Positions 1 through 38,163 of a stretch of DNA of 38,163 nucleotides are shown here, piece after piece. Every line of letters begins with the position of its first letter. Position 1 is the first letter of the stretch. The stretch lies in the NCBI GenBank assembly GCA_003251275.1, contig QKGJ01000134.1, positions 1 to 38,163 of the forward strand. Reading direction: 5' to 3'. A program made the position numbers and the translations under genes. This DNA comes from Ignavibacteria bacterium (lineage in GTDB: Bacteria > Bacteroidota > Ignavibacteria > UBA10030 > UBA6906). Below the pieces are notes generated by a model, which saw nothing but the letters and a program-made list of their open reading frames with translations, did not search any database and had not been told where the DNA came from.

Positions 1-99
1 TATGGTGATCACAAGGCCGGCGTAACCAATAATCATGCGCCTTCGAACTTCATCAGCACCGATATTACACTTGCCTGCAATGTATTGAGTATGTCCCAC
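1..99 (-). CDS. Partial (5' end only) hypothetical membrane protein, not in ORF track
   Basis: Minus-strand frame from GTG at 99 (or TTG at 111) is open to the window edge: VGHTQYIAGKCNIGADEVRRRMIIGYAGLVITI, a CNIG-x2-E-x-RRR segment followed by a hydrophobic helix. Confidence 0.6.
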   Translation of the reverse strand, partial: MGHTQYIAGKCNIGADEVRRRMIIGYAGLVITI

Positions 100-243
100 G
101 TTCGCTTTCAAAAATAGCCTGGTAAAGATACAGATTTCCCACCCTTAGAAGCATCCTCCGACCTAGTTGTCTTGCTTTTTTGCTACCTTGTCATGCACGA
201 TTCTCACTTCAGCCAACCAATCAAATTCATTGCGAGTTTGCAC

Positions 244-993
244 ATGGAATGGATCATTGATCCACAAACCTGGGTCGCCCTCATCACCCTCACAGTCCTA
301 GAAATCGTCCTCGGCATAGACAATATCGTTTTCATTTCTATCCTCGCCGGAAAACTTCCCGCAAACCAACAGGCAAGGGCGCGCCGACTTGGTCTATCGC
401 TCGCAATGTTTACCCGAATCGGCCTGTTGTTTTCTTTGACCCTGATCATGCAACTCACCCAACCTCTCTTTACTCTTCTTGGACAGGACGTATCAGGACG
501 AGACCTCATACTTCTTGCGGGGGGACTTTTTCTCCTCGCCAAAAGTACGCATGAAATCCACAACAAGCTCGAAGGAGACGAGGAGGGGCAGAAAGCGAAG
601 GCGATCGTATCCTTTCGCGGAGTCATCATTCAAATCCTTGTCTTGGATATCGTCTTCTCACTCGATTCAGTCATTACCGCAATCGGGATGGTGAATCAGC
701 TTGCAATCATGGTCATCGCAGTCGTCGTTGCGGTGGGTGTGATGCTAATATTTGCCAGGGCGGTCGGTGATTTCGTCGAGCGTCATCCAACGGTGAAGAT
801 GCTTGCGTTGTCCTTTCTCCTGCTGATCGGCGTGTCGCTCATTGCAGAGGGCTTTGGCCAGCATATCCCGAAGGGTTATATTTATTTTGCGATGGCGTTC
901 TCCGTTTTTGTGGAAATGTTGAATCTCAGAATGATACGGAAAGCAGGATCGCCGGTGCGTCTCCGTTCACAGTTTACAGACGCGAAAGGTTGA
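244..993 (+). CDS. TerC family integral membrane protein
   Basis: LEIVLGIDN and DIVFSLDSVITAIG TerC motifs, multiple TM helices. ATG at 244 (MEWI) preferred over the TTG at 172. Confidence 0.93.
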   Translation: MEWIIDPQTWVALITLTVLEIVLGIDNIVFISILAGKLPANQQARARRLGLSLAMFTRIGLLFSLTLIMQLTQPLFTLLGQDVSGRDLILLAGGLFLLAKSTHEIHNKLEGDEEGQKAKAIVSFRGVIIQILVLDIVFSLDSVITAIGMVNQLAIMVIAVVVAVGVMLIFARAVGDFVERHPTVKMLALSFLLLIGVSLIAEGFGQHIPKGYIYFAMAFSVFVEMLNLRMIRKAGSPVRLRSQFTDAKG

Positions 994-1086
994 TGCATGG
1001 TACTGCACCGAGCTGCACAGCCGGGGCGTTTGTTCTCTTGACTTTCAAAAGTCTTTTTGGTTTCCTAAGGCAAAAGAGGAAGTGCA

Positions 1087-2184
1087 ATGCGAAAGAATGA
1101 TGCGCCGGTCTACTACGGCGACTATCTGAAGCTCGACCAGCTGCTTTCCAGTCAACTCCCGAAGAGCGACGAACATGGCGCTCATGCCCACGATGAAATG
1201 CTTTTCATTATTGTGCACCAGGTGTATGAACTCTGGTTCAAACAGATTCTGCACGAAATGCAGTCGGTTGTGGAGGTGTTTGGAAAGAAATATGTCGACG
1301 AGAAGGATGTTGGTGTGGCGGTGTTGCGCCTGACCAGGGTAACCGAGATTCAGAAACTCCTCGTGGATCAATTGCGCGTCATGGAGACGATGACGCCGCT
1401 TGATTTTTTGGAATTCAGGGATTTCCTGTTTCCGGCGTCGGGATTTCAGAGTGTTCAGTTTCGTCTGATCGAGAACATCATGGGGATGAAGCCTGAGCAG
1501 CGCCTCTTGTATAATAAGCAGGCGTATTATCAAAACGTGACTCCGGACCACCAGGAAATCATCAAGTCTTCCGAGAAGCAGGCCTCCCTCTTCCAGGTGA
1601 TGGAGCGTTGGCTGGAACGAACACCTTTTCTGGATTTCGGTGGATTCAACTTCTGGGAACATTATCGCTCAGCCGTGAACAAGATGCTCAAGAGCGATCG
1701 CGATATCATCACGGGGAATCCTCTCACGAGCAAAGAGGAGAAGAAGAAGCAACTGCTGGAGCTTGCGGCCAATGAAGAAAGCTTCGCGGCCGTTATTGAC
1801 AAAACGAAACATAACGATGTTGTCTCGAAGGGGAAGCGACAATTGTCGCACAAGGCCCTGCAAGCCGCATTGTTGATCCAGCTGTACCGCGATGAACCGA
1901 TTCTGCATCTCCCATTTCGTCTTCTCACTGCTCTCATGGATGTCGACGAAATGTTCACCATGTGGCGGTACCGACATGCCCAGATGGTTCATCGAATGAT
2001 CGGGACCAAGATAGGAACCGGCGGATCGACAGGATACAATTATCTGAAAGCAACAGTGGAAAAGTACAGGGTCTTCGGGGATCTCTTCAACCTGTCGACG
2101 TTTCTCATCCCACGATCAACACTTCCTGATCTTCCCGCGGAAGTACGGAAGAGTCTCGGGTTTGCTTACGCACAACAACGCTGA
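1087..2184 (+). CDS. kynA: Tryptophan 2,3-dioxygenase (long, 365 aa form)
   Basis: YGDYLKLDQLL, HDEMLFIIVHQVYELWFK, PASGFQS, WRYRH..MV.RMIG.K.GTGGS..Y.YL motifs. Confidence 0.96.
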   Translation: MRKNDAPVYYGDYLKLDQLLSSQLPKSDEHGAHAHDEMLFIIVHQVYELWFKQILHEMQSVVEVFGKKYVDEKDVGVAVLRLTRVTEIQKLLVDQLRVMETMTPLDFLEFRDFLFPASGFQSVQFRLIENIMGMKPEQRLLYNKQAYYQNVTPDHQEIIKSSEKQASLFQVMERWLERTPFLDFGGFNFWEHYRSAVNKMLKSDRDIITGNPLTSKEEKKKQLLELAANEESFAAVIDKTKHNDVVSKGKRQLSHKALQAALLIQLYRDEPILHLPFRLLTALMDVDEMFTMWRYRHAQMVHRMIGTKIGTGGSTGYNYLKATVEKYRVFGDLFNLSTFLIPRSTLPDLPAEVRKSLGFAYAQQR

Positions 2185-2217
2185 TTTGACCAAACAACCT
2201 CAAAGAGAACGCTGCCG

Positions 2218-3006
2218 ATGGAGCTGAACATCTCAGGGAAGAAAGCCGTGGTGTGCGGCTCCACGCGGGGTATCGGGTACGCTGTCGCCATGGAACTCGC
2301 GTCAATGGGGGCAAGCATCACTCTCATTGCCAGAAACTCCGAAGCGCTCACGCAAGCCCTCCGTGACCTCCCCGCAGCGAACAATCAAACCCATGATTTC
2401 CTCGTCGCAGATTTTTCAAAGCCTGAGACACTTCGCGCGGTGCTCAACACCTATGCTGCGAAAGCGCCCATAGTTCATATTTTGGTGAATAATTCAGGAG
2501 GACCAAAAGGAGGTCCCATCGCAGAGGCACAAACGGAAGAATTTGTCGGAACATTCGCGCAGCACCTTCTTTGCAATCACATACTTGTGCAGTCATTTGT
2601 TGCCGGAATGAAAAAGGCAGGGTACGGACGAATCATTAACATCATCTCAAGTTCGGTCAAGCAGCCGATCCCCAATTTGGGGGTCTCGAACACAATTCGG
2701 GGAGCGGTTGCATCGTGGGCGAAAACGCTTGCCGGCGAACTTGGCAAGTTCAATATTACTGTTAATAATGTCCTTCCCGGAACAATCAAGACGGGCAGAC
2801 TCGATTCGTTGATCAAAGCGCGAGCGGAGAAACTGAACGTGGATGGGGACACAGTCGCGGCTGAGATGATCGCCGAGATTCCGGCAAGACGATTCGCAGA
2901 ACCCAGTGAAGTGGCTGCGGCAGTTGCGTTCCTTGCGTCTCCGGCCGCCTCCTATGTGAACGGAATTAATCTCCCGGTTGACGGGGGTCGTTTGAGCTGC
3001 CTTTAG
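2218..3006 (+). CDS. Short-chain dehydrogenase/reductase, atypical active site (SxxxR)
   Basis: CGSTRGIG Rossmann motif, LVNNSGG, NNVLPG, VDGG C-terminus; SNTIR where YxxxK is expected. Confidence 0.9.
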   Translation: MELNISGKKAVVCGSTRGIGYAVAMELASMGASITLIARNSEALTQALRDLPAANNQTHDFLVADFSKPETLRAVLNTYAAKAPIVHILVNNSGGPKGGPIAEAQTEEFVGTFAQHLLCNHILVQSFVAGMKKAGYGRIINIISSSVKQPIPNLGVSNTIRGAVASWAKTLAGELGKFNITVNNVLPGTIKTGRLDSLIKARAEKLNVDGDTVAAEMIAEIPARRFAEPSEVAAAVAFLASPAASYVNGINLPVDGGRLSCL

Positions 3007-3010
3007 ATAA

Positions 3011-4453
3011 ATGGAACAACTCAAAAACTATATTGGCGGCAAGCTCATTCCGTCCGCGGACGGCGCTACATTGGAAAACTTCAATCCCGCGACAGGCGAT
3101 GCGTATTCTTCCCTGCCTGACTCAGATGAGATTGATGTTGCTCGCGCTGTTGACGCAGCCAAGAATGCTTTCCCGGCGTGGTCAACCACTCCAACCGAGG
3201 AACGGTCTCGTCTTCTCTTTCGCATAAGTCAACTGATTGAGCGAGATACTGAGCAGTTTGCTCTTGCTGAATCCACCGATCAGGGAAAACCGCTTGCGTT
3301 AGCACACAGTGTCGACATACCTCGTGCCGTTTCTAACTTTCGTTTCTTTGCCTCTTCCTTAATGCACTTTGCAAGCGAAGCTCATCCTATGGAGCAGGCG
3401 GCCATCAACTATACACTTCGCTCTCCTCTCGGCGTTGCCGGATGTATTTCTCCCTGGAATCTTCCAATTTACCTTTTCACGTGGAAGATCGCGCCCGCCC
3501 TTGCCGCGGGGAACTGTGTTGTGGCCAAGCCTTCAGAGCTAACACCTATGACTGCGTTTATGCTCTCCTCGCTCTGTATCGAAGCGGGCCTCCCGCCGGG
3601 AGTGTTGAACATCGTGCATGGGTTGGGCACAAAGGTTGGACAGGCAATTGTCGCACATCGCGACGTTCCGGCAATTTCTTTTACCGGAGGAACGGCGACG
3701 GGCCGAACAATCGCACAAACAGCCGCCCCGATGTTCAAGAAACTATCCTTGGAAATGGGCGGAAAGAATCCGGCGATCATCTTCGCTGATTGCAACTATC
3801 CTGAGATGTTGAAAACAACTGTTCAATCCTCTTTTTCGAATCAGGGGGAGATATGTCTCTGTGGTTCGAGGATCTTTGTGGAGAGGTCTTTGTACAAGCA
3901 ATTCAAACAGGATTTCATCGATGCGGTGAAAAGCTTGAAAGTCGGTGATCCTCTTGAGTCCGGAACAAATCTTGGGGCCGTCGTGTCAGAAGCACACCGG
4001 GAGAAGATTATCTCATATATTGCGTTGGCCAGGGACGAAGGCGGGACAATTCTCTTCGGCGGAAAAAAGGTGAATCCCGGCGGCCGTTGCAGCAATGGAT
4101 GGTTTGTAGAACCGACCATCATTGAAGGACTCCCTCATACCTGTCGCACCAATCAGGAAGAAATCTTTGGGCCAGTGGTCACGCTTACCCCGTTTGATCG
4201 AGAGGATGAGGTATTGCAGGACGCCAACAGCACTCAGTACGGTCTCGCGGCAATTCTCTGGACCGACAATCTTACCCGTGCACATCGGATTGCGGCACGT
4301 ATTCACTCAGGCATTGTATGGGTCAATTGCTGGCTCCTCCGGGATTTACGTACGCCGTTTGGTGGCATGAAAAACTCCGGTCTTGGGCGAGAGGGGGGGC
4401 TAGAGGCGCTTCGTTTTTTCACGGAACCTAAGAACGTGTGCATCAAATTATGA
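3011..4453 (+). CDS. Aldehyde dehydrogenase, probable 2-aminomuconate 6-semialdehyde dehydrogenase (ALDH8-like)
   Basis: PWNLP, FTGG, LEMGGKN, GEICLCGSR, EEIFGPV, WVNCWLLRDLRTPFGG motifs; context next to TDO and RidA. Confidence 0.88.
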   Translation: MEQLKNYIGGKLIPSADGATLENFNPATGDAYSSLPDSDEIDVARAVDAAKNAFPAWSTTPTEERSRLLFRISQLIERDTEQFALAESTDQGKPLALAHSVDIPRAVSNFRFFASSLMHFASEAHPMEQAAINYTLRSPLGVAGCISPWNLPIYLFTWKIAPALAAGNCVVAKPSELTPMTAFMLSSLCIEAGLPPGVLNIVHGLGTKVGQAIVAHRDVPAISFTGGTATGRTIAQTAAPMFKKLSLEMGGKNPAIIFADCNYPEMLKTTVQSSFSNQGEICLCGSRIFVERSLYKQFKQDFIDAVKSLKVGDPLESGTNLGAVVSEAHREKIISYIALARDEGGTILFGGKKVNPGGRCSNGWFVEPTIIEGLPHTCRTNQEEIFGPVVTLTPFDREDEVLQDANSTQYGLAAILWTDNLTRAHRIAARIHSGIVWVNCWLLRDLRTPFGGMKNSGLGREGGLEALRFFTEPKNVCIKL

Positions 4454-4866
4454 GTTCCGACAGCATCATATCGAATGCCGCTCCTGAGCCCGTTGGTCCG
4501 TATCCGCATGCACGTAAAGTCGGGAACCTGCTCTTCTTATCTGGCGTGGGACCGCGAGTGCGAGGCACGATCCGAATTCCCGGCGTCGAGGTCGACGGTC
4601 ATGGAAATATTCTTTCGTACGACATTGAAACTCAAAGTAGGTCAGTGTTCAAGAACGTTCGACTCATCCTCGAGGAGGCCGGATCAGATTGGGAAAATCT
4701 CGTCGACGTTACGGTCTTTCTTACCAACATGAAGAATGACTTCCACATATTCAATCGGGTCTATGCTGAGTACTTTCGGAAGAATAGACCCTGTAGAACT
4801 ACGGTCGAGGTCACCGCCCTTCCCACGCCGATTGCGATCGAATTGAAATGCATCGCAACGATCTGA
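4450..4866 (+). CDS. RidA/YjgF family protein, probable 2-aminomuconate deaminase
   Basis: PVGPYPHAR, LFLSG, FNRVY..YF...PCRTTVEV..LPTPIAIE; ATGA overlap with the ALDH stop at 4450-4453. Confidence 0.88.
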   Translation: MSSDSIISNAAPEPVGPYPHARKVGNLLFLSGVGPRVRGTIRIPGVEVDGHGNILSYDIETQSRSVFKNVRLILEEAGSDWENLVDVTVFLTNMKNDFHIFNRVYAEYFRKNRPCRTTVEVTALPTPIAIELKCIATI

Positions 4867-4959
4867 TGGTTGGACTCACCGCAAAAGTTTAGTATATTCC
4901 TTGCGAGAGGAGCGTATCGTGTCGTTAGACGACCGAACTTTCAATAATTCTGGAATCGA

Positions 4960-5634
4960 ATGATCCTACGCCTGTCCATTCTTATTTTCGCATTCACTCT
5001 TGTACTATCCATACCATCCCGTTCTCAACCCAGTCCGACACACAACACAACACCGCCTTCGTCCTTCAACCCACAATCTACCGATTCATCCGGGGCTCGG
5101 CGTGCGACGATTACGATCCTTGGCGGGATTTCCTCCCCTCTATCCAAGGCAGGATTGACAGAGTTCTGGGGAGCGGGCCCGACTGGAGCCGCGCAGGTGT
5201 TGGTTCACGTGAGCAGATCGGTTTCTGTTGGAATGGGGCTTGACGTAGCAAGCTATGTCTTTAAGCCCAGCGATTTTAGCACAAAATTTCCGACAATTCC
5301 TGTCCGGGAAAAAAATATTCTTGGGATAAGTGTCCTGTTGACTGCCAAATTTGTCCCCGTCCCTCAGGCAAGGCTGACACCCTTCTTTCTCGGCCAGCTT
5401 GGCGCCGCCCAGGTAACTCCCACGGAGTACCGCGAGGTGGTGGATAGTGTGCGTGTTACCTATTACAACATCCCGAGACGATTTCGGCTTGCGTCGAATG
5501 TCGCGGCCGGTTTCGACCTGTATATCGTGCGTGGATTCTGGATCGAGCTGGAGGGAAAACTGTCTTATGTCCACAACGATCCGTCGCGCGGAACCACATT
5601 TTTCCTCCGTGGAGGAGTTGTTGTGCGTTTGTAA
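4960..5634 (+). CDS. Putative outer-membrane beta-barrel protein (OmpA/OmpW-like size)
   Basis: N-terminal signal peptide, low-complexity P/S/T linker, alternating hydrophobic beta-strand pattern, terminal strand [11 protein letters not shown]. Confidence 0.65.
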
Positions 5635-5644
5635 CACACATGAA

Positions 5645-6232
5645 ATGACACAAGAGCAAATTCTGACGATATTTAACGAGACAGGGGCGCTGCTGCAAGG
5701 TCATTTCCAGTTGACCTCGGGTTTGCACAGTCCGCAATATTTTCAATGCGCTAAAGTACTCCAGCACCCTCGGCATACCACACAATTGTGTGCTCATGTT
5801 GCTCAGCACTTCTCTGGGGCAAAGGTGGATGTCGTCATCGCGCCGGCAATCGGTGGAATCGTTGTGGGCCAGGAAGTCGGCCGCGTGTTGAACGCGAGAA
5901 CAGTGTTCGCCGAACGCAAGGATGGCGTTCTGCAACTTCGTCGTGGTTTCGAACTGAAACCGGGTGAGCGTGTCCTCGTCTGCGAAGACGTCGTCACAAC
6001 CGGTGGGTCAGTGTTTGAAGTGATTGATATTGTCAGGGCTTGTGGTTCTACACTTGCAGGTGTCGGGTTTGTCGTGGACCGGAGTGGCGGTAGCGTCCGC
6101 TTTCCGGTAGAGAAACGGGATGACCAATTTGCCCTGCTCCAGATGTCCGTTCAAACGCATGAACCGGAAACATGCCCGCTGTGTCGTAATGGATTGCCAC
6201 TTGTGAAGCCCGGCAGTCGCGGAAACAAATAG
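5645..6232 (+). CDS. pyrE: Orotate phosphoribosyltransferase
   Basis: [25 protein letters not shown] loop [19 protein letters not shown]-terminus. Start taken as ATG 5645 (MTQEQ). Confidence 0.94.
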
Positions 6233-6250
6233 GGAAGGAGGAAAAGAACC

Positions 6251-7333
6251 ATGGAGTGGTTAAGAGAATTCACCGGAACGCCGCAAACGTATCATCTGCT
6301 CGTTGCCTTCCTCATCGCGTGTGTGTTTTATTTTCTTTCGCACGCAGTGAAGGCTGTGATTCGCTTTGTCGGAAAGCGGATCTCGCAGCGGACGAAAACG
6401 GAGTTGGATGATAAGATCCTGGAAGTCGTCCTCGGCTCGGTTAAGGCGCTCATGTCTGTCATAGGATTACAAATTGCGGTTCGAGAAATACGAAAGGGCT
6501 TGACCGGCGCTGACGTCACTGCCGATCAGGTACTCGATTACGCGGGATCAATATTGTACGTTATTCTCGTGTATCTTGTCATCCGCGTTGTCATCGGCGT
6601 CGTCCGGGCAAGTATAGAGTGGTACCTCGATGATATTGCCAAAGATCCGAACGATACACTCAAGCTTACTCTTCGACCAATCACGAAGTCCGTAGTAACC
6701 TTGGTCGCTATGATCGTCGGTCTCGTGATCGTGTTGGATCACTTTGGCGTGAACATCGGCAGCCTGCTCTTGTCCCTCGGTGTCGGATCTCTTGCCGTTG
6801 CCCTGGCGGCTCAGGATACGCTCGCGAATATGATTGCTGGTTTTGTTATTCTAGTGGATAGACCTTTTCGTGTTGGTGACCGGGTCGTTCTTGAGTCGGG
6901 AGATACGGGAGATGTATATGAAATTGGTCTACGATCAACGAAAGTACTGAACTTTGACCAAAACCTCGTGCTTGTCCCGAACGCAACTCTCATCAAAGGT
7001 CGTATTATCAATCTCGCCTACCCTCATAATCAAATGCGCGCGAAGGTTGTTGTCGGTGTGGCATATGGATCAGACCCGGCGAAGGTGCGAAATATTCTCA
7101 TAGGGTTGGCAGATAAGCACCCTGACATCCTCAAAGACCCGGCCCCGGAAGTACACTTTACGGCTATGGCTGACTCTGCGATTGAATTTACTCTTGTCGC
7201 ACGGGCTGCTGACTTCACCAAGCGATATTCAGCAGAAAATCTGGTGCGAGAGCAAGCATACCTTGCCTTTGAAAAAGAAGGCATCGAGATTCCGTTCCCA
7301 CAGCGAGTGGTTCATATGAAGTCTTCTTCGTAA
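6251..7333 (+). CDS. Small-conductance mechanosensitive channel (MscS family)
   Basis: TM helices then ALAAQDTLANMIAG..ILVDRPFRVGD, IGLRST, VPN, GVAYGSD, GIEIPFPQR. Confidence 0.93.
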   Translation: MEWLREFTGTPQTYHLLVAFLIACVFYFLSHAVKAVIRFVGKRISQRTKTELDDKILEVVLGSVKALMSVIGLQIAVREIRKGLTGADVTADQVLDYAGSILYVILVYLVIRVVIGVVRASIEWYLDDIAKDPNDTLKLTLRPITKSVVTLVAMIVGLVIVLDHFGVNIGSLLLSLGVGSLAVALAAQDTLANMIAGFVILVDRPFRVGDRVVLESGDTGDVYEIGLRSTKVLNFDQNLVLVPNATLIKGRIINLAYPHNQMRAKVVVGVAYGSDPAKVRNILIGLADKHPDILKDPAPEVHFTAMADSAIEFTLVARAADFTKRYSAENLVREQAYLAFEKEGIEIPFPQRVVHMKSSS

Positions 7334-7334
7334 G

Positions 7335-7889
7335 ATGGAGTTGAAGCGAATTTCTCGGGCGATGCCGTATCGGGGTAAGGTCTTTGATTTGATCGTCGAT
7401 GAAGTTGAATACCCCTCGGGAGCCACCGGCATCCGGGAGATAGCGCATCATCCGGGGGGAGCAGCCGTTGTCCCGATCACCGATGGAAATGATGTGGTTC
7501 TGATCGAGCAACTCCGGTATCCGTTTGCGAATCGTCTTCTTGAACTCCCTGCTGGGAAGCTCGCGCCGGGAGAGGATCCTGCCGTCGCCGGAGCGAGAGA
7601 GCTTCAGGAGGAGACTGGTCTTGTTGCTGCGCGACTTGAAAAACTCCTCTCGATTTACACAACTCCTGGTTTTTGCGATGAAGTAATTCATCTCTTCCTT
7701 GCGACAGGCCTTTCGATCTCATCACGGGGCACCGCACGTGAGGAGGGAGAAAGTTCAATGACTGTCCACCGATTTCCCCTTGAAAAAGCGCTGGCTATGA
7801 TCGGGACGGGGGAAATAAGAGATGCAAAGACTATTATCGGGCTTACCGCCGCACAACAACAGCTTCATCAATCGCGGAGCTCATCATGA
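7335..7889 (+). CDS. NUDIX hydrolase, ADP-ribose pyrophosphatase-like
   Basis: Nudix box ELPAGKLAPGEDPAVAGARELQEETG; HPGG, QLRYP, TPGFCDE, DAKT. Confidence 0.92.
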   Translation: MELKRISRAMPYRGKVFDLIVDEVEYPSGATGIREIAHHPGGAAVVPITDGNDVVLIEQLRYPFANRLLELPAGKLAPGEDPAVAGARELQEETGLVAARLEKLLSIYTTPGFCDEVIHLFLATGLSISSRGTAREEGESSMTVHRFPLEKALAMIGTGEIRDAKTIIGLTAAQQQLHQSRSSS

Positions 7890-8059
7890 CTTCTCCGCAT
7901 CATCAGCGCACGTACCGGCTGGATCTCAAGTCGTGCATCGTGGAATCGTGTGAAGGGGAGCTCGCGGAGATTTCCTACTATGAGCGAAATAATTGGGCAA
8001 CCTTTGAATTCGAATGCAACACTTGCAAACGACGATTTACCATGAAAGTCGAGTGCTAG
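7886..8059 (+). CDS. Uncalled 57-aa zinc-ribbon-like microprotein
   Basis: MTSPHHQRTYRLDLKSCIVESCEGELAEISYYERNNWATFEFECNTCKRRFTMKVEC. The ATG overlaps the NUDIX stop (ATGA) and the TAG overlaps the HAD GTG (TAGTG); fills the gap exactly. C-x4-C...C-x2-C. Confidence 0.75.
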   Translation: MTSPHHQRTYRLDLKSCIVESCEGELAEISYYERNNWATFEFECNTCKRRFTMKVEC

Positions 8060-8709
8060 TGGCATACGCGAACATCATCTTTGACTTTGACGGAACGATC
8101 ACGGACTCGAAGCGGGATATTGCCGAAGCGCAACTGTGGGTCCTTGCGCACCTTGGCGTGAATGGAATTTCGACGGAAGAGATTTTTCCTCACATTGGCA
8201 AACCGCTGGATGAAACGTTTCGCGTCCTCCTCCCTTCATCATTACACCATCGAATCGAAGAGGCTTCTGCTCTCTATTCCGAGTATTACCCAAGCAGAGC
8301 ATTGCGAACAACAACATTGTTCCCCGGGGTTCGGGAGACGCTTAAGACTCTTTACGAGAACGGAATCCGCCTGGCCATCGCGTCAACAAAGAAAGGGCAT
8401 GGCATTCAGCGGGGAACAGACCACTTCGGCATCACCTATCTTTTCGACCAGCTCCAGGGGTCGGATAACATCCCGTTCAAGCCCGATCCAACAATCATAG
8501 AATGTATTCTCCGGGATCAACACTGGGGACGTGAGGACACCCTGATGGTCGGAGACACCGACAAAGACATCCTGGCCGCACACAACGCCGGAATCGACGC
8601 ATGTTCTGTTACCTATGGTGCGTTTGCACGCCCGGCTCTTTCCGATCTTCGCCCGCGCTATCTCATTGATTCATTCCCTGACCTCTTGCCGATCGTGCTT
8701 TCGCAATGA
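8059..8709 (+). CDS. HAD-superfamily hydrolase (phosphoglycolate phosphatase/nucleotidase-like)
   Basis: Motif I FDFDGT, motif II IAST, KPDP, MVGDT..D; probable GTG start at 8059. Confidence 0.9.
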   Translation: MAYANIIFDFDGTITDSKRDIAEAQLWVLAHLGVNGISTEEIFPHIGKPLDETFRVLLPSSLHHRIEEASALYSEYYPSRALRTTTLFPGVRETLKTLYENGIRLAIASTKKGHGIQRGTDHFGITYLFDQLQGSDNIPFKPDPTIIECILRDQHWGREDTLMVGDTDKDILAAHNAGIDACSVTYGAFARPALSDLRPRYLIDSFPDLLPIVLSQ

Positions 8710-10049
8710 ATCCTGTTGAACTTATCCGGCGAAAACGAAACGGGGAACATCTCTCCCGCACCGAGCTGGAGCAATTCATCGACGGATATGTCAAGGGCTC
8801 TCTTCCCGATTACCAGATGACCGCCTTCTTGATGGCCGTTTTCTTTCAGGGGATGACACCGGAAGAGACCCGCGTGTTTACTGAAGTAATGCTGCATTCC
8901 GGCGAGGTGATCGACCTTGGTACTCTTCCTGGCATCAAGGTCGACAAGCATTCAACCGGAGGGGTCGGGGATAAGGTGTCCTTAATACTTGCCCCCATGG
9001 TAGCAGCCTGTGGCGTCCCCGTCCCAATGATCTCCGGCCGGGGGCTGGGGCATACCGGTGGAACATTGGACAAGCTGGAGTCGATTCCCGGATTTCGGAC
9101 CGATCTTTCCATCGAGGAGTATAAAAAGATTGTTGGCGAACTCGGCGTCGTGCTCATCGGACAGACCGAAAAATTAGTTCCGGCGGACAGGAAGATGTAC
9201 GCCCTGCGCGATGTTACTGCAACAGTCGAGTCCATCCCGTTGATTGCAGGAAGCATCATGAGCAAGAAGCTGGCCGAAGGAATCGATGCGCTTGTTCTGG
9301 ATATCAAGACGGGGAACGGCGCTTTCATGAAGAGTCAGGAAGATTCCTTGGCCCTTGGATCCACCCTTGTTGGACTTGGGAATCAGATGGGCAAAAAAAC
9401 CGTCGGATTTGTCACCGATATGAGCCAGCCTCTTGGCACAAAAATCGGAAATTGGCTCGAGGTTGTCGAGTCTGTTGACTGCCTTAGGGGCAAACGGATA
9501 CCAGACCTCATGGAGGTGACTTATGTTCTTGGAGGCGCAATGGTCTGGTTGGGAGGCAAGGCTGCTTCAATCCACGAAGGAATGAAGCTGTGTCAGGACG
9601 CGATCTGGTCCGGGAAGGCGTACGAGAAGTTCCTGCAGTTGGTGACCCGGCAGGGGGGAGATTCTCAACTTCTCGAAAACCTCGATCGCTATCCAGAATC
9701 GGATCACTCCATCGATGTCATCAGTCCCCTTGATGGTTATGTTGCCGGTTTTGATACATTCGGGATCGGCGTACTTGCAACAGAATTGGGCGCAGGACGG
9801 CTCAAAGTTGATGATGTTATCGATCCAAAAGCGGGAATCCAGTTACAAAAAAAAGTCGGTGACGCTGTTCAGAAAGGTGAGTCAATTGCGACGCTCTCCA
9901 CTGACAAAAGCGAAATAATCCAGAAGGCCGCGAAAAGATTTCTTGCCTGTATTTCGGTCAAGGGGAGTGCGCCGCCTGTCCTTCCGGCAATTCACAAATA
10001 CATTGATGACAAAGGACAGCACCCCTGGACCGCGCCGTCCCTGTATTGA
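8706..10049 (+). CDS. pdp: Thymidine / pyrimidine-nucleoside phosphorylase
   Basis: DKHSTGGVGDK, SGRGLGHTGGTLDKLESIPG, YALRDVTATV, SIMSKK, LGAGR; ATGA overlap with HAD. Confidence 0.95.
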   Translation: MNPVELIRRKRNGEHLSRTELEQFIDGYVKGSLPDYQMTAFLMAVFFQGMTPEETRVFTEVMLHSGEVIDLGTLPGIKVDKHSTGGVGDKVSLILAPMVAACGVPVPMISGRGLGHTGGTLDKLESIPGFRTDLSIEEYKKIVGELGVVLIGQTEKLVPADRKMYALRDVTATVESIPLIAGSIMSKKLAEGIDALVLDIKTGNGAFMKSQEDSLALGSTLVGLGNQMGKKTVGFVTDMSQPLGTKIGNWLEVVESVDCLRGKRIPDLMEVTYVLGGAMVWLGGKAASIHEGMKLCQDAIWSGKAYEKFLQLVTRQGGDSQLLENLDRYPESDHSIDVISPLDGYVAGFDTFGIGVLATELGAGRLKVDDVIDPKAGIQLQKKVGDAVQKGESIATLSTDKSEIIQKAAKRFLACISVKGSAPPVLPAIHKYIDDKGQHPWTAPSLY

Positions 10050-10133
10050 CATTAGACGAAAAAACAATCTTATTATTTCTGGTCGCGATGCATTTCAAGC
10101 GCAAAATTCGCCGATTGAACAAAGGATATTCCA

Positions 10134-10571
10134 ATGCCGGTCGTAACATTTCACAATGAACATAAAACATTCGAAGTAGAACAAGGAGTGAACCTTCGTG
10201 AATTCATGCTCAAAGTCGGTATCCCACCGTACAGGCCGATTGACAGGGCGCTTAACTGTCGGGGGCATAATCTTTGCGGAACCTGTTGCGTGGAGATAGT
10301 AGGAAACCGGGGCACTTCGCAACGAGGTCAGGACGAGGAAGCAACATTGCGTGGAAATTTTGCGATTGCACATGAAATCCAAAATGACACACGGCTCGCG
10401 TGTCAAACAATGATCATGAACGACATGACCGTCAAAACACATCCGTTGCTACCAATCGATTGGCCGGAAACCAAGCATCGACTCACGGCAACAGGTATTG
10501 CCGCTTTTTTTCTGCTTGCCTTCCTTTTCATGTTTGGAGTGATGTTTTTTGATATGATTAAGATGTATTGA
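10134..10571 (+). CDS. 2Fe-2S ferredoxin with C-terminal transmembrane helix
   Basis: CRGHNLCGTC...RLACQ ligand pattern; C-terminal GIAAFFLLAFLFMFGVMFF. Confidence 0.85.
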   Translation: MPVVTFHNEHKTFEVEQGVNLREFMLKVGIPPYRPIDRALNCRGHNLCGTCCVEIVGNRGTSQRGQDEEATLRGNFAIAHEIQNDTRLACQTMIMNDMTVKTHPLLPIDWPETKHRLTATGIAAFFLLAFLFMFGVMFFDMIKMY

Positions 10572-10669
10572 TTGCATTTGGTTTTGTAAGAAACATCACG
10601 GTCATAGCCACAAAAGTGGTGTCCTTTGGCACATCGTATTGCGTTCGAAGGGATTAGCAAAAAGGGGGC

Positions 10670-10698
10670 TTGACATTCGTGGACCTTGCGCGTACATT
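10670..10698 (+). promoter_or_regulatory. sigma70-type promoter for the 65-aa protein
   Basis: TTGACA (10670-75), 17 nt, TACATT (10693-98); GAGGAG SD upstream of ATG 10736. Confidence 0.7.
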
Positions 10699-10735
10699 CT
10701 TGTGGGCGTAGGAATACTTTCGAGGAGAAGCGGCA

Positions 10736-10933
10736 ATGATCCAAACCCTTAATGCGGTGGAAATGGACGCGCTGATTGATGTTCTCCACCAGCGTCTTGA
10801 CAGCGTCAGGCGAGAGTTGCTTGATGCAGAGGAGTACAATGATAAGCAGGGATTCAGACAGACTGAAGAAATGCTTCGTCGCCTCATCGGAAAGCTGGAG
10901 AAAGAGAAGATCGTCGCTCCAGCGGCCGGGTAA
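10736..10933 (+). CDS. Small helical hypothetical protein (paralog 1)
   Basis: Own promoter, SD and terminator; amphipathic helices; 20 of the first 57 positions identical to the next ORF without gaps. Confidence 0.8.
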   Translation: MIQTLNAVEMDALIDVLHQRLDSVRRELLDAEEYNDKQGFRQTEEMLRRLIGKLEKEKIVAPAAG

Positions 10934-10955
10934 CTTCTTGCATATTGTTCATCTT

Positions 10956-10987
10956 GGGCGGTTTCACAAGGAACCGCTTTTTTCTTT
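10956..10987 (+). terminator. Intrinsic terminator
   Basis: GGGCGGTTTC-ACAA-GGAACCGCTT stem (with G-U pairs) followed by a T-rich tract. Confidence 0.7.
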
Positions 10988-11004
10988 CTTAGACACTCTT
11001 CCTC

Positions 11005-11193
11005 ATGAATGATGGACTGAGCCCCGAAGAACGGGATGCCCTTGCTGATACACTTCGTGAGCACTTGCTGGCGTTACGCCGGTCTATTCTCGAAACCAGC
11101 GACGCAGAAGAGAAGCTTCGGTTGAAGACGAAGGAAGATATTCTAAAAACGATTCTCGGAAAACTCGAGCCGGAGTCTTCTTTTCGGGAATGA
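11005..11193 (+). CDS. Small helical hypothetical protein (paralog 2)
   Basis: Shares L-x3-E-x-DAL-x-D-x-L...RR-x2-L...K...E-x2-L...GKLE with 10736..10933. Confidence 0.75.
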   Translation: MNDGLSPEERDALADTLREHLLALRRSILETSDAEEKLRLKTKEDILKTILGKLEPESSFRE

Positions 11194-11195
11194 TT

Positions 11196-11975
11196 TCAAG
11201 GGGCGGGCTGACTGAGCACTGAGACCATCTGGTCGTGAATCTTACCATTTGTTGCAAGCACCTGTTTTAAGTAGATAGAGCTCGGTCTCCCGAGAAAATT
11301 TGTTACCCTCCCCCCTGCTTCCTCCACCAGCAACACACCTGCTGCCATATCCCATGGGTTGAGATTCACTTCCCAGAATCCATCAAACCTTCCTGATGCA
11401 ATATACGCGAGATCCAACGCAGCCGACCCAAGCCTTCGTATTCCTCCACTTTTCGTCAGGAAATGAACGAAGTGATCGATAGCGTGATCGGGGTTCACAC
11501 TGATATCGTACGGAAAACCCGTCACGAGCAGGCTGGCAATCAGTGTGGAGGAGGATGAAACGGAGAGTTTCTTCCCGTTCATATAAGCGCCGCTTCCCTT
11601 CTCCACGGTGAACAATTCATCCATGTTCGGATCATAAATTACCCCCGCAACAAGTTCCCCCTTGCGCTCAAGAGCGATTGTTACACAATAGACAGGGACA
11701 CCATGGAGATAGTTCGTCGTCCCGTCCAGAGGATCAATGACCCACTTGTATTCGGCAACGGCGTCACTTGCCCCGCTTTCCTCCGCAAGAATCGCATGAT
11801 TCGGGTAATGCCGGTGAATGTGTTGAATAATTTTTTCCTCGGATGCTTTGTCCAGATCAGAGACGAGATTTCGTTCCTCGCCCTTCTTTATCTCAATACT
11901 CTTCACTTTCCCAGTGTTATATTTCAGGAACTTCCCGGCTTCTTTTGCGGCCTCAATAGCAACATGTATCATCAA
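11196..11975 (-). CDS. suhB: Inositol monophosphatase family protein
   Basis: EES, WVIDPLDGTTNY, RRLGSAALDL, WDMAAG. Confidence 0.93.
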   Translation of the reverse strand: MMIHVAIEAAKEAGKFLKYNTGKVKSIEIKKGEERNLVSDLDKASEEKIIQHIHRHYPNHAILAEESGASDAVAEYKWVIDPLDGTTNYLHGVPVYCVTIALERKGELVAGVIYDPNMDELFTVEKGSGAYMNGKKLSVSSSSTLIASLLVTGFPYDISVNPDHAIDHFVHFLTKSGGIRRLGSAALDLAYIASGRFDGFWEVNLNPWDMAAGVLLVEEAGGRVTNFLGRPSSIYLKQVLATNGKIHDQMVSVLSQPAP

Positions 11976-12120
11976 TGGTCCTTTCCAATTTCAGTCAAGA
12001 TACCAAAAACGAAGGGACGATGCCATCTGATGCTACCACCATCAATCTCGATTGTTTGATCTCACGATGTATTTCCCTATTTTCTCGCAACTCTTTTGTC
12101 AACTTTGGAAAGTGTGATCG

Positions 12121-14253
12121 ATGAGAATTCTCTTCACAATTGTTCTTGTCATTCTTTTGTCCGGGTGTCAATCAAGTCGGAAACCCGAAATCTCCCGGCG
12201 GCCTCGTGTTAGCGTCGATGATTTGGGCATCTCAATTCAATCTCCTGACCGCGGATTCATGCTTTCGGACAAGCGCGGCGGGTATCTTCTTCGCACAGGA
12301 CAAGAAAGCACAGCGTCCGGGCTTGGTTTCACATGGTTCGTTGGCCCACAAACTATTTGCCGGTCTTTCCACGCGTCAATTGATGGGGATGAGGTACTCT
12401 GGGAAAAGTCTCTCGTTACTGTTTTTCCTCACAAGGTCGTCTATGTCCATAATGCAGATACCGTTGTCGTGCACAACCTCTTCGTTTCTTCAGCAACGAC
12501 GCACGCTGTCGAAGTGGAGATTCGCGCAGCATCAGTTGCGACTCTCGTATGCTCTCAGAAACCTGAATTGAAGAACACGATATCAATCGCGTCAACTGAG
12601 AACCTAGCGAACTCATCAGAAAGTGCTCAGGTGCACGGGCGAATTGCAAACTTTATCCTCGTGTACGATCACATACAACGGGTCGAAGCCGAAGTAATCT
12701 TTCCTTCCTTGCAGGAGTATCGGCAAAGGAACAAAGACCGCTGTGATAGTCTCCTGAACAGGATGTACTTCTCAACAGAGGATGAAAACCTCACCAGGGC
12801 AGTACGATGGGCACAGTTGATGGCCGACGGGATGCTCACGACCGGATCAGATATTTCCTTGATGACAGAAGTCCCTCAACCCCGGGCAACAGATATTCGT
12901 CCCATCGTTGAATCATTGTCGTCCCTCAATCTTTCTTTGGGAAACCCACCCGAGCTTCACAGCTTGATCACGAGGATTGCTGCATACCAGGACGTTGAAC
13001 AGAATAGTCCCACCTCGGGGAGAATTGCATCGCGAATCAGCGGGAAGCAAATGAGATACGATGGCGCGGATGTTACGTCCTTGTTTGTCCGGCAGCTGTA
13101 CAGCTACATCGCCGCCTCCAACGACACCGCGCTCGCCCGTTCGATCTTCCCTTTCATTCAAAGGAGTATTGATGGGCCTTTGAGTAATCGGGTTGACTCG
13201 CTTGGCTTGCTGATCCATGGCGCCAATGAAACATGGATGCGCGCCGACGGCGTCGGGCCGCGCAGAGGCAACAGGGCAATTGAGGTTCAGAGCAATTGGT
13301 ATTTTCACCAGTATATCGGTGCGTTGTTTGCTTCCTACTTCTACGACAGCGTGCAAGCGTCCGTCTGGGGACTCGGTGCAGAAAAGACGATGAATGCCAT
13401 CAATGAATTCTACATGGATACCCTGCATCAGCGGATGTATGACCATCTTCTTCCCAATGGGGTTCCCGTGTACGAGTCACGGCCCAACGTGTTATCCTCA
13501 TTTGATATTCTCCGAAGCGAGATAAGTCGGAAGGAAATAGTGGAGGATGTGATGGACCACCTTGTGACACTGGAGGGTGTTGCGACGCTCTCGCCGTCGT
13601 TACCGGGTCTCTCTCTCTTCGATGGAGCCGTGTGGCCGGTTCTTTCGCGCGATATCATTCAGGCCTTGGCACGATTCGACCGGGAGGATCTCAGCCTCAA
13701 GATTACCGTCGGGTTGACACGTTCCATCCTTGGCGAGGGTGTTGTTGGATGCCTCCCGAATGTAAAGTCGCAGTCCGTTAAAAGTGCAACCACACCGGTA
13801 TACCTTCCCTCCATCACATCCTATTCATTGTCAATTTATGAAACATACCTGGGAGTGTCGATCGACGCGTCCATCCCCGTAATCACTCTGACGCCTCTCC
13901 TTCCAGTGCCCCTCTCGAGCGTTGATTTTACAGTCTACGTCGGCAGACATCCTTTGCATATCTCCTACGATAATGACGAGCAAGCCTTTCGTCTTTCCGT
14001 TCATTCTCCCGACATTGCATTGACTTTGAATTTCCTGTGCATATTGTGGAATGGCGATGGCTGGAAAGGGAGTGCCCGCATCAACCGTGATGAGCACACG
14101 CTGCTCGTGATGACTCCATCGAAACTTTCAGCATACAGAGAGGATAGAGACGTGAAGATTGAAGAAGCAACATTCCTTGCCCGGTATTCACGCAGGAATT
14201 TTTTCGATGGATTTCAATTCGCCCCAATGCGGCAGGCCTCTACTCACGAGTGA
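12121..14253 (+). CDS. Lipoprotein with amylo-alpha-1,6-glucosidase/six-hairpin glycosidase-like domain, apparently degenerate
   Basis: Lipobox LLSGC; HGANETWMRA...PRRGNRAIEVQSNWY, RPN, G.ATLSP, DGAVWP resemble glycogen-debranching (GDE_C) motifs. Confidence 0.65.
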   Translation: MRILFTIVLVILLSGCQSSRKPEISRRPRVSVDDLGISIQSPDRGFMLSDKRGGYLLRTGQESTASGLGFTWFVGPQTICRSFHASIDGDEVLWEKSLVTVFPHKVVYVHNADTVVVHNLFVSSATTHAVEVEIRAASVATLVCSQKPELKNTISIASTENLANSSESAQVHGRIANFILVYDHIQRVEAEVIFPSLQEYRQRNKDRCDSLLNRMYFSTEDENLTRAVRWAQLMADGMLTTGSDISLMTEVPQPRATDIRPIVESLSSLNLSLGNPPELHSLITRIAAYQDVEQNSPTSGRIASRISGKQMRYDGADVTSLFVRQLYSYIAASNDTALARSIFPFIQRSIDGPLSNRVDSLGLLIHGANETWMRADGVGPRRGNRAIEVQSNWYFHQYIGALFASYFYDSVQASVWGLGAEKTMNAINEFYMDTLHQRMYDHLLPNGVPVYESRPNVLSSFDILRSEISRKEIVEDVMDHLVTLEGVATLSPSLPGLSLFDGAVWPVLSRDIIQALARFDREDLSLKITVGLTRSILGEGVVGCLPNVKSQSVKSATTPVYLPSITSYSLSIYETYLGVSIDASIPVITLTPLLPVPLSSVDFTVYVGRHPLHISYDNDEQAFRLSVHSPDIALTLNFLCILWNGDGWKGSARINRDEHTLLVMTPSKLSAYREDRDVKIEEATFLARYSRRNFFDGFQFAPMRQASTHE

Positions 14254-15523
14254 GGGTTTTGGGAGAGCAACTTTTCTTCAGCCATTCAGCACGGCGGGTA
14301 TCGATGCGAAATTGCATCGTGATCTTCTCCCCCTCGTAGCTGGTATGAAGAACTTCGGCAATGTCGTGAATCCGAGAAATCAAATCATATTCCCTCTGAC
14401 CGAAGGTCATCGTGAGTTCACTCGTATGGCGCTCGAGAAGCGCGATGATCCGTTCTTTCAGTCCTTCAATGTTAATCCCCCGCGCCGCAGATATAAACAC
14501 CCCGTTCGTGTATTGAGAAGCCAGGTATTGGAGCACTCCCCGGTTTTCCAATCTGTCAATCTTATTGAAAACCATGATAACTGGTGTTACCGGATCCACC
14601 CCTATCTCCTCCAGCGTTTCGCGAACAACAGTGATATGCTCTTCAAAGAGGGGGTGACTGACGTCGATGACGTGCAAAAGCATTTCGGCCTCGCGAACCT
14701 CATCCAGCGTACTCTTGAACGAAGCGATCAAATGATGCGGCAGTTTGCGGATGAAGCCGACGGTATCCGACAACAGAATCCTATGAACAGATGAAATCTC
14801 CGTCAGACGTACCGTTGCGTCGAGGGTCGCGAAGAGTTTGTCTTCAACAAGAACACCCGCGTCAGAAAAATAGTTAAGAAGAGTGGACTTCCCTGCATTG
14901 GTATATCCGACGAGTGCAACCCGCGGAAAATGCTCTCGTCCTTTACGCTGTACTTCTCGTTCGATCCCGATGGTCTTGAGTTTGCGGGTAAGATGGCTTA
15001 TGCCTGTCCTGATGGCCCGGCGATCAGTTTCAATTTGCGTTTCCCCGGGTCCTTTTGTTCCTATCCCGCCATATTGCTTCGAAAGGTGCGTCCATTGCCT
15101 CGTCAGACGCGGCAGCATGTATTGCAGCTGCGCAAGCTGTACCTGTGTTTTCGCCTCACGCGATCGCGCCCGGGATGCAAAGATATCGAGAATGATGCCG
15201 CTGCGATCGACAATCTTACATTTGATCACCTTTTCCAGGTTTCGCACTTGCACCGGAGAAAGGTCATCATCGAAAATTACTATATCGATTCCCTTTTCTC
15301 CGACGAGCGATGAAATCTCTTCTGCCTTACCACTCCCGATAAAGAAAGCCGCGTCGATGGATTGGCGTTCCTGGAGTATTCTTGCAACGATTTCTGCACC
15401 CGCCGACTCGGCCAGAAACGCAAGCTCATCCAAATATTCCTCCACCTTGAACCGCCTCGACGATTGGGTCGCAACCCCGACCAAGAGAGCACGTTCCTTT
15501 TTCACCGTCTCGACCAATTGCAC
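14240..15523 (-). CDS. hflX: Ribosome-splitting GTPase HflX
   Basis: GPGETQIETDRR, G1 GYTNAGKST, LFATLD, DTVGFI, NKID, SA. Confidence 0.97.
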   Translation of the reverse strand: MQLVETVKKERALLVGVATQSSRRFKVEEYLDELAFLAESAGAEIVARILQERQSIDAAFFIGSGKAEEISSLVGEKGIDIVIFDDDLSPVQVRNLEKVIKCKIVDRSGIILDIFASRARSREAKTQVQLAQLQYMLPRLTRQWTHLSKQYGGIGTKGPGETQIETDRRAIRTGISHLTRKLKTIGIEREVQRKGREHFPRVALVGYTNAGKSTLLNYFSDAGVLVEDKLFATLDATVRLTEISSVHRILLSDTVGFIRKLPHHLIASFKSTLDEVREAEMLLHVIDVSHPLFEEHITVVRETLEEIGVDPVTPVIMVFNKIDRLENRGVLQYLASQYTNGVFISAARGINIEGLKERIIALLERHTSELTMTFGQREYDLISRIHDIAEVLHTSYEGEKITMQFRIDTRRAEWLKKSCSPKTLTRE

Positions 15524-17680
15524 TTAGGCGCTTACCTCCGTCTCTTGATGCTTCGCGGTCCGCCCAACAACCATTTCGATGAGTGCACAGAGAAGTGCGA
15601 GGAGGACGAAGATCTTCCAGAGTTCGGTTCCGAACCGAGCCTCCGCCAAGCGCTGCTCGATATTTTGTTCCGGCGTAATGTGCGTTACTCTCTCTATATC
15701 CAATCCAACACGTTTCCAGAGCGCTGATTCTTCTTCGCCCGTTGCCATTCGAATCTCACCCTCTTCCGGAGCGATGTTGACCGCGACTGCATCCAGAACC
15801 ATCCCTTCCTCCTGCGATATCAATTCATAGATCCCGACTTCCGAGCTCGGGATAGAAACGAACGTGGCGACTCCAGTCGCTGCCGAAAATCGCGGAACGA
15901 TTTTCTCTTCGATCCCGGAGGGAGATCGCAAGACAAAACCAGCACTGGTATTTGCAATCCGGGACTGGGTGTGTATTTCCTGACCGACGATATACGATTC
16001 TGTTGAATGCTCAGACGCACTAAGATAAATGCTTCCTCGATAGATTATCGGAAGAAAAATCCCCTTTACCGGCAGATCCGACCAATCCAGATTTGCAGCA
16101 ACCGCGCAAAGGAGGATCCGGCCCTTGCCGTGCACATACTCTGTGAGGAATTCCGAGCCATCGGCTAATCGAATCAGCGAGCGCCCTTGTGATGTGGGTG
16201 ATATATTGATTTTGCGAAAGATCTTTGGTGAGTCGAATTTCCTTCCCTGTTCATCTTTTACGGGCTTTTCAAACAACCCTTCAAACAGCGGATGATCGAA
16301 ATCAACACGTCCGAAGGAAAGAAAACTGGAGCGGTCTCCCTGCACCGCGGGGGGAGGAGCAGCTACTGGAGGAATACCTGTCGCATCAAACAGCGACGCA
16401 TTATAATTATCTATGGAGCTTCCCTCCCCCGGAAACAGAATAATTGCTCCGCCTGTCCTCACAAACTGCTCAAGCCGATCCGAATCTGTCTGGGAAAACT
16501 TTCCTACTCCTGAAAGAATTACGACCTCGTATTTTCCAAGTTCTGTGGCAGAGAGCGTCTCCTCCGTTATCGCTTTGGACTCTATCAAGCTCTTCCGGGT
16601 GGAGTCATTCTCCGCTGACAAGGATAGCCCGATGAGATCCGTATTCTGGCGTGGCCCGACAATCAACACACGGATTTGTTTCGGAACATGAAGCACGAAA
16701 TAGCGTCTATTGTCCCCCTCAAATTTGTCTTCGTCGATTTCAACTGAGCCGTGCAAGTATCCCCCCTCTTGAGGCAGTATTGAAACATCCACAGTTGTTT
16801 CAGCTCCCGGCAGGATATCGAGTGTCTTTTGAACAACGCGACTCCCGCCGAGAAAAACGCTGAGCAGACCTTCACGCACCGGGTTCTCACCTTCATTGGC
16901 AACCGTGACATCCAGCCGTACCGGTTTTCGCTCCACGACTATCTGCGTTCTTGGCAAGATCGATGCAATGCCCCAGTTTTCCTCATTTTTCCCTGCTGAC
17001 ACGAGAAAAAGCCTTACGCGATCACTGAAGAGTGCCGACGAATCTTCGGGCTTCGATGAAACCACAAACTCCGATGCTTGACCATCGGTAAAGAGGAATA
17101 GCTCTTGGTTCAGATTCTTCGAAGAAAAAAATACTTTTGCTGCAGCATCCAACGCATCGCGGTACGTGACACGTTCTTCCGACAGCGCGCAATCAGCCAA
17201 TGCCTTTTGAAGATCCCCCGGAGAACGCACCATCTCAAACGATTCTTTGTGTCGAATCTGGGATAACGGGATTACGTATGCTTCATCACCATCCCTCATC
17301 AATCGCGACATTTGTATTGCAGATCCTTTCACTTGTCCAAAGATCTCGCCCCCCTCATTGCGGATAGACATGCTCGGTGAATCATCCACCAGGAAGACCA
17401 TTGTTGTTCGTGCAGAGGCTCCTATCGCTGACGCAACCGATCCGCGGAGGGCGGGGCGGGAGAAAGCAAAGACAAGAAAGACAATAAGAAGCGTTCGCAG
17501 GAGAAGAAGGAGCCACTGCCGTATTCGTACTCGCCGGATCGTGGACCGTTGGATTTCCTTCAGGAAACGAAGGGTGCTAAATTCAACCGTTTTGAGTTTT
17601 CGCAGGTTCAACAGATGAAGCAGGATGGGAATTGCAGCAGCAAAGAGACCGAGGAGAAAAATCGGGTTGAGAAATGTCAT
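15524..17680 (-). CDS. BatA N-terminal domain / vWA membrane protein
   Basis: MTFLNP..L.GL.AAAIP.LLHL, F.TLRFL, LLLLR...AFSRP; MIDAS DDSPSM and FTDG; C-terminal ELWK TM helix. Confidence 0.88.
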   Translation of the reverse strand: MTFLNPIFLLGLFAAAIPILLHLLNLRKLKTVEFSTLRFLKEIQRSTIRRVRIRQWLLLLLRTLLIVFLVFAFSRPALRGSVASAIGASARTTMVFLVDDSPSMSIRNEGGEIFGQVKGSAIQMSRLMRDGDEAYVIPLSQIRHKESFEMVRSPGDLQKALADCALSEERVTYRDALDAAAKVFFSSKNLNQELFLFTDGQASEFVVSSKPEDSSALFSDRVRLFLVSAGKNEENWGIASILPRTQIVVERKPVRLDVTVANEGENPVREGLLSVFLGGSRVVQKTLDILPGAETTVDVSILPQEGGYLHGSVEIDEDKFEGDNRRYFVLHVPKQIRVLIVGPRQNTDLIGLSLSAENDSTRKSLIESKAITEETLSATELGKYEVVILSGVGKFSQTDSDRLEQFVRTGGAIILFPGEGSSIDNYNASLFDATGIPPVAAPPPAVQGDRSSFLSFGRVDFDHPLFEGLFEKPVKDEQGRKFDSPKIFRKINISPTSQGRSLIRLADGSEFLTEYVHGKGRILLCAVAANLDWSDLPVKGIFLPIIYRGSIYLSASEHSTESYIVGQEIHTQSRIANTSAGFVLRSPSGIEEKIVPRFSAATGVATFVSIPSSEVGIYELISQEEGMVLDAVAVNIAPEEGEIRMATGEEESALWKRVGLDIERVTHITPEQNIEQRLAEARFGTELWKIFVLLALLCALIEMVVGRTAKHQETEVSA

Positions 17681-17760
17681 GTACTTGAAATGTGCCTCAC
17701 TAATATCAACCGAACTGACTATAAAAAAACTTCTACAAAATGGAAGTCAAATGCAAATCC

Positions 17761-17789
17761 TTGATTTTCCCTGACAAAAGCGATACGTT
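17761..17789 (+). promoter_or_regulatory. Possible sigma70 promoter of the patatin gene
   Basis: TTGATT, 17 nt, TACGTT, about 50 nt upstream of the ORF. Confidence 0.4.
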
Positions 17790-17838
17790 TTCGCCAACCG
17801 GTTTGATCTGAACACTTCTCAACTGAACGAAAACAGTC

Positions 17839-20613
17839 TTGGTGCAAGAAGCGTCACCACTGCCTATACAATTTTTTCTCCGTTGGCACATTCGTGCATG
17901 GTTCGTCGCCGTTTTGCTTTCCCTAATACTACCCCTGACTTCGTCTGACAGCTTTTCTCAAACAACTGTTATCCAACCCCTTGTTGTTGATTCGCTGTAC
18001 GGCTTGCCGGGACTTAATCCCTCGAAGGTGTTGCGGCGGCCCAAAGTCGGTTTGGTGCTGAGTGGCGGCGGCGCCCGCGGAATGGCACAGATCGGTGTCT
18101 TGAAGGCACTCGAACGGCACAATATTCCTATTGACATGATCGCCGCGACGAGTCTTGGTGCTGTCGTGGGAGGACTTTACGCATCGGGTTACACCCCGGC
18201 TGAAATCGAGAGCATTGCGGTCACTACCAACTGGGATGATGTTCTTTCTCTTACAGAAGAAACACGCCGGACAGAGCTATTCATAGATCAGAAACGGGCG
18301 GAAGACAGAAGTTTCTTGCTACTTCGCTTCGATGGACTTCAGCCAGTTCTTCCCCCTGCCGTCTCCAGCGGCCAGCGTCTTACGGAGTTTTTGAGCACCT
18401 TGACATTGCAGGCTCTTTATCACCCGGACCCCAATTTTGATGCGCTTCGGATTCCATTTCGTGCGGTGAGCACCGATCTCATAAGTGGAAAGCGCGTTGT
18501 CCTCTTTTCGGGATCCATGGCCGAGGCATTGCGCGCCAGCGCCACGGTACCTCTTCTCTTTCATCCGGTTGAACGCGACGGCATGGAGCTGATCGATGGC
18601 GGTCTTCTTTCCAATATTCCGGTCGACGTAGTGCGCAACGCAGGATGCGATATTGTCATTGCCGTGAACTCGACCAGTTCGCTCCGCAACAAGGATGAAC
18701 TCTCCGCCCCGTGGCAAACTGCCGACCAAATTATGGGGATCATGATGCAGTTGCCGAACGAGATACAGCTCAACAATGCGGATATTGTTATCACGCCGGA
18801 TATCGGGCGGCATCTCTCTTCTGATTTTGGAAATATCGATTCTCTCATCGCACAAGGGGACAGCACAGCAGAAAGCCAGATAGCGAATCTACTGAGTCTT
18901 CTTCGGAGCCATGTTCCTTCTTCGCCGGATGATACTGTTCTCGTCAAAAACACAATCATGGTGGAGAAAGAGGGGGAGTCGATTTCAGACTCCGTTTGGA
19001 CTGATCTTCGACGGGAAATTGATTCTGCGAATGTGACGCATGGAGATCTTCGAAGGATGCTGCAGAAGCTGTACTCAATGGGAGATTACGAGACTGTTAT
19101 GGCCAATGTCTCTGTTGACTCGTCTTTGAGTCGGATCGTTATCAATGTGAAAGAGAACCCTCATGTAACGTCGTTTATCGTTAAAGGTGCACACGCTATA
19201 CCGACCGATGAGGTAACGGAGCAAATGTTCTCACTCTATGGGAAGCCTTTCAATTATCGCCGAGCTTCAACCGTAATGGAGGATCTGCTTCGTCTTTACC
19301 GTCAGCGTGGATACTCGCTCGCTCGCGTCGACACGCTGTCGTTCAGCGCAGAGACCGGGGACCTCCGAGTCGTCATCAATGAGGGGATCATTCATCGATT
19401 GGACGTGGAGGGCTTGACTCATACCTCTGAGGATTTTGTGCTTCACGACTTTCCCCTGGAGGTGGGAAGCCTCTTCCAAATTGACAAAGCACGAGAGGGA
19501 CTTACGAATATTGCCAGTACCGCCCTGTTCGAATACGTCTATGTGGAGGTGGGGTATGATGCCATGCAACCCGCGATTACGATTCGTTTGAAAGAACGGG
19601 CGCCCCGGTTAGTGCGCTTTGGTCTTCATGCGGATAATGAACGGAACCTGCAGGCATTAGTCGATCTCCGTGACGAAAACCTGAACGGCGCCGGGCTTGA
19701 ACTTGGCCTGACCTTTTCGGGCGGTTCGCGAAACAGGGAGGCTGCTTTGGAGTTCAAAGCCAACCGTATCTTCAACACCTATCTCACATTTAACATCGGC
19801 GGCTTTGTTTCGAGTTTTGACACATACACATTTGATGACGCTGATCCCTCCGATCAGCGGCGATTCGAACGGATCCGCACCGGAGAATACTCCGAAGTCC
19901 GCACGGGAGGCCGACTCGTATTTGGGACACAGTTAGAGCGTTTTGGAAATCTAACAGCTGAGTTTACTCTTCAGAACATACACATCAAGAATATCGATCA
20001 TCTCGAATCAATCGACGAGCGCTACCGACTTGCCATTGCCCGATTCGGGACGGTCATCGATAGCAAGAATTCCTATCCGTTCCCAACGGACGGGATCGGC
20101 ATGAAGCTTTCCTACGAATTTGCATTTCAAGAATTCGGTGGACAGGTCTCATACAATGCGCTCAACTTTTCATGGGAAGCATTTACCACGTTCGGTACGC
20201 GGCACACACTACACCCCCGGTTGACATTTGGTTTTGGCGACAAAACGATGCCTCTCTCTGAGCAATTCCGGCTTGGGGGACTTTCGTCCTTCTTCGGAAC
20301 AAATGAGGATGATCGCCGCGGCAGGCAACTCTTTCTCATAAACTTTGAGTACCGCTACCGACTTCCCTTCAACATTATTTTCGACACATACCTGAGCGCA
20401 CGGTATGATGCAGCTTCCATTTCGTTGGTACCAGAGGAGATAAAATTCAATACCCTCCGGCACGGTTTCGGGTTGCAACTCGGCTTGGATACGCCGCTTG
20501 GACTTGCGGCGTTTGCTGTCGGAAAGAGTTTCTATTTCGTTCGCGACTTACCTGAAAATCCCGTGAAGGAAGGACCTTTCGTGTTTTACTTCATGGTGGG
20601 TTATCAGTTGTAA
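17839..20613 (+). CDS. Patatin-like phospholipase fused to POTRA and Omp85/BamA barrel (PlpD / type Vd-like)
   Basis: LVLSGGGARG, ATSLG nucleophile elbow, DGG; POTRA signature LY.QRGY.LARV; barrel with FRLGG and C-terminal YFMVGYQL. Start codon uncertain. Confidence 0.88.
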   Translation: MVQEASPLPIQFFLRWHIRAWFVAVLLSLILPLTSSDSFSQTTVIQPLVVDSLYGLPGLNPSKVLRRPKVGLVLSGGGARGMAQIGVLKALERHNIPIDMIAATSLGAVVGGLYASGYTPAEIESIAVTTNWDDVLSLTEETRRTELFIDQKRAEDRSFLLLRFDGLQPVLPPAVSSGQRLTEFLSTLTLQALYHPDPNFDALRIPFRAVSTDLISGKRVVLFSGSMAEALRASATVPLLFHPVERDGMELIDGGLLSNIPVDVVRNAGCDIVIAVNSTSSLRNKDELSAPWQTADQIMGIMMQLPNEIQLNNADIVITPDIGRHLSSDFGNIDSLIAQGDSTAESQIANLLSLLRSHVPSSPDDTVLVKNTIMVEKEGESISDSVWTDLRREIDSANVTHGDLRRMLQKLYSMGDYETVMANVSVDSSLSRIVINVKENPHVTSFIVKGAHAIPTDEVTEQMFSLYGKPFNYRRASTVMEDLLRLYRQRGYSLARVDTLSFSAETGDLRVVINEGIIHRLDVEGLTHTSEDFVLHDFPLEVGSLFQIDKAREGLTNIASTALFEYVYVEVGYDAMQPAITIRLKERAPRLVRFGLHADNERNLQALVDLRDENLNGAGLELGLTFSGGSRNREAALEFKANRIFNTYLTFNIGGFVSSFDTYTFDDADPSDQRRFERIRTGEYSEVRTGGRLVFGTQLERFGNLTAEFTLQNIHIKNIDHLESIDERYRLAIARFGTVIDSKNSYPFPTDGIGMKLSYEFAFQEFGGQVSYNALNFSWEAFTTFGTRHTLHPRLTFGFGDKTMPLSEQFRLGGLSSFFGTNEDDRRGRQLFLINFEYRYRLPFNIIFDTYLSARYDAASISLVPEEIKFNTLRHGFGLQLGLDTPLGLAAFAVGKSFYFVRDLPENPVKEGPFVFYFMVGYQL

Positions 20614-20866
20614 TCCGTGCAGACGTTGAACCATCTACTCTCCTGACTCTGAACCTCAATAGGATTGCCTGACTGCGCCTGGATGGAATTTCGCTTTCTA
20701 CAAGCAGTCCGCTCCTACGCAGCGGCTGCCAGTATTCCGTATCAAGAATGTTGAGACCTTATTGTTCCTTCTTCATTCAAGCACGTATTGAAACAATGAA
20801 GAATAGTCAGTACCTTAGGTACGTCGTATCATTTCAATCGTCGTTTCTCAGAGAATTGGATTTCGC

Positions 20867-21130
20867 ATGACTACGAAACCACCTCCATCAGTCCGGAAGG
20901 ATCCTGATACCAGCCTTGAACGTATCGCTTACGGTAGCGTGGCAGGTATTCCCACGGTTGAACCACACGACCAGGACCGTCTTGGTTTCTGCGTATGGCG
21001 ATCCCTGCAACTAAGGCGCGATCCGCTTGACGTGGCGGTCCATTTTGCCGGCGCTCGCTTGCTTATCAGTGAGGAAGAAGCCTTAACAAAAATACGTGCC
21101 CACCTGAAAACCCACGGGATTACCGCATAA
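20867..21130 (+). CDS. Hypothetical protein (87 aa)
   Basis: ATG start, protein-like composition, stop 6 nt before marC on the same strand. Confidence 0.65.
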   Translation: MTTKPPPSVRKDPDTSLERIAYGSVAGIPTVEPHDQDRLGFCVWRSLQLRRDPLDVAVHFAGARLLISEEEALTKIRAHLKTHGITA

Positions 21131-21136
21131 GGCGGC

Positions 21137-21718
21137 ATGGAGACCCTCCTCCTCGCGTTCATTCCTCTCTTTGTTGCGATTGATGTGTTCGGAGTTCTTC
21201 CCCTCTTCGTCGGTCTTACAGATCACCTCAGCGATCAGCAACACAGAGTACTGACGATCGAAGCAACGCTTACTGCGCTGACGATCTCGATCCTTTTTCT
21301 TGGACTGGGAGATCTTTTGTTCACCTTTCTTGGCATCACGGAAAATGACTTCCGTGTTGGCGGCGGGATTGTCTTGCTGGTTCTGGCAGTACAGGATTTG
21401 CTGTTTGCACGGGAGAGAAGAGGCGATGCAAAGGAACCGGTGGGTATCGTTCCCATAGGAATCCCGCTTATCATGGGACCTGCCGCCCTCACAACAATCA
21501 TTATCGTTAAAAATGAATATGGTTACGGATGGACGATTGCTTCATTGACAATCAATATGCTAATCGTCCTGATTGTCTTCCTTCAGGCGAAACGCATCAG
21601 CAGGGCGATGGGAAAAGCCGGCTCGCAGGCTGTCGCAAAGGTTGCCGCATTATTCCTAACCGGGATTGCCGTTTTCATGATCAGAAGCGGGATTGAGGGA
21701 ATGCTGCGACATAATTAG
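21137..21718 (+). CDS. MarC family membrane protein
   Basis: LFVAIDVFG..P.F, FRVGGGIVL, IVPIGIPLIMGPAALTT; six TM helices. Confidence 0.93.
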   Translation: METLLLAFIPLFVAIDVFGVLPLFVGLTDHLSDQQHRVLTIEATLTALTISILFLGLGDLLFTFLGITENDFRVGGGIVLLVLAVQDLLFARERRGDAKEPVGIVPIGIPLIMGPAALTTIIIVKNEYGYGWTIASLTINMLIVLIVFLQAKRISRAMGKAGSQAVAKVAALFLTGIAVFMIRSGIEGMLRHN

Positions 21719-22632
21719 ATCGCTTTCCTGAATTCCTCCGCCACCCCGAATCCCCACTCGTCTTTCAACACTGACCCACACTCAAGCAGGAATGGAAATA
21801 CAGCAGTTGTGGCAGGAGGAAGAGGTATTTGCTTGCCCTCCTGGACATGGGAGATGATTTGAAGTGCGTTTGCAACACCTTTTCCTTCCGGTGTGTTGTT
21901 GCAGATGACAATCACTTTCTCCACATCCCTTGCGAGAAGCTGAATACGACGGATGATTTCTCGCAGCTCTCGGACATTGTACAAGTAGGAATACCGGCTA
22001 TCCATCTCATTCGTTAGCCACCCCTTTTCGTTTCTTCCATGAAGCCGGACATACACAATATCACCAACCTGTCGCGTGAGACTCGGGATGAAATGGCTGA
22101 TGCGTGGTAAATCAGAGCTGACTGATCGAAGCTGGCAATCCTCCAGAAGGCGAACAATCGTGGATTGATCCCACGAGTCATGACGGAACTCTACGTGGAC
22201 GGGGAATCCGCGAAATAGCTCAGCGAGCTTTGTTAGATATTGCCGGTGACTGCTGGTGTTTGTGAACGCATACGGAAACTGCGCAAGAATTCCACCGAGC
22301 TTGTTCGACTGGAAGAATTCCTGCGCCACTTTACGGATCTTCCTCGCCCGGGTCGTGTTTAGATCCTTTCTGTGCGTCAAAGAGGAATGGAGCTTGAAAG
22401 TGAATTGAAACCGACCGTTCTGCTCCACTGCGGCAACCCATTGCCTTGCCTCTGCTTCGTTGATATCTTCATCCCAGAAGGTTGATCGTATCTCAGTTGC
22501 ATCAAAGAAGCGGGAATAGTAGCAAAGCTTTTCAATCGCATCAGCCTCCCCCATTTGATACAATGCCGCGTCAAACCCTTCGTGTTCCCATCCGCTCGTC
22601 CCAACAAACCAATTAGGTGATTTCGTCTTCAT
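21715..22632 (-). CDS. DUF72 (YecE-like) TIM-barrel protein
   Basis: VGTSGW, E.RSTF, LAQFP..F, VEFRH.SW, YVRLHGRN, Y.YLY, NN; GGAGG SD. Confidence 0.9.
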   Translation of the reverse strand: MKTKSPNWFVGTSGWEHEGFDAALYQMGEADAIEKLCYYSRFFDATEIRSTFWDEDINEAEARQWVAAVEQNGRFQFTFKLHSSLTHRKDLNTTRARKIRKVAQEFFQSNKLGGILAQFPYAFTNTSSHRQYLTKLAELFRGFPVHVEFRHDSWDQSTIVRLLEDCQLRSVSSDLPRISHFIPSLTRQVGDIVYVRLHGRNEKGWLTNEMDSRYSYLYNVRELREIIRRIQLLARDVEKVIVICNNTPEGKGVANALQIISHVQEGKQIPLPPATTAVFPFLLECGSVLKDEWGFGVAEEFRKAI

Positions 22633-22652
22633 GCAACCTCCCGAGAAAATGC

Positions 22653-22681
22653 TTGACAGAGTTGATTCAATTCCTTATCTT
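22653..22681 (+). promoter_or_regulatory. sigma70 promoter for the XRE-S24 repressor
   Basis: TTGACA 22653-58, 17-nt spacer, TATCTT 22676-81. Confidence 0.75.
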
Positions 22682-22689
22682 GCGCCGTC

Positions 22690-22718
22690 AAGATACGACA
22701 TAATTGTCGTCTTGTCAA
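22690..22718 (-). promoter_or_regulatory. sigma70 promoter for DUF72
   Basis: Minus strand TTGACA (22718-13), 17-nt spacer, TATCTT (22695-90). Confidence 0.75.
22695..22710. promoter_or_regulatory. Operator O1, palindrome ACGACA-TAAT-TGTCGT
   Basis: Perfect 6-bp inverted repeat filling the spacer of the DUF72 promoter. Confidence 0.7.
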
Positions 22719-22727
22719 GACCTTCTG

Positions 22728-22741
22728 CGACAAATGTGTCT
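22728..22741. promoter_or_regulatory. Operator O2, CGACA-AATG-TGTCT
   Basis: Second GACA-N4-TGTC copy, centred 32 bp from O1, just upstream of the repressor start. Confidence 0.6.
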
Positions 22742-22761
22742 TTCACTTTTACGGGGTGATC

Positions 22762-23412
22762 ATGAAATCTACCATAGGCGACCGTCTACGCGAAGCACGC
22801 GAGAACAAAGAATTGGACCAGTCCTCCCTTGCCGACAAGATCGGTGTTGCAACCCGGACAGTTCAGCGATGGGAAAAGGGGGAGCAGGTTCCCCATGGAG
22901 TTGCGATCAACAAGATCGCAAAGGCCACCAACGCCTCTCCTGCATGGCTTTTGACGGGATCCGGCCAAATGTATGAAGCCCCTTCGCGACCGAATAATGT
23001 GTACCCGCTGACCACATCATTTCGTCGCAAGATCAAGCTTGCAGACATTCCCCTCCTCTCCTCTGTCCCGGCGGGGAAGCTCGCGACGATTTTCCATTCC
23101 GATTATGCGGAGAGCTATGTTACCGTCGATGATGTCAAGGATCCGCAGGCCTTTGCGCTGAAGGTCAAAGGAAACAGCATGTCCCCGCGAATCGAGGATG
23201 GAGATATTGTAATTGTCAGTCCGCATGGAGAAGCCCGGAGCGGAGACATCTGCGTCGTCCGGGTGAACGATGAGGATACTCTGAAGAAGGTCAAGTTTGA
23301 GGGGAGTTATATCCACCTTATTCCTTTAAACCCGGAATTCGATCCAGTGACCGTAAAGAAAAAAGATGTGAATTTTGCCTGGAAAGTCGTTAAGCTGATA
23401 AAGGAATTATAG
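22762..23412 (+). CDS. XRE-family HTH + S24 peptidase repressor (CI/LexA-like, autocleavable)
   Basis: IGDRLREAR...LADKIGVATRTVQRWEKG HTH; VPAG cleavage site; VKGNSM catalytic Ser; DTLKK catalytic Lys; L.PLNP.F. ATG 22762 preferred over GTG 22756. Confidence 0.93.
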   Translation: MKSTIGDRLREARENKELDQSSLADKIGVATRTVQRWEKGEQVPHGVAINKIAKATNASPAWLLTGSGQMYEAPSRPNNVYPLTTSFRRKIKLADIPLLSSVPAGKLATIFHSDYAESYVTVDDVKDPQAFALKVKGNSMSPRIEDGDIVIVSPHGEARSGDICVVRVNDEDTLKKVKFEGSYIHLIPLNPEFDPVTVKKKDVNFAWKVVKLIKEL

Positions 23413-23434
23413 CCCTTTCAGTTCGCATCTTCGC

Positions 23435-25057
23435 ATGAACCGATCTTCATCCAAGACTCTTGAATTGTTCGAGCCGTCCGACCTTCTTACACTCCGTGAG
23501 GCAAGCGACTGGGCATCGTCGTTCCTCCAGCGGAGCGTCTCAACATCCAACATCAGCTATCTCATCCAGTATGGAAGAGTATCGAGACATCGCGTTGCAG
23601 GCAGGACGAAAATCTCACAACGGGATTTGCAGAGATACTACGAAGGGCAGCACCTTCGACGAAAAGAATCGTGGAAGGATCAACTTGGAGATGATCTGAA
23701 CTGGCATCTGTCCTTCGAACATTTGCGGGAGATTCACACCACAAAGCATGTCCACCGTCTCCATCCATACAAGGGGAAATTCATCCCTCAACTTGTTGAG
23801 TATTTTTTGGACTCCCATACAGACGAGTTTAAGGAGGAAGCGATTTTCAAACCTGGGGACATCGTCCTCGATCCGTTCTGTGGGAGCGGGACGACCTTGG
23901 TTCAGGCAAACGAACTCGGACTTCACGCGATTGGCATTGATGTTTCGGCATTCAACACACTGCTCTCGAATGTGAAGGTCCATCGTTGCGAACTGCAATC
24001 GCTGGATCGGCACGTCCGGTCAATTACCGATTCATTGGAGAATTCAGCCGAGCATAAATCTATCAAAGTATTCGAGCAGGCTCTCCTGGGAGAGTTGTCC
24101 CGATTCAACGCGAAACACTTTCCAACGCCTGAGTTCAAGCAGAAAGTGCATCGCAAAGAGATTCCCGAAAAGGAGTTTGGTCAACGGAAGGCCGAGGAGT
24201 TTCTGCCGACCTATCACGAACTTCTTCGAAAACATAGCAGATACCTGAGTACGTCGGCGGCTGAGGGCTTTCTCGAGAGTTGGTATATCCCGAGTATTCT
24301 CACTGAAATCAAAAGAGCTTCAGAGGGGATTGCTTCGGTGAATGATCGATCTCTTCGAAATGTTCTTTTCCTGTTTTTGAGCAGAACAATTCGGTCGGCA
24401 CGTGCGACGACACATTCCGATCTCGCCACTCTTCATGAGCCACAAACTTCAACGTACTACTGCTCAAAACATAAGAAGATCTGCAAACCACTCTTTTCCA
24501 TCGTTGAAATGTGGAAGAAGTATTCTGCAGATGGCATGCAGCGCCTCGCAGCATTTAAGGAACTGCGGACGGACACCGAACAATTGTGTATTACTGCAGA
24601 CTCTCGGTCGGTTGATCTCCCATCAAATATTGACAGCAAGAATCCTCTGCTTGGCCGTCTGCTACGGGAGAAACAGATCCGGGGAATCTTCTCGAGTCCC
24701 CCCTACGTTGGTCTGATCGATTATCACGAGCAACATGCGTATGCGTATGAACTACTGGGATTGGAGCGAACGGATGATCTGGAGATTGGGGCAATGTCAA
24801 AAGGACACGGGCTCGATGCCCGCTCGTCATACGTTGAGGATATTGCTGCCGTCTTGCGTAACTCTCGCCAATGGGTGCGGAAGGGGTTCGATGTGTTCCT
24901 CGTCGCGAATGACAAGCATGGCCTCTACCCTGCGATCGCCGAAAAAGCCGGAATGACCATCGTGAAGTCGTTCAAGCGCCCCGTTTTGAATCGTGCAGAA
25001 GACAAGGGTGCGTACGCAGAGACGATATTCCATTTGCGCACAGCGACGGGAAATTAG
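23435..25057 (+). CDS. Amino-DNA methyltransferase, probably N4-cytosine, with N-terminal HTH-like domain
   Basis: HRLHPYKGKFIPQLV, motif I LDPFCGSGTT preceding motif IV SSPPY; N-terminal LLTLREAS.WAS...SNISYLIQYGRV. Confidence 0.88.
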   Translation: MNRSSSKTLELFEPSDLLTLREASDWASSFLQRSVSTSNISYLIQYGRVSRHRVAGRTKISQRDLQRYYEGQHLRRKESWKDQLGDDLNWHLSFEHLREIHTTKHVHRLHPYKGKFIPQLVEYFLDSHTDEFKEEAIFKPGDIVLDPFCGSGTTLVQANELGLHAIGIDVSAFNTLLSNVKVHRCELQSLDRHVRSITDSLENSAEHKSIKVFEQALLGELSRFNAKHFPTPEFKQKVHRKEIPEKEFGQRKAEEFLPTYHELLRKHSRYLSTSAAEGFLESWYIPSILTEIKRASEGIASVNDRSLRNVLFLFLSRTIRSARATTHSDLATLHEPQTSTYYCSKHKKICKPLFSIVEMWKKYSADGMQRLAAFKELRTDTEQLCITADSRSVDLPSNIDSKNPLLGRLLREKQIRGIFSSPPYVGLIDYHEQHAYAYELLGLERTDDLEIGAMSKGHGLDARSSYVEDIAAVLRNSRQWVRKGFDVFLVANDKHGLYPAIAEKAGMTIVKSFKRPVLNRAEDKGAYAETIFHLRTATGN

Positions 25058-26292
25058 TCCAGGAAGTGAATCACCACACCGTCGCGGAGCTTGGGCTCGA
25101 ACCAGGTCGATTTGGGCGGCATGATTTTCTCCGCATCGGCAACTGAGAGTAGTTCCTCAACAGATGTCGGGCAGAGAGAAAACGCAACTGTTGCCTTCCC
25201 CGCATCAACTCTCCTTTTCAATTCGTCTACGCCGCGAATACCGCCCACAAAATCAATGCGCGGATCTGTCCTCACGTCCTGAACATCAAACACCGGCTTC
25301 AACACAAACTCCTGCAACACGCTCACGTCAAGCCGCTGAATGACATCTGCGGGGACTTTCGCCTCTTTCAGACGAAGCGTATACCATTGTTCCTTCATAT
25401 ACAACCCGAAGGTATGTTTCTCAATCGGCCTCACATTATCCGTCGAAGTTGCAATATGAAATGTTGTTTCCAGTTCCTGAAGAAGAGCCGCAGGGTTCTT
25501 GCCACGATCGTCCTTTAACGTCCGGTTGTAATCCAGGATCCTGACTTGCGTGTGGGGAAAAAGAACCGCAAGGAAAAAATTATATTCTTCCTCTCCCGTG
25601 TGCGAAGGATTGGCTGCCGCGCGTTCACGGCATGCACGCGCGGCAGCAGCAGCGCGGTGATGACCGTCGGCAACGTACAGCCGCGGGACTACTGAAAATT
25701 CCTGCTTCAACTTTGTAATCAGGTCATGACTCTCGATTACCCAGAACAGATGACGCACCCCGTCATCCGGAGTGAAATCATATTCGGGGGATTCTTTCCG
25801 AATACTGGCGACGAGCGCATTAACGTCAGGATTCTCGCGATACGTGAGGAAGATCGGCCCTGTTTGAGCGTTCGTGGCAATGATGTGCTTCGTCCGGTCA
25901 TCCTCCTTGTCGGGGCGGGTCAACTCGTGTTTGCGGATGGTGCCATCATCATACTCCTCCACTGAAACACAGCAGACAATTCCATCCTGACTGTGTCCAT
26001 CCTTGGAGAGACTGTACAGATAGAGGAACGGATGCGGATCCTGCTTCAGGATCCCTTCATTCAAGAATCGGCCAATGTTCTCCTTTGCCTTTTCATAAAC
26101 TTCCGGGCCATGGATATCTATTTCGGTGTCCAGGTCTATCTCGGGTTTTCCAATCCGCAAGAACGAAAAAGGTTCGCCGGCTGCTTCCAGGCGGGCTTCG
26201 TCCGATGTCAGCACATCATATGGCTTTGACGCCACACGAGACGCATATTCCGGCAGTGGTCTGTATCCCCGAAAAGGTCGTATAGTAGCCAT
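25054..26292 (-). CDS. DUF1015 family protein
   Basis: MATIRPFRG, PYDV, IRKHELT, YVADGHHR, MPPKSTWFEPKLRDG; ATG 26292. Confidence 0.92.
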   Translation of the reverse strand: MATIRPFRGYRPLPEYASRVASKPYDVLTSDEARLEAAGEPFSFLRIGKPEIDLDTEIDIHGPEVYEKAKENIGRFLNEGILKQDPHPFLYLYSLSKDGHSQDGIVCCVSVEEYDDGTIRKHELTRPDKEDDRTKHIIATNAQTGPIFLTYRENPDVNALVASIRKESPEYDFTPDDGVRHLFWVIESHDLITKLKQEFSVVPRLYVADGHHRAAAAARACRERAAANPSHTGEEEYNFFLAVLFPHTQVRILDYNRTLKDDRGKNPAALLQELETTFHIATSTDNVRPIEKHTFGLYMKEQWYTLRLKEAKVPADVIQRLDVSVLQEFVLKPVFDVQDVRTDPRIDFVGGIRGVDELKRRVDAGKATVAFSLCPTSVEELLSVADAEKIMPPKSTWFEPKLRDGVVIHFLD

Positions 26293-26308
26293 CGATATTA
26301 GCACCTTG

Positions 26309-26333
26309 ATATTGTCAACAGAACTGACAATAT
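26309..26333. repeat. Perfect 9-bp inverted repeat ATATTGTCA-N7-TGACAATAT
   Basis: Read directly; lies between the divergent DUF1015 and T9SS PLD genes. Confidence 0.6.
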
Positions 26334-26436
26334 AGAAATAATCTCAAAACGATGCGGAGGATAATGACCTTGTATCTCCCCGTCCAAACATCTATCTTTA
26401 ATTCACCTCCCCGACTCATCAACATCTGGAAAACAA

Positions 26437-29400
26437 ATGTTAATCCCGATGAATGTGCGAAGCATGGCCTGCTTCGCAGCAGGAATTCTCCTTTTTTCTT
26501 CTTCCAACGCACAAACGGTGACGCACGTTGTAATCAGCGAGTTTGCAACCCGAGGGGCCGCGGCCGCCACCGACGAGTTCGTCGAACTTTATAACCCAAC
26601 CGACAATGCAATAAATCTTGCATCGTGGGTCATGCAATACAAGTCGGCAACAGGCACAACATGGTTTGACCGTGCGATCTTGCCCTCGAACGCAATGATC
26701 CCCGCCCGTGGCTTCTACCTCGTGGCAAACACATCCTATGTTGGCACGGTAGCACCCGATTTCTCCTCCGGTTCATGGACCTCAGGAAGCGGTATGGCTG
26801 ACAACGGCAATATCCGCATTATCGACAATACGCTTGCTGAGGTTGACAAGGTTGGATATGGAACCGGCAACGATCCTGAAGGCGGATCTCCTACGCCGAA
26901 TCATGGCACCAGTCCAAACAGCAATAGCGTGGAGCGCAAGGCACTCTCCACATCAACCGCCAATTCTCTTGCTCCCGGTGGATCGGACGCCAATCTCGGC
27001 AATGGATACGACAGCAATGTGAACGGTAGCGATTTTGTTACGCAAATAAACGGACGCAATCCACAGAATTCAAGCAGCGCCCCAGAACCCCCTTTTCAGT
27101 TTGGCGGTAACGGAACAGGGACCGTCACAGTCGACCCATCCGAAGTGTTCACCAACCGAACTCTCCCCGCGTTAACATTCTCGTTTGTTCAGGATTCAAA
27201 TTACACGTTAACCACGGTGCGCCTCGTGATACCTCTAGAATGGACATGGTCGGGTAATCTCTCTGACGTTTCGCTTTCGGGGTTGGGTTTTCAGTCGGCC
27301 TCGAAGGGGCTGAATGGGGACACATTGGAAATTTCCAACGCAGCAATTGATACTGCACAGAGTGGATCAATCGCCATACTGAATGTCATGACCCCCGGAG
27401 TACTTGGATTCTCAACGTTTTCTACATTCACCGGCCTTGCCGGCGAAACTCCTGCTCCACTTGCTCAACAGCCAATTGTGAGAACGTTAGACCTCGTCCC
27501 GATCGTCCTGGTCCACATCAATGATTCCCAGGGCGTCCCAACGGCGCCGTACCAAATCGGCGGACAGGTAACTGTAACGGGAGTTGTCACCGCGAACCTC
27601 TCCTCCACCAGAACAGAGTTCTACTTGCAGGATGCAACGGCCGGAATAAACGTTTTCAGTTTTGATCTCCCTCCTTTCGCTATCGATTTAGGAGATAGCA
27701 TAACCGTGACCGGGTCGATTATTCAATTCCGGGGACTCACAGAAATATCGCCGGAGTTTCCGCTCCTTGTACGACACGCAACGGGGCGTATCGTACCGGA
27801 GCCCATGGTCGTCACTTGTGCCGATGTCAACAATACATTTCAGCCCGATTTTTCTGAACCAAATGAATCCCGGCTGATCCGTATAAACGGGGTTACATAT
27901 AACTCCCAGGCATCGACCATTACCGACAATACCGGCACCACCGCGGTGTTTATTGCAAGTTCCTTCCCTCCGACACCGAGCCAGTTTGATATAATTGGAA
28001 TCCTCAAACAATTCAAACCAGGAACACCCGCACCCGGACCACCCTTCACGGCAGATTACGAAATCGTTCCGCGGGATAGCAGTGACATTATCCCCCACCC
28101 TGGCCCGGTGATCACGTCGTTCCCTTTTGAAGACAATATTCAGCCGACGTCAGTTCGTATCCAATGGACGACCGATGTAGCATCGAGCAGCATCGTTCGA
28201 TTCGGAATTGATCGATCGGCGCTTGCGGACAGCGTTGTGGAAACGACTCCGGTTCTCTCTCATGCGCTCACTCTTTCCGGACTGAACCCTGCGACGGTGT
28301 ATTACTATGCCGTTGGCTCTGGCGATGCAAATGGCACCAATTTCTCTTCGATTTCGATTTTTAGCACCGCATCCCCACCACAGGCAACGGGCCAAATACA
28401 TGTTTATTTCAATAAGAGTGTTGATACATCTCTCGCTTGGTACCAACCCGCCACAGGTAATGTGAATTTTGTGCCCCTCCTTCTACAGCGCATTAATAAT
28501 GCCCAGCATTCTATCGACGCAGCACTATACAGCTTGAGCGGAACCCCCGGCTCGAGTATCGCTACTGCACTTGTCAATGCAAAGAACCGTGGAATTCAAG
28601 TGCGCGTTATCGGCGAATACGACAATATCAACTCAAGCGGATTTACCACCCTGACCTTTAACAGTGTTCCGCTTATCAATGATCGCTTTGACCCGATCAA
28701 CAACGGACTTGGACTTCATCATAATAAGTTCTTTGTTTTCGACGCTCGGGGCGGCGCTCCTGAAAGTGTCTGGGTATGGACCGGTTCCTGGAATCCGACC
28801 GACCCTGGCACCTCGAGTGACTATCAGAACGTCATTGAATTGCAGGACCCGGCACTCGCCGGAGCGTACCTGCTTGAGTTCAATGAAATGTGGGGAAGTC
28901 AAACACAGATCCCGAATGCATCGCAATCCCGCTTTGGTTCGCGCAAGCAGGATAACACACCACACCGTTTTGTCATTAATGGGGTACCGGTAGAAAGCTA
29001 TTTTAGTCCAAGTGATCGGACGACATCGCACATTCTTGAAACGATCAACAGTTCCCAGCACTCTACAGGAGCGAACATCCTCACATTCACAAGAAGCGAC
29101 CTCGCAGACGCCCTCATTGCACAGCATTCTGCGGGAAGAAAAGTGCGAGGAGTGTTCGATAACAATACGGACACCGGTTCCGAATTCAACTATCTTCTCT
29201 CCAGCGGACTGGATGTCCGCCTGAAAACAGGTTCGGGGCTGCTCCACCACAAATATCTCATTGTCGATGCAGAAGATCCCAGCTGGAATCCTGCAGTACT
29301 CACCGGGTCACACAACTGGTCAAGTGCTGCAGAAAATTCTAACAATGAAAATACTCTGATCGTGCATGATGGGGACGTGGCAAATCAATATCTGCAGGAG

Positions 29401-29739
29401 TTTGCAGCTCGATACTATCAATTTGGTGGGATGGATACGATTCTTGTAGGCGTAGACCAGAAACTGTTGGCTCCAACAAAGTTCGCCCTCGGGCAAAACT
29501 ATCCAAATCCATTTAATCCTGAAACCATCATTCAATTTCAGGTTGGATCCCCAGGGATGGTGACTATCGTTGTGTATGATATTCTCGGCCGTCTTGTCAG
29601 AACGATTGTGAACGAGCCTTTGCAGGCAGGTACATACAAGATCCCTTTTCGCGCACAATCGCTTGCTAGCGGCGTGTATCTTTACCGTTTGTCTGCACAC
29701 GGAGTGAACCTTCAGAGACGCATGGTTGTTTTGAAATAG
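26437..29739 (+). CDS. T9SS-secreted multidomain PLD-superfamily protein (LTD, OB-fold, FN3, 2x HKD), probable nuclease
   Basis: Signal peptide; lamin-tail VVISEF..EFVELYNPT; OB-fold VTVTGVVTA..FYLQD..GDSITVTG; FN3 LNPATVYYY; HNKFFVFD..TGSWN and HHKYLIVD..TGSHN; QNYPNPFNP CTD. Confidence 0.85.
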   Translation: MLIPMNVRSMACFAAGILLFSSSNAQTVTHVVISEFATRGAAAATDEFVELYNPTDNAINLASWVMQYKSATGTTWFDRAILPSNAMIPARGFYLVANTSYVGTVAPDFSSGSWTSGSGMADNGNIRIIDNTLAEVDKVGYGTGNDPEGGSPTPNHGTSPNSNSVERKALSTSTANSLAPGGSDANLGNGYDSNVNGSDFVTQINGRNPQNSSSAPEPPFQFGGNGTGTVTVDPSEVFTNRTLPALTFSFVQDSNYTLTTVRLVIPLEWTWSGNLSDVSLSGLGFQSASKGLNGDTLEISNAAIDTAQSGSIAILNVMTPGVLGFSTFSTFTGLAGETPAPLAQQPIVRTLDLVPIVLVHINDSQGVPTAPYQIGGQVTVTGVVTANLSSTRTEFYLQDATAGINVFSFDLPPFAIDLGDSITVTGSIIQFRGLTEISPEFPLLVRHATGRIVPEPMVVTCADVNNTFQPDFSEPNESRLIRINGVTYNSQASTITDNTGTTAVFIASSFPPTPSQFDIIGILKQFKPGTPAPGPPFTADYEIVPRDSSDIIPHPGPVITSFPFEDNIQPTSVRIQWTTDVASSSIVRFGIDRSALADSVVETTPVLSHALTLSGLNPATVYYYAVGSGDANGTNFSSISIFSTASPPQATGQIHVYFNKSVDTSLAWYQPATGNVNFVPLLLQRINNAQHSIDAALYSLSGTPGSSIATALVNAKNRGIQVRVIGEYDNINSSGFTTLTFNSVPLINDRFDPINNGLGLHHNKFFVFDARGGAPESVWVWTGSWNPTDPGTSSDYQNVIELQDPALAGAYLLEFNEMWGSQTQIPNASQSRFGSRKQDNTPHRFVINGVPVESYFSPSDRTTSHILETINSSQHSTGANILTFTRSDLADALIAQHSAGRKVRGVFDNNTDTGSEFNYLLSSGLDVRLKTGSGLLHHKYLIVDAEDPSWNPAVLTGSHNWSSAAENSNNENTLIVHDGDVANQYLQEFAARYYQFGGMDTILVGVDQKLLAPTKFALGQNYPNPFNPETIIQFQVGSPGMVTIVVYDILGRLVRTIVNEPLQAGTYKIPFRAQSLASGVYLYRLSAHGVNLQRRMVVLK

Positions 29740-29801
29740 CACCTTGTTATCGGAACTCAGATTTGTTATACTAGCCCGTTCAATAATTGAGGATCGCATC
29801 T

Positions 29802-31481
29802 ATGGTCAAGAGATATTTTTCGGTGATTTTTCTTATCGCCATTGCCTCCCCTGCAATTGCGGGTCAGGTGGACACTATTGCACACTTCGATGTGCAGCCA
29901 CTGGGGAGTTATTCGGCCATTTGGGGATACACGGCGCCCAATGGAAGAGAATATGCGCTCGTAGGAGTCAATGGAGGCTCTTCCTACCCCGGGGGGACAT
30001 CCATCATTGACATCACCGATATCCCCGGGCTCAGCCAGGTCGCTTTTATCGGGGGACCAAATAGCAGCTGGCGCGAAATGAAGACGTACAAACATTATGG
30101 ATACGTCGTCACCGAGGCGGGTGGCGGGGTCCAGATTATTGAGCTTTCTCAACTACCAGATACCGCGTGGCTTATCAAATCGTTTAACTACACTGGCGCC
30201 GGCGGTAATATTCAACGATCGCACTCGATTTCCATCCATGATGGGTTTATGTACTTGAATGGATGTGCAACCTGGTCGCCAGGGGGAATGGTTATTTTCG
30301 ACCTGCGGGGTGATCCTGAAAATCCTGTGTACGTCGGGGCATACGAACCGGAGTACATTCACGACAGCTACGTCCTTCGCGATACGATCTACGGTTCAGC
30401 GGTTTACTCCGGCGGTGGATTATGGATAGCAGATGCCCGGAATAAGTCGAATATTCAAACGATCGGGAAAATAATCTACTCTGGATCGGGAACACATAAC
30501 GCCTGGGTGACGAAGAACAGGTCGCATGTAATTACCACCGACGAAATCGGATCAACGCCGAAGACCTTGAAGATCTGGGACATCGGGAACCTTCCCTCAA
30601 TACCCAGTTCACCGGTGAACACGTTTACCGCAACACCTGCTGACATCGAACATAACATTACCATACGCGGCGACTATGCGTACGTTGCGTGGTACACTGC
30701 CGGTATTCGTATCGTCGACATTACAAATCCGGCGACCCCGCTTGATGCAGGGGGCTTTGACACATCACCAGTGACTCCCGGAAATTACGCGGGTGTGTGG
30801 GGAATCTATCCATACTTCCCTTCGGGCAAGATTATCGCCGGCGATATGCAGAATGGCCTCTGGGTTTTTCGTTTTTCAGATCTCACCGCCCGAACACCGG
30901 TTGCGCTTCTCAATCCGAGCGACGGGGACTCACTCAACGGGCTGACTTCCGCAAACTTCCGATGGACGAAAACAGCCGACCAGAATGCCGACCCACATTA
31001 TTATGAACTCCACCTGTTTGGTAACGGATTCGACAGCACGTGGCAAGTGAACGACACGAGTTTCACCTTCACTAATTTTGCATCGCTGGTCGATGGATCA
31101 ACGTACACCTGGCATGTTATCACACGGGATGAGTTCAACGTATCACCAAGTCCTGACTCATCGCAGTTTGTGTATGCAACAGGAGCGACATCCGCTGGCG
31201 ATGTTGACGAAAAGCCTTTTTCGTTCCAACTTGCGCAGAACTTTCCCAATCCATTCAATCCATCGACTATCATTGCCTATGAACTGGCTGAACTAACGCC
31301 GGTGAGTATTAAGGTGTTCAATCTGCTTGGCGGTGAAGTTGCTGAACTCGTTCGGGGAGACTATCCTGCCGGTCGCTATTCGGTCACCTTCAATGCGTCC
31401 ACACTCTCAAGCGGAGTGTACTTTTACAGGCTTCAGGCGGGACAATTCTCCAGCGTCAGGAAAATGATCATCCAAAAGTAG
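29802..31481 (+). CDS. Choice-of-anchor B / LVIVD-repeat beta-propeller with FN3-like and T9SS C-terminal domains
   Basis: IWGY...GREYALVG, SSWREMKTY, YIHD, THNAW, TTDE, HN, GVWG.YPYFPSG; QNFPNPFNP CTD; GAGGA SD before ATG 29802. Confidence 0.85.
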   Translation: MVKRYFSVIFLIAIASPAIAGQVDTIAHFDVQPLGSYSAIWGYTAPNGREYALVGVNGGSSYPGGTSIIDITDIPGLSQVAFIGGPNSSWREMKTYKHYGYVVTEAGGGVQIIELSQLPDTAWLIKSFNYTGAGGNIQRSHSISIHDGFMYLNGCATWSPGGMVIFDLRGDPENPVYVGAYEPEYIHDSYVLRDTIYGSAVYSGGGLWIADARNKSNIQTIGKIIYSGSGTHNAWVTKNRSHVITTDEIGSTPKTLKIWDIGNLPSIPSSPVNTFTATPADIEHNITIRGDYAYVAWYTAGIRIVDITNPATPLDAGGFDTSPVTPGNYAGVWGIYPYFPSGKIIAGDMQNGLWVFRFSDLTARTPVALLNPSDGDSLNGLTSANFRWTKTADQNADPHYYELHLFGNGFDSTWQVNDTSFTFTNFASLVDGSTYTWHVITRDEFNVSPSPDSSQFVYATGATSAGDVDEKPFSFQLAQNFPNPFNPSTIIAYELAELTPVSIKVFNLLGGEVAELVRGDYPAGRYSVTFNASTLSSGVYFYRLQAGQFSSVRKMIIQK

Positions 31482-31506
31482 GCGATGCTCACACACCGGC
31501 TTATGG

Positions 31507-31537
31507 GGGCGGACAAGATGTCCGCCCTCTTTGTTTT
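31507..31537 (+). terminator. Intrinsic terminator after the T9SS cargo genes
   Basis: GGGCGGACA-AGA-TGTCCGCCC perfect 9-bp stem followed by TCTTTGTTTT. Confidence 0.8.
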
Positions 31538-31539
31538 GG

Positions 31540-31568
31540 TTGATTTTCAAGAATGGGTTTATTATGTT
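31540..31568 (+). promoter_or_regulatory. Possible sigma70 promoter
   Basis: TTGATT, 17 nt, TATGTT, directly after the terminator. Confidence 0.45.
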
Positions 31569-31732
31569 CAGGGCGAAGGGATGGGTACGTGAACCTGTTC
31601 TCGCTCAGACCAGTTCCACAGTGCAGACGGTGATCACCTACCCGTATTCTCGCGCGGCGATTTTCCCACTTCATTACTGCTCGCATTTTTTCTAAACTGT
31701 TTGTTGCCATCAAGGCAAGGCAGGCGAGCGAA

Positions 31733-32299
31733 ATGTACCAGATAGTATCGATGCGATCGTATACAAAGGAAGAAATCCGAAAGACCTTTTCTACTTCTTC
31801 AGATTTCAACGAGATTTTTGATGCATTCCAGTTCGCCCTTACAAGTGATGTCCGCGACGTCGAGCCGTACAAACTTTTGTTCTATAATCATTCTCTTTCA
31901 CCCGATGAGGTACGCTTGTTTGGCGAGAAGCTCGCCAGCCAGTTCCCTGATCTTGCGTATGAAGTGTATATCTGGCTCGCCAGCGTATTTGAGGTAACCA
32001 ATGCCAGTAACGATAACTACGAGCTTGCCCTCCATTACTATCGAAAGGCAGCCGAAGCCCGTCCGACCGCACCCGATCCCTACATTGATGCGTGTGATTG
32101 CTACGAGCCTGACCTCAACATCCCGCCTCTTTCCACGCTGATTGAATTCCTGAAAAAAGGAATTGCGACTGTCCCCAACCCACGAGAGTTGTACAAGAGT
32201 CTGGCTCATCTCTTTGAACTTTCCGGCGATGCCCAGCAGGGAGAATACTATCGCCGCAAGGCAAACGAACCCGGTATCGATCCGACTCCTACTGCATGA
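31733..32299 (+). CDS. Hypothetical all-helical, TPR-like protein
   Basis: YELALHYYRKAAEARP and LYKSLAHLFELSGDAQQGEYYRRKA TPR-like helices; start may be 31751. Confidence 0.7.
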   Translation: MYQIVSMRSYTKEEIRKTFSTSSDFNEIFDAFQFALTSDVRDVEPYKLLFYNHSLSPDEVRLFGEKLASQFPDLAYEVYIWLASVFEVTNASNDNYELALHYYRKAAEARPTAPDPYIDACDCYEPDLNIPPLSTLIEFLKKGIATVPNPRELYKSLAHLFELSGDAQQGEYYRRKANEPGIDPTPTA

Positions 32300-32425
32300 A
32301 GCACCTTCGGGGTACACCATGATTTTGACGACGGCAATTCTCTGGGGCTTCGATTGTTTTCCTGGAGCTCCGTCGGGAGCCTCCGCAAGTTTCCGAGGTT
32401 ACCATACCATATTTCGGCCCGGCTA

Positions 32426-33010
32426 ATGTCGCCTAGTGACGAGAGAGTGGAAAAGGTATCGTCCGTGCTGTCACGACGGCAGCCCGATCTCACCGTCGTT
32501 ATGGAAAATATCCATGACCCGCACAATGTGAGCGCGATTTTCAGAACGTGCGATGCTGTTGGCGTTTTGCAAGTGGAACTTGTTTACACGGAAGAGAAGT
32601 TTCCAACCATCGGAAAGAAAAGTTCTTCGAGCGCCAACAAGTGGCTCCTTCGCCGCAAGCACCGCTCAAGAAAAGAGTGTATCAAAACACTGAAGAATGA
32701 GGGGTTTGTAATCTATGCCACCCACCTTGGAAATCAATCGCACTCACTCTATGAGTTAAGCCTTGTGCAGAAAGTTGCCCTCGTCTTTGGCAACGAGCAT
32801 CGAGGTGTTTCAGACGAAATGGCGTCTCTTGCCGACGGGAACTTTGTTATTCCCATGATGGGCATGATTCAAAGTCTGAACGTTTCCGTTGCAGCGGCCG
32901 TGAGCTTATATGAGGCCTTGCGTCAGCGCTCTCTTGCAGGACAGTTTGACACTCCCAAGCTCGCCAAGGAAAATCTCGGCCGTCTCACCGATGTGTGGCT
33001 TAGACGATAA
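32426..33010 (+). CDS. trmH: SpoU-class tRNA (guanosine-2'-O)-methyltransferase
   Basis: ENIHDPHNVSAIFRTCDAVG, FGNEHRGVS, IPMMGMIQSLNVSVA; ATG 32426. Confidence 0.9.
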   Translation: MSPSDERVEKVSSVLSRRQPDLTVVMENIHDPHNVSAIFRTCDAVGVLQVELVYTEEKFPTIGKKSSSSANKWLLRRKHRSRKECIKTLKNEGFVIYATHLGNQSHSLYELSLVQKVALVFGNEHRGVSDEMASLADGNFVIPMMGMIQSLNVSVAAAVSLYEALRQRSLAGQFDTPKLAKENLGRLTDVWLRR

Positions 33011-33091
33011 TTGTCCAAAACATTTCTTATCTTTCTACGTATGGTTGTGGATTGATAGCTGTCTTATTGATTCTCATTTATTCGGAATACG

Positions 33092-33262
33092 ATGGATTTT
33101 CTTACTCAAGAGACTCTCGATTTTGTTCGCTCAAACATTATACTCGTTGCCGTAATTCTGGTCGGTTTTTTTGGCTATATGGTCCTCCTGATTCGCCGGA
33201 GGTCACGGCAAAATTTTCTCCATCAGCATTCCCCCGAAGAAAAGAACGAATCGGGCAGCTAA
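33092..33262 (+). CDS. Uncalled 56-aa single-pass membrane microprotein
   Basis: MDFLTQETLDFVRSNIILVAVILVGFFGYMVLLIRRRSRQNFLHQHSPEEKNESGS; 19-residue hydrophobic helix then RRRSR (positive-inside). Confidence 0.7.
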   Translation: MDFLTQETLDFVRSNIILVAVILVGFFGYMVLLIRRRSRQNFLHQHSPEEKNESGS

Positions 33263-33334
33263 GAGAGTCCCTCCGCCTTCCGGCACTTTTCACAACCGTA
33301 CCGTGTTGAATACGAGGAATAGTTACCAACGACA

Positions 33335-35575
33335 ATGGATGCACCAATGCGTTCGCAGCTCTCTTTCCTTCTGATTCTTTCCCTCGCTCTACCCTTTGGA
33401 TCGCCATTGCATGGTGAGCCACACACGCGGGTGAAGGCGTATGCAAATGTCACCAGCATTCAGCCGGGTTCGGAATTTACTCTTGGCGTATTAATGGTAA
33501 TGGATGAAGGGTGGCATACGTATTGGAAAAATCCGGGGGAGGCTGGGCTTCCCACAACAATCCGATGGACGCTTCCGAAGGGCGTCTCCGCCGGGGAGAT
33601 ACAGTGGCCGCTCCCCCATAAATACATCGAAGGTGGCGAGGTTCTGACCTACGGGTACGCAGGCGAGAACATGCTGCTGATCCAAATGAGGACCGATGCA
33701 GCCCTCCCGGTTGGATCACCAGTGCGCATTAAGGCAGACCTCGATTGGCTCGAATGTGAGCATGTCTGCATTCCCGGGTCGGGCTCCATTTCGATTAGCC
33801 TGCCGGTTCGAGGAGGACCACCGCAGAGATCCCACCAGGAGTTGTTTGATCGATACAGCTCTGCCATCCCGAAGGGATTCGAGCCTTCAAACAAGCTCTC
33901 TCTCTCCTCCCGGACTGCTGAACAAAGTGTGATTTTCTCAGTGACTTCGGTGACTGCTCTCGTTCCAGACGAGTACGGGCTGGTTGATTTTTACCCGGAG
34001 TCTCTTGATGGAGTGGAGTTCGGGCGCACGAAGATTTCCAGCTCGATTGATGGGGCGGTTGTTGCTCTTCCCCTTTCCGCTTACGAACCGATAGAGGGAG
34101 AACGAACGCTGCGGGGCGTTCTCGTGTATCACCCAGAGGGGGGCGTCCGGACTGGATCATCCGTTGAGATACCGTTGAGTGCTGAGTTTTGCGCTTCGTT
34201 GTTTCAGGGGGAAGAGAAAGAAGGGAGTGGATCGATTCTCGATAGAGAGTTTACAACAATCCTCGATGCACAGCAATCTCAACCATTGTATCTCTACTTT
34301 GTCTTCGCCCTTATCGGTGGGATTCTTCTGAACATCATGCCGTGTGTTCTTCCTGTGATAGCCCTGAAGGTTTTTGGTCTTGTCAGTCTCGGTGGAGACC
34401 AACCCGGGCGCGTTCGCAAACTTGGATGGATTTTCTCGCTTGGCATTCTTGTTTCTTTCCTCTCACTGGCGCTGATCGTCATTCTCCTTCAGGGCGCGGG
34501 TCAGCAGGTTGGCTGGGGCTTTCAGTTTCAGGAACCCGCTTTTGTCATTGCGATGTGCACGATTGTTTTTGCTTTTGGGTTGAGTCTTTTTGGAGTGTAT
34601 GAAATTCAATTGCCAGGGTCCGCGGTAGCTGGCATGAGCGATTTGCTTGCGAAGCAAAGCGCATCCGGCAAGAGCATGTCAACCTCGTTTGCAGAGGGAG
34701 TGTTTGCAACCATTCTTGCAACCCCGTGCACGGCTCCATTTCTCGGACCTGCACTTGGTTTTGCCTTCTCTCAACCGGCGCACATTATTTTCGTGTTGTT
34801 CGCGACCGTTGCCCTCGGAATGGCTTTGCCATATCTCATACTTACCTCGAAACCTGCGTGGACAAAGTTTCTCCCCAAGCCCGGAGAATGGATGGTCAAA
34901 GCGAAACAATTCATGGGTTTTCTCATGATGGCGACACTTCTCTGGCTCCTCTACGTTCTTGGAAAGCAGCTTGGAATGGAGGCCGTCGTGTGGACAAGCG
35001 CCTTCTTGTTAGTCGTCGGTCTAGCGTGTTGGTTGATTGGATCGTTTGCCACGCTGAGTTCATCGCGGACGCAGCATGCATTTACCTGGGGCGGTGTTCT
35101 GCTTCTCCTCTTTCTTGGCTATCAGACCTTTCTCACAACCGTATTTGATGCTCAGAGAGTTCTCGCCTCTACAACCGACGGAACACAGAGTATTGACGAT
35201 GGCTCGATTCATTGGTATCCCTTTTCTCTCCGGTCGCTTGATGAGCAGCTTCGTTCCAATAAACCTGTCTTCGTTGATTTCACCGCAGAGTGGTGCCTCA
35301 CCTGCAAGGTGAACGAAAAGGCCGTCATCGCCGATGACGACGTCATCAGCAAATTCAAATCGCTTGAAGTAATTGCTGTCCGTGCAGATTGGACGAATCG
35401 CAATCCTGACATTACCCAGCTTCTCGCAAAGTTTGGTCGGTCTGGAGTTCCCCTGTACGTCATCTTCCCTCCCGGAAAACCTGGAGAGCCAATCGTGCTG
35501 CCGGAGGTTATTACCACCGGCATCGTCCTTGACGCTCTCGATCGGGCAACTTCCTCTGTGACCAAGGCGCGCTAG
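33335..35575 (+). CDS. dsbD: Protein-disulfide reductase DsbD/ScsB family
   Basis: GWHTYWKNPGEAG and CEHVC N-domain; NIMPCVLP and ATPCTAP TM cysteines; thioredoxin FTAEWCLTC, GVPLY. Confidence 0.9.
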   Translation: MDAPMRSQLSFLLILSLALPFGSPLHGEPHTRVKAYANVTSIQPGSEFTLGVLMVMDEGWHTYWKNPGEAGLPTTIRWTLPKGVSAGEIQWPLPHKYIEGGEVLTYGYAGENMLLIQMRTDAALPVGSPVRIKADLDWLECEHVCIPGSGSISISLPVRGGPPQRSHQELFDRYSSAIPKGFEPSNKLSLSSRTAEQSVIFSVTSVTALVPDEYGLVDFYPESLDGVEFGRTKISSSIDGAVVALPLSAYEPIEGERTLRGVLVYHPEGGVRTGSSVEIPLSAEFCASLFQGEEKEGSGSILDREFTTILDAQQSQPLYLYFVFALIGGILLNIMPCVLPVIALKVFGLVSLGGDQPGRVRKLGWIFSLGILVSFLSLALIVILLQGAGQQVGWGFQFQEPAFVIAMCTIVFAFGLSLFGVYEIQLPGSAVAGMSDLLAKQSASGKSMSTSFAEGVFATILATPCTAPFLGPALGFAFSQPAHIIFVLFATVALGMALPYLILTSKPAWTKFLPKPGEWMVKAKQFMGFLMMATLLWLLYVLGKQLGMEAVVWTSAFLLVVGLACWLIGSFATLSSSRTQHAFTWGGVLLLLFLGYQTFLTTVFDAQRVLASTTDGTQSIDDGSIHWYPFSLRSLDEQLRSNKPVFVDFTAEWCLTCKVNEKAVIADDDVISKFKSLEVIAVRADWTNRNPDITQLLAKFGRSGVPLYVIFPPGKPGEPIVLPEVITTGIVLDALDRATSSVTKAR

Positions 35576-35577
35576 AT

Positions 35578-36804
35578 TTACGGCTTTGTCAGAAGTCTGT
35601 CTACCCTTGCACTCAATTCCTTCGCTACAATCTCATAGTGATCCCCTGTCCCCGGTCCGGAAAAGCCGGAATGAATCGAAACGACATTGCCATTTCGATC
35701 AATGAAAATTGTTGTGGGAAAGACTGCGATTCTATTGAGCATCGGCAAGGTCTTGCTCGCCTCTGACTTTACCGAGGTTCCCGCGATCAACAACTGATAC
35801 TCGATTCCAAATTTTTTCCCATAGCGCCTGACCTGTCGCGCTGCCGGCTCAAAATCGGGATACCGCTCATACATCAATCCGATAATTTCCAACCCCTGCG
35901 CGTGCTTTTCCCGATATATCTGAGAAAGAAACGCCGCTTCATCATGACAATTCGGGCACCAACTTCCCGCTAACACGACCAGCAGCGGTTTTCCCCGATA
36001 ACGCTCGTCCTTCAACGATACCATTTTGCCATCAACATCGGGAAAGGAAAAGTCAAACGTCTCTCCTTCGTAGAGAAACGTTTGATCCTCTGCCCCCGGA
36101 AGCGAGGCGTTCTCGTCGCGAACAGCTTCCCATGATTCATGCCATGCAGTTCCTGACCAGTAGTCTCCACGTAATGATCCGTCAGCCAGCAATCGGGCAT
36201 GAAACAAAAAAGCGTGTCCCCCGTCGAACGTTGAGAGATACATAGCGCTGTCACGAATGTCCCCGGAGAGATACCGATAATCTCCGGTCGGAGTTAGAAA
36301 GGTACCTCGTGCCTTGCCTCCATCCTGCCGGAACTCACCGAGAGCGCGTGTTTCGTCGCCATCATCGGTTCGAAAAACAACAGCCCATCTCCCACTAAAC
36401 ATATCAGGAGATATTTGAGGTGAGGGGAAAAACAGGTATTCGCTCCCACGCCTTGCTTCAAATGGAATCACCTGGGGTATTCCACCACTCTTGATCATCG
36501 TCAGTGAACCCGAGAAGGCCGAATCAGAAGCGCGCACGCGAATAGTTGAATTGAAAGAGGTGAGATCCAGAATAAGGCTGTCGTTCTCGAATCGCATCTC
36601 CTCGAAGAGGACCGATTCCTCGTCGTTCCTGATGGTCGCAACACCATTCGTGAATCTCAGGATGAATGGAAGTTCGCCACCGGGAAGATTTAGAACAGCG
36701 CGCCATACTCCGTCCGGCTGCTTGCGGGATGAACGCTGACAACCGGAAACCATGAGGAGAACCAGTACGATGAATAATGTCTGTGTGCGTTGAACAACAC
36801 TCAT
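35578..36804 (-). CDS. TlpA-family thiol-disulfide oxidoreductase lipoprotein
   Basis: Lipobox VSGC; beta-rich N-domain TPTGDYRYL, FDGGHAFLF; GSWCPNC; FPTTIFID. Confidence 0.87.
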   Translation of the reverse strand: MSVVQRTQTLFIVLVLLMVSGCQRSSRKQPDGVWRAVLNLPGGELPFILRFTNGVATIRNDEESVLFEEMRFENDSLILDLTSFNSTIRVRASDSAFSGSLTMIKSGGIPQVIPFEARRGSEYLFFPSPQISPDMFSGRWAVVFRTDDGDETRALGEFRQDGGKARGTFLTPTGDYRYLSGDIRDSAMYLSTFDGGHAFLFHARLLADGSLRGDYWSGTAWHESWEAVRDENASLPGAEDQTFLYEGETFDFSFPDVDGKMVSLKDERYRGKPLLVVLAGSWCPNCHDEAAFLSQIYREKHAQGLEIIGLMYERYPDFEPAARQVRRYGKKFGIEYQLLIAGTSVKSEASKTLPMLNRIAVFPTTIFIDRNGNVVSIHSGFSGPGTGDHYEIVAKELSARVDRLLTKP

Positions 36805-37190
36805 GATTGTCTCTTTCGAAGAATGCGAACTGCCAGGTATGCCATCCAGCTGAGGACGGGCACAAGTCCCACTACTTCACGTACTTTTTCCAGCCCCGGA
36901 TTTGTCAATTGAAAAGCGTGAAGTGTATTGAGCGAATTTCTTCGACCAGAAAGAAATGGATAAAGCGTCGCCGCCCAAACAAGTGCCACCAGACCGACAG
37001 ATGCCGGTACCGGCCACGTCAACGTGCCCCGGAAAGCTAGGAAGCAAGCAATCGAGGCCAGGAGATACATGGTAATCCACTGAAGCGAGTTTGGGCTATT
37101 GATCTGGAGTGCAGCAGCAAGAAGGAACACCATGGACATGGCAAAGTTTGTTCGGCGAAAAGCGGGAGAGGTCGGTGCGCCTTCATTCAC
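36801..37190 (-). CDS. Transmembrane-220-like small membrane protein
   Basis: AALQINSPNSLQWITMY (cf. QxNDPD..W...Y) and E..RE..GL motifs; probable GTG start at 37190 with GAGG SD; ATGA overlap with the TlpA start. Confidence 0.65.
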   Translation of the reverse strand: MNEGAPTSPAFRRTNFAMSMVFLLAAALQINSPNSLQWITMYLLASIACFLAFRGTLTWPVPASVGLVALVWAATLYPFLSGRRNSLNTLHAFQLTNPGLEKVREVVGLVPVLSWMAYLAVRILRKRQS

Positions 37191-37198
37191 GTGGGGCC

Positions 37199-38163
37199 TC
37201 AACGATGAAATCCACGAGTCACCGGTTGAATCCACGCTTTTTCGAATTCTCCCACTCTGTATGGATTCACCTTCCTTCTGTCCGATTGGACAACGGCACG
37301 GACGTAGAGTTCGGTTCCGTCCATCTCGTACGAGGCCTGCTCCCCTTCTTCCACTTTCAGCACAATGCCTACCGTCAACCCCTTTCCCTTACGAGTTCCG
37401 ATGAATTTCGTTATGTAGTGAGCCGACGAGTCTGCCGCAACGGAAAGCGATAATCGCTTTCCGTCGAAAGTGATGCTCTTCAGAGCAACCCCCGACGAAG
37501 CATAAAAACTTCCTCGCTGCATTGCGGCGATAATCGATCCACTCGAGAGAGAATCGCTCTCGATCACAACCCATCCCCTCCCGGGATTGCTTCGTTGAGT
37601 ATTCATTGCATGATAGTGATGGGCGTCGTCCACTGCAAGGCCGTACAGTATCTCGCCATGCGAGCGCAGTCTAAACGAAAGAATCATATCCCACATCTCT
37701 TCCGTGCTCACATGAACACTGTCTCCTTCATTATGGACAAGAGGATGACCGTTGTAGATCTCAAAAAAGCGTTCGCCCTCGAGCCTTGAAATGTCATCCG
37801 CCGTAACGGCATACTGATAGTTGGGATGATTGATATGGGGAAACATCGGTTGCTCGGTCTTTTCCCGCTGTTCCAGCACCGCGCGGACATTCCGTTGCAT
37901 AACGTCAAAGACCGATGTACCTCCCTGTGGTGCGATATACTCCTTCACATTTGTCGCGTTCACGTGAACGGGTTTCTTTTCGAAATTGTCAGTTATCTCC
38001 TCAGATTGTATGAGGAGGAACGATGAAGGAACTTCAAACAAATGGCGATACTCATCAAGACGACGCAATCGGATTTCTGTTGTGTGGCCACTCTCTCGCT
38101 GCACAACCCATTGAGGGCCAAAGCGCTTTTGATAGTTCTGTGCCGCTTGCTGCAACGTTTCGT
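37199..38163 (-). CDS. PHP-fold metallohydrolase (5'-truncated by window)
   Basis: EEIT...HVN, HINHP, EIYNG, W...L, AVDDAH, G.FYASSG motifs; frame open to the window edge. Confidence 0.8.
   Translation of the reverse strand, partial: ETLQQAAQNYQKRFGPQWVVQRESGHTTEIRLRRLDEYRHLFEVPSSFLLIQSEEITDNFEKKPVHVNATNVKEYIAPQGGTSVFDVMQRNVRAVLEQREKTEQPMFPHINHPNYQYAVTADDISRLEGERFFEIYNGHPLVHNEGDSVHVSTEEMWDMILSFRLRSHGEILYGLAVDDAHHYHAMNTQRSNPGRGWVVIESDSLSSGSIIAAMQRGSFYASSGVALKSITFDGKRLSLSVAADSSAHYITKFIGTRKGKGLTVGIVLKVEEGEQASYEMDGTELYVRAVVQSDRRKVNPYRVGEFEKAWIQPVTRGFHR

What the first reader, a model, noticed from the sequence alone, without database searches (positions are those of the whole stretch)
21715..23412. 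Candidate non-canonical LexA/SOS switch with its own GACA-N4-TGTC box, divergent to DUF72
Seen: a repressor with a phage-type XRE HTH and an intact S24 autoprotease (Ala-Gly site in VPAG, Ser in GNSM, Lys in TLKK). It sits among housekeeping genes with no cro, integrase or phage gene nearby, divergent from DUF72, with two GACA-N4-TGTC palindromes between them. Established: S24 repressors self-cleave on RecA filaments; DUF72 genes are often linked to DNA-damage cassettes; Bacteroidetes use non-canonical XRE-S24 LexA proteins (my recollection is a GGA-N5-TCC box; verify). Inference: this lineage has a separately recruited SOS repressor with a different box, and DUF72 is its damage-inducible target.
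Basis: partly seen in the sequence, partly recalled or inferred. Interest (0 to 1): 0.85.

Follow-up and report, generated by a model that had tools for sequence, protein, structure and literature searches.

The report
Phage-type repressor replacing LexA in Ignavibacteria
A chromosomal repressor built like a phage CI protein seems to have taken over LexA's job in one order of Ignavibacteria, using its own DNA box to switch off itself, DUF72 genes and an error-prone DNA polymerase operon.

Summary
Window 22762-23412(+) encodes a 216-aa HTH_3 + Peptidase_S24 protein with Ala104-Gly105, Ser139 and Lys175 aligned to the E. coli LexA cleavage site and catalytic dyad. It lies divergent to DUF72. The only two GACA-N4-TGTC boxes in the 38-kb window lie between the two genes.

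Comparative evidence carries the case. The protein is a single-copy orthologue (52-97% identity) in 32 of 41 relatives and is confined to one order. 79 of 80 orthologous loci keep the box. A second box with at most one mismatch follows in 71 of 78.

The same operator pair precedes a dinB-DUF72-iRadA-PPB2-PolB2 translesion operon on another contig of this genome. An exact box precedes such operons in 17 of 32 orthologue-bearing relatives.

Sister orders, and the few order-mates without the protein, carry canonical LexA, sometimes beside DUF72 or the PolB2 operon. Those loci lack the box. The canonical LexA in this bin sits on a 3.3-kb contig and looks foreign.

Best reading (about 0.7): a non-canonical LexA analogue governing a small SOS-like mutagenesis regulon. 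Binding, RecA-stimulated cleavage and damage induction are inferred, not shown. It is a new variant of a known kind.

The parts
22762..23412 (+). XRE(HTH_3)-Peptidase_S24 repressor, 216 aa (the ORF could also start at GTG 22756). HTH about residues 9-63; S24 domain about residues 97-204.
   Evidence: Pfam. Most orthologues are 216 aa. The HTH block TRTxQRWEKGEQ is invariant in 27 of 27 orthologues.
23071..23076 (+). Codons for Ala104-Gly105, the predicted self-cleavage site.
   Evidence: Aligns with Ala-Gly of E. coli LexA; translation check. Gly105 is invariant. Residue 104 is Ala in 20 and Gly in 7 of 27 orthologues.
23176..23178 (+). Codon for Ser139, the predicted nucleophile (GNSM).
   Evidence: Aligns with the GmSM serine of LexA; invariant in 27 of 27.
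23284..23286 (+). Codon for Lys175, the predicted general base (TLKK).
   Evidence: Aligns with the tvKr lysine of LexA; invariant in 27 of 27.
22653..22681 (+). Promoter-like site for the repressor gene: TTGACA-17-TATCTT.
   Evidence: Consensus scan, 10 of 12 matches. In 72 of 78 orthologous loci the same type of site is followed by O1 within 25 nt.
22693..22712 (.). Operator O1, ATACGACATAATTGTCGTCT (core GACA-TAAT-TGTC at 22697-22708).
   Evidence: Top PWM hit in the genome, 26.9 bits. Conserved at 79 of 80 orthologous loci.
22690..22718 (-). Promoter-like site for DUF72: TTGACA-17-TATCTT on the minus strand, with O1 inside the spacer.
   Evidence: Consensus scan. The minus-strand TTGACA 4 nt after O1 is present in 52 of 52 loci with a divergent DUF72 and in 3 of 26 without.
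22729..22740 (.). Operator O2, GACA-AATG-TGTC, 32 bp from O1 and just upstream of the DUF72 -35.
   Evidence: 15.1 bits. A second box with at most 1 core mismatch lies 29-34 nt after the first in 71 of 78 loci.
21715..22632 (-). DUF72 family gene (305 aa), the divergent predicted target.
   Evidence: Pfam DUF72, E 5.6e-42. Divergent partner in 52 of 80 orthologous loci.
23435..25057 (+). Type II DNA methyltransferase, 22 bases after the repressor's stop codon on the same strand. A genus-specific insertion and not part of the conserved system; it may be co-transcribed.
   Evidence: PADLOC PDLC03249, E 5e-201; Pfam N6_N4_Mtase. Present only in the window and L025 of 80 loci, plus one weak 37% fragment in L047.

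Best explanation
The gene encodes a chromosomal lambda-CI-type repressor (HTH_3 + S24 self-cleaving domain). In one order of Ignavibacteria it stands where LexA stands in sister lineages.

Proposed mechanism:
1. Dimers bind the palindrome GACA-W4-TGTC. The strong form is ATACGACAwwwwTGTCGT.
2. Two boxes lie three helical turns apart in the window. O1 sits in the spacer of the DUF72 promoter and just downstream of the repressor's own -10. O2 sits just upstream of the DUF72 -35. One operator pair therefore shuts both divergent promoters, giving autoregulation plus DUF72 repression.
3. The same O2/-35/O1/-10 module controls a translesion operon elsewhere in the genome: dinB, a diverged DUF72, iRadA, PPB2 and PolB2.
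4. After DNA damage, RecA filaments would stimulate self-cleavage at Ala104-Gly105 by Ser139/Lys175. The DNA-binding domain is released and this small SOS-like mutagenesis regulon is derepressed.

Shown here: domains and catalytic residues; conservation and placement of the boxes; the content of the regulon; the lineage distribution against canonical LexA.

Inferred: that this protein is the one that binds the box; cooperative binding; RecA-dependent cleavage; damage induction.
For: Protein:
- HTH_3 + Peptidase_S24.
- Cleavage site and Ser/Lys dyad align with E. coli LexA. There is also a full-length match to lambda repressor 3bdn.
- Gly105, Ser139 and Lys175 are invariant in 27 of 27 orthologues of 59-78% identity. 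So is an 11-residue block of the recognition region (R32 T33, Q35-Q42), matching the invariant GACA/TGTC half-sites.

Vertical, order-wide gene:
- A full-length orthologue is present in 32 of 41 relatives.
- In a 301-genome phylum sample, the 22 genomes with a hit at E 1.9e-77 or better all belong to the own order. The next hit is 1.7e-16 and covers the S24 domain only.

Cis elements at the gene:
- 79 of 80 loci have at least one box within 600 nt upstream. 55 have two exact boxes, spaced 31-33 bp in 54 of them.
- 71 of 78 have a second box with at most 1 mismatch, and 72 of 78 have TTGACn-16..18-TAnnnT just before O1.
- The box spacer is 519 A/T out of 536 bases.
- The DUF72 -35 co-occurs with DUF72 adjacency: 52 of 52 against 3 of 26.

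Regulon:
- In this genome the PWM gives 26.9, 26.9 and 22.6 bits for window O1 and the C214 pair; the next hit is 17.0.
- C214 carries dinB (NCBIfam Pol IV, 297.9 bits against a 256 cut-off), a diverged DUF72, a RadA-fold protein, a 96-aa ORF starting MGRT, and a B-family polymerase. Its promoter also has O1 in the spacer.
- CGACAWWWWTGTCG gives 66 sites in 37 of 41 relatives, against 5 for the reversed control. 24 sites lie at the repressor gene.
- Of the 40 other loci examined, 20 lie directly upstream of dinB, iRadA-PolB2, DUF72b or DUF72a, and 6 lie upstream of small conserved proteins.
- The 16-mer ACGACAWWWWTGTCGT occurs in 11 of 17 genomes of the own order and 2 of 134 of other orders. 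The control gives 1 of 17 and 8 of 134.

LexA displacement:
- In all 31 other orthologue-bearing relatives, a LexA query hits only the orthologue's own S24 domain.
- The two order-mates with a full-length LexA hit (G028, G030) lack the orthologue.
- The best S24 hits in 7 of 7 examined genomes of other orders are canonical LexA.
- In G028, G319 and G142 the LexA-type gene lies beside DUF72 and/or iRadA. 0 of 5 such loci contain GACA-N4-TGTC.

Literature: PolB2 operon neighbourhoods in bacteria are enriched in lexA and DUF72, and archaeal PolB2 operons are damage-induced (passages of PMC11791011).
Against: - No experiment or expression data. No RNA run holds the locus, so binding, cleavage and induction are all inferred.
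- A canonical LexA gene is present in the bin (C87). If it is native, this protein would be a secondary regulator.
- G010 (98% complete) has no S24 protein, no orthologue and no DUF72a. It still keeps a perfect O1 and -35 upstream of a Cys-rich-DUF72b-iRadA operon. The box can therefore persist without this protein, or another factor binds it.
- 7 of 27 orthologues have Gly-Gly instead of Ala-Gly at the cleavage site.
- The regulon lacks classic SOS genes. No site of 12 bits or more lies on the recA contig C108, and most of the 31 weaker PWM hits that I inspected lie inside ORFs.
- In 15 of 32 orthologue-bearing relatives no exact 14-mer was seen at a polymerase operon. Many of these genomes are fragmented, and imperfect sites were not scored.
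Confidence: 0.7

Rival explanations
1. Secondary, cassette-specific repressor. A canonical LexA (C87 in this bin) runs the general SOS response. The XRE-S24 protein only gates the mutagenesis cassette and DUF72, as LexA2, HdiR or UmuDAb do elsewhere.
For: A LexA_DNA_bind + S24 gene is in the bin. The box regulon is restricted to polymerases, DUF72 and small proteins. HdiR of Streptococcus uberis and UmuDAb control only mutagenic cassettes (passages of PMC8565304).
Against: C87 is a 3.3-kb contig. Its LexA's nearest named relatives are a Spirochaetaceae MAG (79%) and Desulfosarcina 'LexA repressor 2' (63-65%), none of them Ignavibacteria or Bacteroidota. The same-genus genome G001 (100% complete) and all 30 other orthologue-bearing relatives show no LexA-like S24 protein other than the orthologue.
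Confidence: 0.1
2. The GACA-W4-TGTC box is bound by a different, unidentified factor. The XRE-S24 gene is just one more member of that factor's regulon.
For: G010 keeps the operator and the overlapping promoter with no detectable S24 protein or orthologue. G011 also has a flanked box without the orthologue, but that genome is only 81% complete.
Against: The box distribution follows the protein. The 16-mer is in 4 of 4 genomes of family f1 (G000 included) and 4 of 7 of f8, both orthologue-bearing families, against 2 of 134 genomes of other orders. Two boxes sit at the protein's own promoter in most loci, the usual mark of autoregulation. The recognition region is invariant along with the half-sites. 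LexA-bearing order-mates lack the box at the equivalent loci, 0 of 5.
Confidence: 0.08
3. The repressor answers a signal other than RecA filaments (another protease, pH, a partner protein) or does not cleave at all. The link to DNA damage would then be only through its targets.
For: 7 of 27 orthologues carry Gly-Gly at the cleavage position. HdiR needs Clp processing in addition to cleavage (passage of PMC8565304). No induction data exist.
Against: Ser139, Lys175 and Gly105 are invariant across the order. A RecA gene is present. The targets are translesion polymerases whose homologues are damage-induced elsewhere.
Confidence: 0.09
4. Relic prophage immunity repressor, or a controller of the adjacent methyltransferase (a C-protein-like role).
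For: CI-type architecture, with full-length 32-34% matches to phage repressors. A Type II methyltransferase follows directly.
Against: The methyltransferase is present only in the own genus, in 2 of 80 loci. The 15 window ORFs scanned gave no integrase or phage family. The gene is single-copy, syntenic and 52-97% identical across an order. A second target operon lies on another contig.
Confidence: 0.03

Closest known systems
Non-canonical LexA of the Bacteroidetes (Sanchez-Osuna et al. 2021, PMC8565304; abstract and passages read)
   Same: Chromosomal HTH_3 (CI-like) + S24 repressor with the Ala-Gly site and Ser/Lys dyad. It is autoregulated through a short dyad-spacer palindrome, often in two copies, controls dinB-type polymerases, and occurs in lineages without canonical LexA.
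   Different: The box is GACA-W4-TGTC (4-bp arms, 4-bp A/T spacer) rather than GGA-N5-TCC, CTAA-N5-TTAG or TTAC-N5-GTAA. The orthologue group is confined to one Ignavibacteria order with no close relative elsewhere in the phylum sample. The paper's main text does not mention Ignavibacteria or DUF72. The regulon centres on a PolB2 mutasome and DUF72 paralogues, and recA was not found in it. Common ancestry was not tested, because no reference sequences were on hand.
HdiR (Lactococcus/Streptococcus) and UmuDAb (Acinetobacter), as described in passages of PMC8565304
   Same: S24 self-cleaving repressors that are not LexA. They control themselves and mainly a mutagenic polymerase cassette.
   Different: Different lineages, boxes and targets (umuC/umuDC rather than dinB + PolB2 + DUF72). 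Homology to them was not tested here.
Phage lambda CI / P22 C2 type repressors
   Same: Same two-domain architecture. PDB sequence matches: lambda repressor 3bdn over residues 17-197 (E 3e-10) and the P22 C2 N-terminal domain (E 5e-7). Two operators about three turns apart suggest cooperative dimers.
   Different: Not in a prophage. It is a vertically inherited, syntenic host gene, and its targets are host repair genes. Best phage identity is 32-34%. In the S24-domain tree it is a clade of its own (94/95), apart from the three phage rows.
Canonical LexA (TIGR00498; PF01726 + PF00717)
   Same: S24 domain, cleavage site and dyad. Autoregulation and control of translesion polymerases. It occupies the same genomic company as canonical LexA in order-mates: DUF72 in G028, the iRadA operon in G319 and G142.
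   Different: No LexA winged-helix domain. It scores 73.7 bits against the 110.95 cut-off, over the C-terminal half only. The box is different.
Bacterial PolB2 mutasome operon iRadA-PPB2-PolB2 (Timinskas et al. 2025, PMC11791011; abstract and passages read)
   Same: The second target operon has the published gene order iRadA-PPB2-PolB2. The PPB2 candidate starts MGRT. DUF72 is alongside, which the paper reports as enriched near polB2.
   Different: Here the operon is headed by dinB and carries the GACA box instead of an adjacent lexA. The paper's supplementary operon tables could not be opened, so I cannot say whether Ignavibacteria operons are listed there.

Membership tests
Canonical LexA (TIGR00498 / PF01726+PF00717) | N-terminal LexA winged-helix DNA-binding domain (PF01726) | tested here: not met
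   Pfam finds HTH_3, HTH_31 and Phage_CI_repr but no PF01726. NCBIfam lexA scores 73.7 bits against a 110.95 cut-off and matches only residues 91-215.
Canonical LexA (TIGR00498 / PF01726+PF00717) | S24 domain with an Ala-Gly cleavage site and Ser/Lys dyad | tested here: met
   Ser139, Lys175 and Gly105 are invariant in 27 of 27 orthologues; residue 104 is Ala in 20 of 27.
Canonical LexA (TIGR00498 / PF01726+PF00717) | RecA-filament-stimulated self-cleavage and damage induction of the regulon | not testable with these tools
   No RNA run holds the locus. No biochemical data.
Non-canonical LexA of Bacteroidetes (PMC8565304) | HTH_3/CI-like N-terminal domain fused to an S24 domain with conserved cleavage determinants, chromosomal | tested here: met
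   Syntenic chromosomal context in 52 of 80 loci.
Non-canonical LexA of Bacteroidetes (PMC8565304) | Binds GGA-N5-TCC or CTAA-N5-TTAG (or the TTAC-N5-GTAA variant) in its own promoter | tested here: not met
   None of the three patterns occurs in window 22400-23000. GACA-N4-TGTC occurs twice.
Non-canonical LexA of Bacteroidetes (PMC8565304) | Controls a DNA-damage-type regulon (dinB, umuDC, imuAB-dnaE2, recA and others) | tested here: inconclusive
   The box precedes dinB, the PolB2 mutasome and DUF72 genes. No site of 12 bits or more was found on the recA contig. Induction is untested.
Non-canonical LexA of Bacteroidetes (PMC8565304) | Membership of the same phylogenetic clade as WP_075324850.1 / WP_025606010.1 | not tested
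   The reference sequences could not be fetched. The phylum sample shows only 30-34% full-length relatives in one Bacteroidota family. One of these (L194) carries none of the known boxes.
Phage CI/C2 immunity repressor | CI-type HTH + S24 architecture | tested here: met
   Pfam Phage_CI_repr, E 1.1e-7. Matches to lambda repressor and P22 C2.
Phage CI/C2 immunity repressor | Encoded in a prophage beside cro, integrase or lysis genes, and controls phage promoters | tested here: not met
   The 15 window ORFs scanned gave no phage family. Host synteny is conserved. The targets are host genes.
PolB2 mutasome operon (second target, contig C214) | Gene order iRadA-PPB2-PolB2, with an inactivated RadA homologue and a small helical PPB2 starting MGRT | tested here: met
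   ORF265 model (pLDDT 75) matches Rad51/DMC1/RadA folds at E about 1e-9. Its conserved 'PPGKL' stands where I expect the Walker A motif; that assignment is by eye and recalled, not tested. The 96-aa ORF starts GTG-GGA-AGA-ACC after an AGGAGG. The polymerase matches archaeal-type B-family models. Definition taken from PMC11791011.

The most novel reading that the evidence does not exclude
In most families of one Ignavibacteria order, a CI-type repressor displaced canonical LexA at its old post beside DUF72 and is now the only RecA-responsive regulator.

The SOS response of these bacteria would then be a minimal mutagenesis and repair module: DinB, an archaeal-derived PolB2 mutasome, up to three DUF72 paralogues, and small Cys-rich or coiled-coil proteins that may act as checkpoint factors.

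This would be a third, independently evolved operator code for a non-canonical LexA. It would be the first regulator assigned to the bacterial PolB2 mutasome. It would also be regulatory evidence that DUF72 is a DNA-damage repair enzyme.
Probability: 0.45. Interest if true: 0.72.

Novelty: new variant of a known kind. Interest (0 to 1): 0.62.

Why it matters
- It extends the idea that SOS control has been re-invented with phage-type S24 repressors. That has been shown for Bacteroidetes. Here it reaches a neighbouring, little-studied lineage, with a new and very well-defined box.
- It offers a natural experiment. Order-mates keep canonical LexA beside the same genes.
- It gives the bacterial PolB2 mutasome, so far known only from in silico work, a predicted damage-responsive switch that can be tested with one protein and two promoters.
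- It ties three DUF72 paralogues to a repair regulon. That makes the long-open question of DUF72 function experimentally approachable.
- Annotation pipelines already call these proteins 'repressor LexA', 'XRE family' or 'S24 peptidase'. I found no paper on an SOS system in Ignavibacteria or on this box. One search listed 3 papers, none on the topic; I read passages of one of them. One search found 2 papers and listed one, which concerns MutR of Streptococcus mutans.

Tried and rejected
- Prophage or methyltransferase-controller reading: rejected, see rivals.
- PADLOC. The repressor matches only generic HTH models; DUF72 and DUF1015 match nothing.
- Expression. The look-up of sequencing runs listed no RNA holder.
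- Wider regulon in this genome. Of 35 PWM hits at 12 bits or more, only 4 lie in the two promoter regions. Of the 12 other hits I inspected, 9 lie inside long ORFs. One intergenic hit (C50:4119, 17.0 bits) was not followed up.
- The small box-linked proteins of relatives (coiled-coil 64-66 aa, Cys-rich 80-85 aa) have no tblastn match in this genome at E <= 0.01.
- DUF72a against the operon's DUF72-like protein: no pairwise BLAST similarity. The link rests on Pfam hits in 14 of 14 family members and a weak top fold match to the DUF72 structure 1vpy (E 2e-4, TM 0.46).
- Origin of the protein. In the S24-domain tree of 26 rows, the orthologues form one clade (94/95), separate from 11 LexA rows and 3 phage rows. 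The deep order is unresolved. One phage row (Acinetobacter phage 4316) was left out because it has no G.SM motif.
- L194, a 34%-identical XRE-S24 of another Bacteroidota family, has none of the published boxes upstream. I could not identify bona fide Bacteroidetes non-canonical LexA sequences to compare.
- Complex prediction, the search of protein representatives and the protein-atlas search were not used. The look-up of encoding contigs was not called (closed).
They may list Ignavibacteria regulators or PolB2 operons, and so bear on the novelty claim.

Full report
**What is in the window**

ORF 22756-23412(+) carries HTH_3, Phage_CI_repr and Peptidase_S24 domains. The divergent ORF 21715-22632(-) is DUF72. 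Most orthologues are 216 aa and an ATG at 22762 follows GGGGTG, so I take 22762 as the start.

HMMER alignment to E. coli LexA structures puts Ala104-Gly105 on the LexA cleavage site, Ser139 on the nucleophile and Lys175 on the general base. There is also a full-length match to lambda repressor and an N-terminal match to P22 C2. NCBIfam's lexA model is missed (73.7 against 110.95 bits, C-terminal half only). It is therefore a CI-type, not a LexA-type, S24 repressor.

The only two GACANNNNTGTC sites of the window, 22697 and 22729, lie between the two genes. A consensus scan finds two sigma-70-like promoters, both TTGACA-17-TATCTT. One is on the plus strand (22653-22681), ahead of O1. The other is on the minus strand (22718-22690), with O1 exactly in its spacer and O2 just upstream of its -35.

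It occurs only in the own genus. The ten further window ORFs I scanned gave only ordinary cellular families, or none.

**Lineage and conservation**

Relatives are MAGs labelled Ignavibacteriota, Ignavibacteria or Bacteroidota.
- A full-length orthologue (52-97% identity, one per genome) is present in 32 of 41 relatives.
- In a 301-genome phylum sample, the 22 genomes with a hit at E 1.9e-77 or better all belong to the own order. The next hit is 1.7e-16 and covers the S24 domain only.
- Among 80 fetched loci, 52 have DUF72 divergent to the gene.
- 79 of 80 have at least one GACA-N4-TGTC within 600 nt upstream. The exception is truncated by its contig end.
- 55 have two exact boxes, spaced 31-33 bp in 54 of them.
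- 71 of 78 have a second box with at most one core mismatch, and 72 of 78 have a TTGACn-16..18-TAnnnT promoter immediately before O1.
- The spacer is almost purely A/T, 519 of 536 bases, so the box is GACA-W4-TGTC. O1 has the consensus ATACGACAwwwwTGTCGTCT.
- A minus-strand TTGACA 4 nt after O1 is present in all 52 loci with a divergent DUF72 and in 3 of 26 without. Two of those three are cut by contig ends. This is an internal control showing that O1 belongs to the DUF72 promoter.
- In an alignment of 27 orthologues (59-78% identity), the recognition region TRTxQRWEKGEQ, Gly105, Ser139 and Lys175 are invariant. Residue 104 is Ala in 20 and Gly in 7.

**Regulon**

In the window's own genome (3.38 Mb, 94.6% complete), GACAWWWWTGTC occurs 6 times against 3.1 expected. 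A PWM built from the orthologous sites gives 26.9, 26.9 and 22.6 bits for window O1 and for two sites 30 bp apart on contig C214. The next hit is 17.0 bits.

The C214 pair lies upstream of a minus-strand operon with these genes:
- dinB (Pfam IMS; NCBIfam Pol IV above cut-off).
- A diverged DUF72. It is below the Pfam cut-off itself, but 14 of 14 family members match DUF72, and the top fold hit is the DUF72 structure 1vpy.
- A 265-aa protein with no Pfam family. Its AlphaFold model (pLDDT 75) matches Rad51/DMC1/RadA.
- A 96-aa ORF that starts MGRT after a strong ribosome-binding site.
- An archaeal-type B-family polymerase.

The last three genes form the iRadA-PPB2-PolB2 mutasome operon described in silico by Timinskas et al. 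2025. That paper also reports enrichment of lexA and DUF72 near bacterial polB2 (passages of PMC11791011). The operon's promoter is again TTGACA-17-TATCTT with O1 in the spacer.

Across 41 relatives, CGACAWWWWTGTCG gives 66 sites in 37 genomes, against 5 for the reversed control. 24 sites are at the repressor gene. The 40 other loci divide as follows:
- 8 directly upstream of dinB, often after a Cys-rich 80-aa gene
- 7 upstream of iRadA(-PolB2)
- 2 upstream of DUF72b-iRadA
- 3 upstream of DUF72a
- 4 upstream of a 64-66-aa coiled-coil protein
- 2 upstream of the Cys-rich gene alone
- 2 with the flank but an unclear target
- 12 without the ACGACA/TGTCGT flank and with no recognisable target, probably chance or hairpins

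Thus 17 of 32 orthologue-bearing genomes show an exact box at a translesion operon.

The 16-mer ACGACAWWWWTGTCGT is in 11 of 17 sampled genomes of the own order but in 2 of 134 of the other orders of the class. The reversed control gives 1 of 17 and 8 of 134. No site of 12 bits or more lies on the recA contig, so the regulon is small.

**Relation to canonical LexA**

The bin does contain a LexA_DNA_bind + S24 gene, at the end of the 3.3-kb contig C87. Its closest named relatives are a Spirochaetaceae MAG (79%) and Desulfosarcina 'LexA repressor 2' (63-65%).

With that protein as query, the only match in each of the 31 other orthologue-bearing relatives is the orthologue's own S24 domain. Full-length LexA is found only in G028 and G030, which lack the orthologue.

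The best S24 hits in 7 of 7 examined genomes of other orders are canonical LexA, as are those of G028 and G319. In G028 the lexA gene is followed by a DUF72 gene and lies 1.8 kb from iRadA. In G319 and G142 the LexA-type gene abuts iRadA (Pfam-checked for G319, not for G142). None of these 5 loci has a GACA-N4-TGTC box, and three of the lexA promoters carry other palindromes, one of them CTGT-N8-ACAG.

The simplest reading is that the CI-type protein replaced LexA in most families of this order while keeping its targets. An S24-domain tree shows the orthologues as their own clade (94/95). They are not nested in LexA or among three phage repressors, and the deeper order is unresolved. The best phage repressors are 32-34% identical. 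'Separately recruited' therefore stays open.

**Mechanism**

Shown:
- The architecture and catalytic residues.
- A conserved operator pair overlapping both divergent promoters.
- The same module at a translesion operon.
- Co-distribution of box and protein.
- Complementary distribution with LexA.

Inferred:
- Dimers of this protein bind the boxes, cooperatively across three helical turns.
- RecA filaments trigger cleavage at Ala104-Gly105.
- DUF72, the repressor itself and the dinB-PolB2 operon are damage-induced.

**Points against**
- No expression or biochemical data.
- The C87 LexA, if native, would make this protein a secondary regulator.
- G010 (98% complete) has no S24 protein, no orthologue and no DUF72a. 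It still retains O1 and its promoter before a Cys-rich-DUF72b-iRadA operon.
- 7 of 27 orthologues have Gly-Gly at the cleavage site.
- Classic SOS genes are absent from the regulon.

**Comparison and novelty**

The system works like the non-canonical LexA of Bacteroidetes and like HdiR and UmuDAb (PMC8565304; passages). It uses a different box, lies in a lineage that the paper's main text does not mention, and governs a different core regulon.

Pipelines already name the protein 'repressor LexA', 'XRE family' or 'S24 peptidase'. My searches found no paper on an Ignavibacteria SOS system or on this box.

I rate it a new variant of a known kind, with interest 0.62.

Noticed in passing
window 23435-25057 (+): A full-length Type II DNA methyltransferase (PADLOC PDLC03249, E 5e-201) with no restriction enzyme beside it. 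It is inserted between the repressor and DUF1015 only in this genus (window and L025). It starts 22 bases after the repressor's stop codon, so it may be co-transcribed and therefore under the same switch.
   Followed up: partly
G000 contig C87:2722-3318 (-) (locus L001): A canonical LexA at the end of a 3.3-kb contig. Nearest named relatives are a Spirochaetaceae MAG (79%) and Desulfosarcina 'LexA repressor 2'. It is followed by a 388-aa protein that I did not search. Probably mis-binned or mobile.
   Followed up: partly
G000 contig C11:1206-2120 (-) (locus L003): A third S24 protein in the bin, 304 aa, whose N-terminal part looks XRE-like by eye (not searched). It sits on a very long branch in the S24 tree. 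Context not analysed.
   Followed up: no
L134 (G010:C6:84254-87267): A near-complete relative has no S24 protein, no orthologue and no DUF72a. It still has an intact O1 and overlapping promoter before a Cys-rich 80-aa gene, DUF72b and iRadA. Either the repressor was lost recently or another factor binds.
   Followed up: partly
L146:377-568, L126:1542-1739, L149:2768-2959; L140:2710-2964, L143:3051-3293, L134:1149-1391: Two families of small proteins sit directly behind flanked boxes in relatives. One is a 64-66-aa coiled-coil protein. The other is an 80-85-aa Cys-rich protein that often heads the dinB operon. Neither was found in this genome by tblastn. They may be checkpoint or accessory factors.
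   Followed up: partly
L160 and L205 (G028:C74:27250-33241); L206 (G319:C19): In order-mates that keep canonical LexA, lexA lies next to a DUF72 gene and near iRadA (G028) or directly upstream of iRadA (G319). An ORF after the G028 DUF72 looks like an SRAP peptidase by eye (not searched). The lexA promoters carry palindromes unlike the GACA box.
   Followed up: partly
L150:968-2832 (G002); G000 C309:19734-21844: A third DUF72 paralogue (about 336 aa, clear Pfam DUF72) follows a multi-pass membrane protein and is transcribed divergently from the boxed dinB operon in G002, with a similar layout in G010. In this genome the pair sits at a contig end, so its promoter is not visible.
   Followed up: partly
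G013:C98:9910-10479: The orthologue in this relative is shortened (residues 29-218 only) and has two in-frame TGA codons. It is possibly a pseudogene or an assembly error.
   Followed up: no
L113 (G029), L158 (G030); G158:C31:3510 and C124:3236: A longer palindrome of the type CCACGACATTTATGTCGTGG recurs in genomes that lack the orthologue. It contains the box by sequence but looks like a hairpin or repeat element rather than an operator.
   Followed up: no
L105:5739-8942 (-) (G000 C214): A 1067-aa, extremely E/K/R-rich coiled-coil protein with weak TPR hits lies directly upstream of the boxed dinB operon on the same strand. It is conserved in the same-genus genome (L139).
   Followed up: no

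Follow-up and report, generated by a model that had tools for sequence, protein, structure and literature searches.

How are two genes controlled when their promoters point at one another across a few base pairs, and what might such an arrangement achieve? The question is raised by a 129-bp intergenic region, located between a DUF72 gene and a divergently transcribed repressor gene in the window (the whole stretch of DNA analyzed, 38,163 nt in length). A sequence-only reading had proposed that this region holds two mirror-image promoters, here termed P_rep (directed at the repressor gene) and P_DUF72 (directed at the DUF72 gene), interlocked with two operators (O1 and O2). Our data are best explained by a small SOS-like regulon under a non-canonical LexA-like repressor, with the P_rep/P_DUF72 pair as its interlocked control region: an explanation that we consider probable.

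Two promoters and two operators in 129 bp

The features of the region and the genes on either side are given in Table 1. The earlier description of TTGACA-17-TATCTT on both strands, with identical hexamers and spacing, is borne out at 22653–22681 (+) and 22718–22690 (−), as is the distance of 8 bp (22682–22689) between the two −10 boxes. Each promoter matches the consensus at 10 of 12 positions (TATCTT departs from TATAAT at two), and each has a spacer of 17 nt, that of P_DUF72 extending from 22696 to 22712. Both thus have sigma-70-type hexamers, a spacing within 17±1 bp and an orientation towards a gene. They are the sole promoter-like sites within the intergenic region; a promoter scan of 2.5 kb returned five sites, compared to 1.8±1.4 in shuffled sequence. 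From the predicted starts it is 51 nt to the start codon of the DUF72 gene and 74 nt to that of the repressor gene.

Table 1. Position of the control elements and of the genes on either side
Feature	Position	Strand	Remarks
DUF72 gene, 305 aa	21715–22632	−	Predicted target of P_DUF72; Pfam DUF72 (PF01904), E = 5.6e-42
−35 box of P_rep (rightward)	22653–22658	+	TTGACA
−10 box of P_rep	22676–22681	+	TATCTT; predicted start ~22688
−10 box of P_DUF72	22690–22695	−	TATCTT on − strand (AAGATA on +); predicted start ~22683
O1 (predicted operator)	22695–22710		ACGACATAATTGTCGT; core CGACA-N4-TGTCG at 22696–22709, CGACATAATTGTCG
−35 box of P_DUF72 (leftward)	22713–22718	−	TTGACA on − strand (TGTCAA on +)
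O2 (predicted operator)	22727–22742		GCGACAAATGTGTCTT; core GACA-N4-TGTC at 22729–22740; CGACAAATGTGTC at 22728–22740
Repressor gene, 216 aa	22762–23412	+	HTH_3 (XRE/CI type) and peptidase S24
N6/N4 DNA methyltransferase gene	23435–25057	+	Pfam N6_N4_Mtase, E = 2.6e-13; 22 bp after the repressor gene

RNA polymerase covers a promoter from −55 to +20. Computed with these limits from the predicted starts, the footprints at P_rep and P_DUF72 overlap from 22663 to 22708. The coordinates are those of a face-to-face promoter pair with shared operators; that the pair functions as one is a prediction. Relative to the predicted P_rep start, O1 (with perfect 5-bp arms) covers about +9 to +22 and O2 about +41 to +54. 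With respect to P_DUF72, O1 is contained in the spacer and O2 is upstream of the −35 box. The coordinates agree with the proposal that O1 fills the spacer of the DUF72 promoter and that O2 is 32 bp away. An alternative promoter on the + strand (TTGTCA-17-TGTGTC), put together by eye from the right-hand box and O2, was dropped because its −10 has no final T and, in this window, no A at position 2.

A scoring matrix derived from operator sequences in relatives gives 24.0 bits for O1 and 17.6 bits for O2, which ranks them second and fourth among all sites in their own genome. The first and third places (24.9 and 21.8 bits) are occupied by a second tandem pair, the only other top-scoring pair of the genome: its members are 30 bp apart and are located upstream of dinB in a TTGACA-17-TATCTT promoter. 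The genome contains 10 copies of the exact palindrome CGACA-N4-TGTCG, compared to three for the control, a count that on its own says little, since only two of the 10 are high-scoring operator sites. The next 12 matches to the matrix (14.2–17.5 bits) are mostly inside long open frames. Two that lie outside such frames, C50:4121 and C299:5998, were treated as chance matches rather than as further regulon sites: neither has a −35/−10 cassette, and the neighboring open reading frames match no Pfam family.

The host organism uses promoters of the TTGACA-17-TAnnnT type. The 3.38-Mb genome contains 91 such sequences, both strands counted, compared to 27 for the control, and 36 of the 91 fall outside long open frames, in what amounts to 5% of the genome; they are found upstream of five of 36 tRNA genes and downstream of none. 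Common forms of the −10 box in this organism include TATCTT and TATATT.

Conservation of the control region across Ignavibacteria

DUF72 is the divergent neighbor of the repressor gene in 28 of 30 loci, and in 55 of 80 in a larger set of Ignavibacteria loci with a repressor ortholog; the remaining 25 have no detected DUF72 neighbor. Because the compared genomes are kin, the counts from these loci overstate independence. Both promoters and O1 are kept in 54 of the 55 DUF72-type loci. The leftward −35 (TGTCAA) is present in 54/55 of these, whereas it is present in 1/25 of the loci without DUF72; for the leftward −10, as TAnnnT, the figures are 51/55 and 1/25. The lone DUF72-less locus with a leftward −35 (L044) is cut by a contig end, with 75 bp of flank left upstream. 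The rightward promoter (TTGACA-17-TAnnnT), by comparison, occurs in both types of locus (54/55 and 21/25). That each promoter serves its own gene, as had been assigned from the sequence of the window, is backed by the way in which the leftward boxes track the divergent DUF72 gene.

The pattern of variation is equally restricted. The only parts conserved among the 55 distinct control regions are the −35 boxes, the first, second and sixth positions of the −10 boxes and the arms (GACA/TGTC) of the two operators. The −35 of P_rep carries approximately 2 bits of information per position (TTGACA in 53 DUF72-type loci, TTGACT in one, not found in one, L092) and its spacer is 17 nt in all 54 DUF72-type loci where the promoter was found. 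Its −10 retains TAnnnT in 54/55, with inner positions that vary (TATCTT in 22, TACATT in 11, TATATT in 10 and other forms in 11). The arms of O1 are invariant and its center is A/T-rich and variable, which backs the earlier designation of O1 and O2 as operators, although as predicted ones. The distance from O1 to O2 is 32 bp in 49 of 54 DUF72-type loci, 31 bp in four and 33 bp in one. The gap between the −10 boxes is not fixed: it is 8 bp in five DUF72-type relatives, 9 bp in 25 and 10 bp in 24, which weakens models that need an exact geometry between the promoters.

On this sequence evidence the interlocked layout is not a product of chance. The view is based on the rarity of TTGACA-17-TAnnnT in the genome, the top matrix ranks of O1 and O2, the confined conservation over 55 regions and the comparison over 80 loci (54/55 against 1/25). 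Loci without DUF72 show what would be the simpler, one-promoter form: in 16 of the 21 that have a rightward promoter the measure used for the gap takes values from −3 to 2 (mostly 1), so that the −10 of P_rep abuts O1; in the other five it is 8 or 29–32.

It could be argued that only P_rep is real, with TGTCAA and AAGATA providing extended operator contacts and DUF72 being transcribed from elsewhere. Both TTGACA boxes do contain the operator half-site GACA, the right-hand box is directly next to O1 and the two are conserved together, and the start sites are predicted ones. Yet the right-hand boxes follow the presence of a gene to transcribe, and they have no partner half-site at N4 distance; the leftward −10 varies as a promoter element does (positions 1, 2 and 6 fixed, the inner ones free); and the 129-bp region offers no other promoter-like site from which DUF72 might be read. 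The same unit, TTGACA-17-TAnnnT with O1 in the spacer, also precedes dinB and polymerase B genes in the right orientation and with nothing else upstream (see below). Taken together these observations make a single-promoter account very unlikely.

A shared cassette upstream of dinB and family-B polymerase operons

To define the distribution of the leftward unit, 61 genomes of the family were searched with the 23-bp query CGACA-N4-TGTCG-N3-TGTCAA, and the same query written backwards served as control. The cassette occurs at 100 places in 57 of the 61 genomes, with one to three copies per genome; the control was not found at all. The exact cassette is absent from four genomes, some of which reflect incomplete assemblies or contig-end effects. 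Thirty cassette loci were inspected: 10 are between repressor and DUF72 genes, nine are located before dinB and 11 before an operon encoding a 222-aa protein, a 115-aa protein and a family-B polymerase.

At the dinB and family-B polymerase operons the order is O2, −35, O1 in the spacer, −10, and no repressor gene is found nearby. Because the two operators bracket the −35 box at promoters of this kind, the pair appears to be a generic design for target promoters, and P_rep, as judged from the arrangement of the sequence, reads through it. This bears on the suggestion that O1 and O2 together serve autoregulation: the predicted operators stand, but the idea of a device specific to autoregulation does not, given that the same pair is present at the dinB and family-B polymerase promoters.

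The cassettes also bear on whether the palindromes might act in RNA, either as hairpins or through pairing of O1 with O2 in the 5′ leader of the repressor transcript. O1 could fold into a perfect hairpin, it shows 85% complementarity to O2 over 13 nt, and both are within the predicted leader. At the dinB and polymerase B promoters, however, O1 is between −35 and −10 and O2 is upstream of −35, and neither would therefore be transcribed. Moreover, the arms are invariant rather than covarying, with only the 4-nt center free to change, as is the pattern of protein-binding sites; and the spacing of the operators is held at 31–33 bp. A role in RNA is on these grounds extremely improbable.

In the genome from which the window derives, dinB is located on contig C214 and is followed by an open reading frame with a weak DUF72 match and then by polymerase B genes, with stops and starts that overlap. 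The intervening frame, of 251 aa, scores 19.9 bits against Pfam DUF72 (cut-off 25.3); it has no BLASTP similarity to the DUF72 protein of the window and no relative in the PDB. Neither the 222-aa nor the 115-aa protein encoded in the polymerase B operon matches a Pfam or NCBIfam family. They may be labeled iRadA-like and PPB2-like, a label taken from gene order and from the description of such operons in the relevant passages of PMC11791011.

The regulon does not extend to recA, where the best matrix score in 500 nt of upstream sequence is 1.1 bits: no operator is present, and this is therefore not a full SOS regulon.

The repressor and its proposed mode of action

The protein encoded to the right of the promoter pair contains an HTH_3 domain (residues 9–63, E = 1.9e-11) and a Peptidase_S24 domain (residues 97–204, E = 2.7e-26), and also matches Phage_CI_repr (E = 1.1e-7). 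Its matches in the PDB are LexA, lambda CI, UmuD and P22 C2: the N-terminus is like that of P22 C2 and lambda CI, the C-terminus like that of LexA. In an alignment of 10 orthologs Gly105, Ser139 (within GxSM), Lys175 and Lys176 are invariant, as is the region of the recognition helix, and Ala104 is found in nine (VPAG). By analogy with LexA in this alignment, we read Ala104-Gly105 as the cleavage site and the Ser and Lys residues as catalytic.

The repressor is not a canonical LexA. It has no match to the winged-helix LexA_DNA_bind domain (PF01726), and against the NCBIfam lexA model (TIGR00498) it scores 73.7 bits, below the cut-off of 110.95, through its C-terminal part only. Strong canonical LexA matches within the order are limited to three genomes (G040, G042 and G058) of the 15 relatives that have no repressor ortholog. 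The assembly that contains the window does include a canonical LexA gene, on the 3.3-kb contig C87; this gene is not shared with relatives and may be foreign.

A regulator with an N-terminal domain of the phage CI/P22 C2 type, followed in its own genus by a DNA methyltransferase gene and with no operator at recA, could instead belong to a resident mobile element as its local switch, could be a repressor of the immunity type, or could respond to a signal other than damage, in which case S24 would not serve RecA-triggered cleavage. The distribution of the protein argues against this. An ortholog at E≤1e-70 is found in 45 of 60 relatives, with 52–98% identity and one match listed per genome, as expected of a gene inherited across the family and most of the order; a match is absent from six of 36 family genomes, some of which reflect incomplete assemblies or contig-end effects. 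The open reading frame lists show no phage genes beside the repressor. The methyltransferase gene is possibly co-transcribed with the repressor gene, but it is confined to the genus: a tblastn search over 110 loci found it at full length only in its own locus and in the nearest relative (L009, L010, L039), which by sequence comparison places it outside the conserved module. Lastly, the Ala-Gly site and the Ser/Lys residues are conserved, the targets are translesion-type polymerases, and a canonical LexA DNA-binding domain was detected in none of 40 other family genomes. A mobile-element switch, or one answering to another signal, is accordingly unlikely.

For the LexA-like repressor regulon, we infer the following mode of action; its steps go beyond what conservation of sequence records. 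P_rep (+) would drive the CI-like HTH/S24 repressor and P_DUF72 (−) would drive DUF72, and, as the promoters point at each other, each would be within the first transcribed bases of the other. Repressor dimers would bind O1, the strong and perfect palindrome, and the weaker O2, one −35 box further on; the extent of the polymerase and the spacing of 31–33 bp suggest that the promoters exclude each other, that O1 could shut both and that binding to O1 and O2 is cooperative. With O1 occupied, polymerase would be shut out of P_rep and P_DUF72 alike: neither promoter would be usable, so the target would be off and the repressor would limit its own synthesis. Since the protein keeps the Ala-Gly bond found in LexA and lambda CI, together with their Ser/Lys dyad, self-cleavage triggered by DNA damage (RecA filaments) is to be expected, and this would free both promoters; the expectation of damage induction draws on the motifs of the protein and the nature of the target genes. 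The freed promoters would then compete, because polymerase footprints and melted regions overlap. The presence of the same cassette before dinB and the family-B polymerase operon suggests a small SOS-like regulon in which the repressor controls translesion polymerases, DUF72 and its own gene; the family is one where the canonical LexA domain was found in none of the 40 other genomes searched.

Relation to known systems and implications

The individual components of this arrangement have precedents. In RP4, promoters on opposite strands face each other, the activity of one interferes with the other, and repressor sites decide which of them fires; the pair in the window has the same orientation and is predicted to behave in a similar way. 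The weak promoter of RP4 becomes active when the strong one is repressed, giving a switch between two programs; here, in contrast, a single operator over both promoters is expected to close the two together, the two sets of hexamers do not differ and the regulator is of the self-cleaving S24 type. In tetR/tetA of Tn10 the divergent, overlapping promoters of regulator and target share two operators, from which TetR is released by a ligand. In lambda, 434 and P22, dimeric HTH repressors bind short palindromes whose neighbors lie a whole number of helical turns away, against which the 31–33 bp of the present operators may be set. In lambda, CI is inactivated by RecA-stimulated self-cleavage; PR and PRM are arranged back to back, and PRM is in addition activated by CI. 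Unlike tetR/tetA and lambda, the promoters described here are crossed, with predicted starts ~5 bp apart and each inside the leader of the other. Finally, LexA2 of Pseudomonas putida, associated with imuA-imuB-dnaE2, controls little more than itself and an error-prone polymerase operon. In second LexA repressors of this kind the DNA-binding domain is the canonical winged helix of LexA, and a main LexA is present alongside; the repressor of the window resembles LexA2 in its small regulon of repressor and error-prone polymerases, but differs in its CI-type DNA-binding domain and in belonging to a family in which no main LexA was found.

The closest parallel is with the non-canonical LexA proteins of Bacteroidetes (Sanchez-Osuna et al. 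2021, PMC8565304). As described in the relevant passages of that paper, those proteins also combine a CI-type HTH_3 domain with S24, an Ala-Gly site and a Ser/Lys dyad in genomes with no canonical LexA, and they also show autoregulation (predicted in the present case) and palindromic operators before dinB, often two per promoter. The likeness is one of domains, residues and targets set beside the description in the paper, as distinct from orthology of protein sequence; the host lineage also appears to be close, GTDB placing it within Bacteroidota. There are differences too. The operator here is (C)GACA-N4-TGTC(G), which matches neither of the motifs given in those passages (GGA-N5-TCC or CTAA-N5-TTAG), and the regulon is much smaller than the one they describe, with no recA site, but with DUF72 and the family-B polymerase operon. 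According to the same passages, BLASTP finds that family only in Bacteroidetes, with no matches outside; neither Ignavibacteria nor DUF72 is mentioned in the paper.

A second parallel concerns the targets. Bacterial PolB2 ‘mutasome’ operons (iRadA-PPB2-PolB2) have been described with lexA and DUF72 enriched nearby, and the DUF72 TIM barrel as close to UV-damage endonuclease, in the passages of PMC11791011 that bear on them. The operons under the cassette are similarly of three genes, end in a family-B polymerase and are tied to a LexA-type regulator and DUF72. Those passages treat only gene-neighborhood enrichment and contain nothing on the operator, on the promoter cassette or on a regulator of CI type. 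A search of the non-subscription literature on DUF72 and on LexA and SOS in Ignavibacteria returned no earlier account of the regulon.

The DUF72 protein of the window scores 144.7 bits (Pfam cut-off 25.3) and its closest solved relatives are TM1631 (1vpq, E = 3.9e-25) and EF0366 (1vpy); by sequence it is a TIM barrel of the TM1631 type. DUF72 is a large family of unknown function, TM1631 included, for which the control region provides regulatory evidence from dozens of genomes: as DUF72 shares its cassette with dinB and the family-B polymerase operon, a role in DNA damage becomes directly testable.

A more far-reaching version of the regulon hypothesis can be put forward tentatively, its chances being somewhat below even: that a family of Ignavibacteria lacks LexA and has the repressor as its only SOS-type regulator, the protein representing a third class of non-canonical LexA, with GACA-N4-TGTC as operator, a mutasome (DinB plus a PolB2-type operon) and DUF72 as regulon, and crossed promoters that act as a competitive switch. 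If so, the widespread and uncharacterized DUF72 family would consist of damage-inducible DNA-repair enzymes, and the crossed promoters would set the share of polymerase between a repair gene and the resynthesis of the repressor during recovery. On the regulon reading that we consider probable, damage control by a phage-CI-like protein, rather than by LexA, would extend from Bacteroidetes to the neighboring Ignavibacteria with another operator and a stripped-down regulon, a matter that bears on the origin and replacement of SOS networks.

As judged from its sequence, the control region is also a compact natural case of two equal promoters, predicted to exclude each other and to be closed by a single operator. 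Together with the one-promoter form found in close relatives without DUF72, it makes a useful pair for the study of promoter interference.

Two facing promoters and two operators in the DUF72/repressor gap

The gap between the divergent DUF72 and repressor genes carries one promoter for each gene (P_rep, rightward; P_DUF72, leftward) and two palindromic operators, O1 and O2, the predicted binding sites of the repressor. A consensus scan recovered exactly the two TTGACA-17-TATCTT sites named in the sequence-only reading, one on each strand, and no further promoter-like site in the gap; the -10 boxes are, as that reading had it, 8 bases apart (22682-22689), and the coordinates confirm that O1 lies within the spacer of P_DUF72 with O2 32 bp away. 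If transcription begins, as is usual, 7 nt past each -10 box, the predicted start sites lie near 22688 (+) and near 22683 (-), so that the earliest part of each transcript would run through the opposite promoter, and O1 and O2 would occupy approximately +9 to +22 and +41 to +54 relative to the P_rep start.

Features of the control region, its neighbors and related loci (window positions unless a contig or locus is named)
Feature	Position	Strand	Details
ORF, 87 aa	20867-21130	+	Upstream of MarC-family gene; no Pfam family
DUF72 gene, 305 aa	21715-22632	-	Pfam DUF72, E=5.6e-42
Intergenic gap	22633-22761		129 bp, from ORF listing
P_rep	22653-22681	+	TTGACA-17-TATCTT; 10/12 consensus positions
P_DUF72	22718-22690	-	TTGACA-17-TATCTT; 10/12 consensus positions
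O1	22696-22709		CGACATAATTGTCG; in 17-nt spacer of P_DUF72
O2	22728-22740		CGACAAATGTGTC; start 32 bp beyond O1
Repressor gene, 216 aa	22762-23412	+	ATG at 22762; HTH_3 (XRE/CI-type) and peptidase S24 domains
N6/N4 DNA methyltransferase gene, 540 aa	23435-25057	+	22-bp gap after repressor gene
Cdd1-type ORF, 97 aa	L011 1195-1485	+	PF11731, E=2.5e-27
Cys-rich ORF, ~84 aa	L146 1194-1445	-	Also in L129, L131, L145, L147, L122, L126, L127
Five-gene cluster	C214 ~9431-14700 (L154)		dinB first
Second gene, 251 aa	C214		Sub-threshold DUF72 match, 19.9 bits
Third gene, 265 aa	C214
Fourth gene, ~115 aa	C214
Fifth gene	C214		Family-B DNA polymerase
Canonical LexA gene	C87 2719-3309 (L152 1-3321)	-	LexA_DNA_bind and S24; 3.3-kb contig

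Bacteroidetes proper use a promoter consensus of another kind. In the present genome a search for TTGACA-17-TAnnnT gave 91 sites and its backwards control 27; of the 91, 36 lie in the 5% of the sequence not covered by long open frames, and a one-mismatch version is found upstream of 5/36 tRNA genes versus 0/36 downstream controls. This enrichment, outside long frames and upstream of tRNA genes, implies that the organism uses sigma-70-type promoters of this form. Intergenic sites often have TATCTT or TATATT as the -10 box. Promoter-like sites genome-wide show a mild preference for T at -16 (57% versus 44% in coding-like hits), and in the P_rep spacer an AATTC (22669-22673, ∼-19 to -15) is conserved across 55 control regions.

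The closest solved relatives of the DUF72 protein are TM1631 (1vpq) and EF0366 (1vpy). A relative of the methyltransferase was found, among 110 loci searched, only in the locus itself and in its nearest relative; its confinement to this one genus points to a recent insertion, and the gene may be a passenger on a damage-regulated repressor transcript.

Conservation of the control region among relatives

Related loci came from Ignavibacteria/Ignavibacteriota MAGs, some labelled Bacteroidota and a few otherwise. Of 60 relatives from the same family and order, 45 have a repressor ortholog (E<=1e-70, 52-98% identity), each with a single listed match at this level, a distribution that indicates an inherited chromosomal gene rather than a prophage gene. 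Of 30 loci fetched, all keep the control region and 28 have DUF72 as the divergent neighbor of the repressor.

Some loci depart from this layout. L011, L014 and L020 contain a Cdd1-type helix-hairpin-helix ORF inserted between control region and repressor gene, its ATG in L011 lying inside O2; in about 12 of 80 named loci the repressor ATG is likewise far from O1. One ortholog (G013:C98:9910-10479), matched only from residue 27 and with two in-frame TGA codons, may be a pseudogene or reflect an error of assembly.

The 80 named loci form a second, wider set from kindred genomes, so the loci cannot be treated as independent cases. DUF72 is the divergent neighbor in 55, and in the remaining 25 none was detected. 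Where DUF72 is present, O1 occurs in 54/55 loci, the right-hand TGTCAA (the P_DUF72 -35 box) in 54/55 and the right-hand TAnnnT (its -10 box) in 51/55; the left-hand TTGACA/TTGACT-17-TAnnnT of P_rep is found in 54/55, with a 17-nt spacer every time. The -10 boxes are separated by 8 bp (5 loci), 9 bp (25) or 10 bp (24), and O1 and O2 by 32 bp (49 loci), 31 bp (4) or 33 bp (1). Loci without detected DUF72 retain the left-hand promoter in 21 of 25 cases and the right-hand -35 box in just one (L044, whose flank is just 75 bp). The leftward promoter is therefore gained or lost together with the gene it would serve, which bears out the assignment of P_rep to the repressor and P_DUF72 to DUF72. In 16 of the 21 the gap measure is -3 to 2, that is, the -10 box adjoins O1 (8 and 29-32 in the other five); by this comparison, the additional 8-10 bp in DUF72 loci is room for the -10 box of P_DUF72.

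Across 55 distinct control regions information peaks at CTTGACA, at positions 1, 2 and 6 of both -10 boxes, at ACGACA/TGTCG(T), at TGTCAAG and at the GACA/TGTC of O2, and the stretches in between vary freely. To judge from sequence, this is the variation pattern of promoters and protein-binding sites.

The repressor and its regulon

In 10 aligned orthologs of the repressor the TRT-QRWEKG-Q of the HTH region is invariant, as are GxSM with Ser139 and Lys175/Lys176; in the VPAG motif Gly105 is kept in 10/10 and Ala104 in 9/10. As read from the alignment, VPAG and the Ser/Lys residues are marks of a LexA/CI-type self-cleaving repressor. In comparisons with solved structures, LexA, UmuD and lambda CI align with the C-terminal half and P22 C2 with the N-terminal part; the lambda CI alignment spans residues 17-197. 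The Pfam search found no LexA_DNA_bind domain in the protein, and its score against the NCBIfam lexA model is below cut-off.

The assembly does contain a canonical LexA gene, followed on contig C87 by 388-aa and 421-aa ORFs, both without a Pfam family. PF01726 was found in 0/40 other family genomes, many of them 97-100% complete, and the contig has no DNA counterpart in the same-genus genome or 19 other relatives, bar one weak 90-bp match. It is therefore suspect, possibly a binning contaminant or other foreign contig, or else an accessory element. Among the 60 relatives strong LexA_DNA_bind matches (E<=2.3e-16) are confined to G040, G042 and G058, all of the same order. None of the three has a repressor ortholog, and at those loci the repressor matched through its C-terminal S24 part alone; a marginal match (25.2 bits, in a 359-aa frame) was seen in G037, and three other relatives fall below cut-off. 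The two regulators, canonical LexA and the CI-type protein, thus have nearly complementary distributions, consistent, in this small sample of related genomes, with one having replaced the other.

An operator matrix built from the relatives' operators was scanned over the genome. The only other top-scoring place is on contig C214, where two operators, scoring 24.9 and 21.8 bits, stand in tandem 30 bp apart in the sequence AAGATACGACAAATTTGTCGTCTTGTCAAG. Here too a TTGACA-17-TATCTT promoter holds O1 between its boxes and has another operator ahead of its -35 box. It points toward dinB, a Y-family polymerase gene (IMS domains) and the first of five tightly packed genes behind this single promoter; after dinB stops and starts overlap or are closely spaced. 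Two further comparisons did not confirm the weak DUF72 match of the second gene. Weaker matrix matches, considered as further regulon members, look like chance, and the 500 nt upstream of recA contain no operator (best 1.1 bits; random windows: mean -1.4, 95th percentile 6.8).

Searched across the family, the 23-bp cassette CGACA-N4-TGTCG-N3-TGTCAA was present 100 times, in 57/61 genomes (1-3 per genome); its backwards control matched in none of the 61. Thirty cassette loci were fetched: 10 are repressor/DUF72 loci, nine lie upstream of dinB and 11 upstream of an operon encoding a 222-aa protein, a 115-aa protein and a family-B polymerase (DNA_pol_B, E=3.4e-32; NCBIfam type-B models matched below their cut-offs). 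The suggestion that O1 and O2 together serve autoregulation needs correcting: because the pair also brackets the -35 boxes at dinB and polB promoters it is, on this comparison, a general design of target promoters and not an autoregulation device. The genome comparisons establish which elements are present, where they lie, that they are conserved and which genes belong to the regulon; on that evidence the control region is a real and conserved feature belonging to a small SOS-like regulon.

A conserved Cys-rich ORF (CxxC...CxxC...CxxC) with no Pfam assignment directly follows the cassette, ahead of the other genes, in 8/20 dinB/polB loci examined (5/9 dinB, 3/11 polymerase operon).

Proposed mechanism and comparison with known systems

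RNA polymerase occupies promoter DNA from ∼-55 to +20 and opens it from ∼-11 to +3; its binding is blocked by a protein sitting between -35 and -10, and S24 repressors cleave themselves on RecA filaments. Repressor dimers on O1 would thus block P_DUF72 (in the spacer) and P_rep (at +9 to +22) jointly, with O2, three helical turns off and beyond the P_DUF72 -35 box, adding cooperative binding. Damage-triggered cleavage would free all promoters. P_rep and P_DUF72 could then not hold open complexes together, because their footprints overlap over 22663-22708 and their melted regions over 22681-22690, and each escaping polymerase would also transcribe across the opposite promoter. DUF72 expression and repressor resynthesis would therefore compete until fresh repressor refills O1. 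Both mutual exclusion of the promoters and cooperative O1/O2 binding are plausible on this geometry.

The second LexA of Pseudomonas putida is a repressor mainly for an error-prone polymerase operon, a devotion that the present repressor would share. The Tn10 tetR/tetA region, with two operators, has a geometry similar to P_rep/P_DUF72, as does the face-to-face trfAp/trbAp pair of RK2/RP4 (PMC7314908); in contrast to both, a single operator here should close both promoters. The mode of action appears similar to that of the non-canonical LexA of Bacteroidetes, although, compared with PMC8565304, which does not mention Ignavibacteria, the operator motif differs and the regulon is much smaller. 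Our search of the openly available literature found no prior description of this regulon, which would extend CI-type SOS control to LexA-less Ignavibacteria.

The regulon also offers a regulatory clue to DUF72 function. According to PMC11791011, on bacterial PolB2 operons, lexA and DUF72 are enriched near polB2, and DUF72 proteins have a fold near that of UV-damage endonuclease; the gene order of the PolB2 mutasome operons outlined there matches that of the cassette-led family-B polymerase operons, including the one on C214.
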